Shown here piece after piece: positions 1 to 64,000 of a stretch of DNA of 64,000 nt. The stretch comes from Fistulifera solaris. Lineage: Eukaryota. Below the pieces are notes generated by a model, which saw only the letters and a list, made by a program, of their open reading frames with translations, searched no databases and was not told the DNA's origin. The position numbers and the translations under genes are program-made. Positions within the stretch are counted from its first letter, which is position 1. Each line of letters opens with the position of its first letter. The stretch is from the NCBI GenBank assembly GCA_030295235.1, contig AP026130.1:1178001-1242000 (forward strand), given 5' to 3'.

Positions 1-300
1 GCAAGTTTAAGCATTACGAACACCACACTTGGGGGTTCTATCCCTTCCGAGATCGGTAACCTCTTTGACTTGCAAAGGCTCTGGCTTTATTCGAATGATC
101 TTACAGGCAAGCTTCCTGATACATTTTCAAGCTTGGTGAACCTGCAAGTCCTCGAGATCTATAACAATGAAATTACGGGAAAAGTACCAGAAGCAGTCTG
201 CAATGCCGTTCAAAACGCCGATTACGATTTCCGTTCCATGATGGTGGACTGCAGCATGATCGAGTGCCCCGTCGGTACCTGCTGTACAGAGTGTTATTAA
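1..300 (+). CDS. Leucine-rich repeat protein, 3' end (5'-truncated by window)
   Basis: Plant-type LRR units (LQRLWLYSNDLTGKLP, LQVLEIYNNEITGKVP) and a Cys-rich C-terminus (DCSMIECPVGTCCTECY); stop at 298-300. Confidence 0.85.
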   Translation, partial: ASLSITNTTLGGSIPSEIGNLFDLQRLWLYSNDLTGKLPDTFSSLVNLQVLEIYNNEITGKVPEAVCNAVQNADYDFRSMMVDCSMIECPVGTCCTECY

Positions 301-455
301 GCTGGCTCTGTTTTGCAATTGATTTACATGAAAGTTATGTACTTATGAACGATAAACTAAACATTATGAAACAACTGCTGCTTTGTTAGCTAGCATGCAC
401 AGCTGCTTCTTTTTTGCGGGCTAAGAAGCGACTTTTTCTAACAGGGAAGCAAGTT

Positions 456-1784
456 TTACAGCCATGACGCATCTGGTACTGCTTCCTCTGGTGGAATCTC
501 ACCACGCCGCTGACTCTGTCCTCCCTTTTGACGCCGAACAATAGGATACAAAATGTCCTTTGCAAATCGTTGTAAAATATACCCGGAAAGGCCCCAAACA
601 ACATCCGGACCACCCGTAAAAATAGGGGCAAATCCATCGCGATGGATCCACAAAGATCGATCTAATAAATTTGAAAGAGGCACAGTGAATACCTGCGCTA
701 CTTCCTCTGCATTCGGCAACAAATGCTCGGGCAACTCACCCCAATAGCATACCACGGGAGTAACCTTTAGGTACCAATGAGGTGTGAGAATCACCTTTTC
801 ACACGTTGTAGTGTAGTATGGTTAATATAAAAAATAAGCACTCACCGCAATGTTCACAAGATGTTGTATATCGCCCCAGTTACACCGTAAAACGCCCAAT
901 ACATCCACAGGTTCATCCGGCAATCCATTGATTTCTTCTTTCATCTCCCGCAGGCACGTACTCACAATACTCGGATCTTGGACATCACACACCATTCCAC
1001 CCGGTAGAGCGACTTCATCGGGATACGATCGTAAATGCGACGCCCGTTTCTCTAATAGAATACAAGGAACACCATCAACTGTACATAGCGCAATAACAAC
1101 ACCTGCTCGTTTGTCATGCGCTTGTGTAACAGTACGCGGCATTCGCATGAGCGCCTTCCTTATCAACTCCAAGTTGTTCCGATGCAGCGATTGGGTAAGG
1201 TCGAGAATCGGCGGTGCTGGTGCCCCTTTGGATGGCGTTTTCGGTCCATATCTTCGCTCGAGAACATACCTCGGATGATAGACGCGTAAAAAGTCACGCA
1301 AAGCATCCCACTTTTCTTCTTCGCAAAGCATAGCGGCGTATTGAAGGGCATCTTCTCTATCACGGAGCGCCGAAGCAATCGCCTTGACGGTATAGTTTTC
1401 ACACAAAATGAGCATATCCGTAGCGGGATCGGCATGTAGCACCCCCAACCGTTGTTGCGGCATACTTCCTTGCAATTCCTGAGCCTCCATTCGTTTAAAC
1501 AGTCGCGGCAGCTCGTCGCCGTCCATATTGACATTATCAACAACTCGTTCCTTCCAAAACTCGTAATTTCTTTCTTCCGTAGAAGGATGCAACAGTTGAT
1601 CCGGCCAGACTCCTTTCCATAATCTTTGCGCGGTGGGAGTAGTGTTAGAAACTCCCGGAGATTCGTCGAGAGGGTGTGGAGTGTAACTGTTCGAAGAAAA
1701 ACACCGGACGACGATTCTTGCGACATTTCGTTCCGGCAAAGCAAGTCGCCTCATCGCGTGCGAACGTCGCATGAAGGGCATCAT
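456..1784 (-). CDS. Nudix hydrolase, CoA pyrophosphatase (NUDT7/NUDT8-like), with long N-terminal extension; 2 exons
   Basis: LLEKRASHLRSYPDEVALPGG...LREMKEEING Nudix box with the upstream CoA-pyrophosphatase motif; exon 2 has VTPVV, PNAEEVAQVFTVPL, VWGLSGYIL; GTGAG..AAG intron about 765-845; Arg-rich mitochondrial-type N-terminus. Confidence 0.85.
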
Positions 1785-2262
1785 GGTGTCTCAAGCTATA
1801 TAATTGTGTTTTTATCTTGTTCCTGAAGAACGAATCTCTATACAATGTATTCGTACCTGGTATGACAAACAACAACGCAGCAGCAATAACAACAAAAAGC
1901 GCGACGAGCACAATAAAACGCTGTAAAAGAAGCCGTTGCGAAAAGACACGTCGATGACGTCATCAACCATAATGTCGATACTCATGACAGAAATACGGAC
2001 AACACTTTTTCTTATAGTTTGTAAAACTATACATGAAACCAGTGTTGCTCTACTGTCTAAAACTACTTGTAAGCGGTATAAAGATGCTCATGTAAGAAAC
2101 GTGTATCAAGCGGTTCGTGACTCGACTCAGAACGGCACACGACCCGCGTTTTCATTATAAAAAAAGGCACAAAAATACGGAGTATGGAGTATAATATTAT
2201 TGGCTGCTTTTTATGCTCTTGTCTTTGACATTTATTCAGATTGGGTTTGATAGATATACAGA

Positions 2263-3066
2263 ATGACTTTTCCTTTCTTTCTCCTTTGTCTCGCATGGAC
2301 GGCGCGAACGGCGTTGTCGACGTATATGCTGGAACTGACTCCCCGGAACGCGAGAATGCTTTTACACCAAGTTACCCGGGAGAGCGACCATCGTTAGGTA
2401 CGTAAAATGGTTCCCTATCGCATTGCATCGACGCATAGAGACTCCTCTACTGGATAGACGGACTGAGAAGTGATTTTGTGATGATGGTAGTCCTTACAAC
2501 TATCTGTGTGTTATTTTGTTTTACTGTCGTGTCGCTTGCAGCGGCAATTACGATATCATTGATGATGATATACCGGGAGATTATTTGAGTGTCACATTGC
2601 AAAATACACTGGCGGAAGACGGCAAACGATTGTGGCACAATGAACCGGGATCGACGGAAGGGATATTCAGTTTAACGGTCGATCGTGGCCTGCGATTGGC
2701 CTTTTGTTTCGAATTTCGAGAAATCAGTGATGATGAAACAGAAACGGCCGTCGAACAATTGTTGATTGGATGGAATATTCGAGTGCACGCGATACCAAGA
2801 GAACTGCCGGACGGGGAAAGTGGCCCGGATACCGAGCGGGCCCGGCGTTTGTTGGAAAAGGCGGTGAATATTGAAATGGATTGGTCCAACTTGATGGATC
2901 ATTTTGCCTTTTGAGGAGCCGAGAAGCGGTGCATATGAAACTGACTTCCGACATACTGAATCGCATTATGGGATGGACACTCGTTGAAGCATTTGTGGTA
3001 ATGGCCATGGCATTTTTGCAAGTCATGTACTGGAAAAAGTTTTTCGAGCAGAGGCGGTATCTTTAA
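2263..3066 (+). CDS. emp24/gp25L/p24 (GOLD domain) family protein; intron and apparent sequencing frameshifts
   Basis: Signal peptide MTFPFFLLCLAWTARTALS, ECFY motif, intron about 2397-2541, AFCF, C-terminal LRSREAVH...WTLVE...QVMYWKKFFEQRRYL; indels in C/G/T runs near 2340, 2378 and 2910. Confidence 0.85.
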
Positions 3067-3735
3067 ATAGTGACTCTAACGAGCAGAAGTGTTATCAGTG
3101 TCAAACAACTGTTGGACTGTTAGCTCTTTGTTTTGTGGGCTATTGAGCTAGTAGCACCGTAAAACCCTGAATAGTCTGGCTTTTGAACAGTGGGTCTTGA
3201 TGCACGATCTGTCCGCAGAACAGTGGGCTCCAACTGTCGAGCCACGACCTACTAGAGAGCCTTACCTTGAGCAAATTACGACACAATTTAGCGAGGATAG
3301 CGCCGCTTTTTTCTAAAAAAACATCGTGTCTGTATACTAGACTAATAGTGAGGGATGAGGGAAGATCGCGAGAACAAATCTATCTCGTGACTTGTCGAAA
3401 AACGGACAACACTTTGGGACTATAGTAGAAACTAAAGTTACGATGAACGTTGAGTTTTCAACAAATAATGCTCTGCACGTAATCGTTCCCTTTCGTGGAC
3501 ACTGCAGGTTCAAACCAATAAATGCTAATGAAGAAAATTGCTTCAGCGGCGAGAACGACAACGGTAAATGCCCGAGCAATGGGGATCATGACTCGCAGCT
3601 CAAACACAGTCTAAAAATAGTAATATACAGGAAGAGTCTATAGTGAAAAACTGAAGTCAAAATCGCGGGGCATTCGCGACAGCAATTGAAAATAACATAA
3701 GAGCATCACATTGACTTGAACCAAACCATCGCACA

Positions 3736-4227
3736 ATGGATGATTCGACAACCACCAACGAACCACAGTGGATCCAGCATCTACCAGAAGCTCTGGGCAT
3801 CCGCAAAGCCGTGCAGCAAAGTAAATATCGATGGTGTGTACGAGAATCGGCCATGTGGGGGATTGCCACCGGTACCGCCATGTCGTTACACCGACTGCGC
3901 ATGCGATCGCCGTGGGCTATTAACGCCGGCTTTCTCAGTTTCTTTACCGTATATGCTGGGTCGTATTATTTTTGTGTGAAACGACGCGACTATAAAGAGC
4001 AAGTTATTGAAATGATGATGAAATTGAATTCGTTTCAAACTGCAGCGGATATGCCCGAGCCTGTGCCTGTCGATGAGAATCATCCGTTTGTTTCTCCCGA
4101 AGGTGATATACCTGGAGAACGACAATATGTCGCCAATTTGCCGGAGCGAAAGGAATGGCAGAAGCAGCTTCCTACACAAGATGCGGCATCGATATTTGTG
4201 GAAGATAAACGAAGTAATTGTAAATGA
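3736..4227 (+). CDS. COX20: Cytochrome c oxidase assembly factor COX20-like
   Basis: CVRESAMWGIATG...two TM helices...SYYFCVKRR matches the Cox20 pattern. Confidence 0.7.
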   Translation: MDDSTTTNEPQWIQHLPEALGIRKAVQQSKYRWCVRESAMWGIATGTAMSLHRLRMRSPWAINAGFLSFFTVYAGSYYFCVKRRDYKEQVIEMMMKLNSFQTAADMPEPVPVDENHPFVSPEGDIPGERQYVANLPERKEWQKQLPTQDAASIFVEDKRSNCK

Positions 4228-4318
4228 GAGCGCGGAATCAAAAGGGCGCAAGAAGGCGAAAGATTCATTCAAGATAATTCTATTGTACATAAGAATTGAG
4301 CTATCCTTTCATCTTCCA

Positions 4319-5692
4319 TCACCTTGCGTTGGTGACGGCCACATCAAAATCTCGAGGATTCTGTGCGTAGCGTGCTTTTCGTTCCATACGTCGCGACAAA
4401 TCGTATCGATAATTCACCATGACGCCGAAACTGTTTTGCTGTCCGCGTGTAGAAGGATCCGCTTGTGTCACAATGCGAAAGACTTCCGCTCCATTGGTCA
4501 AATGAAACCGTGCGACTGGATCCAGTGGCTTGTAGCCTTCGTCTGGCGTCGTTTCGTCAACAATGTATTGTGTGGCCAGTTGATGAAGTCGTGTCTCTTG
4601 TTCACTCGAGATACTCTCTGTAGCGGCATCTTCCTCTTCTAAGCTTCGATTGAACTGTATTGTCAATTCGTGTTCCAAAGCAGGATGATTCGCCTTAAGC
4701 CACTTTCGAAAATGGGGCATGGGCGACAGCGTCACAAACTCATGCAAGCAAGGAAATTCCCCTCGCAACAAATTGACCGTCTCTGATATCAGCACTTCTC
4801 CGAGTCCAATCCCCGTCAAACCGCGCTCCAAGTTGCTAATGGAATAGAAAGCCGCTACCGTGGGTTGTTCGGTGGGTTGTGCCTCATGAATGGCACGCAT
4901 ACTGTCGGGAATGTCGGTTGCTTGGAGTGAAACATGAATGACCACGAGCGGCCGATCGAGCAAAAGGGATGCACAAGAGCATACACACGTCGATGTGGAC
5001 CAAATCGATTGTGTAAATCCTTCCAACCTTGCACTGGATGTACTGCCTCTTTCCGTACGATCCGTTCAATGACGGCGGCCGGTGTCTGGTCGTAACGGAT
5101 GCGTTGCGCAAGCAAGACGGACGGAGAAAACCACATGTTCAAGACGCGTCGCCAGTGTTGATCGATTCTCGTAATGCGCTCCTGGAGGGGGATCGAAGTC
5201 GCCGTCATTGTTCGACGGTGACCGTCGTAGAAATGCCAAGTACGTTTGAATATCAGCACGGGAAGCCAAAAGAAAGCGTAAGGCATCCGCCGTGGCCGTT
5301 TCTAGAAAGCAATCGATCAGAATGGAATAGAGAGGCGCGGAAGAATCACTTTCATGGCTTTCGTTTGCCAAATGATGAATAATTTCCCGTCGTTGACAAA
5401 TATCATTAGGTTGCGACAAGAGTGCCGGCAATTCTGTATATTGTCGATTTATGAATGTAATAATGTCACGCTGATGATCCGAGTGTTTCGACTGATGGTA
5501 ACGAAGGTCTTCAATTAGCTTTTGAAACGAATGCAAGAGTTGCGTGGAAGATTCATTCGTCGCTCTTTGCCAAGTTTTGTCGTCCTGAGAGGATACGAAT
5601 CGAAAAAGAGGCGCGGTTCGAGCGACTTTATAGTTGCTACACCTTCGCAGAATAAGACATTGAAATCTTAAAATCATTCTGGTATAAATCAA
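4319..5692 (-). CDS. MLYCD: Malonyl-CoA decarboxylase (split over three frames by apparent indels)
   Basis: EAVHPV..W.DL..RFGPHRRVY, AFYSISNLERGLTGIGLG, FVTLSPMPHFRKWL, LDPVARFHLTNGA, SFGVMVNYRY; mitochondrial-type N-terminus. Confidence 0.9.
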
Positions 5693-5776
5693 TGCACTTT
5701 TCTATTTGAAGACAACATCTCAGCATTACAGTCAACGAATAAAACTGTGCAAGGTTGCAGTATGCAAGGTTGTGTT

Positions 5777-6580
5777 AGACGGCGTTTATTTTCGACAAAC
5801 AGCGTTTCTGTGTGAATGAGTAATAACAGCAGTCTCGTCATACAGAAAATCTGTGTGATTGGTCCAGAAAATCTGGACAAGGTGGTTTCATCTCACAGAT
5901 CGGTTCATATTTGCTGGTTCCAGAAAAAGTCTGGACATGGTGTTATGGATCATACGGAAAGTATGTATCGCTTCCTGCAAAATCGGGAGACGTCGTTGTT
6001 CGACAAACAGCGTTTCTGTGTGAATTATTCCAGAAAATCTGGAACAGCTTTCTCGTCATGCACTTACAGAAATGCTGTGTGATTGGTCCAGAAATTCTGG
6101 ACCAGGTGTTTTCATCTCAAAGATTGGTTCTTTGCTGGTTCCAGAAAAGCGGAACACGGTGTTATGGATCATACGGAAAGGATGTATTGCTTCCTGCAAA
6201 ATCGGGAGACGTCGTTGTTCGACAAACAGCGTTTCTGTGTGAATGAGTAATCCAGAAAATCTGGAAACAGCGTTCACGTCATGCACTTACAGAAATGCTG
6301 TGTGATTGGTCCAGAAATTCTGGACCAGGTGGTTTCATCTCACAGATTGGTTCATATTTGCTGGTTCCGGAAAAAGTCTGGACATGGTGTTATGGATCAT
6401 ACGGAAAGGATGTATCGCTTCCTGCAAAATGTGGAGACGGCGTTTTCGACAAACAGAGTTTGTGTGTGAATTATATTACAGAAAATCTGGAAACAGCGTT
6501 CACCTCATACAGAAGATCTGTGTGATTGGTGATTGGTCCAGAAATTCTGGACGAGCTTTTCCAGAAAATCTGGACACTGA
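5777..6580 (+). repeat. Tandem array A: about 3.7 copies of a 208-227 bp unit rich in CCAGA(N3)TCTGG palindromes
   Basis: cgacaaacag(c/a)gtt recurs at 5793, 6001, 6220, 6447; palindrome tggtccagaa-a-ttctggacca at 6084-6104 with copies in neighbouring units. Confidence 0.95.
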
Positions 6581-6716
6581 CGTGAACGCGCATGAAACAT
6601 AATGAGCAACATAATTTACCCTGGTATAGACGCATGGCGGAGTAATTGCAGATTATAAATAATACACTCTCGTCGTTGAAAATTCTTTTTTCTATTGTTG
6701 ATTCATTCGCATCAGA

Positions 6717-8243
6717 ATGAAATTAAGCAGCATCGTTTCTCCCTGCATATTCGTTTTTATTACAGAAACCGCATCTGCTTGGCTTTCCCTGACCACGAGG
6801 CAGAAACGTCATTTTATGGGCTCCTCTTCTACAATCCGCTTCTCGATTCCTTCATCTTCGACTCCCATGTTCCCATCTGCTACGAATAACAAAAATCCGC
6901 TTCCTATTCTACCCATTCCGCCGCCCATTTGTTCGACGGAACCAGGTTCATGGGCGTATGATACCATGAGTCGTCGGGTCGACGCGGAGATTTTGCAGCG
7001 TACCTGGGACGACAATCAAGATCTTTGGGGGCAATGGAGTACGGAGCATATCGATGTCGTACAACGATTTGAGTTATTACGAAACGAGTTACAAAATGCC
7101 GCGGCGACTCCTTTACAGCATTTGGAAGAACCCGTAATTAAATCAGCCGAACGAGAAAAGGAATATCAAGAATGGCAACAAATCTTGGAACCGTACGTTT
7201 CCAACCAAGATACCTGGCTGACGGCACCGTGGATGGTAACAGAATTCTTGATCTATCGGAAGCTCATGCAAGCCATCGGTTACTGGGATCCGAAATCTCC
7301 AGGATATCAGCACGATCCCTTTCTGGCTCAAAAACAAGCTGGATTGCATTCGTCGGTTACTTCGGCGGAATCTGTATTGGCCAAACTTTTTTATCAGACC
7401 CCGGAAGTTCTCCACGAGGAATCGCTAGAAGCTGGTTTGGCACTCGCCACGAGTATTGCTTTGTGGGGCAACAAGATGGATTTGTCGTTGTGGCCCGCCG
7501 ACAAAGAACAGCGCAACAGTGATATCTTTTCCAAGATACTCGAACAAGCCAGTCAGAATTTATTGCACGATGATACACAAGTCCTCCGCCGGCACTGTCA
7601 GATGTTAAAAGAGCGAGGAGGAGGACAAGTGGATATCATTGTTGACAATGCCGGATTCGAACTGGTGACGGATTTAGCTCTCGCTCATTATTTGATCGAA
7701 TCGGGCATTGCAACGACGGTTACGTTTCAACTCAAATCGCATCCGACCTTTGTGTCAGATGCCTTGGAAAAGGATTTGCTGGAAACTGTGGCGTATTACG
7801 AACAGCTGGATCCCGCAGAATTTCCGGCGTGTCACGCGGCCGGTCAAAAATGGCGTCAATTTTTACAAAAGGGTCAATGGAAGTGCCACGAAGACAACTT
7901 CTGGGTGCAACCGTATGCCATGTGGGATATGACCGAACCGTTGCGATCGGATCTGGTCCGGCGCTGTGATTTAGCGTTTGTGAAGGGCGATGCCAATTAC
8001 CGACGTCTTTTGGGCGATCGGACCTGGGACTATACGGCGCCTTTCCAAGATGTAGTGGGAGCTTATTTCCCTTGCCCAGTGTGTGCCTTGCGAACACTCA
8101 AAGCCGAAATTGGTTGTGGTATGGATGCGGAGCAAGTGAAGCGAGCACAAGAACTGGATGATCAGTGGATGGTGAATGGACGATTTGGTGTGGTGCACTT
8201 TGGTAGGGGCACCAATGAGAGAGACCAGCTTTCTAACGCGTAA
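6717..8243 (+). CDS. DUF89/ARMT1-like damage-control phosphatase, probably plastid-targeted
   Basis: WLTAPWMVTEFLIYRK, DPFLAQKQ, ALWGNKMDLSL, IVDNAGFELVTD, PTFVSD, FVKGDANYRRLLGDR, ALRTLKAE; signal peptide ending ASA-W then a Ser/Arg-rich transit-like stretch. Confidence 0.9.
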   Translation: MKLSSIVSPCIFVFITETASAWLSLTTRQKRHFMGSSSTIRFSIPSSSTPMFPSATNNKNPLPILPIPPPICSTEPGSWAYDTMSRRVDAEILQRTWDDNQDLWGQWSTEHIDVVQRFELLRNELQNAAATPLQHLEEPVIKSAEREKEYQEWQQILEPYVSNQDTWLTAPWMVTEFLIYRKLMQAIGYWDPKSPGYQHDPFLAQKQAGLHSSVTSAESVLAKLFYQTPEVLHEESLEAGLALATSIALWGNKMDLSLWPADKEQRNSDIFSKILEQASQNLLHDDTQVLRRHCQMLKERGGGQVDIIVDNAGFELVTDLALAHYLIESGIATTVTFQLKSHPTFVSDALEKDLLETVAYYEQLDPAEFPACHAAGQKWRQFLQKGQWKCHEDNFWVQPYAMWDMTEPLRSDLVRRCDLAFVKGDANYRRLLGDRTWDYTAPFQDVVGAYFPCPVCALRTLKAEIGCGMDAEQVKRAQELDDQWMVNGRFGVVHFGRGTNERDQLSNA

Positions 8244-8254
8244 TAATTAAGCAG

Positions 8255-9208
8255 CTACTGCATTACTTTGTTGCGATAATAACACAAACCCCAAGCACAG
8301 ACAGACTTGCTCTTGAGTATAGCAACAAACGCATCGATATCAATTTCATCGTCCTTATCGCCCTTCCAATCCACAAGCTCCTTTGCGGCCGCACATTCGT
8401 ATTGCTGCAAGGGATACTTTTGCGAGGGAATGGGCAATATTTGACTATCGGGTACGAGCTGACATGTATCTTGCAAGTAATCGACGATTCGCGTCACATC
8501 CTGTAACGTCACGCGCTCGCGTCGTCCCTGGAGAACTTGATAGAGTATTTGAATTCGCTCGGGAGTGGATGAGTTCAAAGCCAGCGAAAGTGCCACCCAC
8601 CAGAATTCTACCGGCATAGCATCCAGTGTTGTTCGATTGTGTTTTTGCAAAGCAGCGACGATGACGCGATCAATGAGATGACCCAGTTCTACCGTAAAAG
8701 CCGGCCCTTTCATGCTGGACATGACACGACGTACGGCTTCGACAAAAGCTGGATAGGTCATTTCCTCGTCGGCGACTTCGGTAATCAATTTCCGAAATAC
8801 ATCGGGTGTTAATTGTGCATTCGCAAAGCGTAAATCGTCAATTTCGAGAGGATCCAATGCGGCTTGTGTTTCTATGTCGTCACGAATCGCGTTGCGTTTG
8901 TTGGTGTTCATGTAAGATCGGACGAGATACGCAATCAATAGACCGATCGAGGACAAGAAAATAGCACCGAGATTGTCGAGAAATACGTTGCTTTTGACGG
9001 GTGTTTTGTTGAGTGTTGTGGCTTTGGCTTCTTCGGCACTCGCGATGGATGCGGTGGAAGAAGAAGAAGACGAGCAGCGCACGGCGAAGGTACAAAGAAA
9101 GGGTCGGGAGAACAGAAGATGAGGTGCGGCCGCTCTCTCTACCGACGCGCCTACTCGTCTCAACAAATAAGACTTTGTCTTTGTGAAAACTAATGAACGA
9201 GATGCCAT
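8255..9208 (-). CDS. Hypothetical single-pass membrane protein, likely mitochondrial
   Basis: 317-aa ORF; Arg/Ser-rich presequence, one TM (LGAIFLSSIGLLIAYLV), degenerate EF-hand-like C-terminal segment. Confidence 0.7.
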   Translation of the reverse strand: MASRSLVFTKTKSYLLRRVGASVERAAAPHLLFSRPFLCTFAVRCSSSSSSTASIASAEEAKATTLNKTPVKSNVFLDNLGAIFLSSIGLLIAYLVRSYMNTNKRNAIRDDIETQAALDPLEIDDLRFANAQLTPDVFRKLITEVADEEMTYPAFVEAVRRVMSSMKGPAFTVELGHLIDRVIVAALQKHNRTTLDAMPVEFWWVALSLALNSSTPERIQILYQVLQGRRERVTLQDVTRIVDYLQDTCQLVPDSQILPIPSQKYPLQQYECAAAKELVDWKGDKDDEIDIDAFVAILKSKSVCAWGLCYYRNKVMQ

Positions 9209-9632
9209 GGTAAAAATTCTGATGGCCTGTCAAAACCCAGCACAACCTAACAACGTCGAATAATGCGGCGGCTGGGGAAATATTTGATCCGTGACTTCGC
9301 AATCCAGTCGCGAAAAAAGTAATATACATTTAAGCCTATAGTAAATACGGAATCTCCAATATACAGAGACGATAAAGTCGTTTGTTGTAGACGCTGCAAA
9401 AATAATTGAGTTGTATTTGGTATTGTAAAGACTATGGTCTACGATCCTAGAGGACATGGAACGGAGCTCTGATAGCAAGAGCTTGCTCAGGAGAAGACCG
9501 ATTCATGAATGAAATACAGGGTTTATCGTGATTATGGAAAACGAGGACTTCGTAAAGATCTCATTCGCGAGAGGTTTGATGCGCGTATTGCAAAATGCTG
9601 CTAGTAAGAAAATCTGCTATGCTGACCAACCC

Positions 9633-10955
9633 ATGACACCGTGTTCTGATTCCCTGAAACCAGCACAAAATCATTGTGAGATGAAAACATCAGGTCCAAA
9701 ATTTCTGGACCAGTAAAACAGAATTTCTGTATGACGTGATCGCATGTTCCAAATTTTCTGGAACTCGTACAGAAACACTGTATGTTAACAAACGCCGTCG
9801 TTTAAACTTCTTGAAGTCAAACCGCAATTCTGCATGATCTGATACACTGTGTCCAGATTTTCTGCAACATGCACAGAAGCTCTGAGAGATGAAAACGCCT
9901 GGTCCAGAATTTCTGGACCAGTCAAACAGATTTACTGTATGACAAGATCACTATTTCCAGATTTTCTGGAATTCGCACAGAAACGCCATTTGATAAAAAA
10001 AAACGCCGTCGTTTAACCTTCTTAAAGCCATACAGCATCTCGGTAGGATCCGTAACACTTTGTCCAGATTTCCTGGAACCAGCACGAACCTATCTGTGAG
10101 ATGACAACACCTGGTCCAGAATTTCTGGACCAGTCAGACAAGATCACTATTTCCAGATTTTCTGGAATACACACAGAAACGCTGTTTGACGAAAACCGCC
10201 GTCAAGTAAACTTTTTGAAACCATCCAGCATCTCGGTATGATCCGTAACACTATGTCCAAATTTTCTGAAACCAGCCGAGAAGCTCTGAGAGATGATAAC
10301 ACATGGTCCAGATTTTCTGGACTAGTCAAACAGATTTTCTGTATGACGTTATCGGTATTTCCAGAGCCATACAGCATCTCGGTAGGATCCGTAACACGTT
10401 GTCCAGATTTCCTGGAACCAGCACGAACCTATGTGAGATGAAAACACCTGGTCCAGAATTTCTGGACCAATCAAACAGAATTTCTGTAAGATGTTGTCGG
10501 CATTTTTCAGATTTTCTGGAATTTGCACAGAAACGCTGTTTGATGAAAAACGCCGTCAATAAAAATTTCTTGAAGCCATACACCATCTCGGTAGGGTCTA
10601 TGATCCGATACACTGTGTCCATATTTTCTGGAACCAGCACAGAACCTCTGTGAGATGAAACACCAGGTCCGGAATTTCTGGACCAGTTTCTGTATGACTT
10701 GATCGCAATTTCCAGATTTTCTGGAATTCTCACAGAAACGCTGTTTGACGAAAGGACCGTCGTTTAAAACTTTTTGAAGCTATACAGCATTTTTTTATAT
10801 AATCCGTTACACTGTTTCCAGATTTCTGGAACCAGCAAATATGAACCAATCTGTGAGATGAAAACACCTGGTCCAGAATTTCTGGACGATTCAAGCAGAA
10901 TTTCCAGATTTTCTGGAAATCACTCAAGAACACTGTTTGGTCAATAACGCCGTCT
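9633..10955 (-). repeat. Tandem array B: about 6.5 copies of the same family as array A, inverted orientation
   Basis: ggtccagaatttctggac (with variants) at about 9693, 9901, 10112, 10306, 10450, 10666, 10870; reverse complement matches array A (gattggtccagaaattctggaccaggtgttttcatctcacaga). Confidence 0.95.
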
Positions 10956-11224
10956 CCTGACCTTTTCTCATGACTCACGATTGATCTTACTATTTTAGGG
11001 CTCAGTTCAGAGCCTTGGTTCGCAGTCATGGGTTTAATAGGCATCCGTATTTATTCTACGTGATCTTTGTGGATTGCTACGTGCGACTAATTATTTAAAA
11101 AAATGATTTCGACAAGCAATTCAGGTGCTACAATGACATTGTGAATAAAATTCAACATAAAATAGAATATCTAATTAATTAGTGACCTTATGATAATACT
11201 GACACAAATCAATAGCAATCTGAA

Positions 11225-12655
11225 TTACAACGCCACGCGATGACTTGAATCTTGCCGTGCCAAAGCATCACCAATCCGCGCGAAGGCCCATGAAGGCACC
11301 ATCGACTCACTGGAGTCATCGCCGTCGGGACACGCATCTTTCTTGCACGTAGGACATCCTGTCGTAAAGCAATCATCAAAGGAATGAGAACCGGAGAGCC
11401 ATTGATCAATGCAACCCACATGGAAGCTGTGGCTACATGGCAGGACTCTCAAGCGATCTCCATCCGCAAACTGCTCCAAGCAAATGACACACACATCGTC
11501 ATCCTCTGCATAATCCGGCAATCCTTTTTGATTTGAACGTGACCGATGTCTCTTGTCCTTGTGTTGAACCTCTTTCGATCCGTAACCCCCCTCTTGTACC
11601 AACATCCAACTCCATTCTTCCGGCTTGCCCGTCGAATCCGAGTGATCATCTTCTTCGTCACTGGACGTTTCTTCCGGAATACGTGTCGCGGTGAGCCGAG
11701 ACTGGTACGTAATTGTGGGCAGTCGAAGAATACTTTCCACGTCAAGGTGTCGACTGGCGCTGCGAGCCATTCGCACAATGTCCATTTGTGAAATATCGTA
11801 ATCGAGTCGTCCAAATCCACTGGTATCCGAAGGACCGGAGGATCGAGAACCCGCCAAGGCGTTGTGGACGTAATAGGCTTCGGCTTGGCTACTGAGCATT
11901 GCCGAAGAATAAGATAAAGAAGAGGAGTGCCTTTGCAACTGAACCGAACAGGCATCGAACTCATCTACGGAGACCGCCATGGACGGAATGGAGGATGAAG
12001 AGGAAGAAGACGAGCACGATGCTGAGTCATCTTGACTTGCCGATGCTTCGATAGTAGAGAGCTCCTGACCTTTCTTGTTATTATTTCCTTCCAAAGTAGC
12101 CTCCCATATCTTGCTATGATGAAGCACAATGTCATCGTCCTGGAAAAGCCAGCACGCTAAGACATTGAAAAGGCTGCCCGAGAACGAAGAGCTCTCCTTG
12201 TTCTTGAGAAACAACTGAGGACTTCCACCGTACAAATGACCCGAACAGAGCAAGTCTTCGAGTCGATAAAGTCCCGAATGAGAAGGAATCGAGCGAAGAA
12301 TTGCCGGCAACTCCTGTTGAAGATACTCAGCAAAATGGCTGGGCGCTTTTTGGAGAAGAGTGACATCCAGTTTACAACAAGTAGGCGGTGCATGACGAAA
12401 CCAACCAACATAGGGAGATGATTTGTTTTGCGTTCCTTGCGGATACGAATGAGCGGTAAACGCGCTGTGCTGTGAACTTGAAGAATGATGATGCGAAGTC
12501 AGCGGAGGTGAGTGACGAAACCACCCGACGTACGGATTCGACTTGAGAGAAAGATTAGAGCATTTCCGGTAAGTAACTTTCATCAGCGTCGGCCTAGCTC
12601 TGCTAGAAGGCAGAGAGTTGTGGCGACGTAAATTCGAATTGGGGTTATCGAGCAT
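11225..12655 (-). CDS. RING-H2 zinc-finger protein (putative E3 ubiquitin ligase)
   Basis: [32 protein letters not shown]...CPTCK; Ser-rich N-terminus with duplicated [13 protein letters not shown] motif; first ATG at 12655. Confidence 0.9.
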
Positions 12656-13519
12656 TTTTCCTGTCTCGGGACAATGAGAATTTCGGTAGGGTATTCGCAA
12701 AGCAACAATCGTAGCTAATTCTTCAAGAAATTTGATAGTGGCTCAACAATGCAGCGAATTCAAAGATCTACTTCTTCAAATGACTTTGTGGTGCAAATTC
12801 GAATTTCAGAAGTCAATTGTTTGCGCAGCAGATCCTTGCTGCACAACACTGACACCTCGTCGTTTCAGATCAAAGAACAACTTGCGTCGAATTCGTCCAT
12901 TTTTGCGTGCGATCATTCGTCACGTTGTCTCATTGCAGGAACGATAATGTCTTTTGCATTTCCGAGAATACCAAATGGCACTCGCGAACGGTCATTTATT
13001 TATTGTGCGAGCGCGCGGTCACGTTTTGTATTATGAGATCTTGTTCATAGAAAGTGTAGTACTATACTCTATTTTTGTAGTGTCCACAAAGAGCAGCGCG
13101 TTCGGAACGCACGCACCACGCGCAAACGCGGGAGACGCAGACGTGAGTGAGTCCAAACGGCGGGAAGATTTGACACGTGTCGCATTCAACATTCAAAACG
13201 TGCGTCTAGTACTCTTTTCGTCACACAAGGAATTCGAATTTCGTGCCGGAATTCTTGCAATGCCTGACTCATGACAACTCATGACTTAAATATGATGACG
13301 GTGTTATTACGGTTTTAAAAGACGAGACGCTCTCCTTTAGCTTTACCTAGTCAAAAGGAGCTATGAGAGCACTTGTTCAAACCAATTACTGGCGGAATTA
13401 CTACTATCGACATCTATAAGATGCCGCAGAAGAAGAAGAAGAAGAAAAGCCACCTTTCATCGCTTTTGTTCTTTAGCTAGCTGGTTACAGGCTGATAACA
13501 ATTCGCGCCTTAAACGAAA

Positions 13520-14161
13520 TCACGAGGAAGGATTTCGAAATAGATCCGCGATGGGAATGAATTCTGTTCTTCCAAATCCACCTCCAGGAGGATCAGGAGA
13601 TGTTGGGTCACCGTTTGCGTCTTTCGGGTAACACCACAGCAGCAGTCGCCGTGATAGTTTGTGAAGTGGCACAAAATTTGTAGCGGTTTCATCTTTACCA
13701 AAAACAAGCGTTTCAGTTCGATTGTCTTTGATATTGTGGAGCCGGTAAGTGATCATCATGTTGTCACTGAATGCGTAGTGAATATCTAGCTCCTTCTTCT
13801 GTCGTTTCTTTTCCTCTTCTTCTACTCGTTGTAGTTCAAGAGCGGCTTCTTTTCGATTAAATCGCTTTCGTTTCTTAAGCATTTCGTTCTTTTCTGCTAT
13901 GGGAATACCACCGGGCCCCAAAGGCGGCGGTACTTTTTCATGGTTCAATTCGGCGCGCTTCTGCACCAATTCGTCGTCGAACATTCGCGGAATTACTTTG
14001 TGTTCCAGCAGCTTGAGTAGTTCGTCAAATTTAGAGTTTCCTTGTGTTTCCTCCTCATTGAACCACAGAATATCCGCTCGTCGGATGTGTAGAACGACTT
14101 CGACGCATTGTTGTTGACCCACTTTGACTTCCAGAAAAGTACGCGGGTGAGCGATCTTCAT
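13520..14161 (-). CDS. Hypothetical protein
   Basis: 213-aa ATG-initiated ORF with globular composition and a basic NLS-like stretch (KKRKRFNRK). Confidence 0.65.
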   Translation of the reverse strand: MKIAHPRTFLEVKVGQQQCVEVVLHIRRADILWFNEEETQGNSKFDELLKLLEHKVIPRMFDDELVQKRAELNHEKVPPPLGPGGIPIAEKNEMLKKRKRFNRKEAALELQRVEEEEKKRQKKELDIHYAFSDNMMITYRLHNIKDNRTETLVFGKDETATNFVPLHKLSRRLLLWCYPKDANGDPTSPDPPGGGFGRTEFIPIADLFRNPSS

Positions 14162-14705
14162 GGATCCCGCTTTCCTCTGTTGTTGACGAAGAATTCGACT
14201 TGATGCTGTTAATAAAACATTTTACCTGGTAGTTTACTTTCTTTTGCTCGTTTGGAAAGGGTGACTTTGTCGGCAATTTGCAAATGTCGCAAAATTTTCT
14301 GTTGGCTGTTACCATGTACATCAATCCCGCAAAGACGTGACTAAAACATAGACGAAGTCTCATAGCGGTTGTTTGACTTCTTAATGAGTATTCCTACGGT
14401 CAACATCCGCCCCGGAAGAAAGTATTGGTAGCCAAAAACCAGAGTAGATGCATTTTAGGACGAGTCAGTTAGCTAAGCTCAACGTTGGTTTGCCAGAATG
14501 AATCAAGATGAGCTATAAAGCCAGCGGTGTAACTAATCAGAAAAAATATACATTACTAACAAGTTAACGACGACGAGAAACGTAGTTGAGCGTTCTCCCT
14601 TGGATTCTCAGTAGCTCGTGGCGAAATACATGTATTCGACGGCTTACAAAATTGAGATGAAGATGATGTATCTGAAAAATATCTGATGGCAATTTTTTCG
14701 CATTT

Positions 14706-15392
14706 CTACTCTGTTTGGGTGACTGGCCTTTCTTCTACCGCGCGCGTAGGGATGGTGCAAGAGGCGGAGAGGTCGGGCAATCGAGGTAATGTTTTGGTTT
14801 CGTTTCTTTTCATTTTCCTGGCACTGTGATATGGATCAAGAAGCGAACTCGTCACTACAGAGTTTGGAGATTTCCTTCCGCCTGGCGTTATGACAATTGG
14901 TCTTCCATCGTAGTCATTTGCATATTTAAACCCAGCAGCCACAGCCAAAGGCTTGGTTCGTCTTTGCGCGATCTCTCGGATGAAGAAAGCGGTTTATTGT
15001 ATGTAAACGAGGCTACGTCGCCATACGGCTTGACGGAGGAAGATAGGCCCGCTAACTCGTCTGCTCCACCAGGAAAGAAGCCTTCCGCACTGCAGCAAGT
15101 TACCTAAACATACGGGGTGGTGTGAGTGCAACTTCACAGCAGTGTGATGCGATTACAAGTAACGTACATTACTACACCCATCGGAAAAGGCTGCAAGAAA
15201 GAAGTCTCGATAGATGGATACTTCCCCGAACAAATAGAGAAATGAGTTTCTTGTTTGATTAGATTCTGTGTTCTTGTTGGCGTCGTTCTTCGAATCTTCC
15301 AACGTATCATAGTCTTCATCATCGATTATTATCCGATGGCATTCATCGTCACACTTAACTTCGTTCGCTTCCTCTCCACAAAGAATGGACAT
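14706..15392 (-). CDS. Possible hypothetical protein (intron-containing, structure uncertain)
   Basis: ATG ORF 15392-15153, GTACGT donor near 15167, TTTAG acceptor near 15105, downstream low-complexity ORF to 14706; needs a frameshift to join. Confidence 0.3.
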
Positions 15393-16137
15393 TTGTTGTA
15401 ATGCAATACAGTTGGCCGTTTTACTTCTTGAGCCAATTCAAAAGTGCAAGCCCCAAAAGCACAATCGCTGAAAGCGTTTTGCAGATTGGAAAGAAGTGGT
15501 GGTGTCTGGATGATTCTAACTTCATGAATAATCATGAATCATGATGCATTTCTCATTTTAATTTTCAACGTATAAAAATCAAAGAAATTTTACGAGTCCG
15601 TGTAAATAATGAGGAGATTCGAGCGTTAAGTGACGTTACAAGAAGAGATTTTCCTCTATGTAAAAGCGTTGGAGTGAGTCTTTGGGCGTGTCACAAGTAT
15701 TATTATGACGTTCTACGGTTTTGTTTGAAATCAAATGCCGTTACTGGTAAGCCTTAAGGTTAGGGTTGAAAGGATTTTTGAAACGTAACCGTACCTTTAG
15801 TTTTCTAAAAAGCAACAAGTTGATGTCAGAGAGACGCATCTTTGGCTCTATAGGTCCCACAACGCAAATTACAGCGATATGATCGAAGAGTATTTGTCTC
15901 AGGAAGCCGTCACTGGTTCAGCAAGTCAAGCAATGAACCCCTCAAAAGCGACCGAGTAGTTTAACTTTTGTTAAATCGCCTCTTACCTCTATAGACTAGA
16001 AAACGAAAAAAAACAAGAAACAGGATTAAATTCTCTTTGGATCAACACTTTTTGTGTTGGCTGCTATAAGATCAATAAAACTATTCAATGACGCTACAGT
16101 TTTAAAGACATCGTGAAGCAGATCGACGTTTCTTCAC

Positions 16138-16668
16138 TCATCGCTTTCGCGTTGCCATAAATCGCCAAGTCAACAAGGAGATCACAGCCACTGCTGCGGC
16201 AGCTTGGGCGCCTTTTCTCCAGTTCTCTTCCCTTAGGTTTGCAGCTTTACCACCCTGCTCGAAAAGACTTCGCATAGGCGTCAACACTTGCACCGCTTCT
16301 TGAATGAGTGCCTTATCAATATCAAGCTCTTCAAACGTGCTTCGCAAGTGTTTCATCATCAAATCAAAGTGACTTTCGTTCAACCCCATTTCGAATAATT
16401 TGGCGTGTTTGTTAAGAACAAGATGTTCGACATCCAAGTCTTTCGGCATGGTCGTAAAGGCAATCGACATGAAATTAAACTGATGCCATTTAAGAACCGA
16501 AATGTTATTTCCGTGGAAAAAACGTTGCAGTTCCGGATCTTGCAGCAGCCGGTCGTAAAATCGATCCACGGCCGCATTCAGAACTTGCTTTCCTCCGAGT
16601 TTGGCCAAGAGTTCGTCCTTGCGTGAACTCTGGCTGCTGTGTAGGACTTCGGCACTCGCTAATGTCAT
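16138..16668 (-). CDS. Group I truncated (2/2) haemoglobin, GlbN-like, with C-terminal hydrophobic tail
   Basis: LGG..L.AAVDRFYDRLLQDPELQRFF, HQ..F, proximal His in KHAKL, GLNESHFD...HL..T; tail GAQAAAAVAVISLLTWRFMATRKR. Confidence 0.9.
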   Translation of the reverse strand: MTLASAEVLHSSQSSRKDELLAKLGGKQVLNAAVDRFYDRLLQDPELQRFFHGNNISVLKWHQFNFMSIAFTTMPKDLDVEHLVLNKHAKLFEMGLNESHFDLMMKHLRSTFEELDIDKALIQEAVQVLTPMRSLFEQGGKAANLREENWRKGAQAAAAVAVISLLTWRFMATRKR

Positions 16669-16990
16669 GATGAAGAGTAAGAAAGAAAAGAGAATATAAG
16701 GAGGTAATACAAGTCAACAAGGAAGGTGAAGAAGAATAATGGATGGTGCGATTTTGATAAGTGGCATTTCAATGTGACGCGTCGACGCGTCGGAGGTGCA
16801 GAATTGTTGCGTGAAGGCGGTGCAAACGCGAATTGTTCGCCGTCGAAAAGCGAACCGGGAAAATGTCGCACCGCGTTGTTGAGATGCAGCGCAGAAAATA
16901 AAAACAAAAAAAGCGAGAGAATAAAATCCTATCTTCGAAGTATGATATGAGAGACTACTTGTTAGCAAAGCTTAAGGTATTTAACTAACA

Positions 16991-17989
16991 ATGAGCGGGT
17001 TGGTGGGGAGAGCAATCGGAGGCGTGGTGAATCCGGTCGTTAGCAATGTTGATTTCAATGACATTCTGATGCGTATCGACTTAAATGAGGTCATCGATCG
17101 TATTGATGTAGACAGAATTCTTGAACTTGTTGATATAAATCAGTTACTGGAAAGAATCAATTTCGATCGAGTCGTCGAACGTTTGCCGATTCAAGAAATT
17201 GTCGATCGATCCAACATTGGGGAGATTGTCGCTCGCTCCTCTTCGGGTATCTTTTCTCAACTTCTCGACGCTATTCGAGCTCAAGCGGCCAAGTACGATT
17301 ACATCTTTCAAGGAATGGGTAGATGTCGCTGCTACTGGAGAAAACGCTTTGTTGACTGGGAGCTACCACCAAAGCCTGGAAAATACGATCGGATTGCCGA
17401 CGGAAAGATTCGATGTCCTCGAAATGCTGGAGGTCTAGCGTACGCCATGCAAGGACGGAACGCTGGAATTGTGTCGAGGACGTGCTCTTACTGGATAGAT
17501 GAACTGTTCATTATTTTCTCATTTGCGGGCTGGATCGCCCTCGCTCGACAAGCCTACGGCGTTGTCCAGAACGAAGAATTCTACACTCCTGAATGGCTAT
17601 ACGTGATCATGTATATCTCCTACGGAGTTTCTTACGACTTTCTCTCTTACTACTTGGTTGGGAGAACGCTGGGTATGGCTATTATGGGTCTCAAGCTGGT
17701 CAGTCAGAGAACCGGAAAATGGCTCGGCCCAATTCGTTGTTTTGTAAGAGCGCTGTTTGTGTCAATAAGGCTGCTGGCTTTGCCCAGTCTGATCATCGGC
17801 TTGATTCGCAAGGACAGGAGGCACTTTCTGGACTTGGTATGCGGATCATGTGTCATCTATTCCTGGGACGCCCGTCCCCCAAGGAGGTGCGACAGTCAGG
17901 CGAAGCATTCAATGAGGGACAGCAATCCTTACTTCAGACCGTTGGAAGACGACGACGATCAAGAGCTTGAAGACTTTCATGAGCCTTGA
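16991..17989 (+). CDS. RDD-family membrane protein with N-terminal (V/I)DxxxIxxR repeats
   Basis: AGIVSRTCSYWID (R,D), GRTLGMAIMGLKLV, RRHFLDLVCGSCVIYSW (last D); N-terminal repeats VDFNDILMR/IDLNEVIDR/IDVDRILEL/VDINQLLER; intronless. Confidence 0.8.
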   Translation: MSGLVGRAIGGVVNPVVSNVDFNDILMRIDLNEVIDRIDVDRILELVDINQLLERINFDRVVERLPIQEIVDRSNIGEIVARSSSGIFSQLLDAIRAQAAKYDYIFQGMGRCRCYWRKRFVDWELPPKPGKYDRIADGKIRCPRNAGGLAYAMQGRNAGIVSRTCSYWIDELFIIFSFAGWIALARQAYGVVQNEEFYTPEWLYVIMYISYGVSYDFLSYYLVGRTLGMAIMGLKLVSQRTGKWLGPIRCFVRALFVSIRLLALPSLIIGLIRKDRRHFLDLVCGSCVIYSWDARPPRRCDSQAKHSMRDSNPYFRPLEDDDDQELEDFHEP

Positions 17990-18357
17990 CTCGACTCTGA
18001 AAAATGCTTGGCGAACTTTTTGCTACGGAGTAGATTTTATTGCCGGCGTTTCATTTTCAGTCACGAATAGTGAGGATCGTAACGACGAGAACAGTCATTT
18101 TGACACTATGACCATCGTACACTATGTTCGATAGAGTTTTGACTTCTTGACCTCTCCCCCCTCTCCGTCTTTTTCGCGGGCAAAGGGCAGGCACAGCACT
18201 ATGGCTCAAAGAGTAGAATGGGACTATCCAATTTCGCCAATTTTTATTGAAGACGTTGCGACGATTACATTTTGTTTGTTTATCTTGTTCCGATCGGAAA
18301 AAGGGATTAGTTTCAACAAGTCGCGTTGGTTAGACCCACAGGCAGCCGGAAAACCAA

Positions 18358-19387
18358 ATGAAAGAAGACATGAGTGAGAGTAACTACAGTGAAAGCAGTG
18401 AAGAAAGCACGGCTGTGCTCAAGCCTGTGGACGATACACCGTCGGACGCAAAAGACGTTGAGACCACTCAAATGACTCATCCAGAGTCGGAAGAAGAGTC
18501 TAATCAAGGCTCTGATGAGGATTCGGATGAGGAATCGGAGGGTGAAGCTCAAGCGGCTCAAAAGAAGGACAGCGAGGCATCGGTGGAGTCGGACGACGAG
18601 TCCTCCGCCTCGGAGCAGCAGCCAGAGAAAGGAAGCGCAGAAGAACCGGTACAAGAGGACAAATCCGAGAACGAGGCTGATGACGATGACGAACAAGTCG
18701 CACCTGATCTTTCTATGACAACTGAAAATGAAGACAAGGAGGCTAAGAAAGAAGAAGAGGAAGAGGTCACTAAAGAAGTTGTGGAGGTTACTGAAGACGT
18801 TGTACCAGCTACTGTCTCCGAACACGTTTTGGAACCAGAAACCGAGGCAAAATGCGAAGATAGCACACCTGAGATTGCGAAAGATGTAGAATCGAAATCC
18901 GAGGATAAGGAAGAAAAGCCTGTGGATACCGCTGCCATCAAAGCGTCTTTTTTCTCAGGGAAGCGCCGCCCCTTCCCAGGGAAGCGCGAGTGCGGACAAA
19001 TTCAGAGAGCCGGTACTGAAGGAAAAGATTAAAAATCCCGTTTTGCTGGAAAATGCGGGGCAAAAGCACGGAGCGGGCATTGATAAGTTTCACGAACCTG
19101 TGCTCAAGACAAAAATTAAGAACCCGGTGTCGTTTAGCGGACAGAAGCACTCGGCCGGAGCTGCCACTTTCGAAAGCAAGGTCGCTCTCGAGAAAGGTCT
19201 CCGAAACCCGACTTTCGGATATCTCAAGTCCTCCTTCACAGGTATCTCTAAATTCACGGAACCTATTGCGGTTTCAAGCGGCAAAACTGACAGCTTGAAG
19301 CGTAGTGAGTGGGGAAAAGGTGGACCGAAGGGCAGCTTCAAATGGGTGCAAGTCGGTGGCTCTTGGAAGAAGCAGTACGATGCATAG
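18358..19387 (+). CDS. Acidic low-complexity protein with basic C-terminal ~27-aa repeats (one apparent frameshift about 18950-18985)
   Basis: Glu/Asp/Ser-rich ORF 18358-19032 overlaps an open frame continuing to 19387 with DKFREPVLKEKIKNPV and DKFHEPVLKTKIKNPV repeats. Confidence 0.7.
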
Positions 19388-19594
19388 ACATTAAAGAAAC
19401 CTTCACATTGAAGCGTTTGCTATCACTTCTGCGTACAGATGCATACATACATACATTTCAAACGATGTAATAATTTGAATCGAATAATATTAATAAAAAT
19501 CTCGTATAGAAATCTTAACTGTAAGCCCATAGAGACGACAGCTGCAGCTGCATATAGTAGCAAAGAAAAATTGTTAAAGTGGGGAAAATAAAAT

Positions 19595-21771
19595 CTATCT
19601 ACGAATCGGTTGCCCCTTGCACCATTCACCGTCATGTCTGATCGAACCGTCAGGTCGGATCTCCTTGCCGCTACCGTGCATTTCTCCATTCCACCATTCT
19701 CCCTCATACCAACCGCCATCACTCCAACTCATTTTGCCGAGACCGCAAAATTCGCCTTCACGGAACTCGCCTTCGTAAATAGAATCATCGGTGAATACGC
19801 ATTTACCCCTTCCATGGCGCATTCCATCGACCCAACTTCCGGAGTACGTAGAACCGTCTTGATACGTCATTTTGCCTTCAATCATTTGGCCATTGATGTA
19901 CTCTCCCTCAAACGTTCGACCGTCTGCAAACTTCATTATTCCGTGTCCATCTGTAAATAGCAAGGTTGAGTCATATTCAAAGCGCAAAGGATAATTGCTG
20001 GCACAATGGACTTACGTTTGTGGTCATTCTTGAGCCCGCCTTCGTAGTAATCGCCATCACCATTCGATAACCGGCCGTGTCCTGTCCACCGTCCATGTTT
20101 CCAATCGCCCTCATACCATCTTCCTGCTCGGTCATATTCGAGACGGCCATAACCATGGGGCATTCCTGTGCTGTTGCTGATCGACCCTGTATAAGTACCT
20201 TTTTCACCGTAAGGGTCGGTCACATCCATTGCTGCTACTTCATAGGTTCCGCCTCCTGTTCCTGTCGACCTCGCCGATCGCGAGGATCGTTGTGAACTTT
20301 CTCCGATGCTTCCCCGGCGCGATGGCTTCTTCGTGTTCATGTGGTCTTGCGGCCCTACGTCCTGTCTCGAAGAGTTCCGCTTACTGCTGTGGTAACTTTG
20401 CTCATCGTCGTGGCTCCTCCGGGAGGCTGTACCACGCGAATGAATGGACATGGATCTGGATTGGCGACTGTGTGCTGCGCTTGCAAAGCTACGATTGTCG
20501 AAAGCTTCTTCTTCAAGCGAGTCGTGACTTTCGCTGTCATCTTCGTCCTCGTCTAGCTCCAACTCACGAGGCAGCGTCTTGACTGACTTGCTGGCACTGA
20601 CGATAGAAACTGCTCCCGTTGTAGCTTGCGTACCAGTGCTGTTGCGACGAGATGCCTTGTACGTAACTTGAAAAGTATTTGTAGTTTGTTCATCCTCGTC
20701 TTCATACTCGTAATGATGCCGCAACTCTTGGCTTCCGTAACCTTCAGAAGTTAAGTCCTCGCCTTCTTCGCGCCACGTTTCGTGTTCGTCATTAACTGTG
20801 CGTCGGTCCGAGTCGTCATCCACGTGATCATCTTCATCGTCGTCGCCCAGATTGATTTCACGTGGAACACCAGACCGCCCGGAGCGTCCGCTACCTCGCT
20901 GTTGTCGATTGCTTGTCGAACGACTTCGATAAGATCGCCCGGATCTCACACTCTGGTGATCACCCGCCACTGTGGTTCCTCCACCGCCTCCAAAGTGCTC
21001 CTCCTGCAGTTTACGAACCATGTCATGGAGAAATGTGAGTTGCGATTTCATCATTTCTAGTTCATCTTTGAGTTTCTTATTTTCTTCTTCTTTCGTCTTT
21101 AGCTGTTGTCGTTGATGATATGAGCTACTACGAGTTGTGGAAACGGTCAAGCTGTCTTTCTTGTCTCCAATATTTTGCTTGGGAGCATGTTGAGGAGAGT
21201 GTGTCACTTGGGCGTGATGCCTGTTTTTAGGAGCCGGCGGCGGTGGCGGGGCCGGAGCTTCGTCTTCGACAGGTTCACCTCGTAGCCTTTGATACTCCGC
21301 TTTCACAACCTCCTTTGGAACATTCGGGGTTTGCAAGTAAAGAGGTTCTGCGTTTGGATCGGCATTTGGAAGTTGAAATGTCTCATTCGGATCAACAGAA
21401 TATAAATACTTCTTTGCCCCGTGCACAGAAAACGGCTTTAAAAACGAGAACCCCTTTTGATCCTGAAGGAACTTTTGAATATGTTTTTCCGTGTAATGAT
21501 GTCGCGCAATGTAATATCTGATCACATACTGTCCCTCCTTTCTTCCCGGCTTCCAATCATCCGCTTTGTCTGGTGCGACTCGTAAGACTCTATCAATCGA
21601 GTCTTTCAGTGCCTGCGACGCGGGATGATCTTTCACAAATTTCAATTTAATAACGCCGTCAAACACTGGATGATTCGAATCTCTGAATTGTTTTTGAAAA
21701 GTCCTACAATGTCTCCATGAACAAATACATTTCGGGACAGCATTAGTGCCGTGCTGTGAAGAACCGTTCAT
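19595..21771 (-). CDS. MORN-repeat protein with long disordered region and coiled coil; 2 exons
   Basis: YEGDWKHGRWTGHG, YEGEFREGEFCGLG etc. (about 8 MORN units); GTAAG..TTACAG intron 19951-20015 restores KHGHG; ATG at 21771. Confidence 0.9.
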
Positions 21772-22606
21772 AATGGTTTCACGGTCATCAACGCTCGTTG
21801 AAGCTTTCGGAGGAATGATTGCGAGTCTTAACTGCACTGAAGCAGGAGAATAATTCAATCAATTACTGATTAGCCAGAATAAACAAGTTGTTGAGTCTCT
21901 AACGATTGCTGCAATTCATTCGCTGCACCTCGATCAACCCCCCAACTGCTTTTTGCTTTCAGCGTCACGCGTCACGCAACCCCGCTTTGCAAACTATAGA
22001 GTTGGAACGAGCGAAAACCGCGGGCATTCGTACGAGACACAAAGAAACAACCCCTTTTACTCTCTAGTCTCTAGTAATGTGTACTTGGCTCGCTATAACT
22101 TTGTCCGACGGCATTCAAAAGAGTACACAGGGATTCCATCTTGTACAGTTTATTTGACAGAGCAATCCATGATCGTTATTAATAATTCGTCGAAATTCGA
22201 AATACTCCGTATTCCATAAGAACGATGTACATTCGTTGCTATAGTAAAGGCGAAGTCCTGTTTACCATGACGATGACCGATGACTTGTGACTTGTGACCT
22301 TTCCCAGTTAAGCCCGGTCATTTGGGTCATTCGTCATATTCCTTGTTTAGTTTATTATAGGTAGGGATAAGGCTTTCTCGTTAACCGTCGTCTGTCCTTA
22401 TGCCGATCTCGTGATGGCGACGTACGTATGCCGAATTCCGTGTCACAGCAGGATTAGTGATTTCCAACCACGCAAACGCAAAACGGCAGATTGACGGCTG
22501 TCAGCGTTTCCGTTCTTCGTCAACTCAGCAGGCCCATCAACTCGAAAGCAAGGTGCTTGAACAGGACTTTTCCTTTCATCCTGGCCTGTCATTGAAAAGT
22601 TTTACC

Positions 22607-23376
22607 ATGAAGTCCTTTTTATCTGTTATTGCTGCATTGCTTAGCTTTTCGGCTAGCTTGCGCGCATCTGGTGAGTGCTCGCGAGACTTCTTCGTCACAC
22701 ATAAAAATTGTTATCTAGTCGCCTCACATGTGCTTCTTCTTTTTCTTGTAGACGCTTACGCGTTTGTTCATCGCTCGAATGGCCTTTCTAGCGTCCCTAA
22801 ATCCTCTTCTTGCTTGAAAATGAAAATTTTCGACTGGAAGCGTAGAACAGCGGACGAATCGCTTTTGAACGATGTTGAAAAGACCGAGTTCACTCTCGAC
22901 AATCTCAAGCCTGCCCCGGCAGCCGCCACCGCAAGAGCCGCAAAGGTCGTGGTATCGCAGCCGGTCAAGGAGCATCTTGCGGTTTCGGTATGCGTGGTCA
23001 AAAGTCTCGTGCTGGTTCACCGACTCGTCCGGGCTTCGAAGGAGGACAGATTCCTCTCTACCGTCGACTCCCGAAATTCGTAGGCAAGCCAACTGGACCG
23101 GGACATGAGAAAACGATCTACAATGTTATTTCCACGGATGCTTTGGAGAAAGCCGCGGCCGGATCGACTGTTACTTTCGACTCTTTGTTGGAGAGCAAGA
23201 TTGTCACCAAGTCGAAATTTGATTTGCACAAGGTTGTGATGGGCAAGGGTACTCCTGCGTCGAACTTGACAGTTCAGGCTCATGCTTTCACCAAGTCCGC
23301 ACGCCAAGCCATTGAGGCCGCTGGAGGAAAGTGCGAACTGTTGAGCCCCACAACGAATGCTGTCATTTCAGAATAA
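22607..23376 (+). CDS. rpl15: Nucleus-encoded plastid 50S ribosomal protein L15
   Basis: [65 protein letters not shown]; signal peptide plus AYA-FV motif across intron 22671-22751; one indel near 22920-22935. Confidence 0.93.
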
Positions 23377-23625
23377 ATTAATTTGAAGTCGTTCTCATTG
23401 ATTTCCTTGTTATTCCTTTATGTTCGAGCTTGATAGCAATCTGTAATAGGATTCTCTCGTAACATTAGCGTTCCTTGCACTTTCGTAGCTACAGTCTTTG
23501 TTAAGAAACAGAAAGCAATATGGTCGTTGAAAATGAAACAAACTAAATTATGTAAAGCTACACTAGCACTAATATTTCATCACAAGATCATTGCAAGCCG
23601 TCATGATAAAGGATCAGTATCGCGT

Positions 23626-24291
23626 TCATGCAGCGCGTGCTGACATGATTGTCTTATTTGAGATATTCATAGCATTGAATATTAGCTCATTCATCACCCC
23701 GCGAAGGATGAATTCACAGTTCTCCCCGCAGGTATTGATGATTGGGACCATTTGGCGCAATTTAACGTAAGCGCCAAAGAAGTCGCCTAGCTCATAGTGG
23801 CAACTGGCCAAATTGTTCATTAACATGATTTGGACAGCGCACGTAATCGTGTCCGAAAACTCTCGTAACAACGTGGTGCAATTCTTATAGAGAAACAGAG
23901 CTCTGCGTATTTCCTTCGTTTGCCCTTGAAGACCTTCGCTGTGATGGCATAATGCGATGTTGTAGAGTATGACTACACTGCTCAACGTAATTATGCGTTC
24001 ACACAATATATCAGTGTCGGATATATCGATAAGAAGCGGCTGTGGGCAAATGAAGCAGTCGCTTTGCACATAGCTCGGAAGATTGTTGGTCTCTTTGCCT
24101 TTTTTGCACAGACGAATCGCGCCGAGGTTCGATTTGGATGAATTCTCTGCTTCAGGTGGACTAGAGTTCAGTGTGTCTCTGATGAGACTGAGAGCTTGAA
24201 CGAAGAATGATCGTGCCTCTTTGGGCTTGCCAGAGACGAGCTGGAACGCTCCGGCACTATTGAGACACGAAGCTTCAATGAGAACGTTCAT
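23626..24291 (-). CDS. Hypothetical TPR-like helical protein (diatom-type family)
   Basis: LNSAGA...A..FF..AL, VILYNIALCHH, MNNLASCHYELG and terminal ARAA, a pattern recalled from diatom hypothetical proteins. Confidence 0.7.
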   Translation of the reverse strand: MNVLIEASCLNSAGAFQLVSGKPKEARSFFVQALSLIRDTLNSSPPEAENSSKSNLGAIRLCKKGKETNNLPSYVQSDCFICPQPLLIDISDTDILCERIITLSSVVILYNIALCHHSEGLQGQTKEIRRALFLYKNCTTLLREFSDTITCAVQIMLMNNLASCHYELGDFFGAYVKLRQMVPIINTCGENCEFILRGVMNELIFNAMNISNKTIMSARAA

Positions 24292-25316
24292 CGGAGCCTT
24301 AAGATAAGCGTAGACCTGCAAAAGATGTTGTTCTTAAAAAGCTTTGAGCTCTCGCGCCTCGTGCATACGGTAGTAGAGATAAATGAGAATGTTGATGGCC
24401 GAGAGAGCAAAGATCTTGATGGATTTAGATTTATGTTTGATGCAAAGGTTCGGGAAGCAAATGAGACGCCGCGTGTGAAATGCGAACCAAATTCTTCGTA
24501 ACCCGTGATCCGAGCTTCTTAGATCAGTAACAGCATTCTTAGAATTTTGTACTCAATTTCAGAAAGCTTAAAGAAGATACTATTCGCTGAGTGTCACTGG
24601 TGCATCATACGGCGTTCATCGTCATTCGTCATCCGTCAGACTGACATGTTACTCCGAAACGATAACGCTGCACTCTACCTCGTAAGCCTGATACGTCATA
24701 CGTCAGTATTTACTACTCGGATAAACAAGTACGTCATGCTTCATGCTATGTGCTATTCCAATAGTCTTTGCGTTCTGTGTTTTAGGTTTTTAGTCACAGA
24801 AAACTCCTTACCAGGTATTCCTTATTATTCATAATCATGTTTCATGATCTTCGAGTCTTCGATTCTAGGATGTCTAGTATCTTATGTCAGCTGAACGGTT
24901 CCGCTGAACCTGGTAAAGCTAAATCATTAAGAATCTAGCACTTCGGCGCTAAGAATCGCAGGTCGAGGGGAGAGAGATTCTTAGAGTCCCGTCGCTTAGA
25001 GAAGTCAGGGTCTAGAGTGCGTCTCGACTAGGGCAAAAGGAGTCTTAAAGAATTGAGGGTCTAGAGGGTCTAGACTAGGGCGCAAGAGGAGTCTCTACGG
25101 AGAGCGTCTAGATTTTGGACTCTAGGGCTAGAGAGACGACTCTTTGGTTTAGGGTAGACACAAATCATGAAACAGGACGAAAGCGAAGAGCTGAAAATAG
25201 AAGCGATCGTTGCGTCGCTGCAAGTTTTGGATCACTTAACAATTTTCGCTGATCAAATAAGATGAACAACGAAAGCATCAGAATGGGTGTAGAGCACACA
25301 ACCTTAGAAAAGATCT

Positions 25317-27869
25317 TTATTCTCCAAATCTGTGATTGTTCCTCATTTCGGCGTTTGAAAAACGCGATGTGCAAGAAGATTCTCTACCCCTCTTCCGGCT
25401 CCTATTTGCAGTCTTATTTCCTAATAAACTTGACCCATCAAGAGAAGTTGTGGCTGGCGTCAACGGATCGCTTTCACTGTAAGGACTTCGTTCCTCGGAC
25501 GACGCACTTGTACTATCGCTGCAACGGCCTGTCACGTCGGTTTGCTTCATTACAAAGTCATCATCGTCATCAATCTCCGCCGCCTCGTCTTGACTTAAAT
25601 CGCCAAAAATCGATCTATTCAACAGAATGTAGTCGACAGGAGCCCGGCCTCGCTTTCCATCAATTATATTTGACTCGTCCAATTTTCCAATGTCTTCAGA
25701 ATTGCGGCCAATGTCGTACAGACGCTTACTCCGAAGTCGCATGCCCTTTGTATTGCGCTTGGCAAAAACTTTTTCAAACGACTGATTTTCGTCGGTGTCG
25801 TCCCCCTCACCGTCGGAAAGGGCAGCCAGTTCATCTCGATCAATCTCGAGTTCCACACTTGAAATCTCCTCCAGTGTAGCGGCACTACTGACCGTAATGT
25901 CCTCGTTCGAAGAATCATTGTCTACCAGCCTCGCATTTTGTCGCTCCTCTTTCTTTCGCCGTTCAAAAGAATTCAGGTCAAACTTTTCATCGTCATCACT
26001 TTCATCGTCATCTCCGGCCGACAATTCGTCGTTCATGTCTTCCTCAAGGCCGAGCACACGGTTTACAAGTGCGATACTAGCGGCATTCTTTCTTCCTTTG
26101 CGAAGCATAATTGCTGCGGGGTAATCAACTTCAGCATTTGGGAAAACCTCGTTTACATCCGCCCAAGACCGCAATGAACTGGAATCGTCAATTACATCAG
26201 TCGTCTTTTTCTTGGATTTCCCAGCATTCCTGTCTTCGGCACTAAGTTGACGATGAATGCGTCTTTGCTCCCACTCGTCGCCCATGTACTCGCATTGAAC
26301 GTGATGCAGCAGTTCTGCTTGTCCTGCACAAAGAGGACAAAACCAATCATCTTCCTCATCTTCAGTTAAACGGACAACTGGCTTCACGCAATGCTGATGA
26401 TATGCTCTAAAGCAGCCGTTTCCGTCACAGAGGACCAAGTCGTTCTCGTCAGTAGCATAACCTTCCATGCAAATACAACATACTAGCTCATCTAGTGTAA
26501 TGCCACTATCGTCGTCACTCTCCTTGGTACTGCCTTTCCGTGTTTCTTTCGCTAATTGCGCATTATCTTTTGCGTGTGCCCCTCCTTTCGATAGCAGTGT
26601 AGTTTCACTCTTGTCGAGTTCATTGAGAATCGAACTTTGAGCTTCCTCTCCATGGAGGCGGTATTCTGGAGTTTTCGGCTCAATTCTACGAGGGTGCAAT
26701 CTTCCGAATGGAAACAAGACTCGTTTGACAAAATCAGTATGCGACTTCTCGTGTTTTTGTGTCCATTCCAGCAGAGTTCGCCACATCTTCTCACCAGGCC
26801 ACGTCGATCGGCATGTTTCGACCGCCGACAACCAACCTCGAATACGATATTCCGCACCGAACATTTTTATAAGCGTATCATGCAGTTCTTGTGAATTTTG
26901 AAAGAAGTGAAAGTTATGAGATGTACTGGTCCACGTTTGCAATCCAGCTCGAGCCAAGCGATGGGTGGCGAGTTGCCCCGATATGGCGTTGCGTAGTTGT
27001 GAAAAGGCACCATGCCAAGTCGCCGCCTTGAGTAAGCGACTCGCCGCTTCCCATCGTCGTTCCCACTCCGCAACTTCTGGTATCGGTGGACTCACAAACA
27101 ACAAATCTCGAATCGCAGCCGGTTTTGAATTGTCGTCTTTACCCGACGGTAGAGCAATGTCGGCCGCGTCTAGCTCTTTGAAAAACTCTGGCAACGGGTC
27201 CGCGGTTCGCTTTTGGTTTCCAGCCACATCGAGGGACTTTTTTAAATTCTTTTTGGATGGATTTTGCTTTTGCGAGAGGCAGTAGAGGCAATGCCATGCA
27301 CCGCGTGGAACCGAAAAGATGGGGACGAAATGACATTTTTGGTGAAACATCCGTTCGCACGAATCGCAATACACCAGCGCATTGTTCGGATCCCAGAGAC
27401 TTTCTGGTAAATAGGGATCGTTTTTATTAAAGAAGTAGGAAGATTCCGATGATGCATCTTCGTCTTTCTCGTCTTTGTAATCTTCCTCTCGATCGCTTTG
27501 GAAAAAAGCCGCGCGGTCGCTAAAGTCCAACGCACAATGACAAAGACTGCAAGCCCCAATATCGATCGATCCTTCTTCCAATGCATCTTCCTGTACCTGA
27601 TTGCTGCGTCTTGTCCCTATTTTCGAAACGAAAAGAAGGGAGAATTCGCAAATGTCAGATCCCGAAACAATGCTATATATTCGCAAGACAATATTAATGA
27701 GAACCTTACCTTCCGCAGATCCGGCAGAAGCGCATTTCTTCAGTGCAGCGGCTGTCTTCTTGGACATGTTGACAAAAAACGCCACTGCTTCCTTCTGATG
27801 AAGAGCGAAAATTACTAAGCCGCCAATCGGAACGACGACTCGAAGTAATCCTTTCGAAACACACCACAA
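25317..27869 (-). CDS. Double PHD-finger chromatin protein (plant PRH/HAT3.1-like core); 5' structure uncertain
   Basis: CSLC...LVYCDSCERMFHQKC...WHCLYC and CCICMEG...LVLCDGNGCFRAYHQHC...WFCPLC; W..VFPNA and RAPVDY..LN..FG motifs; possible upstream exon near 27934-28134. Confidence 0.85.
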   Translation of the reverse strand: MWCVSKGLLRVVVPIGGLVIFALHQKEAVAFFVNMSKKTAAALKKCASAGSAEGKVLINIVLRIYSIVSGSDICEFSLLFVSKIGTRRSNQVQEDALEEGSIDIGACSLCHCALDFSDRAAFFQSDREEDYKDEKDEDASSESSYFFNKNDPYLPESLWDPNNALVYCDSCERMFHQKCHFVPIFSVPRGAWHCLYCLSQKQNPSKKNLKKSLDVAGNQKRTADPLPEFFKELDAADIALPSGKDDNSKPAAIRDLLFVSPPIPEVAEWERRWEAASRLLKAATWHGAFSQLRNAISGQLATHRLARAGLQTWTSTSHNFHFFQNSQELHDTLIKMFGAEYRIRGWLSAVETCRSTWPGEKMWRTLLEWTQKHEKSHTDFVKRVLFPFGRLHPRRIEPKTPEYRLHGEEAQSSILNELDKSETTLLSKGGAHAKDNAQLAKETRKGSTKESDDDSGITLDELVCCICMEGYATDENDLVLCDGNGCFRAYHQHCVKPVVRLTEDEEDDWFCPLCAGQAELLHHVQCEYMGDEWEQRRIHRQLSAEDRNAGKSKKKTTDVIDDSSSLRSWADVNEVFPNAEVDYPAAIMLRKGRKNAASIALVNRVLGLEEDMNDELSAGDDDESDDDEKFDLNSFERRKKEERQNARLVDNDSSNEDITVSSAATLEEISSVELEIDRDELAALSDGEGDDTDENQSFEKVFAKRNTKGMRLRSKRLYDIGRNSEDIGKLDESNIIDGKRGRAPVDYILLNRSIFGDLSQDEAAEIDDDDDFVMKQTDVTGRCSDSTSASSEERSPYSESDPLTPATTSLDGSSLLGNKTANRSRKRGRESSCTSRFSNAEMRNNHRFGE

Positions 27870-28736
27870 AGCAACCTTCGTTTCTCTTGCTCTAAAATTC
27901 GATTCTTTCCGGGTAGAAAACGGGTTGATTAATTTACGAAATAATGAACTGGCCGAGACAAGAAGACGGAAATAACTTCAACAACCCCTTCAGGAGCGAC
28001 GCAACGTGTTTTTGTGGCTTCATCGCCCATTCTGGTTTTTTGTCGTCCGATGATGAAGGCGCAAGAGGTGCGAATTTTCTGACTATACGATAAAAGAGAA
28101 CACCTCGCCCAAAGTTCGTGTGGCGCGAAGACATGCGCGATGCGACATCCGGCTGTACCACGAGAGTTGAAGTACCTGGTAGTATAGGGAAGAATGTAGG
28201 TGACCTTTCTTCATGACTGCATTTCTGTCATGAATCAAAATACTCCCGAGCCAGACTGCGAATTAACCTTCGTTTCTTTTGCAAGCTAAATAAGCTGTAA
28301 TTTGTCTTTGTTGGAAAGGTATTATTGTTGGCAGCATTTGTAATACGAGCTTAGATTTTTTAAGTCGAAAACTGTCTTGCCTGTTCACTATGGACCAAAT
28401 GTGTTGGTTTACGAAGACCACGACTGCATTTCAGTCACGAACTTAAATAAAAGCTGCGTTTGTCTTGCTACCAGGTACAATGCAATTACGATCATCGGTA
28501 TTTGCTGATCACGCTTCGATTCTTCACGTCGAAAAGCATTGCGAAATGTTGTCTTCCGTATGTTCTGTGGACGTTGGACACGACTACTTTTCATCACGAC
28601 CGCTCGTTATTCACGAAGCTTGTTCAGTAAAGAAGAAATGAAAAAAAACCTTGATATTCATTAGTTGTAACCGCGACAGATGAGCGATAGGTAGTTAAAC
28701 CCAAATTTAACTATAGTACTTGAGCATTAAATTTAG

Positions 28737-29951
28737 TTAAGATACTTGTGCGTTTCCCATACCATTGATCGCTTTCACGGTGCCACCTGTTGCGCTACAT
28801 AGTGCTCCTTTAAATACCACCTGCCCTTCATCGTTCGTCTTAAGATCAGGAGCCAGCGTCTCAAATATTTTCTTTTTAGCAATCTTGTTTTCTGGTTCAG
28901 GTTCTACATCGGCTCGACCTTCAAATTTGACTCGCTCTCCCAGCGGCGCCTCGGCCGGGGGAATCACAAGTTCGACAGATCTCTTTTCTCCGTCATCTTT
29001 ACTAGCACATAGAACCATCCCGTGGGAAGGGAAACCCACTAAGTTTCGTTTCTTGAGATTGCACAAGACCAGCACACGAGCATTAAGTAGGTCACTGTCC
29101 TGGTAATACGGACGGAGACCCGAGGCAATTTGTCGTACTTCCCCATTTCCTAAATCGATCTCTTCGCAGAAGAGCTTGTCGGCTTCCGGATGATTCCACA
29201 CTTTCACAATTTTACCGACACGAATATCAAGTGCCGTAATGTCAACATCGCCTCCGTCTGCTGATTCGGTCTGTTTTTCCTTGGCTGCCTTATTCTCATC
29301 TTTCGGTGGCTTGGCGGGTTTCTCCTTGTTTACGTTTGTCTCTTTTGCCACTGTTTTCTTTTCATCTTGTTGTTGCGGCTTTCCTTTCGTAGATGGTTTC
29401 GCCGGGGCTACTTCCTTTGCGGCTAAAATAGCTTCGATCGATTCAGTGCCATCGGCAAACCACCAACCTGACGGAGGAATGGATGCCGAGGCCAACCATG
29501 TCGGAAGGCTCGCAGGGACGGGGACTTCCACTTGCGCAGCTTGCTCGATCAAAATGGAAATAGAAGCACGCATCCAGCGAGCTAGAGGTGTCGCGGAAAC
29601 ATCCGCCTTGTGTTCGATCAACGCCACCGCCAAGTCAAAGTCCGCCACGGACGGCACCGAAGTCCCCGGCAACAGGAACGAATTCGTGGTTAGATGCGAC
29701 TGCAAGGCATCATCCATTGGCGTTCCCGCACGAATACTTGCTGCAACACTCATCCAAGCAGTCAAAGAGGCGCGTTGCAACGCCGCCGGTGGATTGGCTC
29801 CCGAAATGGTGGCAGCAAACATGCCTCCCGCCAAATAAAGAGGAGCGCGATCGAGGATTCCGTGCAATGCCGTCGTCACGAGCGCTCGTAAAATAGCATT
29901 GCGCTGCGTAATTGTAACAGCCGGTGTTACATTCATGGTAGAGAGTTGCAT
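28737..29951 (-). CDS. Arc1p/AIMP1-like aminoacyl-tRNA synthetase cofactor (GST-like domain, K-rich linker, EMAP-II tRNA-binding domain)
   Basis: LDIRVGKIVKVWNHPEADKLFCEEIDLG...RQIASGL...CNLKKRNLVGFPSHGMVLCA; GST-C-like HLTTNSFLL...SVAD. Confidence 0.88.
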   Translation of the reverse strand: MQLSTMNVTPAVTITQRNAILRALVTTALHGILDRAPLYLAGGMFAATISGANPPAALQRASLTAWMSVAASIRAGTPMDDALQSHLTTNSFLLPGTSVPSVADFDLAVALIEHKADVSATPLARWMRASISILIEQAAQVEVPVPASLPTWLASASIPPSGWWFADGTESIEAILAAKEVAPAKPSTKGKPQQQDEKKTVAKETNVNKEKPAKPPKDENKAAKEKQTESADGGDVDITALDIRVGKIVKVWNHPEADKLFCEEIDLGNGEVRQIASGLRPYYQDSDLLNARVLVLCNLKKRNLVGFPSHGMVLCASKDDGEKRSVELVIPPAEAPLGERVKFEGRADVEPEPENKIAKKKIFETLAPDLKTNDEGQVVFKGALCSATGGTVKAINGMGNAQVS

Positions 29952-30390
29952 GACGTTGCTATTCTTCTTCTTGTCAATGATGAATTTGCAGCAGGATCGC
30001 GATTTCAGTGCGGCGGTTTGCGCGATGAGATGTAAAACAACATCTTTCTGGAGGATTTCTTCCGCAATAGTCAGCTCGCACAAAGATGCTCCCGTCATTT
30101 ATACTGTAGAAGTATTCCAAGAGCTGATAATTTGATAAGAGGTATTGTTTTTGCTTGAATGAAGAGTGCAACAATGCAAAACAATAAAAAGGCATCAAAC
30201 GAACGAGCGGTGAAGAGCAATTCAAGTTTACTATGGTGCAGAATGTAGATGACTTTTTCTTACGACTTAACTGATCTGCAGTCCCGGCCATTTCGCCGTC
30301 ATTTTCGCCGAAGACGAATAAGAGAACGACCATAATTTGTTATTGATTCATTACTATTGTTTCTTCCATCAACCTCTAAATAAGAAGAAA

Positions 30391-31050
30391 ATGACAACAC
30401 GAGCGGCGTCTGCGGCATTCAATCTTCAAGCCAAGCAAGAACTGGTGAAACTATTGTTCGGAAAACAATATTATCGCAAAGGCCCCCTGGCCCATCGCAT
30501 GCTCGATCATTCCATCTACTCGTACGAAGATTTGCGGTCGGCCTATTTGAAGCGTGTACAAGAAATTCATCCTGACAAGCACCATCACAATGAGAGTCAG
30601 AATCGTCTCGAACGGCAACAGCAGTTTATTCAGTTGCAAGATGCCTGGAATCGTTTTGAAGAATTGGACAAAGTCATGAGAACAGTTCAACAGCACCGGG
30701 AGAACACACATCACAATTTCACTCTATTCGGTGTAGGATGTTCCTTTGCCGATTCGGAACAGGAACGCCACTTGAGAACCCAATTTACCGATCAAGCCTG
30801 CCGGGGATGGTTTAGTGCAGGTGCACTGAGCCAAGACAGTTCGATCGATACTTTGAGAAACAATGACACTGTATCGACGTATGAACCATTATTTGTGCAC
30901 GACGAAGAAGAAACTGTAAGAGAAGCAGATGTGGAAACCGGCCGAGATGCGAGCGGTACGGTCAAGCCAATACGTGAGCGACAACAGTCTGCGATGGAAT
31001 TTTGCGTCGATCTCAAAGGTAATGTAATTATAAACCGATTTATAGTTTAA
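30391..31050 (+). CDS. J-domain (DnaJ-like) protein
   Basis: DLRSAYLKRVQEIHPDK...FIQLQDAW with HPD motif. Confidence 0.8.
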   Translation: MTTRAASAAFNLQAKQELVKLLFGKQYYRKGPLAHRMLDHSIYSYEDLRSAYLKRVQEIHPDKHHHNESQNRLERQQQFIQLQDAWNRFEELDKVMRTVQQHRENTHHNFTLFGVGCSFADSEQERHLRTQFTDQACRGWFSAGALSQDSSIDTLRNNDTVSTYEPLFVHDEEETVREADVETGRDASGTVKPIRERQQSAMEFCVDLKGNVIINRFIV

Positions 31051-31141
31051 CGGGTATTAGGACGGCTCTCAAATATTGGTAAGATTGTAAAGAATAGATT
31101 TCTCTTTAGAGAGAGCTAGGAGCTAGAGGTCTAAGGTGTCA

Positions 31142-31593
31142 TGCTTTATGTTGGTTATAACGGTCGTGAGTGCCGCTCGACAACAATACTAACATTTTAC
31201 ATGATAGTGAGAATTTGCAGTGCTGCTTTATGTTGGTTATAACGGTCGTGAGTGCCGCTCGACAACAAAACTCCAATTTTACCTTATAGTGATAATTTGC
31301 TCTCATGCTTTATGTTGGTTATAACGGTCGTGAGTGCCGCTCGACAACAATACTAACATTTTACATCATAGTAAGAATTTGCAGTGCTGCTTTATGTTGG
31401 TTATAACGGTCATGAGTGCCGCTCGACAACAATACTAACATTTTACATCATAGTGAGAATTTGCTCTGATGCTTTATGTTGGTTATAACGGTCGTGAGTG
31501 CCGCTCGACAACAAAAAATACCTATCATCTCATATTGGAATTTGCTGTGGTGCCTTTATGTTGGTTATAACGGTCGTGAGCGTGAGTGCCGCT
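31142..31593. repeat. 82-bp minisatellite, about 5.5 copies
   Basis: tgctttatgttggttataacggtcgtgagtgccgctcgacaacaa starts at 31142, 31224, 31306, 31388, 31470, with a variant copy at about 31551. Confidence 0.97.
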
Positions 31594-31984
31594 GGAATCG
31601 AATCAAGATCTTATTAGAGTTAACGTTACAAGTTCGTCGTGAGGTGCATTTTCAAAAAAACTGCATTTTCATTGAGGGTTAGGGTCAAAAGGAGTTGACG
31701 TTGGCTGGAGGTTTGACATGACGTCGCCTGTTGCTCTGTACACTATTACGGATAGTAATTTAGTCGTAGTACTGGTGTCTGACGTGGGATGAACTTTCAT
31801 GTGACGTTTTGAAGTCCAATAGCTCTCGATCTTTCGTTTCGTTCCTTCGCTTTTTGTCGATGGCGAGAAAGAGAGCCAAGCAACCTCTTGTTCTCTTTTT
31901 TTTGCTTCGAGTGATTTTAGCACAATGGTAACTAGCGATCTTTCACATTCCTCGACTTCTTCGTTCCTCTCTCAGTATACCAGC

Positions 31985-33169
31985 ATGTTGTTTCGATCCG
32001 TCACTTCCGCTGTATTCCGTAGCTCAACGATGACGACGGGACGCACGAAACTCTCACAACACGTGCCGCGAGCCAGTTTCTCGGTCATGTCCGATGCCAT
32101 TCAGTCGTTGAAGGGTGTTCACTTTGTTTCGACGGATCAATTGAGGTGAGCGAAGTGTGTGTACTTGTGTGTGTTGAGCTGTGAAGCTCGCCGCGTTCGA
32201 CCGACATTTTTGCTACTCGTTACACGTCTGACACTTTCTTCGAATCTTTTTCGGATGATTCTCACAGCAAAGAAGAATTACAAGGCTTGCTCGATCTTTC
32301 GAAATATTACAAAGATACTTACAAGGCCAAGGGAGGATTAAAACCAAAGCCACTCGAAGGTGATTCGATGGCTATGATCTTTCAAAAGCGTTCGACACGA
32401 ACCCGTGTGTCGACCGAGACCGGCATCGCCATGATGGGAGGACACGCTCTGTTCTTGGGGCCTTCCGACATTCAACTCGGAGTCAACGAAAGTATGCGCG
32501 ACACTGCCTTGGTTCTTTCGCGATTCAATTCCATCATTCTGGCGCGCGTCTACAGTCACAATGATATTACCGAGTTGGCCAAATACGCGACGGTCCCCGT
32601 CATCAACGCTCTATCGGATCTGCATCATCCGTTACAATCGCTCGCCGATCTGATGACTCTGCAGGAACACTTTGGAAAGGATTTGTCAGGAAAGACCGTC
32701 GCGTGGGTCGGTGACGGTAACAATGTATTGCACGACTTGGCACTCGGTTCGGCGATTCTCGGCATGAATGTCAATATTGCCACTCCGGCGGGCTTTGAAT
32801 GCAACCCGACGATCTTGGCCAAGGTCAAAGAACTAGCGGCAAAGCACGGAGGAAAAGTCATGACGACGTCGGTGGCGGCCGATGCGGTGGCGAATGCGGA
32901 TGTCGTGGTGACCGACACGTGGGTCAGCATGGGACAGGAAGACGAATATGCGGCACGCTTAAAAGCGTTTGATGGATACCAAGTCAACAAAGAACTCATG
33001 AGCAAGGCCAACCCGAACGCTGTTTTTCTTGCACTGCCTTCCTCGTCATCCGGAAGAAGTGGCCGATGAAGTCTTTTACTCTCCTCAGTCCTTAGTCTTT
33101 GATGAAGCCGAAAACCGCATGTGGACCGTCATGGCGGTGGCGGCGGCTCAGTTGGGTAAAGTCGAATGA
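31985..33169 (+). CDS. OTC: Ornithine carbamoyltransferase, mitochondrial (urea cycle)
   Basis: [40 protein letters not shown] (after a T-run indel about 33023), EAENRMWT; presequence exon, intron 32146-32267. Confidence 0.96.
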
Positions 33170-33330
33170 AAAAGGAACGATTCTATTCTGTCGACGCCCT
33201 TGTAGCTTGTAGATCACTTGTTAGTCATTTCATTATAACTATAACAACATAAAGTATACCATATTCTACTTTGTCAAGTCGACGAGAGACACTCGTATTA
33301 CCATTAGAGACTTCTTACAATTTTCACTTT

Positions 33331-34691
33331 TTAGATTTCCAACAGGAGCTTGGCAGGATCACTAATCTTCTCAGCGATGCTTTTCAAGAAAGTGACACCC
33401 TCTCTTCCGTCAATTAAACGATGATCGTACGTCAACGCCAAATACATCATCGGTCTCGCAATAATGTCACCGGTTTTCGGGTCGACCACGGGGCGCATTT
33501 TCGTGGCATGCATACCCAAAATGGCCGATTGTGGCGGATTGAGAATCGGCGTTCCCATGAGTGACCCAAAGACACCACCGTTGCTAATCGTGAAAGTACC
33601 ACCCGCCATATCGTCCAAGCTCAACGTTCCGTTCTTGGCTTTTTCCGCGTACATGGCAATGTTGCGTTCAACGTCCGCAAATCCCATGGTTTCCGTATTG
33701 CGCAATACAGGAACCACCAAACCCGCTGGACTGGCAACAGCAACACTGATATCAACATACTCACGGTAGACAATTTCTTTGTTTTCATCGTCCATGTACG
33801 CATTGACGGCCGGCAATTCTTGCAAGGCGGCCGTCGCGGCCTTGACAAACGCACTCATAAAGCCGAGTTTGACATCATGCTTTTTGAAAAACTCGTCTTT
33901 GTATTTGTTGCGCATTTCCATGAGATTTCCCATGTCACATTCTTGAAAGGTCGTCAACATGGCGGCGGTGTTTTGAGCGTCCTTCAACCGCGCCGCGACA
34001 CGCTGACGCATTCGACTCATCTTGGTGCGACGTTCCGTGCGCTGTCCTAAAAACAGTGTTTGTTCGGAAATGGGGGCTGCCGGTGGTGACGATTTCGCTG
34101 CCGACGGAGTTTGCTTGGCGGGAGCGGGGGCAGCCGAAGGAGCAGCAGCCGGTGGAGGTGTGGCGGCTGGCGGTGCTGCCTTGGGCGCCGGTGGTGCTTC
34201 TTCAATGCTATGAGCCACCTCTTCCGGAACAGGTGGTTGGGTGCTACTTTCCGGTGCATCAGCATCTGTATCGATACGGAAAAGAGCGCTACCGACCTCT
34301 ACGACATCATCTACTTCTCCCAATACTTCGACCAGTGCCCCGGCAACAGGGGCTCGGACATCTACCGAAACTTTATCTGTTTCTAGAACCACAACTACAT
34401 CATCTACTTGCAAGAAGTCTCCTGGTCCTACAGGGATATCGACAATCGTTCCTTCGGTAATAGAATCTCCCATCGTCGGAACCTGAATGCATAACAAATA
34501 TGAGAAGAAGGTATATCACAGAGTCAATATACTATTCACACATGGCGACGTACCTCGATCGTTTTGACGGGCATACTCCAAGCAGCTGTCGATGATACGA
34601 AATGCCTTCGAACGACGGGAAGAACTGCAGTCGTTCGCTGTAGTAATGATAGCCGATGATTCGACACGATAAATTTTGCTCGTCCCAACAT
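33331..34691 (-). CDS. DLST: Dihydrolipoamide succinyltransferase (E2 of 2-oxoglutarate dehydrogenase)
   Basis: Lipoyl domain ETDKV, Pro/Ala linker, MSRMRQRVAARLKDAQNTAAMLTTF, YDHRLIDGREGV; intron 34483-34553. Confidence 0.96.
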
Positions 34692-35237
34692 GATAGTGAA
34701 TGAAATGCTGCGCGACTGTCTTTCAATGCCTGCTATCAACCTTCGCTCGTCGTTTTTGATGTTTGCCTTCTCAGCAGATGATGCAAGGCAGCGGTCGATC
34801 TACAATAGCAATAATGCTTGACTAGTGTTTATTATTTGATATTACAATGGACGTCGGGCAGAGGAAGGGAAGACGAAGAGGCGAAAGCGAGAGAAGGCGA
34901 ACCTCTGCGATCCAAAAAAATCTTCTTCCGGTCTTTCCGTTCAATTTCCGATACAATCTACATCACATACGAATTCATAAACGTGTCGTACAGTGTCTCG
35001 AGATATGACTCATGACTGAGAATTTAGTCGTATGCGGAGTAATTTTGCAGTAAAAATGCAACGACTGACTCTGTTCATTATTTCTATAAACCATCTGTGA
35101 ATTTTAATGAACACTGATAAGGTTTGGACAAAAATTTCTTTTTGCGTGTACACACAGGCTAAAGCACGCTTTTTATGAATTAAGAATTTTTGAGTTATGC
35201 AATCATTTTGTTGAATTTCATGGATAGAAGGTTTTCT

Positions 35238-36581
35238 CTAGTAAAAGCGAGGCTTGTGCTCCGAGAGTTGTAGTAATAAGTTTTCCATCTCATTCACGTC
35301 AAATGTGTCTGTCGTCCAGCAAGTATCGTTTTGATGACTCCTATCATATTCCGACGCAAAGCTGTTATCATCGCTGAAGCTGTCTTCGTCGCCGTTGTCT
35401 TCCTCATCCGCAATAGTTAACGCATTCTCAGGGGCAACCTGTCCCGAAACTACCATCGCTGCTTGTTTAGGAGATAGAGCGCCCAAAGGATCGGTCAAAG
35501 GAATCGAGTGAGGTTTGACCATAGTCAAAGGCGGTTCGAGTACCGTATGTGGCAAGAAGACGTTTTGCTTGGCCTCCAAAAAAATGCACCCATTGACGCC
35601 AATAACCTTTCCGAACGTAAGACAAAGGCACCGCACCTTGCCCATCGGCCATGTTAAATAAGTTAGCGTCCGCCTTTAAAATGAGTTCAATCGTTTTGAA
35701 GCAAGGTTTCGACCAGCACTAGCGAAGCAAGCTGCGTGAGTCGAGATTGCGCAGACGTCAGAACAAAAGGAGCGCATGTTGCACTTACCGCCTCGTGTAA
35801 CGGTGTTCGGCCCAAAGAATCAGATACTTGAATGCTTGCTCCGTAATTCAGAAAAAGTTTCAGCATCTTGCTTTCACCCCGTCGGCAAATAAGATGAATT
35901 AAGGACTCTCCGGTCGCACTGCATGGATTAGGGGATATTCCTGCTTGAAGCATTTTTTCCAACGCTTCGATGTCACCGTTTCGGACATGCTCGACCAGCA
36001 CAGGACCGTAACTGCTGGCTTGAAGAGGTGTCGGCATATTCCTGTAGCCAGTTTCAAGCGTTTTGAAGCGCTCACTTGTTAGCCCGCGGGATTGAAGAAG
36101 ACTTTCCAAGTACATTTGAGGAGAAACACGAGGACTCTAACCAAACAAGTGAGATACGTTAAGTTGGTTGCGAAGTCAGAGTTCAAAAACTTACCTCCTT
36201 CTCAAAGCTGCTTGATGAATCTCTCGAGTCGATGCTAAGAGTTGAAGTGCTGTCTTTCGACAAGCTAAGCGCATGCGAAGAAGTGCCTCGCAATTTATGA
36301 CGTGCTTTTTCCCGAGTTGTCCCGTCCCCAACAGTAACAATCTTCGAAGACTTTCCGTACCCGAAAGCAAGATTTTTCACCGAGAGGACTTTTGGATAAA
36401 ACGTCTGCTCTTTGACCTGCCCTTGTCCTCGGCGCTGAAAAAGCCAGTTCTTGGAAAACACCTTGCTTGCGGAGTTGTCCGGCGGCGGCTGGTGAACCTC
36501 ATTTCCTCGATTGGAAGCCAGGAAGACAGCTTGCAAACCGAGTGGGATGCGATTGCTTTTTTGTTTCAAATCGGTGTCCAT
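35238..36581 (-). CDS. Ankyrin-repeat protein (diatom-type family), 3 exons, one apparent frameshift
   Basis: GISPNPCSATGESLIHLICRRG, DSLGRTPLHEA; introns about 36137-36194 and 35719-35788; paralogue at 62765-64000. Confidence 0.8.
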
Positions 36582-38182
36582 CGTCAAACAATGTGAGACA
36601 GATAAAATCTTTTATGTGCAAGATCTTCTTTCAGCCTTGGGTAGGGGTTTGTTCTTTCGTTTAGCAGGTAAACGGTTTTCGGATGCTTTTATGGTCAACG
36701 ATAAAGAATAATTGGGTTTGATCATGTAGCTTTTAAACGACTGATGCTTTACGCTTCTGTCGCTTGTCCTCGAAGAAAAGTGGGAAGCCCATTCTCTAAT
36801 CTTGTTCTGGAACTTCGAAGCGTTAGCGACTCTTTTGCCCCCGTATGCGCAAATGTCTTAATCTGAAAGCGAATGGCAAGTCACCACACAACACAACATG
36901 CTAGCTGCTAGCCATTTGCCTGTTTGTGTTACATAATACCACTCTCTAGAGAGTCTCTACAGTCGTCTCTAGTCTCTACACCACCAAAATTTGAACTTTG
37001 AACTAAAAGCGGGCAAACTGTATAGCTTCATCGAATTAAGTGAAGTGTCACCAAGGAAGAGCTGAAGTCTTCTTCTTCTCGACTTTGCGAGCTTTAACGC
37101 CGTTACTGCAACACTCCAAACTTTTGGAATCCAATATCCAATCGTTACATGAGAACGGGGAGAGACTTTAAGGATGAATGACGTATTTACGTATTTAACC
37201 TTTGAACATCCGGACACCGACGTAAAAGTTAAAGTCTTTCGAGATTTCCGCTGAATTGCTAATCAAAGTTCATCCGCATTCCTTACTTTTTTGAAAAACG
37301 GAGAAATAAGACAAACGTTCTTCTGCCTTGTTCTGCGGATTCTGTGTGCCGATGCCCGATGCCTGAATTTACAAGATAGAACTCTAGGAACTTACGAACC
37401 CGAACACGGACCTATTCATCTTACAATACCAGGTAAGGAATGAGTAGTGAGTAGTGACCACGCACGTCAGACGTCAGTAAGTGGCCTTCCTTATGCTTAC
37501 CCTCCAAAAAGCTTTGGGCTTTGGCCGTTTACACTACGTCGTAGTATAAATTCCAACAAACCCACCGCTACTTAGGTCGAACTAAGAACGAAAAGAGAAG
37601 CAGGGCTATTGGAATGCAAAAGTATGTCTTAAATAAACAAGCCCGTAATAGAGGGTTATTGTGGTTGCAGGATTTCAATCATACCCAACAACGATCAAAG
37701 GATAATAGCTTTTTACATCGATTGGACGAATGTAGCCGAAGACTTGGACCCTGCATGTGCCTAACCTTGCTATAGTTTTTTCGGGTCGTGCTTTTGTGAG
37801 GCGGTTCTGGCTTTATTTCTTCGTTCCTCCAAAATTCCAATCATTGATCTCTCATGTTGAAACTAATTTTGGGGGGCAAGGAAGAATGTCACATCCGACC
37901 ATAGTTTTACCGTAGTTGTCGTACCGAGTACGCTTAACTAATTATAAATACTAATGAGTCACGCTCGTTAATCAAGAAACCTGCTCCTCGATGTCCTATA
38001 TGGTCGATTTGTAGGATCTCCTGCTAACTGTCCTTCCATCCGTGCGTTTGTTTTTATATATCGCAGCAAAAAGCGACGAAAACCGAACGCTGCGCTTATT
38101 GAAGTCAATAGACTAGTATCTGTTGTTATCCTTGAACGATTATTCATTCTACTCGTTTTTAAAGTCACAATTAACAATAATC

Positions 38183-38572
38183 ATGCTTTACACTAGCAAA
38201 GCGTTTGCTCCCCTCGCGCGGGGGTCGATTCAACAACGTCGGACATTTATTAATTGGATGACCAACTACCCCGACAAGGTGCGTTTGTGATTAGGGAGAC
38301 AAGCGGCTTTACCCGAGTTTGCGATCTTCGTCTTTCATATTCTGATTATATTTTTTTTCAAATTCGTGCTGACGATTTTTAATTTCATTGCTGCGCAGAT
38401 TGTGGAATTGAAGCGAGCACACCAAGCCGGTGGTCGTTCGACTTTTACCTGGCTCAAGCAGCCACAGGACAAGATGGTCACGGCAGTAGGTGCGACTCTC
38501 ATGACACTCGGATTTCTTCAGCTCATTCCGGGATATTACCGCTTGGCTTCTGGAAAGGGAAAGCTCGAGTAA
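38183..38572 (+). CDS. Small mitochondrial membrane protein, cytochrome c oxidase subunit VIIa-like; 2 exons
   Basis: MLYTSKAFAPLARGSIQQRRTFINWMTNYPDK|IVELKRAHQ...TWLKQPQD + TM + GKGKLE; intron 38279-38398. Confidence 0.6.
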
Positions 38573-38850
38573 GAGGAGAAATGGACATCAGAATACTTTT
38601 GCCGAAATGTACTACAAGAGTAGGATAGAAAAAGGATAAAGTGTTGCTCGAAAGAATTATGAGGTACCATTTTCTTTTCAATAGCTGGATCTTCGCTGCA
38701 TCTATTTAAGTGATACCGTAAATTGAAACTAGTGTTGCAAGTCAATAAAAAATAAAAAGTAATTCACTACGGATACTGAGGCAAGGAATCTTCCAACAAC
38801 ATTCATTCCTTTAGTGTCTTCCTAGTTCGCCATTTGCTGTTGAGTTGTAA

Positions 38851-39822
38851 TTATTCCTTGGGCTTACTGGCAATCTTCTTGTAATCCCACTGGACTCGAA
38901 CCGGCGGAAACTGTCCCGATCGTATGGCACGAATCGTTTCGTTGATTTCATCTTGAGTATTCAAGACAATAGGACCGTGCCACGCAATAGGTTGACGCAA
39001 TTTGCGACCAGCAAAAACCATGACACTAGCTCCTTGATGACCTGCTTTCAATTCAATGAGTCGTTTGTCGGGCATCGACGCGTCCATGAGAATGACAGAA
39101 CCCTGAGGGATTGCACTCGACTGGGAATGACTACCCGTTTGATGATTCAAATGAGTTAATTCTCCGTCATACACATACAAGATGGTTGTATCGAAATCAT
39201 CCGCAATAGGAAACGAGACTTCATCGGATGGCTGTAATTCAAAATCCAGCATTTGCACTGGTTGCACCGTCTCAAATGGCCCCTTCGTCCCAAATGCTTC
39301 TCCTGCCAGTATACGGACTGTGCTTTTTCCTTCATTCAACGGCAAAGCGGGAAGATCTTGAGTCGGAACTGTCCCGTAGCGCGGATCCAACCGTTTCTTA
39401 TCCGCCGGCACATTGATCCATATTTGAAAGCCTTCTACCGCCTGCCCTGCAGGTGTAGCCCCTCCTTCCGCGTGCTCGACACCGGAACCCGTGGAGATCC
39501 ACTGCATACCCGGTGCCTCAAATGTTTCTCGATTTCCGAGTGAATCTCCGTGGCGTCCGAAACCTTTCTTCAAATAAGAACAGATATCGAAACCTGAGTG
39601 GGGATGCCAGTTGATTGGGAAATCGTCTGGATGTTGAGCCATACCCGTGGAAGGTGCATCAAAGTAGTCGCACATGAGAAACGGATCCGATTCTTCGGAG
39701 GGGATCGGGTTGGGAAAAGCTTGTTTGACCGTTCGTTCATCACCAAAGGGATGTGTCACGCCTTGACGTGTGATGGTCTGAATGGGCATGAGTGCTGCCA
39801 GTGGACGTTGTGGGTCGGTCAT
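38851..39822 (-). CDS. Pirin-like protein
   Basis: DPFLMCD, WHPHSGF, HGDSLGN, QWISTGSGVEHAE, GFQIWINVP, PIAWHGPIVLNT. Confidence 0.93.
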   Translation of the reverse strand: MTDPQRPLAALMPIQTITRQGVTHPFGDERTVKQAFPNPIPSEESDPFLMCDYFDAPSTGMAQHPDDFPINWHPHSGFDICSYLKKGFGRHGDSLGNRETFEAPGMQWISTGSGVEHAEGGATPAGQAVEGFQIWINVPADKKRLDPRYGTVPTQDLPALPLNEGKSTVRILAGEAFGTKGPFETVQPVQMLDFELQPSDEVSFPIADDFDTTILYVYDGELTHLNHQTGSHSQSSAIPQGSVILMDASMPDKRLIELKAGHQGASVMVFAGRKLRQPIAWHGPIVLNTQDEINETIRAIRSGQFPPVRVQWDYKKIASKPKE

Positions 39823-40279
39823 GACTCGGTATGACTGCTTTGTCTATTTACGGTGTTTTCACTGATTGATGGCTCAATGTTATGATAGAAGAAAAAGATA
39901 ATGTTGTGACCATTCTTCATTCTTTCAATATTAGAAAGGAAAGAATGAAATACTGGTAATGAAGAAAGCTGGTTGACCCGAAGATCGAAGAACTTTGACG
40001 ATAGCCTCGCGCAATAAGTAAAAAATCCATCCCTGTCGTACCGGTTGCAAATTTTCTTCCCGCGCGGTCATCGCGGTCATCGTCGGTGCAAGGACGAACG
40101 ACGGCACGCAGAAGAAAAACGTCCGCCGCGAATGAATACGAAAAAAGTGAATAGATGCGCTCCTATCTCCTATCCATCATTTGCAGTGCATCTCATAATA
40201 CTCTCTATCATTCAATTGCCGCGATAGATAGTCTCATTGCTTTCTAAACGAACCCATCAGCTTGATAGGAAGAGGCGGA

Positions 40280-41713
40280 ATGACGACTAGAACAGAACAA
40301 ACGGATGATAATTCATCAAATGATTCGCCATCGAAGCGACCCCGCCCCGAACTATCGCCTCTCTACAATCCCGAAGTGCTTCCCAACGAACTCAAGAATG
40401 TTGACTTTACACAACGCATCACATGGGGCAAGTATGCTCCTTATACGGAAGAAGTCTTGCCGCTGAAAGCTCTGGATGCACCAGCGACTCCGAAGCACCG
40501 ACTGGAAATGCATATACACAATTTGTCGAATCGAGCACGCGCGGGCACCATTCATTTACAACGACCATCATCACGGCCTATTCCTACACCCATGTTCATG
40601 CCGGTGGGTACAAAAGGGTGTTTGAAAGGTGTCACCATTGATGAATTGATGCATTGTTTGGACTGTCCCATCATTCTAGGAAATACGTATCATCTCGCCA
40701 TTCAACCGGGGACCGAACTCATTCGCGAGCAAGGTCAATTGCGAAAGTTTCAAGGAAATGGGAATCATAATTTGCTCACGGATTCGGGAGGGTTTCAAAT
40801 GGTATCGCTTTCGAAGTTATCGAATATTTCGGAAGAGGGAGTCACCTTTGAGAATCCATTCGCCAAAGGCGAAACGATGTTACTCAAACCAGAAGATTCC
40901 ATACGTCATCAAACCAACATTGGGGCAGATATTATCATGGCTTTGGATGATGTTGTCAGTAGTGTGATTGCTGATCATGATCGGTTTCGGGAGGCAACGT
41001 ACCGTACGCTGCGTTGGTACGATCGATGCCTACAAGCCAAGGCCGAAGGTGATCCGGATCATCAACAGAATCTTTTCCCCATCGTTCAAGGTGGACTAGA
41101 TACGCAGTTGGGTGGTTTGCGAGAACAGTGCCTGGCAGGATTCCGGAACCGCGATCAAGATGTAGCGGGATTCGCCATTGGAGGATTGGCGGGAGGTGAG
41201 TCGAAAGATGACTTTTGGAGAGTCGTCAATCAGTGTTGCAAAGCACTGCCCGATGACCGACCACGCTATTTGATGGGAGTGGGCTATCCACTTGACTTGG
41301 TTGTGTGTACCGCACTTGGGGTCGACATGTACGATTGTGTTTATCCAACGCGCACAGCGCGCTTCGGTGTTGCTTTAATCAATGATGGAACTTGTAAGCT
41401 CAAAGCCCAAGCGTGTGCAACGGATTTTCGGGTCATTCAAGAGAACTGTAAATGTCAGGCCTGTCAACTAGGAATCACTCGATCGCGGTTGCACTTCATG
41501 TACAAGACGGGGAATCCGGTTGCGGTGCAGTTGTTGACGCAACACAATCTGACTTACATGATGCAATTGGTGGGTGATATGCGAAACGCTATACTGGAGA
41601 ACCGATATCCGACATATGCACGAGCATTTGTTAAAAATATGTTTGCCGAGGAAGCAGTACCTGGTTGGGTGGTAGATGCATTAAACGAAGCTGGAATCTC
41701 GTTGCAGGAGTAA
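40280..41713 (+). CDS. QTRT1: Queuine tRNA-ribosyltransferase catalytic subunit
   Basis: TPMFMPVGT, LGNTYHL, LTDSGGFQMVSL, PIVQGG, GGLAGGE, PRYLMGVGY, DMYDCVYPTRTARFG, CKCQAC..HN. Confidence 0.96.
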   Translation: MTTRTEQTDDNSSNDSPSKRPRPELSPLYNPEVLPNELKNVDFTQRITWGKYAPYTEEVLPLKALDAPATPKHRLEMHIHNLSNRARAGTIHLQRPSSRPIPTPMFMPVGTKGCLKGVTIDELMHCLDCPIILGNTYHLAIQPGTELIREQGQLRKFQGNGNHNLLTDSGGFQMVSLSKLSNISEEGVTFENPFAKGETMLLKPEDSIRHQTNIGADIIMALDDVVSSVIADHDRFREATYRTLRWYDRCLQAKAEGDPDHQQNLFPIVQGGLDTQLGGLREQCLAGFRNRDQDVAGFAIGGLAGGESKDDFWRVVNQCCKALPDDRPRYLMGVGYPLDLVVCTALGVDMYDCVYPTRTARFGVALINDGTCKLKAQACATDFRVIQENCKCQACQLGITRSRLHFMYKTGNPVAVQLLTQHNLTYMMQLVGDMRNAILENRYPTYARAFVKNMFAEEAVPGWVVDALNEAGISLQE

Positions 41714-41808
41714 ACGGCTCATCGTCGAAACTCCTTCGTGGATATATGCGCACGGCGAATAAATACTCGTTATAAAAACTAATGTCTACTGAAGGATTAT
41801 GTATCAAT

Positions 41809-43038
41809 CTATTGACTTTCGGCTTCGACTGCCTTGTGCGGGCCATCGTATACTGAGAAATCAGTGTATCCTTTGGCACCAGTGGGAGCATACCAGGTCT
41901 CGTAAGCGGCCTCGGGCTCCAAAGGCCAATTGTGCGTGAAACGCTCCACGAGGTCAGGGTTCGAAATGTACAAGCGACCAAACGCGCAGAGATCCGCGGC
42001 ACCCGAGCGGACCATTCCCTCGGCCGTGTCTTTGTTCAAACCGACGTTGCACATAATGGGACCGTCGAATACTTTACGAAAGTCAGCGACAGTGACGACC
42101 TTGCATTTGTTGTGGAATCCGAAACCAAGTCCATCCATGACGTGCAAGTAGGCAGGCTTGTATTCGTTCATGACCTTGGCAAAATAAGGGAACGCAACAT
42201 CGTTGTCTTCACTGCCCATGTCTCCAAAAGACACCGTTGGGCGAAAAGCGGAAACCAATACGGTTGGCCGGGTACGCACCACTTTCCACAATGGCCTCAA
42301 AGATTTCCTTCAAAATACGAATTCGGTTATCAAGACTGCCTCCGTAGTTGTCCGTGCGTTTATTGGTGGAAGACTGAAGGAACGTATCAATGAGGTAACC
42401 GTTGGCTGCGTGAATTTCAATTCCGTCGAAACCGGCTTCTTTCGCGAGCTTGGCGGCATTGACGTAGTCGGCAATCGTCGCCTTGATCTCGTCGACGGTC
42501 AACTCCGAAGGAACTTCGGCTTCCGCATCTTCACCATTGATGGTTCGGACCTTGACACCGGACATGGCGATCGGCGACGGAGCGAAAGTCTTGTTGGTGG
42601 ACGGATGGTGAGAAGAGTGTGACTGACGACCCATATGCCAAAATTGCATAAAGATGATTCCTTCTTTCGCATGAACGGCATCGACTACCTTCTTCCATCC
42701 TTCCACATTCTCCGGGAAACGAATGTGGGGGCGTTGCGCCAGCCACAGCCGGCCTCCGATATGGCCGTAGCTTCGGTGATAAGCAAACCGCCTGAAGCAC
42801 GCTGGGTGTAGTATTCGACCATGAGATCATTGGGAGTAGTGCACACAACATCAAAAGGATTTTCGGTAGGAGTGCATCTGGAAGATTCACAAGATCGCGA
42901 GCGAGTTACTTAGATGCTGGCTCGTTCACAAGATAGAAACGACGTTTCAATGACTTACCGACCACGCGTCAAAGGAGCAAGAACGACACGGTTCTTGAGC
43001 TCAAGGTCTCCGATAGTGAATTTGGATAGAAGCTGCAT
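41809..43038 (-). CDS. Old Yellow Enzyme family flavin oxidoreductase (OPR/NemA-like); intron and apparent frameshifts
   Basis: LKNRVVLAPLTRGR, QFWHMGR, EAGFDGIEIHAANGYLIDTFL, NKRTDNYGGS, AFGRLYISNPDL, GYTDF; intron 42878-42958. Confidence 0.93.
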
Positions 43039-44109
43039 GTTGCAAAGTTTTTTTATTGAAATTAGAAAAGAAGAAAAGTAAATTTATAAGCAATTGAGTG
43101 GTCGATAGAAGTTTCTCTCGCACAAATAAATAATACTCGGAGTAAGATTTATGTTTCGTGTGATGACGATGATGATGTGGTTGCGATCGGAATGACATAC
43201 TTCGCCGATCGCCGCCGCTATGTTCCTTTTTCTTCGAAATTGTTCCGCTTTTTCCGTCGTAATTCGAAACCGTTCAATTTTGTTCATGGTGACGACGATG
43301 TCGGAAAGGTATACATAGATAAATTTTACTATCGACGGAAGTGTTGGTTCAAGGAGGTACGACTGGTTTTTTGCAGTCACGAGTTATCTACGTTTGTGCG
43401 AATTGTTCACGTTGTGTCGCTTTCATCCGATTCTTTCTTCACCCTAAGCTGAAAATGCAGCAGAAGATCATCAACCTACTTTGACAACGCATTTATCAAT
43501 CATTTTCGTCGAAATGCTTCTTGTATTCAGTATTTCAGGACGCACTATATAGACGAAAGTGTTGGTTGATAGGGTTACGACTGGATCACGGTACGAGTCA
43601 CGGACGTTTTTCCACTTCTCCGTATTTACTTATTGATGGCTGGCGTGCTGGAAATTTACTACAAAATGCAAACATGTGCTATGAACATAACGCTCGGAAG
43701 CATTGCTTGATATAACCGCAACAAACAGGTAATCTGGTCTCGTAATTTAAGCGTTCCGACTTCATTATCTAGTGCTTTTAAGTGTTTGTATTTGCATCTC
43801 CATCCTGGTGTACATAGTTTTGAGTCATACTCTGTACTTTGACCGATTATAGGAACTACGTAATTATTTGATACTCTATACCTTTCATGAAGGCATGCGG
43901 CCAAAATCGGCGCGCATTTACATTTAGAGCACGCCTGAAACGTGCTGGATACTACCGGAATCGTTTTATCTTCGTTATCCTAAGTTCGACACATGTTGTC
44001 GAGCTGTTTCCGGGGTCAATTAGGGTGAATATTGGTTGTTGCGTAGCAAGTCCAGCTTTCCAGTTTCGTATGAATGACCTCTACTACCATAATTTTCTGC
44101 ATGTTGCAA

Positions 44110-44643
44110 TTAGAACCAATTCGTGTATTCCGCACTCCTCGCAGTTAACACTGATGGACTGACGGCTTCAGATCTCTTTCTTCTGGAAGAAGCATTTGTT
44201 CTGCTGTTTAATTTCGTACTCTTTATTGATAGTTGCCGAGAGTTTTGAATGGACAGTACTTCCTCCTCGACCTCTTCCAGCAACAATTTAGAGCCATTGT
44301 CACCCGCGGTCGCTGCTCTCTCTAATGCGGAAAGTCGACGGACTTGTTTCTCTGCAGCGGTAATCTTTTCGTAGGTGTCAATGTCGAAAATCTGTGAATC
44401 ATTTTTGTTCCAGTCCAAAAGCAAAGGCACGCCATCACTCACAGACGGGTTGTCACCGCAAATGAGATCGTGGTGATGAACCTTTACCGTGGAAAATGTG
44501 ATGCGGGATGATCGAGTATTACTTCGACTGGTGCTCGTTGTGCTGCTCGATTCGCATGAGTTTCTACGCAACTGGATGGCGGATAGTGACGCCGTCAAAG
44601 GCTGAACTGACTCGCAGCTCTCATTCATTTGATGATGATTCAT
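44110..44643 (-). CDS. Hypothetical protein (diatom-type GDNPSVS.GVP...W family)
   Basis: ITFSTVKVHHHDLICGDNPSVSDGVPLLLDW...IDTYE motif, recalled as recurrent in diatom proteomes. Confidence 0.7.
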   Translation of the reverse strand: MNHHQMNESCESVQPLTASLSAIQLRRNSCESSSTTSTSRSNTRSSRITFSTVKVHHHDLICGDNPSVSDGVPLLLDWNKNDSQIFDIDTYEKITAAEKQVRRLSALERAATAGDNGSKLLLEEVEEEVLSIQNSRQLSIKSTKLNSRTNASSRRKRSEAVSPSVLTARSAEYTNWF

Positions 44644-45329
44644 TGCTGCTAAAGTGTAAGGCTCTTGCTACACCAATTTGTGCTGACTGGGTTGAAACGT
44701 TTGTTTTGCCTTTCTCTTTATATTATTATTATTTTGACAAGAACGACGACAAGATGGAAGATGGATGGATGGTTCCATTTTGCATTTTCTTTTCTCTCTC
44801 CACTCTCCACTTGTCGAAGTTCAACCATAAAGAACACAACAGGAGAAGTTGTCTGGGGAAGACCGCACACAATGTGGATCATACTCTACTATGCCATTGA
44901 TACTGTTGAACGACTGACCGGACATAAAAACCGGCCCTTTTGGCATCATCTTTAGTAGTAAATTGTGAGAAGACTACCTGGTACCTGGTATGTTCCATCT
45001 ATCCCAGTAGACTTTCTCACTTCTCCGCCGTTCGCACTGCTTCGGCGAACTTGTTCTCTCCGCACTCCGCACTGTTTCTCCGCCAACCAGTACCGTCCGG
45101 GACTTCTAGACCAATCAGATAACAGTATTTTCTTACTGTATTTATAAACAGTATATGACTTTTTCCGTCCTTCGTCCGTACTGCTTGTTCTAATGGGACT
45201 TCATCAGTCACGCTTTTAAGATCACAAAAACAGACCGCGACTATGACGGCGGCAAAAATAAAAGCGGCGGAGCAGCGCAGAGCACAAACGACGTTTACTT
45301 GATCTTACAAAGCAACCAAGAATGCAACA

Positions 45330-47551
45330 ATGAATGAGCCGAATCCCAAGCGACCGAAAACAACGTCTCAGTCGTCACTGTCGTCTTTCTTTACAATAAA
45401 AACAACCGTACAAAAGGAGACGCAAACAAAGGACAAAGACGTATCTTCTTCTCAAAAAATCGATACATCGTCAAATGAACCCATTATTCCTCGGAGTGTC
45501 CCTGCCTCGTTAAAGGCAACATGGAATGTTTATCAGAATGCTTGTATTTACCGAAAAGTGAGAGGAGAAGTGAATGAGAGAACCAAACTAGCGGCGTTTG
45601 ATTTAGATGGCACTCTGTTAACATGGCGAATTGACGGCTGGCCGAGTAAGTTCGAACACTACGAGTTGTGGAATGCTACCGTCATTGACAGGCTTCGTCG
45701 ATTGTATGATGAAGAAGACTATCGGCTGGTTGTATTCAGTAATCAAGGATTGATACGACAAGCTTTCACGGGTGTGAAAGCGACGTTTGTCAAGTCGCTG
45801 CTCGAGTGGTTCGCGAATCTGCTCGATCGTCCTCTTTCCGTGGTCTTGTCGACAAGCAAAAGAATGGCTTTCATAAGCCTTCTCACAAAATGTGGAACGT
45901 AGCGGAAGAATGTTGTTTTGGTGGACGCACTATGGATGTTTCTTCCAGTTTCTTCGTCGGGGACAGTATTGGAGGCGATGATGATCCACAAGGAGGCGTG
46001 GACATTGGCTTTGCTCGTGCAGTGGGGGAACACCGAAATGCGAACTTACGCTTCTACAGCCCGACTGAGTTCTTCGGACCGAGTTCGAAGCAAAAGCGCG
46101 ACAAAGGGAAGGTTGCAGTGACTTACGAGAAGCCTCCAGCTGCAGTGCTTCAGACGAGGGCTGCACTTGTCAGTGGCTATCTGGAAGGACCAATCATGCT
46201 TATTCTATGTGGAGCACAAGGGTCTGGTAAAAAGTACATTTTGTGACAAATTACTAGGGAAGAATGATGCATGGGTCCATCTATCACAAGACACCATCAA
46301 CAATGGAAAACCGGGAAAACGAGAAATGGTGGAAGAAACAGCCGAGAAAGAACTCCGTGCAGGACGATGTATTGTCGTGGATCGCATGCATCTGGATGAG
46401 ACACAGCGTTCGGTATTCGTAAGTACAGCGAAGCGGGTAAATGTACCGGTTCATGCGCTGGTCCTATCAACTTCAACGTCTCTCCTAGCGTCCCGGGTGA
46501 AACGCCGATCAAATCATCCTGCTGGTGTTGAGGGCGAAAAAGGAGTGAAAGTTGCGATGATATCAGCATCCAAAATGGTTATGCCGACGTATACGGAAGG
46601 CTTTGCATTGATTAGCGTTACAGCGACAGAGCAAGGCGTAGCTCGATTTGTTGACCAATACAGCAAAATTTCGACGGCAGAACCGAATACGACTTCGATA
46701 CTGAAACAGTTTGATCTCCCGCAAATTAATATCCCATCCGTTATATTAGGAACGATGAAAATGGGCAGGAAAAGTGCTGCAGAGATTGTATCGAAGGCCA
46801 GATCGTTGGGATTCGCAGGCGTTGATACTGCGCCAACTTACAACAACGAGATAGAGGTTGGTCGAGGAATGGATAATGATATGTTTTGTGTGGTCAAAGT
46901 GCCGAAGCGCGCATCGACTGCTGAGGATGTGCAAAAGAGCTATGCAATAGTCTTTCAAGCTTGGGGCGAAAGCAAGCTGACCTTCTATTACTGCATTGGC
47001 CATCGGATTCTGAAACACTAAAATCTGTTTGGCAAGGAATGGAGACTTGTGTCAAAGAAGGATTTGTTAAGGCTCTTGGGGTCTGCAACTTTAGTGCTAA
47101 GGCTTTGGCAGGACTAATACCAATGTGCTCGATTACCCCGTGCATCAATCAAGTGGAACGCCATCCTTTCCTTCCGCAATGGGATCTTGTCGACTTTTGT
47201 GCACAGAACGACATTTTGCTGCAGGCTCACACACCTTTGGGTCAAGGCAATAACGATCTCTGGGAAGATCCAAGTGTGCAACAAGTGGTGGCATCGACCG
47301 GTCTCTCGCCTGCAAAGGTTTTGCTTCTTTGGAATCTTCAACAAGGGGTAGCTGTGGTGCCAAGATGTAGCTCAGAAGAACATTTGGCCGATATTATGGA
47401 ACTCTTCAAAACAGCAGCGTCTAGCGAGGCCTTATTAATCGCAGACGATTTGATGGAATTGAACGGCATTAGTCGTACGTGCAGGTTTATTGCGCCGCCC
47501 TTCATGTTTGGTTCTTCGAGTTACTGCTGGGCGACGAATGCGAACAAGTAG
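45330..47551 (+). CDS. PNKP-like DNA 3'-phosphatase + P-loop kinase fused to an aldo-keto reductase (three apparent A-run indels)
   Basis: AAFDLDGTL, VFSNQ, HKP, FFVGD..D (HAD); LCGAQGSGKST, SQD, VDRMH (AAA_33/PNK kinase); GVDTAPTYNNE, VVKV, LLLLHWP, LGVCNF, NQVERHP (AKR). Confidence 0.85.
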
Positions 47552-47575
47552 TTGTCTTTTACGTACTCAAGTAGG

Positions 47576-50500
47576 TTAGTTTGACGGTTGCTTTCTCGAA
47601 ATAATATCCGGTACCTGAAAACCGATATAAGTCCACGACCAATGGGAACGGGATTCGATCGCTTTCGTCAAATCAAAATAGGATTTTGGTAATACTTTCT
47701 GACAGGCATCATGAAATGCGACCCTCTTTTGTTGAAATGGAGTTATTAGACGATAAATTGGCCGAAGCAGCACGCTGCTGCGGCAAAGCGAAATCCCGAC
47801 GCAGCACTCTAGTACAACGGGCTACTGTTTGCTTACGGCAGATAAGGCGTCTCACATCGGCAAGTTTTATGTGGGGTAGAAGCTGAATGTCGCATCAAGT
47901 TGAACGTTCTCGATTTTCTGTGACACAGAAGCAAAGAGGCGAATTTTCACAGTAAGTGGCGTCAAATTCACAATGACGACGACATCCTGTACGAGTAGAT
48001 ACGATTCGAATAACCTTGAAAGATACTCCGTAGCTATCTGCTGGTGGGGACAAGACAAAGGAGGCATGCAGTTTCGGTCACATGCAAACATGACTTTTTT
48101 ATGTTATAAGTTATGCGGAAACAAAACAATTCACCACGGCTTAGTCCAACAAGGCTATACATAAAAAGCGAATCAATTCTTGCCAGAAGGAGGCATGTTC
48201 AAGCTTGGATAAGGACGGAAATAACATTGAAACCAGCCTCCACGTTTTCTTTGCCTGCTACTTCAATTTGTTCGGTATCATCAAACGCACCGGATCGTTC
48301 GATACGGCTTTGCGCATCAATGAACACATTCACACATTCGTCATCTCCGGAGGAAGACTTGGTGAACTCGATTTCCGCTTTCCCATTGGCGCTCCTGTCA
48401 GTAATCTCCAGGCGTCTTCAAGTACGAGTGTAGCTGGATTTGGCTTTTAAACTTGGCAATGAGATTGATTTAGCGATTTCCAATTGTCCGTGCACTTGTT
48501 GATTTGATGGCGACATTCGTCCACTCCGGTGGCAAACTCGATGCACTCGATTTCCGCTTTCCGATTGGCGCTCTGTCAGTGTTCTCCAGGCGTGTGCCCA
48601 TAGGAGCAGCTGGATTTGGCCTCTAAACTTCAAATCGACTGTGAGATCGGCTTAGCAATTTCTCCGACTGTCTGGGCACATGTTAATTTGATGGCGACAT
48701 GACTATGCTTCGAGCTTCGAGTGCTTGATGGCATTGAATTTACCAATTGGTCGACTGCTTCAAGAGGAAAATGAGGAAGTTCTCGATCGGCCGGGTTTTG
48801 GGACGATGACAGTATCAGCTCAAGATGCATGGTGACGATTTTCATGCTCTTCGCTATCCGTACAAAAGCCAGTGTTCTGAGATACTGGATGGCAGTCCCC
48901 AGATGCATGATCTCATTGTCAAGCTTTTGTAAGACCGCAATTTGAAGATCAATTTTAATACTCCTTTTGAGATATAGGCCACGACCTTGATCCGAAAACG
49001 GGTTTGCCCACCCTTGTGCGAGGAATCAGGATAGGACCCAGTGATACCTTCCGCAAGTTCGATGTATTGATTGCTGCCATCGATGTTTCAGGTATCAATA
49101 ATCTTTTCCTGCGATCTTTTGACAATTGAATTTTTAGAAAAATTTCAGCTGGGACACGGTCTTGATTGCAACAGTCCAGGGTCGTTTTGATGGGTGGGTG
49201 ATGGAGCTTGAAGACGAAAATCGCATGCTGGATATTTCCGTGACGGACGTGGAGCAGGAATTGACAATTATTTGCTCTACAGTGGACACAAATTTCTCGA
49301 GTCATGGGAGTACCTGGTATTGCAAATCGGGAGATGGCAACCGTGCATTCAAACGATCCAACGAACAGCTAGTAGAGGACAATTTCAAGCAACTGGACGA
49401 CATCTTCCCTCAATCACGCAAATTGGTGTGCGGCTGGAGCTCACTATGTCTTCCCTTCGTCACACAAAATCAATACAGCTTTCCGTATCAAAGAACGGAA
49501 TCAGAGATTCGTCAACTCCGGAAAAAGACTCGGTGCGCTCAATTTCCGCTTTGCCATTGGTGCTCCGGTGTTGTCCGCAGGCGTTCGCCCAAACAGAACA
49601 GCTGGATTTGATAGATGAGCCTGACAATGTGCTTCGTGTAGCGATTTTCCTGGTTGTTCGAGCATTTGGTGATTTTGATGACGACATGGATATGTTTCGA
49701 GAGCTGGTCGACTGCTTTGGGAGGAAAACGAGGACGTTCTCGAGCGATCGGCTTTTTGGACTGTGGCAGTATAAGCGCAAAATGCATTTTGACAGTTCTC
49801 TTACTCTTTGCTATCCACACGCAAGAGGGTGTTTTAAGTGTCTTAATAATGCTCGACGGCAGCTCTGAAGTTGGCTTGCATGATCCCATCATCGAGTATG
49901 TGGAGGACCTTTATTTTAACACATTGAGTACTCCTGTTCGGTACGAAATGTATGACAACAATCCGAAAACAGGTTTGCCGACCCGTGTGCAAGGGCCCAG
50001 CGACTTGGTGATCGCTGCTACCGATGTTTCGGTTATCAAAAGCTTATCCTTCAGCGACCTTCCGACAGTGATAATGCTTTGATAGGGTTAACAATTTGCA
50101 GACGGTCCCGGTTGCAACAGTTTAGTTTCGTTTCGATGGCTGAGGGATGGAGCTATAACGGGAAACGTATGATGGACGTTTCCATTGAGAAAAGCGATGG
50201 ACGTGGAGCAGGTTGACATTTTGCCTTACATTGTGGACACAAAAAATTTCGAGTCACGGGACAATCTGGTAGAGGGCACTTTCATTCAATCTGTTGTCGA
50301 CGAACGAAAATTCAAACGATCCAACGCACAGCTAATAGAGGACAATTTTAAGCAACTGGACGACATCCTTCCTTAATCACGCAAATTGGTGTGCGGTTGG
50401 AGCTCCGTCATCAAACTTGGGCAGAGTTTGTACCGTGAGAAGCCTGGTCAGGACTCTTTCCGCCCAACCAAGCCACTTCTCTCCCGAACTTTTTTCATGG

Positions 50501-51055
50501 TTGGCTCCGTGTTCGTCGCGGATGTTTTGGTAAATTTATGGATTCTAAAAAACTAATGATGTGCGACTACGAGCAAAAGATCAACTTGGATCGAGTTCAT
50601 GCTGACATTCGGGAGAGCTTGAGACAGGATCTTCTTTTCTGCAGAGACGACGCAGATGGCTCAAGGGATAGAAAACGCACCAGGTTAAGGTATTTGAGTT
50701 TGAGCAATTGAGTAGCAAAATGTTGCGGAATTTTGTAAGTATCGATTTGCAAGCTGTCTGTGACGAGGTGGGCAAAGCAAATGCTTTTCGCTTGATAGCT
50801 CAGATGACAAAAGCCCTAACAAGCTCTGTTGATGCGGACGTCGATTTGACGTTTAATTCTTCCTTAAAAGTCTGTATTGCCGGATTCACTTTGTATCAGA
50901 TCAAAACACAGCGCATCTTTTTTACTAAATCAGGCAAAACGATCACCGACGGCTATACGGAAGAGAAGCGAGCCAACATTCTTGAGTTCGCGCTAACGCT
51001 CGGGTCGTCCGAGTTACTGTTCAGCCCAAGCCGATGCATCGGTCAGTCAAAATAA
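47576..51055 (+). pseudogene. Degenerate, internally duplicated coding-like segment of unknown origin
   Basis: About 970-990 bp duplication (48548/49541, 48990/49961, 49348/50311) plus a third short copy at 48370; fragmented related peptides with stops in differing frames. Confidence 0.5.
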
Positions 51056-51348
51056 GTGGCTTCAACTTAGATCTGTAGATGCCATGTTCGAATTAGGGAC
51101 GCAACGAGAATTGAACGACCATTGCGCTGACGCCACATGCTGTGGTTGACCCACCTCCTAGCCCGCCTTAGTTACAAAACCGAGAAAGAATTAGTTGATT
51201 GGTTTATGATCCTAGAGTCGGAAACTAATTATTTTGAATCAGGAAGAGTGCTTAAGTGATGCAATAAAAGAGCAACATATTAAAAAGGCCAAACTGAAAA
51301 GTAGTGATGTATTGTAATGCTGTATATAAAGTGCCGAAATATTCTGCT

Positions 51349-52989
51349 TTAAATGGCGTATTCTTCGCAAAACGCTTTGTAATGCTCTTTGATTTTCTCC
51401 ACACACCGTTGCATCTCTTCTTCTGGTGGCAGGAAAGTTGTGCGGAAGCCAAAGCGTCCCTCCCGTTGACCAAATCCAGATGCCGGAACAACACAGATTC
51501 CGGTAGACTTCAATAATGATACGCAGTAAAGAGCATCCGGTGTTGTACCCGTTTCCTTCGCAACACGAATAGCTCCGGGAGGCATTTCTACACTTGGGAA
51601 GCAGTACATGCTACCTTTTGCCGGTCGACAAGAGAAACCAGGAATAGAATCTAATCCTTGGCTAACAATTGTGGAGCGACGCTTTAACGAATCATAGATA
51701 GCTTTCTTTTCCGCCTCGTGGCTTTCGTAGGATACTTCTCCTTGCGAAGGACCTCGAACCATCAAACTGGTCATAATTTGTCCTGCGACGGTCGCACAGA
51801 GAGATGCCGAAGCCATTTTGTAAAGTTCATCTTGAACCTTCTCATCAATTCCCACCAACTCCATGTAGCCACCACGTCTTCCGCATTCTCCGAAAACACC
51901 TTTCGAAACGGAATGGAACGAAATCAACTCGATTTGATCTAATAGTCCGCATTCATATGCCGCTCGCTTAGCACTGACGAATTCGCCTTCGTAGACATTC
52001 TCTTGATACACTTCGTCCGCCAACAAAACCAGATTGTGTTTGACACAAAAGCGAACAATATCGTGCAAATTCTCTCGACTTAATACTTGACCCGTCGGAT
52101 TTCCCGGATTGATGAGAACAAACGAATTCACATCAATGCCCTCCTCCTGTGCTTGCGCCAAGGCGCGTTCGAGCTCTTCCAGATTCAACGCCCAATCCTT
52201 TTCCTCGTTCATAAAGTATCCCACCCGATGTCCGTTCAGTAGATCAATAGTTGCCGAATAGATTGGATACTGGGGAGTCGGAATCATAACACCGGTATGT
52301 TCATTGGCAATCAATGCCGTCAAAACCATATTGATGGCATTCGATGCGCCGTTTGACAAGAAAATAGCTTCCGGATCCGAAGGAATACCCCCATCTCTTG
52401 CGGCAATGAAATCCGCTACATCCTGTCGAAACGCACGTACTCCCTTGGAATGTGTGTAGGCCCCCGATCCGTGTCCCGACAAGGCGTGACCTTTAATTTC
52501 GCGGGCGCGATCGACCGCATCTTGCGGAAAGAGCTTGAGTACATCGGGATGATCGATTCCGACTTCGTCCGGGAGGTCCACTAGTGCCATGACTTGTCTG
52601 GGCCATTTAAGAGGCATCTGACCGATGGATTGCGGATTGCCAATGTTTGTGTAAACAATGTGATCAAAAGGATATTGCTGAGGATTGGCGGCGAGTTGAT
52701 CGGCAATCTTATCGGCTTCAATCACGACGGGTCCTCGGACGGCGTATTCCATTTTGCGCAATGACTGGGACATGCTATCTATTGTAAGACGTTTTTGTGT
52801 TCATAAACTGTCGATAGACGTAACGCAAGTCAGAATGCATTCGCAAAAAGTTGCAAAATCGAAAGCGATGACAAACTTACGAGATGTTTCAGCGTCGATT
52901 GTTTGCGGTGTTGGGGCGACCGATGCGATACTAGATCTCATCGTCGTCGTCATGATTGTTAAAAGGAGGGTTGTGTAGCGAAATAGCAT
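51349..52989 (-). CDS. Alanine aminotransferase (PLP-dependent class I)
   Basis: MEYAVRG, NIGNPQ, GAYTHSKG, INPGNPTGQ, LADEVYQENVY, SFHSVSKG..GECGRRGGY, VPASGFGQ, FRTTFLP; intron about 52779-52880; start codon uncertain. Confidence 0.95.
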
Positions 52990-53638
52990 AATCTAGTTTT
53001 GAAATGTAGTTGATTCTCAATGAAAATAATGGCTCTCACGATCCGATGGCGAAATTCGACACACGTCAACGAGCGGGTCACTTAAATAAATCAAACTACA
53101 GGCAATTATTCCAAAAGACACGAATCGACTTCAAACTTCTTGCAATTGCAACGACTTGATGAAGAAAGCCGAACGGATAGCAAGTCACAAGTCAATGGGT
53201 CGCAATTCGCAATTATTCGATTAAAAAAAGGTCGCGATCGCGATCTCGGTCTCTTCGAGTTTCGACACCTCACATTCTTCAAGCAGGATCTCTCAGTCAT
53301 TAGCCCTACGTCACAAGTCACAACGGCTTCTATCAACGGCTGGTGCCAGCGAAGCGGTACTCAAACGGCCTTTTCCACGTGTCACACAACTTCGCGTCTG
53401 TCCGGATACCGTGTCCGCATTATTGCGGGGCGCAAAAATCACCGCAACGCGGCGGCCGCATGTGAACGAGACAATGATGAAGAGGAAAAAAGGAGACAGA
53501 TTCATTCGTTTCTTCCTTTCCTGTTAATGCATTTAAAAGTCCTTATCATCTGAAACAGATTTACACGGAAACTATCGCTCAAGAAGTGACTAAATTGCCG
53601 TGCTTTTCCTTACTTTTTACAAAAATACTTTCTTCATC

Positions 53639-54797
53639 ATGGTCGAATTCAACAAAATGTTCGTCATGCTTCCCGTCATGTTTCTGGCGCGGAAGTTAGA
53701 CGCCGAAGATCCCAACATTGTCTTTTATTTGCGCGTGGCGTATGCTTGTATGCAGTTTATCAGTATTCTCGTCGTCATGTATACGTATATTCAAGCATCG
53801 GCCGTCAAGGGCGATCAAATTGTCTATGTGCCGGCGGCTGCGACGGTAAGAATGAGATTGGAGAAAGCCGATGAAGACGAAAGATGCAAAATAACAATCA
53901 TGGATGATCTCACGGACCGTATTTCGCTGCTTTCACTTTTCTTTTCTTTTTGTTCCGTTCCCTCTTTGTCGTCTTTCTCTTTCTGCTGTTTAGCCATTTG
54001 CTGACCCCGGCGCGAAAAAGAAATACACGGAAATTTCGTACGGAGCTCATGTCTATTCGACAGCACGATCGTTAGTCGGTTCTACCTTGTTTGGTATTTG
54101 TATGACCGTCGGGTTGCATTATTATCGTGGAATGGTCATGGGACTCGCCATTCAAGCCGTTATGGCCCCTCTCAATTTGATTGAAAATCCTTTGATCAAG
54201 GCACTCTTTCTCGGAAACGGATTGTCGGCGGAAGGACGTATCTTTGGCGAAAAGACGGTTTCCGAGTTGACCGAGAATGATGAAATCGTCGATGAGCAAG
54301 GAAATGCGGTCGTGCGTCAGGCGGTGCAAACGGAAAGTGCTGCGACGGCCGCTGTTACGACGAAACGAAGCTTGGAAGATATTCTGTTGGATACGTGGGA
54401 CGCTGGCTCAAAAGCGGATCTAGCACCCCTCATGGAGGCACTCAACAAGAAGAACTGCAATTACCAGACCAAGGAAGATAGTTGGACACCGCTCATGATC
54501 TTGGCCGGGTTGGGAGCGAAGGGCACGGCGAGTGCTATTCGACAACTTTTGGACGGTCTAGGCGCAAATCCTGCCATTTGTGATAAAGAAGGATGGAACG
54601 CTTTACATTGGGCTGCCTTTCACGGAAGTATAGAAGGAGCCAAAGAACTTCGAAAAGAAGTCAAGTTGCTATCCGCCAAAGACAAGGAAGGTCTTACACC
54701 ACTGGAGATAGCACGAAAAGAAAACAATGATCTTGTAGCCGATATTTTTGAAGCGGCAGTAGCAACCACCTCTGGGGAGGGAAAGAAAACAAAATAA
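53639..54797 (+). CDS. Pho88/SND3-like membrane protein with C-terminal ankyrin repeats; 2 exons
   Basis: LARKLDAEDPNIVFYLRVAY, LHYYRGMVMGLAIQAVMAPLNLIENPL; WTPLMIL, GWNALHWAAFHG, GLTPLEIA; intron 53846-53993. Confidence 0.8.
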
Positions 54798-55062
54798 GTT
54801 GCTACTTTTGTAAATCTTTTTCTTTATGTTCTTTGTCACTTTCATGTCTGATCATTTGATTGTTTGCTACAATTTGTAATGAAAGCCTTATTATTGAGGT
54901 TCATTGATACGAAGTGACATTCAAAGTATCTCTGTTTCAATGGAAATAACATGTGAAGCAACAGTTGACGACGTCGAATTGATCATCGGTGCCTGATGTC
55001 GGTGAGGAGACAATATTCAACAAAAGCTTGTCGCTAATGAGTTCTTGCGCGGCGCTTTCACA

Positions 55063-55266
55063 TTAGACTTTCTTCGCAGTATCCGCTTGCATTGCCTCGT
55101 CTTTATCAATCTCATTTCGCAACATGCGAGAGACCCTCGCCTCCGCGACTTGTCGGTCCGTAAGAAATGCGACCGCCCCTGGTGAATGTTGCATGTATAC
55201 TTTTCCTGTTTGCGCACCAGAGTGCAGTTCTTGTTGTGAGACTCGTAATTCCGCTAAAGATGGCAT
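55063..55266 (-). CDS. Small protein, possible ASDURF/prefoldin-like
   Basis: 67 aa; KVYMQHSPGAVAFLTDR between two predicted helices resembles the KVYxQ...FLxDR hairpin of ASDURF (from memory). Confidence 0.4.
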   Translation of the reverse strand: MPSLAELRVSQQELHSGAQTGKVYMQHSPGAVAFLTDRQVAEARVSRMLRNEIDKDEAMQADTAKKV

Positions 55267-55957
55267 ATTTGGTCGATGTTTATCAGCTTGATTCCTCGTC
55301 GGAGTAAATGAATGAGGCGACATCGTCGTTTGTGGCCATCGCGGCGGAAGATTTATCGCGATGTCACACGTCTATCGTCTATCGGTCTCGGAAGGCCGGA
55401 TGTCCGATCACGGATGTGACATTGGAACACGGACTGGATATAAGTGGAGGAGAAGCAGTATCATCCCGTTCCGGCGCGCTTCCCTCTCCACGTGGCCTCC
55501 ATCGTGTTTTGAACGTTGCCCGTGATTGAGTCGTGATGTTCTCCGAATAACGGCTGCTCTTTCACTTTATAGTCACAAGGGACTGCACTACACTTCAAGT
55601 AAGAGTGAAATTAAACACACTCGAAATGAAAGTACACGTACGACTGCGGCCAGCGGCCAGCGGCCAGCGGCAAAAAAGGTCTTCTACAGAATGGAACTTG
55701 AAGCGATCTACACTCCGTGTTTGTGTACTCCGGCGATTCTTCCTTGCCAACGAACAATCAAGTCATCACGCGAACTTCGGACGACCGAACGGGAATGCGA
55801 TCGGAAAAAAAAACGGCCGCGCAAAAAGTTTCGCAGCGAGAGAGTTTCACAAAAATCGATCGCGTTCCAAAATTGACGAGACAGCCAATTGTTGTCATAA
55901 TCCATCAGCGGGCTTTTTTTTGTAGACTGTTTACATATTTACGTTATTTATTTCATC

Positions 55958-56751
55958 ATGAACGATCAATCGCAAACTGCAGCAAACACACCCTCGGAGC
56001 CTATTCTCTGCAAAATGGGTTGCGGATTCTTTGTAAGTAGGAGTTATCCAGTGTCGGAAGTACTGCGTGTCTGCGTTGTTGCGTGAGGTGACGGTGTTTG
56101 GCGTTGTTGAGGTAGAACGTTGCTTGTGTTTGATTATTCCCTTATCACGTGCAACCAAACATCGCTGCAAGCACAAGCGTCGACAACGAAAGAAGAAGAA
56201 GGTTGACGAAGCAGCGGGCCGTCATGGTGCGAGACGTCATGCAGAACAGATTACTATAGTGCAGAATGTACTAGTTCTTGTTGGCTTGGTCGGGGAAAGT
56301 CGTTCTCCGAAATTCACCGTTGTTATCCTTTGTTGTGTTTAATTTACGACCGCTGTGATTGAAATATGTATCTAACAGCTACTGTTTTACTTGATATTTG
56401 GAATATTCAGGGTAATGGAGCGACAAATGGATGCTGCTCGAAGTGCTGGCGTGACATGCAGAAAAACCAGGCGCCTCCGTCACCGTGCAAGCCAGTGGAG
56501 CCTGTTGTGGAAGAAGCTCAACCAATGGAAGTAGAAGTTTCTGCACCATCACCCGTTACTGAGACTGCCGCAAAGGAGGACGCTGCTGCTGTTGCCACCC
56601 CCACTAAAAAAGAAGAAAAAAGAAGACGAGTTATAAGAACTTACTGGCTGACATGATGCATGGATCGACTACACGTGACATTGAGAAAGAGAAGGAGTCT
56701 CTTCGGAAAGTCACAGGCGGAGGTATCTTTTCGAAGATCGATAAGATTTAA
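55958..56751 (+). CDS. A20-type zinc-finger protein lacking an AN1 finger; 2 exons, A-run frameshift
   Basis: LCKMGCGFF|GNGATNGCCSKCWRD across intron 56033-56410; C-terminus KKKKTSYKNLLADMM...SKIDKI. Confidence 0.85.
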
Positions 56752-57250
56752 AAGTACTTCCGACGTTATCCGAGAGGATGCCTGCTGTATGCGCAGTTCG
56801 AAAGTAATCATTCCGGTGTTGCCCGCCGCTACTGTACCATGATCTATAACTAAAAAGTTTTCTTATCAAACGCATTCTGATCTAATTACTAACGCTCTTT
56901 GCGTCCGCTTTCCAAATGAGCTTAGTTCATTTCTTGCAACGTGGCTCTGACATGGTGAATTGCTATGATGTTAACGTGGTATCCACGAACGACGCACCTA
57001 AAACCTAATACGCAAATTGCCAAGTAAATGACGTACATGTCTCTCAATAGCAAAAGTTTAACACCCTTTTTCACCTCCTTTCTGTAAAACAGCGTGCTTG
57101 TCACTTCTAGTAGCTTTGCGATACTTAGAATTGTCCATCGTAAACTAGACGGTTTCCACCGCAGGTTCTAACATCCAAGAGTTGGGCACTGCAGTCAGGT
57201 CAAAGTCTGAGTTTAAAACACTAATTTCGACCATTTCGATCAAATCGCTT

Positions 57251-59091
57251 TTGTTTGTGGACAACGTTGGTGCTCTCATTGCTCATTGCTTCGGCGGAGT
57301 TTCAAGTGACTGAAAGTTAGTCGCGATCGCGTACAACCGACACTTTACCATTATAGTGAAAAATTCCAGCCGACGAAAACGGATGCTTTTCGACGCAAAT
57401 AGTTGCGTTTCGAATGAAGATGATAGTTAGTTCATATATTAATTTTCCCATGGCATTTGATTATAGACTTCGCGCCTTTGTTTCTGGACAACTTTGGTGC
57501 TCTCATTGCTCATTGCTTCGGTGGAGTTTCAAGTGACTGAAAGTTAGTCGCGATCGCGTACAACCGACACTTTACCATTATAGTGAAAAATTCCAGCCGA
57601 CGAAAACGGATGCTTTTCGACGCAAATAGTTGCGTTTCGAATGAAGATGATAGTTAGTTCATATATTAAAATTTTCCCATGGCATTTGATTATAGACTTC
57701 GCGCCTTTGTTTCTGGACAACTTTGGTGCTCTCATTGCTCATTGCTTCGGTGGAGTTTCAAGTGACTGAAAGTTAGTCGCGATCGCGTACAACCAACACT
57801 TTACCATTATAGTGAAAAATTCCAGCCGACGAAAACGGATGCTTTTCGACGCAAATAGTTGCGTCTCGAATGAAGATGATAGTTAGTTCATATATTAATT
57901 TTCCCATGGCATTTGATTATAGACTTCGCGCCTTTGTTTCTGGACAACTTTGGTGCTCTCATTGCTCATTGCTTCGGTGGAGTTTCAAGTGACTGAAAGT
58001 TAGTCGCGATCGCGTACAACCGACACTTTACCATTATAGTGAAAAATTCCAGCCGACGAAAACGGATGCTTTTCGACGCAAATAGTTGCGTCTCGAATGA
58101 AGATGATAGTTAGTTCATATATTAATTTTCCCATGGCATTTGATTATAGACTTCGCGCCTTTGTTTCTGGACAACTTTGGTGCTCTCATTGCTCATTGCT
58201 TCGGTGGAGTTTCAAGTGACTGAAAGTTAGTCGCGATCGCGTACAACCGACACTTTACCATTATAGTGAAAAATTCCAGCCGACGAAAACGGATGCTTTT
58301 CGACGCAAATAGTTGCGTTTCGAATGAAGATGATAGTTAGTTCATATATTAAAATTTTCCCATGGCATTTGATTATAGACTTCGCGCCTTTGTTTCTGGA
58401 CAACTTTGGTGCTCTCATTGCTCATTGCTTCGGTGGAGTTTCAAGTGACTGAAAGTTAGTCGCGATCGCGTACAACCGACACTTTACCATTATAGTGAAA
58501 AATTCCAGCCGACGAAAACGGATGCTTTTCGACGCAAATAGTTGCGTTTCGAATGAAGATGATAGTTAGTTCATATATTAATTTTCCCATGGCATTTGAT
58601 TATAGACTTCGCGCCTTTGTTTCTGGACAACTTTGGTGCTCTCATTGCTCATTGCTTCGGTGGAGTTTCAAGTGACTGAAAGTTAGTCGCGATCGCGTAA
58701 ACCGACACTTTACCATTATAGTGAAAAATTCCAGCCGACGAAAACGGATGCTTTTCGACGCAAATAGTTGCGTTTCGAATGAAGATGATAGTTAGTTCAT
58801 GGCATTTGATTATAGACTTCGCGCCTTTGTTTCTGGACAACTTTGGTGCTCTCATTGCTCATTGCTTCGGTGGAGTTTCAAGTGACTGAAAGTTAGTCGC
58901 GATCGCGTACAACCAACACTTTACCATTATAGTGAAAATTGCAGCCGACGAAAACGGATGCTTTTCGACGCAAATAGTTGCGTTTCGAGTTTCGAATGAA
59001 GATGATAGACTAGTCTAGTTAGTTCATATATTGGTTTTTCCATGGTTTTTGATTATAATCTTCGCGCTTTTGTTTGTGGACAACTTTGGTT
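57251..59091. repeat. 227-229 bp tandem satellite, about 8 near-identical copies
   Basis: gctcattgcttcgg at 57281, 57508, 57737, 57964, 58191, 58420, 58647 and about 58857. Confidence 0.98.
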
Positions 59092-59436
59092 GCGTTTCAA
59101 TATTTACTATGGTCGAAAACTTTTTTGTCTAATCTTCCACGACTGCTTTTCAGTCGTGAGCAAAAGATAATCCACGTCATTGCAGCACTCACCCAGAATT
59201 TCTCGGTGATTGAAATAAACAAACTGCTGCATGCGAAATGCGAACATAAAAAATAAAATAATTGATCAAGTGCAAAGCCGAACCATTACCTGGGTAGGAA
59301 AAGAACGCCGAACTGATCATCGCTTTCATTCTAAAGTCCAAGTTCGCTTCGTTTATGGAATAACTGGCCGGGTTGATTTACGTGGGAAAAGTGAAGATTA
59401 TTTAAAAGTTCGCTGGTTTATAGACGATAACAGCCG

Positions 59437-60855
59437 ATGCGACTATTTCCACTGCTTTATTCGTTTCTGCTCGTCTGCATGATCCGTCAAACAATGTCTC
59501 TAGCAGCTTCGAAATCACCCAAGAATATTGTTGTTGTCGGAGGAGGTATTCAAGGTACATCAGTGGCCTTTGCTCTAGCGGAACGAGACTTTAAGGTCAC
59601 CGTTCTTGAAGCCGTTCGACCCGCCTCAGCAGCATCCGGCAAGGGAGGAGGATTTATGGCGCGATCATGGGGCGATGGTGGACCTACTGAGGGATTACAT
59701 CACGTAGCATTCGATCTGTATGAAACATTAGCTCCGAGTCTGGGCTGCACCTCCTATCGCAAGCTTCCTGTGCTGTCGGTCTCCCCCGGCAAATCTCCCT
59801 TGGATTTGGCCACAAAGAAACGCCACGGAGAAATGTTGCCATCGTGGTTGGATGGGAACTTGGGTCGGGTATCGGTCATGGGCAGCGGCGATGATACGGC
59901 GCAGATTACACCCTCCGAGTTTGTTGAGAAAATGTTAGAAAAGCATGCCGGCCGAATTCATGTCGTCAAAGGGACATGCACGGGTGTAACTTGCACGGAG
60001 CAGAATCAAGTGAGCAGCGTCGAGTATAGCGATGAAAACAGCAAGGCATGTTCTTTGATCGCAGACACAGTCATTGTGAGCGCAGGGCCCTGGTCGTGTG
60101 CGGCGGAGGACTGGTTTGACGGTGCACTGAAACTTCCGATGGAAGGCGTCAAGTCTACCAGTATCGTCTGGAAGAAGCCGGAGTCGATCGAGACGGTGGA
60201 TGCGACGGCTCTCTTCTGTGGCGAAGATAGTCGTTTTGGAACTCATTGTAAGTATGCGTCAAGTGTATTGAAATATATTCAAGCATTGTGAAATGCTCAC
60301 TCAATTCCTTTGTCATCTCTTGCAGTGGAAGTGTATCCTCGACCGAATGGCGAGATTTACATTTGTGGTATTGGAGGGTCCGACTATATCTCTACCGAAG
60401 AATTGAAGCAAGGGGCGTTTCGAAATGAATGTAATGCCAAGGATGCGCGAGTCAAGGCTGCGGTAGCGAGCTTTCAAGAGATGTCTTCCACCTACAGGCA
60501 AAATGGAGAATTAGAAAAGCAACAAGCCTGCATGCGACCCTGTCCTCCCGACGCGATGCCCTATATGGGTGCAGTACCTGGATATTCGGGAGCCTACATT
60601 AATGCTGGTCATAACTGCTGGTAAGTCATGTCATGACTATGTCGTGTGTTGCTACTGTTGGTAACTCAATTTGTCGATGGCAGGGGGAATTGCTTGGGCA
60701 CCAGCATGCGGACAAGCCATGGCGGAGTTAATTCTCGACGGTCAGAGCAAATGCGTAGACCTTTCCCTTTTGACCCTGCTAGATTTACACCTGCTGCGCA
60801 ACGGGGTGAACGAGGACGAAAGCGTCAAGGGACAAGTGTCGGAGAGCAATGGTAA
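59437..60855 (+). CDS. FAD-dependent oxidoreductase, DAO family (TDA3-like); 3 exons
   Basis: VVGGGIQG, ASAASGKGGGFMA, SAGPWS, EVYPRPNG, QACMRPCPPD, AGHNCWGIAWAPACG; introns 60248-60325 and 60621-60683; N-terminal signal-like peptide. Confidence 0.9.
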
Positions 60856-60960
60856 CTACTCGGCTAAAAAATCTTTTTCCAATTTATGTTCTATACACAA
60901 ACACGTAAGGTTATTAGCAAGTAAAAGTTGCAAAAGCTGTTTTATTGATGCATTTTTCTC

Positions 60961-62327
60961 TTAAACAATACCTCCACCATAGCCACGGTCAGGTGCATAG
61001 ATGTCTGGGTAATCGCGGGAACTAATAGGTCTTCGTTTAATCAAAGACGGTCCTTCCTTTTCAAAGCGGCTACAGTAGGCGTTCCAAGAAGACCCATGGC
61101 TCGATCTAGTTCCTTCTTCAAAATGTCATACGCTTTGATGACACCTTCTGTACCTCCTGCAGCAAGACCCCAAAGGTATGGCTTTCCAACACCCACCGAA
61201 TCAGCACCCAATGCGATAGCTTTGGCAATATCGGTACCACGCTGAACACCACCGTCTAGAATGATTTCTACATCCGGTCCTACCGCTTCACGGATCGACG
61301 GCAACACATCGATCGTGGCGGGAGATGTCTCTAGCTGTCGCGCACCGTGATTCGAGACCCAAATCGTGCTGAATCCGATCTCAATCGCCTTCTTCGCATC
61401 CTCCGGTCGTACAACACCCTTTGGCGCTGCCGGGCCATTCCATTCACCCAAAAGCCATTCGGCGTCTTTCCAGCTGAACTCTGGCATAATTTGACTATTC
61501 ACAAAGGCCGCAAGAGAGTCTGCAGGGACTTCGGTATTGATGCAGGCATATGTGTATGGTTCGTGAGATAGAAAGTCCCACGTCCAAGCAGGCTTCTTTA
61601 ACGCTTCGATCGTCTGTTTCAAGTTGTACTTGGGAGGAATTGAAAAGTCGTTACGAATATCGCGTTCACGGTTTCCATACCAAGTGAAGTCAACCGTTAA
61701 AGCTAAAGCGTTGAAACCTCCCTCTTTCGCTTTGGCCAAGACTTCTTTGACGAGTTCACGATCTTTCCAGACATAGAGCTGAAACACTTTCGGACCATTG
61801 TGAATTTTCCCGATTTCTGTAATGCCCGTGGTCGCCAAACTACTCAATCCGTACATGGTACCGTGATGTTCGGCGGCTTTGGCCGCGGCCGTTTCTCCTT
61901 CCCAGTGAAACATGCGATTTCCGGCCGTCGGGCAACCGAAGAACGGAAGATTGACATCCTGACCAAAGATTTTGGTGCGCAAGTCGAGAGGAGGTTTGAT
62001 TCCTGCGAGAATCTTATAATGCATCTCCAATTGCGAGTAAGCGTCCTTTCCGCGTCGCAAACTGATCTCGTCATCGGCACCGGAATCCAAATAATCAAAG
62101 ACCATCTAAAAATGGGATGTATTGTAAGACGATTATAGATTCGACGATTCATTCGAAACAACTCTCTCCTTCTTTACCTTATGAGCCCGAGATTTAGCAA
62201 TCAATCGAAGATCCGCAATGTTGACGGCCTTCTTCAGCCGGGCCTTGTAAGGCGCATCAAAGACAGCGCCCAAGGGGATCTTTTGAAGAAACTTGTGAAC
62301 TCCGTACTTGTGGGGATTGAAAATCAT
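60961..62327 (-). CDS. FMN-dependent alpha-hydroxy-acid dehydrogenase (L-lactate dehydrogenase/glycolate oxidase family)
   Basis: FDYLDSGADDE, FQLYV, LTVD, GNRERD, KGV, VSNHGARQL, DGGVQRGTDIAKAIALGA; intron 62106-62177; indel near 61058, probable true stop 60961-60963. Confidence 0.93.
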
Positions 62328-62764
62328 GTTGGCAGCAACAAAAGTCAATCAATGTGAATGTACAAACTGAATAGGAATGGAACAAAGAACTATATTGTTC
62401 TCTTTTATCGTCAACGACAAGGTGTTTTTTGTGTTGCTGTTTGTTGGCTTGCAAATCAAGGCGAAATTTTGTTGGAGTGCTTTTGCGACGAGGAAATGCA
62501 ATGCTTACGTCATCGTACTTTTTGCGCGTATTTTCGGTCGCGTGGCTTGGCGATCTTCGTGTTCAATGACGTGGAAAAAACGATGACAGTAATGACGTCA
62601 TGAACGGCACTTGTAACGCAAACGCTAGTGAAACTATGTTCGTAAGAGCTCGACTTAAATAATTTTTCACAATATTTGCATGCAATAAAAACCATTTGCA
62701 TTATTATGCGATTATTATGAAAGCTACACAAATACAAAAACAAAACAAAATGAAGGACTGTCTT

Positions 62765-64000
62765 TCATCGCACGTAAACCGGCATGTCGGCCATGATCTC
62801 GGAATAATCTTCACTCTCGGAGTACTCGGAGTCGTACTCGGAATCATCGTCACTGCCCGATGATTCTTCTTCGTCATTTTCGGTGGATGGATCCGTTACA
62901 GCAGTGCCCATAGAAGAGCGCTTGGATAGCTTTGAAACGATGATGCGAGGAGACGTCTTGACAATGATGGGTTCCGATGGTGAAGGCTTGGCTTGACGTT
63001 GAGGAGACAAGGGCGGCATGGTCGCTAAACCAGCCAACAATTCGTTCATCTCATCGGCATCCATGATATCATCATCGGAACTGTAATCCGAATCAGAGTC
63101 GTAGTCACTGTCTGAATCTTCTTCGGAGCTTTCGCTTAGAAGCTCATGCATTCTGGCATGATTACTTTGACTCATTTTCGCCATGGGTACTTCTTGAATG
63201 GGCTCAATCTCTAACTCGTGCAGTGTTTCGAGCTCGGCCTTGGTGGGTCCTGCCAATGTGGCCAAAATGTCATCCATATCATTCATATCAAAGGAACGCT
63301 CGGTGAGATTCAGCATAGTGGCCGTAAACACGCGTTCGGAGATTTCGCGCTCCGTCTCTTCCACTTCTTCCAAGTTCTCGTGTCGCAGCAGTAGAGCTTC
63401 TTCGGGCTCCATTGTGCCGCACACCACCAATTGGGCGAGTTCCGGTGTCAGGGCATGTTTCGGATTGGCGATAGGACAGGAGTTGGCTGGGGATCGAACA
63501 AGTGCGGACTGGGGTCGCACACTGTTCGGCGATCGTTGTGGCCAAAAATGTCCTTCTTTTCTTCAAAGAAATCGATCCATTGTTTCCAGTGCTCTTTGCG
63601 AGCACAAGCGAGAGGAGGGTTCTGTCGGCTGTCATTCATGAACAGCATGTCAATGTCTTCTCGTAACAACAGTTCGACGGTGTCAAACGCTGGCTGGCTG
63701 GCCCAGAAGACGTCGTGGAGTAAAGTTCTACCCAACGTGTCAGCAACCTCAAATCGGCATCCATACTTCTTAAACAAGTTCAGTAATTCCGTGTCACCGC
63801 GTCGGGCAATCATGTGGATCAGCGATTCTCCTTGTTTGCTGCAAGGGTTCGCGCTGATTCCTGCTTTGAGCATGGCTTCAATCTCAGTCAAGCGGCGATT
63901 GCGCACCAAGTTGACCAGATTTACATCGTAGCTGGCAATCTGAAAGGGGGTGGGTTTGTTGAAATAGCCGCAGCTACTTGAATCGTGACGGTTTGTAGAA
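62765..64000 (-). CDS. Ankyrin-repeat protein with acidic C-terminus (5'-truncated by window; one apparent frameshift)
   Basis: GISANPCSKQGESLIHMIARRGD, DTLGRTLLHDVFWASQP, W..WIDFF; frame change about 63450-63540 into the acidic ORF ending at 62765. Confidence 0.82.

Follow-up and report, generated by a model that had tools for sequence, protein, structure and literature searches.

The diatom Fistulifera solaris carries, on the + strand of the window analysed here (the whole stretch of 64,000 nucleotides), a gene at 45330..47551 whose product joins a PNKP-like pair of domains, a DNA 3'-phosphatase followed by a polynucleotide 5'-kinase, to a C-terminal aldo-keto reductase (AKR). That this architecture is genuine, i.e., an intact single gene with the three domains in this order and conserved in diatoms, can be regarded as practically certain. 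PNKP is a core enzyme of DNA strand-break repair and, to our knowledge, the accessory modules known for it are protein-recruitment domains. The union of a catalytic carbonyl reductase with PNKP throughout diatoms may indicate an undescribed repair of oxidised DNA ends; diatoms are photosynthetic organisms under oxidative stress, and such an end-repair activity could matter for the stability of their genomes. The 5'-aldehyde terminus is abundant and long-lived, and no specific repair enzyme for it is described in a 2025 review (PMC12564780, section 2.5); the Fistulifera PNKP-AKR is a concrete candidate for this missing enzyme.

Reading frame and distribution of the fusion gene

As given, the window presents the locus as four + strand open reading frames alternating between two frames (45330-45902, 45806-46246, 46167-47021, and 46961-47551), the last of them closing with the stop codon TAG at 47549..47551. 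The three frame breaks coincide with short A-runs, at 45858..45861 (one A missing), at 46229..46233 within the Walker A codons of the kinase (one A too many) and at 46933..46936 (one A missing). Miscalls had been suspected in the original prediction in the A-runs near 45860, 46230, and 46935, and each was corrected by a single A, at 45857, 46229, and 46932, when contigs from independent public sequencing runs were aligned to the window. An A was inserted after 45857 in contigs of three runs (depth 33.5/33.5 in X1, 12.8/12.8 in X2, and 3.37/3.37 in X4), one base was left out at 46229 in two (36.9/36.9 in X1 and 11.7/11.7 in X2) and an A was inserted after 46932 in the same two (12.9/12.9 in X1 and 6.4/6.4 in X2). 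Several of the correcting contigs differed from the window in 0 other letters, and the run contigs across the gene showed no joints within 45330-47551. The corrected frame, an intronless single ORF of 740 codons, is identical to the deposited Fistulifera solaris protein GAX15617.1 (740 aa); a tblastn comparison with the window was colinear over the gene, and its AKR part was 100% identical to P0097. As had been claimed, the junction between kinase and AKR lies inside the single ORF 46167-47021, and the ORF listing and its translation evidence neither a stop at this junction nor a Met at the start of the AKR. The locus is one intact intronless gene, and all three of its frame breaks stem from homopolymer errors in the assembly.

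The breaks present in the window as given are what would be expected if the fusion were unreal, whether because the gene had decayed into a pseudogene through true frameshifts or because two or more neighbouring genes happened to be read as one. This explanation is barely credible: all three breaks disappear in the contigs of independent runs, the deposited protein is intact, the junction contains no stop and no Met, and the same architecture occurs in at least 120 relatives, including transcripts labelled complete. The locus is neither a pseudogene nor two genes, and the Pfam matches together with the identity of the corrected frame to GAX15617.1 bear out the reading of one gene for a three-domain protein. 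In practical terms, homopolymer indels in this assembly disrupt real genes.

All three Pfam families were found in 85/96 matches to the protein and in 120/120 among the matches listed, and the databases hold at least 120 proteins with the three families; every named source of the fusion is a diatom. The search for this architecture in relatives, as had been proposed, thus returned it abundantly, MMETSP transcripts included: three MMETSP ORFs with all three families (P0026, P0085, and P0304) are labelled 'type:complete', implying a single transcript in these relatives. Three apparent forms with kinase and AKR only (P0043, P0051, and P0240) begin within the last part of the HAD domain and were set aside as probably truncated gene models. 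The statement that no description of the architecture was known is upheld by the literature searched, in which no paper on a PNKP-AKR fusion was found, but it does not extend to the databases, where GAX15617.1 was already deposited. Wide prior annotation had been named as a ground for refutation, and it is partly the case, since the families are assigned in at least 120 proteins while the names are uninformative: the deposited protein appears in UniRef as 'NADP-dependent oxidoreductase domain-containing protein' and its relatives at JGI as 'DNA 3'-phosphatase', with one (P0081) auto-named methylglyoxal/glyoxal reductase. The architecture is already in databases, under names that do not reveal it.

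The PNKP part and the N-terminus

The HAD-type DNA 3'-phosphatase domain (Pfam PNK3P, 45585..46075, + strand), identified by Pfam, NCBIfam, alignment and solved relatives, contains motif I DLDGT (45600-45614), HKP (45872-45880) and motif IV GDS..DDD (45959-45985). It is followed on the same strand by the P-loop polynucleotide 5'-kinase domain (Pfam AAA_33, 46184..46694), supported by Pfam, alignment and solved relatives, with the Walker A motif GAQGSGK(S)T at 46211-46240 (the segments GAQGSGK and KSTFCDK of the two frames together span 46211-46250), the catalytic Asp in SQDT (46284-46295) and the DR pair (46380-46385). In the uncorrected frames the PNK3P match is split between ORF1 (E 3.4e-11, 43.6 bits, profile 1-91) and ORF2 (1.2e-6, 28.8 bits, profile 88-161), both above the Pfam cut-off of 22 bits, and AAA_33 is matched in ORF3 with E 2.6e-12 and 47.7 bits (cut-off 27 bits). 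The DLDGT phosphatase motif, the GSGKST kinase motif and the AKR tetrad named in the original prediction were all located and are near-invariant in relatives. In an alignment of 96 sequences the phosphatase residues D91 and D93 are kept in 81/96 and 77/96, the remainder being mostly gaps, and N138, K183, and D212 in 85, 87, and 89; the kinase residues K301, D321, and D351-R352 are kept in 95/96, 96/96, and 96/96, respectively. Judged from this alignment, each of the three domains has kept its catalytic residues across diatoms.

Among solved structures, residues 80-380 are closest to mouse PNKP, with which they are colinear over its residues 53-344 (E 7e-20), and the kinase alone matches the solved structures 9d8a/9drz (E 2e-19), which are those of a Mucorales RNA 5'-OH kinase according to PMC11571804. 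Mammalian PNKP (3zvl, 1yj5, and 3u7e) and the diatom protein share the colinear arrangement of a HAD 3'-phosphatase followed by a P-loop 5'-kinase, as well as DxDGT, Walker A and the catalytic Asp. The diatom protein differs in having 'HKP' for 'RKP' in the phosphatase and 'SQD' for 'NRD' in the kinase, in the relative orientation of its domains, which deviates in the predicted model (Foldseek TMt 0.40, rmsd 14 Å), in the additional C-terminal AKR, and in a PIP box at the N-terminus in place of a detected FHA domain; none was found by Pfam in ORF1. The N-terminal FHA recruitment domain is known only from animal PNKP and is not known from the yeast and plant relatives. The NCBIfam PNKP equivalog model TIGR01663 (PNK-3'Pase) scored 96.9 bits, below its threshold of 502.8, and by this model the protein is no equivalog; in sequence terms it is a divergent member or a relative of PNKP.

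The N-terminus holds a putative PCNA-binding PIP box, QSSLSSFF, at residues 14-21 (45369..45392, + strand), pointed to by the motif itself, its presence in relatives and the predicted disorder of the region. PIP boxes follow the consensus Q-x-x-[LIM]-x-x-[FY]-[FY] and lie in disordered regions; residues 1-41 of the AF2 model have pLDDT below 50, and this stretch also holds a basic PKRPK segment. The strict motif was found in 60/87 relatives, compared with 0.05/87 expected after shuffling, and it was missing even in relaxed form in 27/87 (24 distinct), which take in all 13 relatives whose N-terminus carries a long extension, named Thalassiosirales included. This conserved element, new here, may be a site of PCNA recruitment. 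We infer that the Fistulifera protein is the diatom form of PNKP, drawn to replication and repair sites via PCNA.

Alternatively, the protein might not act on nucleic acids and the HAD, P-loop kinase and AKR domains might form a small-molecule pathway of sugar or metabolite repair that merely resembles PNKP. The HAD-IIIA and AAA_33 families contain many metabolite enzymes, the cut-off of the PNKP equivalog is not reached, and the HAD domains of the Myxococcota fusions described below match models of metabolite phosphatases nearly as well as PNKP. Very little probability is assigned to this alternative, since both domains are closest to solved polynucleotide enzymes (PNKP along a colinear stretch of 300 residues, and the RNA 5'-OH kinase of Mucorales), a canonical PIP box is conserved in the relatives counted above, and related protist PNKPs are joined to TDP1, a DNA-end enzyme. 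A search for an unfused PNKP among shorter proteins, word-limited and weak, points the same way, although it is too limited to argue against a second PNKP in diatoms: all 16 matches to the PNKP part were fragments or distant.

The reductase domain and its predicted contact with the kinase

The AKR domain, DkgA/YvgN-like and of ~280 aa, occupies 46713..47548 (+ strand) and was recognised by Pfam, NCBIfam, alignment, solved relatives and Foldseek. Its Asp and Tyr are found in DTAPTYNNE (within 46818-46850), its Lys in VVKVP (46890-46904) and its His in LLHWP (46988-47002), followed by NQVERHP (47147-47167) and the cofactor-loop segment VPRCSS (47357-47374). The third frame break divides the Aldo_ket_red match (Pfam cut-off 24 bits) into a piece in ORF3 (profile 2-85) that at 19.5 bits falls alone under the cut-off and a piece in ORF4 (profile 98-282) with 76 bits. 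The closest solved structures are 2wzm, DkgA and YvgN (E 1e-32 to 1e-29); DkgA is also the closest NCBIfam model, although with 133.4 bits against a cut-off of 425 for the equivalog NF008598 the domain is not a member. Like DkgA, the glyoxal reductase YvgN and the M. smegmatis AKR 2wzm, it is a barrel of ~280 aa with the Asp-Tyr-Lys-His tetrad and NQVE.HP; unlike these stand-alone enzymes, of which the nearest share about 28-38% identity with it, the diatom AKR is fused behind a polynucleotide kinase. The tetrad is kept at D499 and Y504 in 94/96 sequences and at K523 and H556 in 93/96, and the NQVE.HP region together with the tetrad in 93-94/96. Around the clamp for the NADPH 2'-phosphate, Lys/Arg679 and Ser681 are retained, whereas position 685 of the cofactor loop is an invariant His where 2wzm and 3b3d have the clamping Arg, which speaks against a firm assignment of the cofactor. 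The median net charge of the fusion AKRs, taken as a proxy for DNA binding, is 0, compared with -5 in 18 stand-alone AKRs, with overlapping ranges. We infer that the AKR domain is catalytically active, as a carbonyl reductase that draws on NAD(P)H and works on break-associated aldehydes.

The AF2 model of the full-length protein (pTM 0.67, pLDDT 85) recovered AKRs in Foldseek at TMt 0.75-0.88 and mouse PNKP with E 4e-21. When the AKR was modelled on the kinase as a complex, the median score was 0.77 and the best of 3 controls reached 0.00; the individual runs gave 0.00, 0.77, and 0.78, so that 1/3 failed to score, with a partner pLDDT of at least 80 and a stated run-to-run contact agreement of at least 0%. 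In the calibration of this score, the mark was reached by 51/78 solved pairs and 2/108 mismatched pairs. The predicted interface links the AKR to the kinase as well as to the helix between the domains through AKR residues 465-468, 589-595, 605, 616-630, 671-673, and 705-712, which by our reading lie mostly on barrel-side helices, away from the mouth of the active site. Searches of solved structures with the PNKP part and with the AKR part found no comparable complex, and the packing of the AKR against the kinase is a new prediction.

The Myxococcota fusion and the proposed aldehyde substrate

A second fusion of the same three domain types in one polypeptide was found in Myxococcota. A search with PF08645 gave 33 matches in 31/301 sampled genomes, and 7/8 of the long-frame matches examined are ordered AKR, AAA_33, HAD (loci L084-L088, L090, and L091), an order permuted relative to the HAD-kinase-AKR of diatoms; kinase before phosphatase is the order of phage T4 Pnk. 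Among solved structures the kinase-HAD part is again closest to mammalian PNKP (6.7e-20, in two stretches in permuted order), and the small-molecule phosphatases GmhB and histidinol-phosphatase match the HAD domain almost equally well (E 1e-17 to 1e-21). The AKR belongs to a different, PRK10376-like subfamily and is 25% identical to the diatom AKR; the ~190-300 codons ahead of it gave no Pfam match. Since no significant pairwise similarity was detected between the diatom and Myxococcota proteins beyond the AKR, the Myxococcota fusion, also new here, most likely arose independently. In both fusions the AKR adjoins the kinase and not the phosphatase. This comparative genomics argues that aldehyde reduction may belong to end healing in some lineages. 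A bacterial copy of the diatom order was also sought, with profile A1 (diatom kinase+AKR), and was rejected: the 53 loci obtained in genome contigs were all AKR-only, the matches in 116/301 sampled Myxococcota genomes covered the AKR part only, and six long open frames contained the AKR alone (kinase in 0/6). The permuted fusions surfaced only via PF08645 and not via this profile.

A weak resemblance to the Kv_beta subfamily (TIGR01293, 1e-10) was noted for the Myxococcota AKRs, and the Kv-beta subunits of potassium channels are a precedent for an AKR with a sensor or structural role. By analogy, the main task of the AKR might be to sense pyridine nucleotides or to serve as a structural module, tuning the activity or stability of PNKP to NADPH/NADP+, for which turnover of a substrate would not be required. 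The tight predicted interface with the kinase and the invariant His685 in place of Arg in the cofactor loop would agree with this role. It is nevertheless improbable in our judgement, given that the retention of tetrad and NQVE.HP in nearly all sequences is the signature expected of catalysis, an argument that is not decisive, as Kv-beta likewise retains the AKR tetrad.

The preferred mechanism is a catalytic one acting on the 5'-side of the break. A break made at C5' bears a 3'-phosphate opposite the 5'-aldehyde. When deoxyribose is oxidised at C5', a nucleoside 5'-aldehyde terminus remains, which the AKR would reduce to a 5'-hydroxyl. The adjacent kinase would phosphorylate this 5'-OH, and the phosphatase would take the 3'-phosphate off the opposite end of the break, giving a 3'-OH/5'-P nick that a ligase could seal directly and at which no nucleotide is lost. 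That the AKR turns 5'-aldehyde break ends into 5'-OH, a substrate of the kinase, is held tentatively; the 5'-end route is preferred because the AKR adjoins the kinase in both fusions and because reduction of a 3'-aldehyde makes no PNKP substrate. We know of no AKR that acts on a nucleic-acid terminus. Going by the names of the matches, AKRs of the DkgA/YvgN-like subfamily appear to be small-molecule enzymes, which counts against a role at DNA ends, as may the charge of the fusion AKR, only slightly less acidic than that of its stand-alone relatives. The barrel-side position of the predicted interface, the complex run at 0.00, the His at 685, the relatives lacking a PIP box, the likeness of the Myxococcota HAD domains to small-molecule phosphatases and the scores below the NCBIfam equivalog cut-offs likewise weigh against the mechanism. 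The 5'-aldehyde is a major product of C5' oxidation with a half-life of days, and long-patch BER is the sole repair described for it (PMC12564780, section 2.5); borohydride is reported to reduce the 5'-aldehyde terminus to a 5'-OH terminus (PMC4227780). Long-patch BER (pol beta strand displacement and FEN1) deals with the same lesion as that proposed for the AKR, but it is non-specific and replaces nucleotides (PMC12564780, section 2.5), whereas the proposed route would restore the terminus by reduction and then phosphorylation. The broader notion, that PNKP-AKR is the first dedicated enzyme for a 5'-aldehyde DNA (or RNA) terminus, reversing C5'-oxidation breaks without excision and reached independently by diatoms (in a PCNA-tethered form) and Myxococcota, is slightly more doubtful.

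A fusion of PNKP to a maker of its substrate would have a precedent in chlorarachniophytes, where proteins of Amorphochlora amoebiformis (P0176) and Bigelowiella natans (P0161) have, as in the diatom protein, the C-terminus of PNKP joined to another enzyme. The partner is in this case the tyrosyl-DNA phosphodiesterase TDP1 and not an AKR. The 3'-phosphate produced by TDP1 is a known substrate of PNKP according to table 1 of PMC12564780; for the AKR the corresponding link, drawn by analogy, is only proposed.

The original prediction had placed the AKR elsewhere, on 3'-unsaturated aldehyde ends and base propenals, which in our opinion is the less coherent chemistry. In a wider version of this reading, the AKR would reduce aldehydes on the 3'-side of the damaged strand or within it (3'-phospho-alpha,beta-unsaturated aldehyde ends produced by AP lyases, ring-opened AP sites, and 5'-dRP), averting cross-links while PNKP completes BER. 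PMC3300018 places PNKP in AP-lyase-dependent BER, where such aldehydes arise, and PMC12564780 describes the reactivity of 3'-PUA and the DNA-protein cross-links; the conserved tetrad and the PIP box are compatible with this role. Its probability is rated low, however, considering that a reduced 3'-PUA or AP site is neither a 3'-phosphate nor a 5'-OH and would leave a blocking group to be removed, that the AKR lies beside the kinase in both fusion orders, and that the predicted interface involves the kinase and the inter-domain helix. Both routes are hypothetical, the one from 5'-aldehyde to 5'-OH to 5'-phosphate fitting the domain layout better.

Free aldehydes are the other possible substrates. 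Diatoms make polyunsaturated aldehydes, and the AKR could detoxify these or base propenals, malondialdehyde and methylglyoxal, having been fused to PNKP for concentration where oxidative damage occurs or for co-regulation with repair, with no substrate passed between the domains. Its closest characterised relatives (DkgA, the glyoxal reductase YvgN, and Rv2971) are small-molecule reductases, the auto-given name of P0081 is that of such an enzyme, and the catalytic tetrad is conserved. We consider this role unlikely, since it leaves unexplained both the independent fusion of the same activities in Myxococcota with another AKR subfamily and the predicted rigid docking of the AKR on the kinase, and a PCNA tether would give a soluble detoxifying enzyme little gain.

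The gene neighbourhoods of the seven Myxococcota loci gave too little to build on, the neighbours being unrelated apart from two. A weakly matched AddB-like 'probable DNA repair protein' (E 1.2e-14, below cut-off) is encoded in divergent orientation at 2/7 loci (L085 and L086), and a conserved protein of ~1070 aa without an assigned family lies downstream in 3/7.

An intact gene behind three assembly errors

The region 45330-47551 (+) of the Fistulifera solaris window contains four overlapping forward-strand ORFs that alternate over two frames, ORF1 (45330-45902), ORF2 (45806-46246), ORF3 (46167-47021) and ORF4 (46961-47551). In Pfam searches, the PNK3P phosphatase family (the HAD 3'-phosphatase domain) was split between ORF1 (profile 1-91, E 3.4e-11) and ORF2 (profile 88-161, 1.2e-6), AAA_33, the P-loop 5'-kinase domain, fell within ORF3 (2.6e-12), and the aldo-keto reductase (AKR) family was divided between ORF3 (profile 2-85) and ORF4 (profile 98-282; 76 bits vs a cut-off of 24). 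The motifs quoted in the original prediction, which proposed a fusion of polynucleotide kinase/phosphatase (PNKP) with an AKR, were all found at the expected coordinates, and the kinase-AKR junction does lie inside a single uninterrupted ORF; no separate start codon was detected near the beginning of the AKR in the window sequence of ORF3.

By tblastn, the closest database protein is colinear with the window and switches frame at three A-runs, which had been suspected of being miscalled. The frame breaks were checked by aligning contigs from four public sequencing runs, belonging to two studies, one of them a metagenome. At each of the three sites, all contigs that cover it depart from the window by a single A: one is inserted behind 45857 (runs X1, X2 and X4), one base is left out at 46229 (X1 and X2) and another A is inserted behind 46932 (X1 and X2). 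Apart from these positions, several of the contigs match the window letter for letter, evidence that the breaks are assembly errors. No intron was observed inside the gene in the aligned contigs, and the window translation is essentially identical to the deposited F. solaris protein GAX15617.1 (740 aa), with 100% identity in the AKR part and the other differences located at the frameshift edges. Because the run contigs fix all breaks and the translation matches GAX15617.1, the true gene is a single intact intronless ORF. That the locus is a pseudogene or a set of separate genes is extremely improbable, being refuted by the run contigs, the intact deposited protein and the existence of relatives with the same three families.

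A fourth A-run indel was detected 5' of the start codon, where contigs add one A behind 45225 (X1, 15.1/45 depth; X2, 9.11/9.11; A-run 45226-45230). One X1 contig omits 79 bases in this region (45234 to 45314) with non-canonical ends, CC..GC, and this skip may reflect different lengths of alleles or homoeologs in the 5' region, not an intron. Elsewhere in the window, an Old-Yellow-Enzyme-type NADH:flavin oxidoreductase (PF00724, 41809-42703, -) falls on two overlapping ORFs that are out of frame with each other (42209-42703 with profile 80-234 and 41809-42297 with 282-341); this looks like one more assembly indel in a homopolymer, or perhaps an intron. OTCase (32287-33066) and malonyl-CoA decarboxylase (4319-5689) also look truncated. 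The genes encoding an ARMT1-like damage-control phosphatase (6717-8240, +), a queuine tRNA-ribosyltransferase (40262-41710, +) and a bacterial-like truncated globin (16138-16665, -) are ordinary nuclear genes with no evident tie to the fusion.

A second version of the gene, ~90% identical, is present in the run contigs, for instance in several from X2 and in X1 record 4 (29 differences in 337 bases). Fistulifera solaris is allodiploid. Comparison with the run contigs and the database relative P0001 (window 45949-46766) revealed that the first 300 residues of P0001 are near-identical to the window and its kinase region is only 83% identical (38 differences in 740 residues overall), a mosaic that suggests exchange between alleles or homoeologs.

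Conservation of the fusion and recruitment to DNA

The fusion proved to be conserved in relatives and is not confined to this locus. PF08645 (PNK3P), PF13671 (AAA_33) and PF00248 (AKR) occur together in 85 of the 96 longer matches to the junction-spanning ORF3, the others being without PF08645 (8/96) or PF00248 (3/96). A 48-member profile retrieved 167 proteins at E <= 1e-30, with the three families in 120/120 of the matches listed, and when 1.84 billion representatives were scanned exhaustively with HMMER, only 142 proteins passed the same threshold, the top ranks being members of the PNKP-AKR family or fragments thereof. Every match with a named organism is from a diatom, including raphid pennates (Fistulifera, Cylindrotheca, Nitzschia, Pseudo-nitzschia, Amphora, Epithemia and Mayamaea), Thalassiosirales (Cyclotella, Stephanocyclus, Conticribra and Skeletonema) and Attheya. 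Three matches (P0026, P0085 and P0304) are MMETSP transcript ORFs marked 'type:complete', each with all three families.

In the 96-sequence alignment, the HAD residues D91 (81/96) and D93 (77/96, the rest mostly gaps), as well as N138, K183 and D212, are near-invariant. The same applies to the kinase residues G295...G300-K301-S302 and R393, while D321 and D351-R352 are present in 96/96 and the AKR residues D499, Y504, K523 and H556 in 93-94/96. As judged from this pattern, the three active centres appear to be under selection, and not the product of decay or accidental read-through. Three environmental proteins of 637-763 aa (P0091, P0247 and P0259) retain kinase and AKR and read 'FQRDGT' at the HAD nucleophile position; either the phosphatase may have degenerated in their lineage or their N-terminus may be mis-modelled.

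The PIP box consensus is a motif for interaction with PCNA. A canonical match, QSSLSSFF (residues 14-21; 45369-45392, +), precedes the HAD domain, and the strict motif occurs N-terminal of HAD in 60 of the 87 family members whose HAD motif could be recognised (0.05/87 expected from shuffled N-termini). In the 48-row alignment A2, Q14, F20 and F21 are at least 90% conserved, although these rows come mostly from motif-bearing proteins and are not independent. The 27 members without the box, which also lack a relaxed version, include all 13 with long N-terminal extensions, those named being Thalassiosirales, and 6 with clearly truncated N-termini. Among Cyclotella, Stephanocyclus and relatives (P0105, P0109, P0060 and P0064), 250-520 extra residues, lacking both a Pfam match and any PIP-like motif, precede HAD, and the recruitment mechanism may differ in Thalassiosirales. 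Animal PNKP is recruited through an FHA domain, whereas no FHA was found by Pfam in the diatom protein, which has the PIP box in its place. This putative box would tie the protein to DNA, and we infer with good confidence that it is the PNKP of diatoms, acting on DNA ends at PCNA-marked sites. A word-limited search among shorter proteins for an unfused diatom PNKP gave 16 matches, all of them either fragmentary or distant.

Domain relatives, predicted docking and other fusions

The mouse PNKP catalytic fragment is colinear with residues 80-380 of the diatom protein (E 7e-20), and the kinase alone matches 9d8a/9drz (2e-19), which the available text of PMC11571804 identifies as a stand-alone Mucorales polynucleotide kinase acting on RNA 5'-OH ends. 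The AKR part is nearest to small bacterial-type AKRs (2wzm, DkgA, 2,5-DKG reductase, YvgN and Rv2971; 1e-32 to 1e-29). It departs from them notably at one position: where aligned AKRs clamp the NADPH 2'-phosphate with Arg, the diatom fusion has an invariant His (H685). The nearest NCBIfam models, PNK-3'Pase TIGR01663 (9.4e-28) and DkgA (7.6e-39), both miss their equivalog cut-offs by far. In Foldseek, an AlphaFold2 model from the 48-sequence alignment (mean pLDDT 85, pTM 0.67; residues 1-41 disordered) matched mouse PNKP (E about 5e-21) as well as AKR structures (TMt 0.75-0.88). With PNKP the TMt was only 0.40 at 14 Å rmsd, which indicates that the individual domains correspond and that they are oriented differently relative to each other.

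When residues 60-455 (PNKP) and 462-740 (AKR) were folded as two chains, three runs scored 0.00, 0.77 and 0.78 (median 0.77; best of 3 controls 0.00), relative to a mark reached by 51/78 solved and 2/108 mismatched pairs; partner pLDDT was at least 80 and run-to-run contact agreement is stated as at least 0%. The confidently predicted interface involves the inter-domain helix 265-284 and C-terminal kinase elements 427-446 on the PNKP side and residues 465-468, 589-595, 605, 616-630, 671-673 and 705-712 of the AKR, a prediction that supports, without proving, a fixed kinase-AKR arrangement.

A protein atlas pointed to bacterial clusters with the same three families. Searches with the diatom profile matched only AKRs; when 301 sampled Myxococcota genomes were searched with PF08645, 31 of them gave 33 matches, and 7 of the 8 long-frame matches examined encode AKR, then AAA_33, then HAD/PNK3P in a single frame. 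The best solved relative of this kinase-HAD module is mammalian PNKP (6.7e-20), with the domains matched in permuted order, and the HAD domains are nearly as similar to metabolite phosphatases as to PNKP. The Myxococcota AKR is of a different subfamily (PRK10376-like, DkgA weak), and in pairwise comparison with the diatom protein only the AKR stretch is common (25% identical, E 2e-5). Most likely, therefore, these three activities came together on two independent occasions, from different parts. The AKR adjoins the kinase in both fusions.

Gene neighbourhoods in Myxococcota were uninformative, save for a weak AddB-like neighbour in 2/7 loci: at loci L085 (333-3635, -) and L086, a divergent ~1100-aa protein with a PD-(D/E)XK nuclease domain, weakly matching the AddB-like 'probable DNA repair protein' TIGR03623, adjoins the fusion gene. 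A conserved ~1070-aa protein lies downstream in 3/7 loci (at 6977-10192, +, in L085), with no match in Pfam, NCBIfam or PDB.

Two MMETSP transcripts from chlorarachniophytes, P0176 (Amorphochlora amoebiformis) and P0161 (Bigelowiella natans), encode 1119-1159 aa with PNK3P, AAA_33 and a C-terminal Tyr-DNA_phospho (TDP1) domain, one being named 'PNK FHA domain-containing protein'. TDP1 leaves a 3'-phosphate that is processed by PNKP (available text of PMC12564780), and PNKP-TDP1 is a related precedent, another case in which one lineage has PNKP fused to an enzyme that processes ends.

Candidate roles of the reductase

The diatom protein is a PNKP that carries a PIP box and an additional catalytic domain. 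The favoured, tentative reading is that its AKR turns 5'-aldehyde ends into a kinase substrate. Oxidation of deoxyribose at C5' breaks the strand and leaves a nucleoside 5'-aldehyde; the opposite side of such a break bears a 3'-phosphate, which would be the substrate of the phosphatase. According to the available text of PMC12564780, this aldehyde is among the major products of sugar oxidation and has a half-life of days; its one known route of repair in vitro is long-patch BER by pol beta and FEN1, which is non-specific. Borohydride reduces the 5'-aldehyde terminus to a 5'-OH terminus (available text of PMC4227780), and an NAD(P)H-dependent AKR could do likewise, giving exactly the kinase's substrate. 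Together, the three domains would turn a 3'-P/5'-CHO break into a 3'-OH/5'-P nick that a ligase can seal. Such a route would account for the AKR beside the kinase in both fusion orders, and for why the enzyme recruited was an aldehyde reductase and not a nuclease or lyase.

Against this route, we know of no AKR that acts on a nucleic-acid end, and the diatom AKR domain differs little in acidity from its stand-alone relatives, being marginally less acidic. Detoxification of free aldehydes near damage is a somewhat unlikely alternative. Reduction of 3'-unsaturated-aldehyde ends, as originally predicted, or of AP sites is unlikely, since it gives no PNKP substrate and fits the AKR-kinase adjacency poorly. 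A role as a Kv-beta-like NADPH sensor or structural module seems quite improbable. Function in a small-molecule pathway unrelated to nucleic acids is very improbable, as the PIP box and the polynucleotide-kinase affinities speak against it.

The architecture had been considered undescribed, and a full-text literature search, with subscription journals outside its reach, retrieved no report of the PNKP-AKR combination; the protein itself, however, is already in databases as 'NADP-dependent oxidoreductase domain-containing protein' (UniRef), 'DNA 3'-phosphatase' (JGI relatives) or hypothetical (NCBI).
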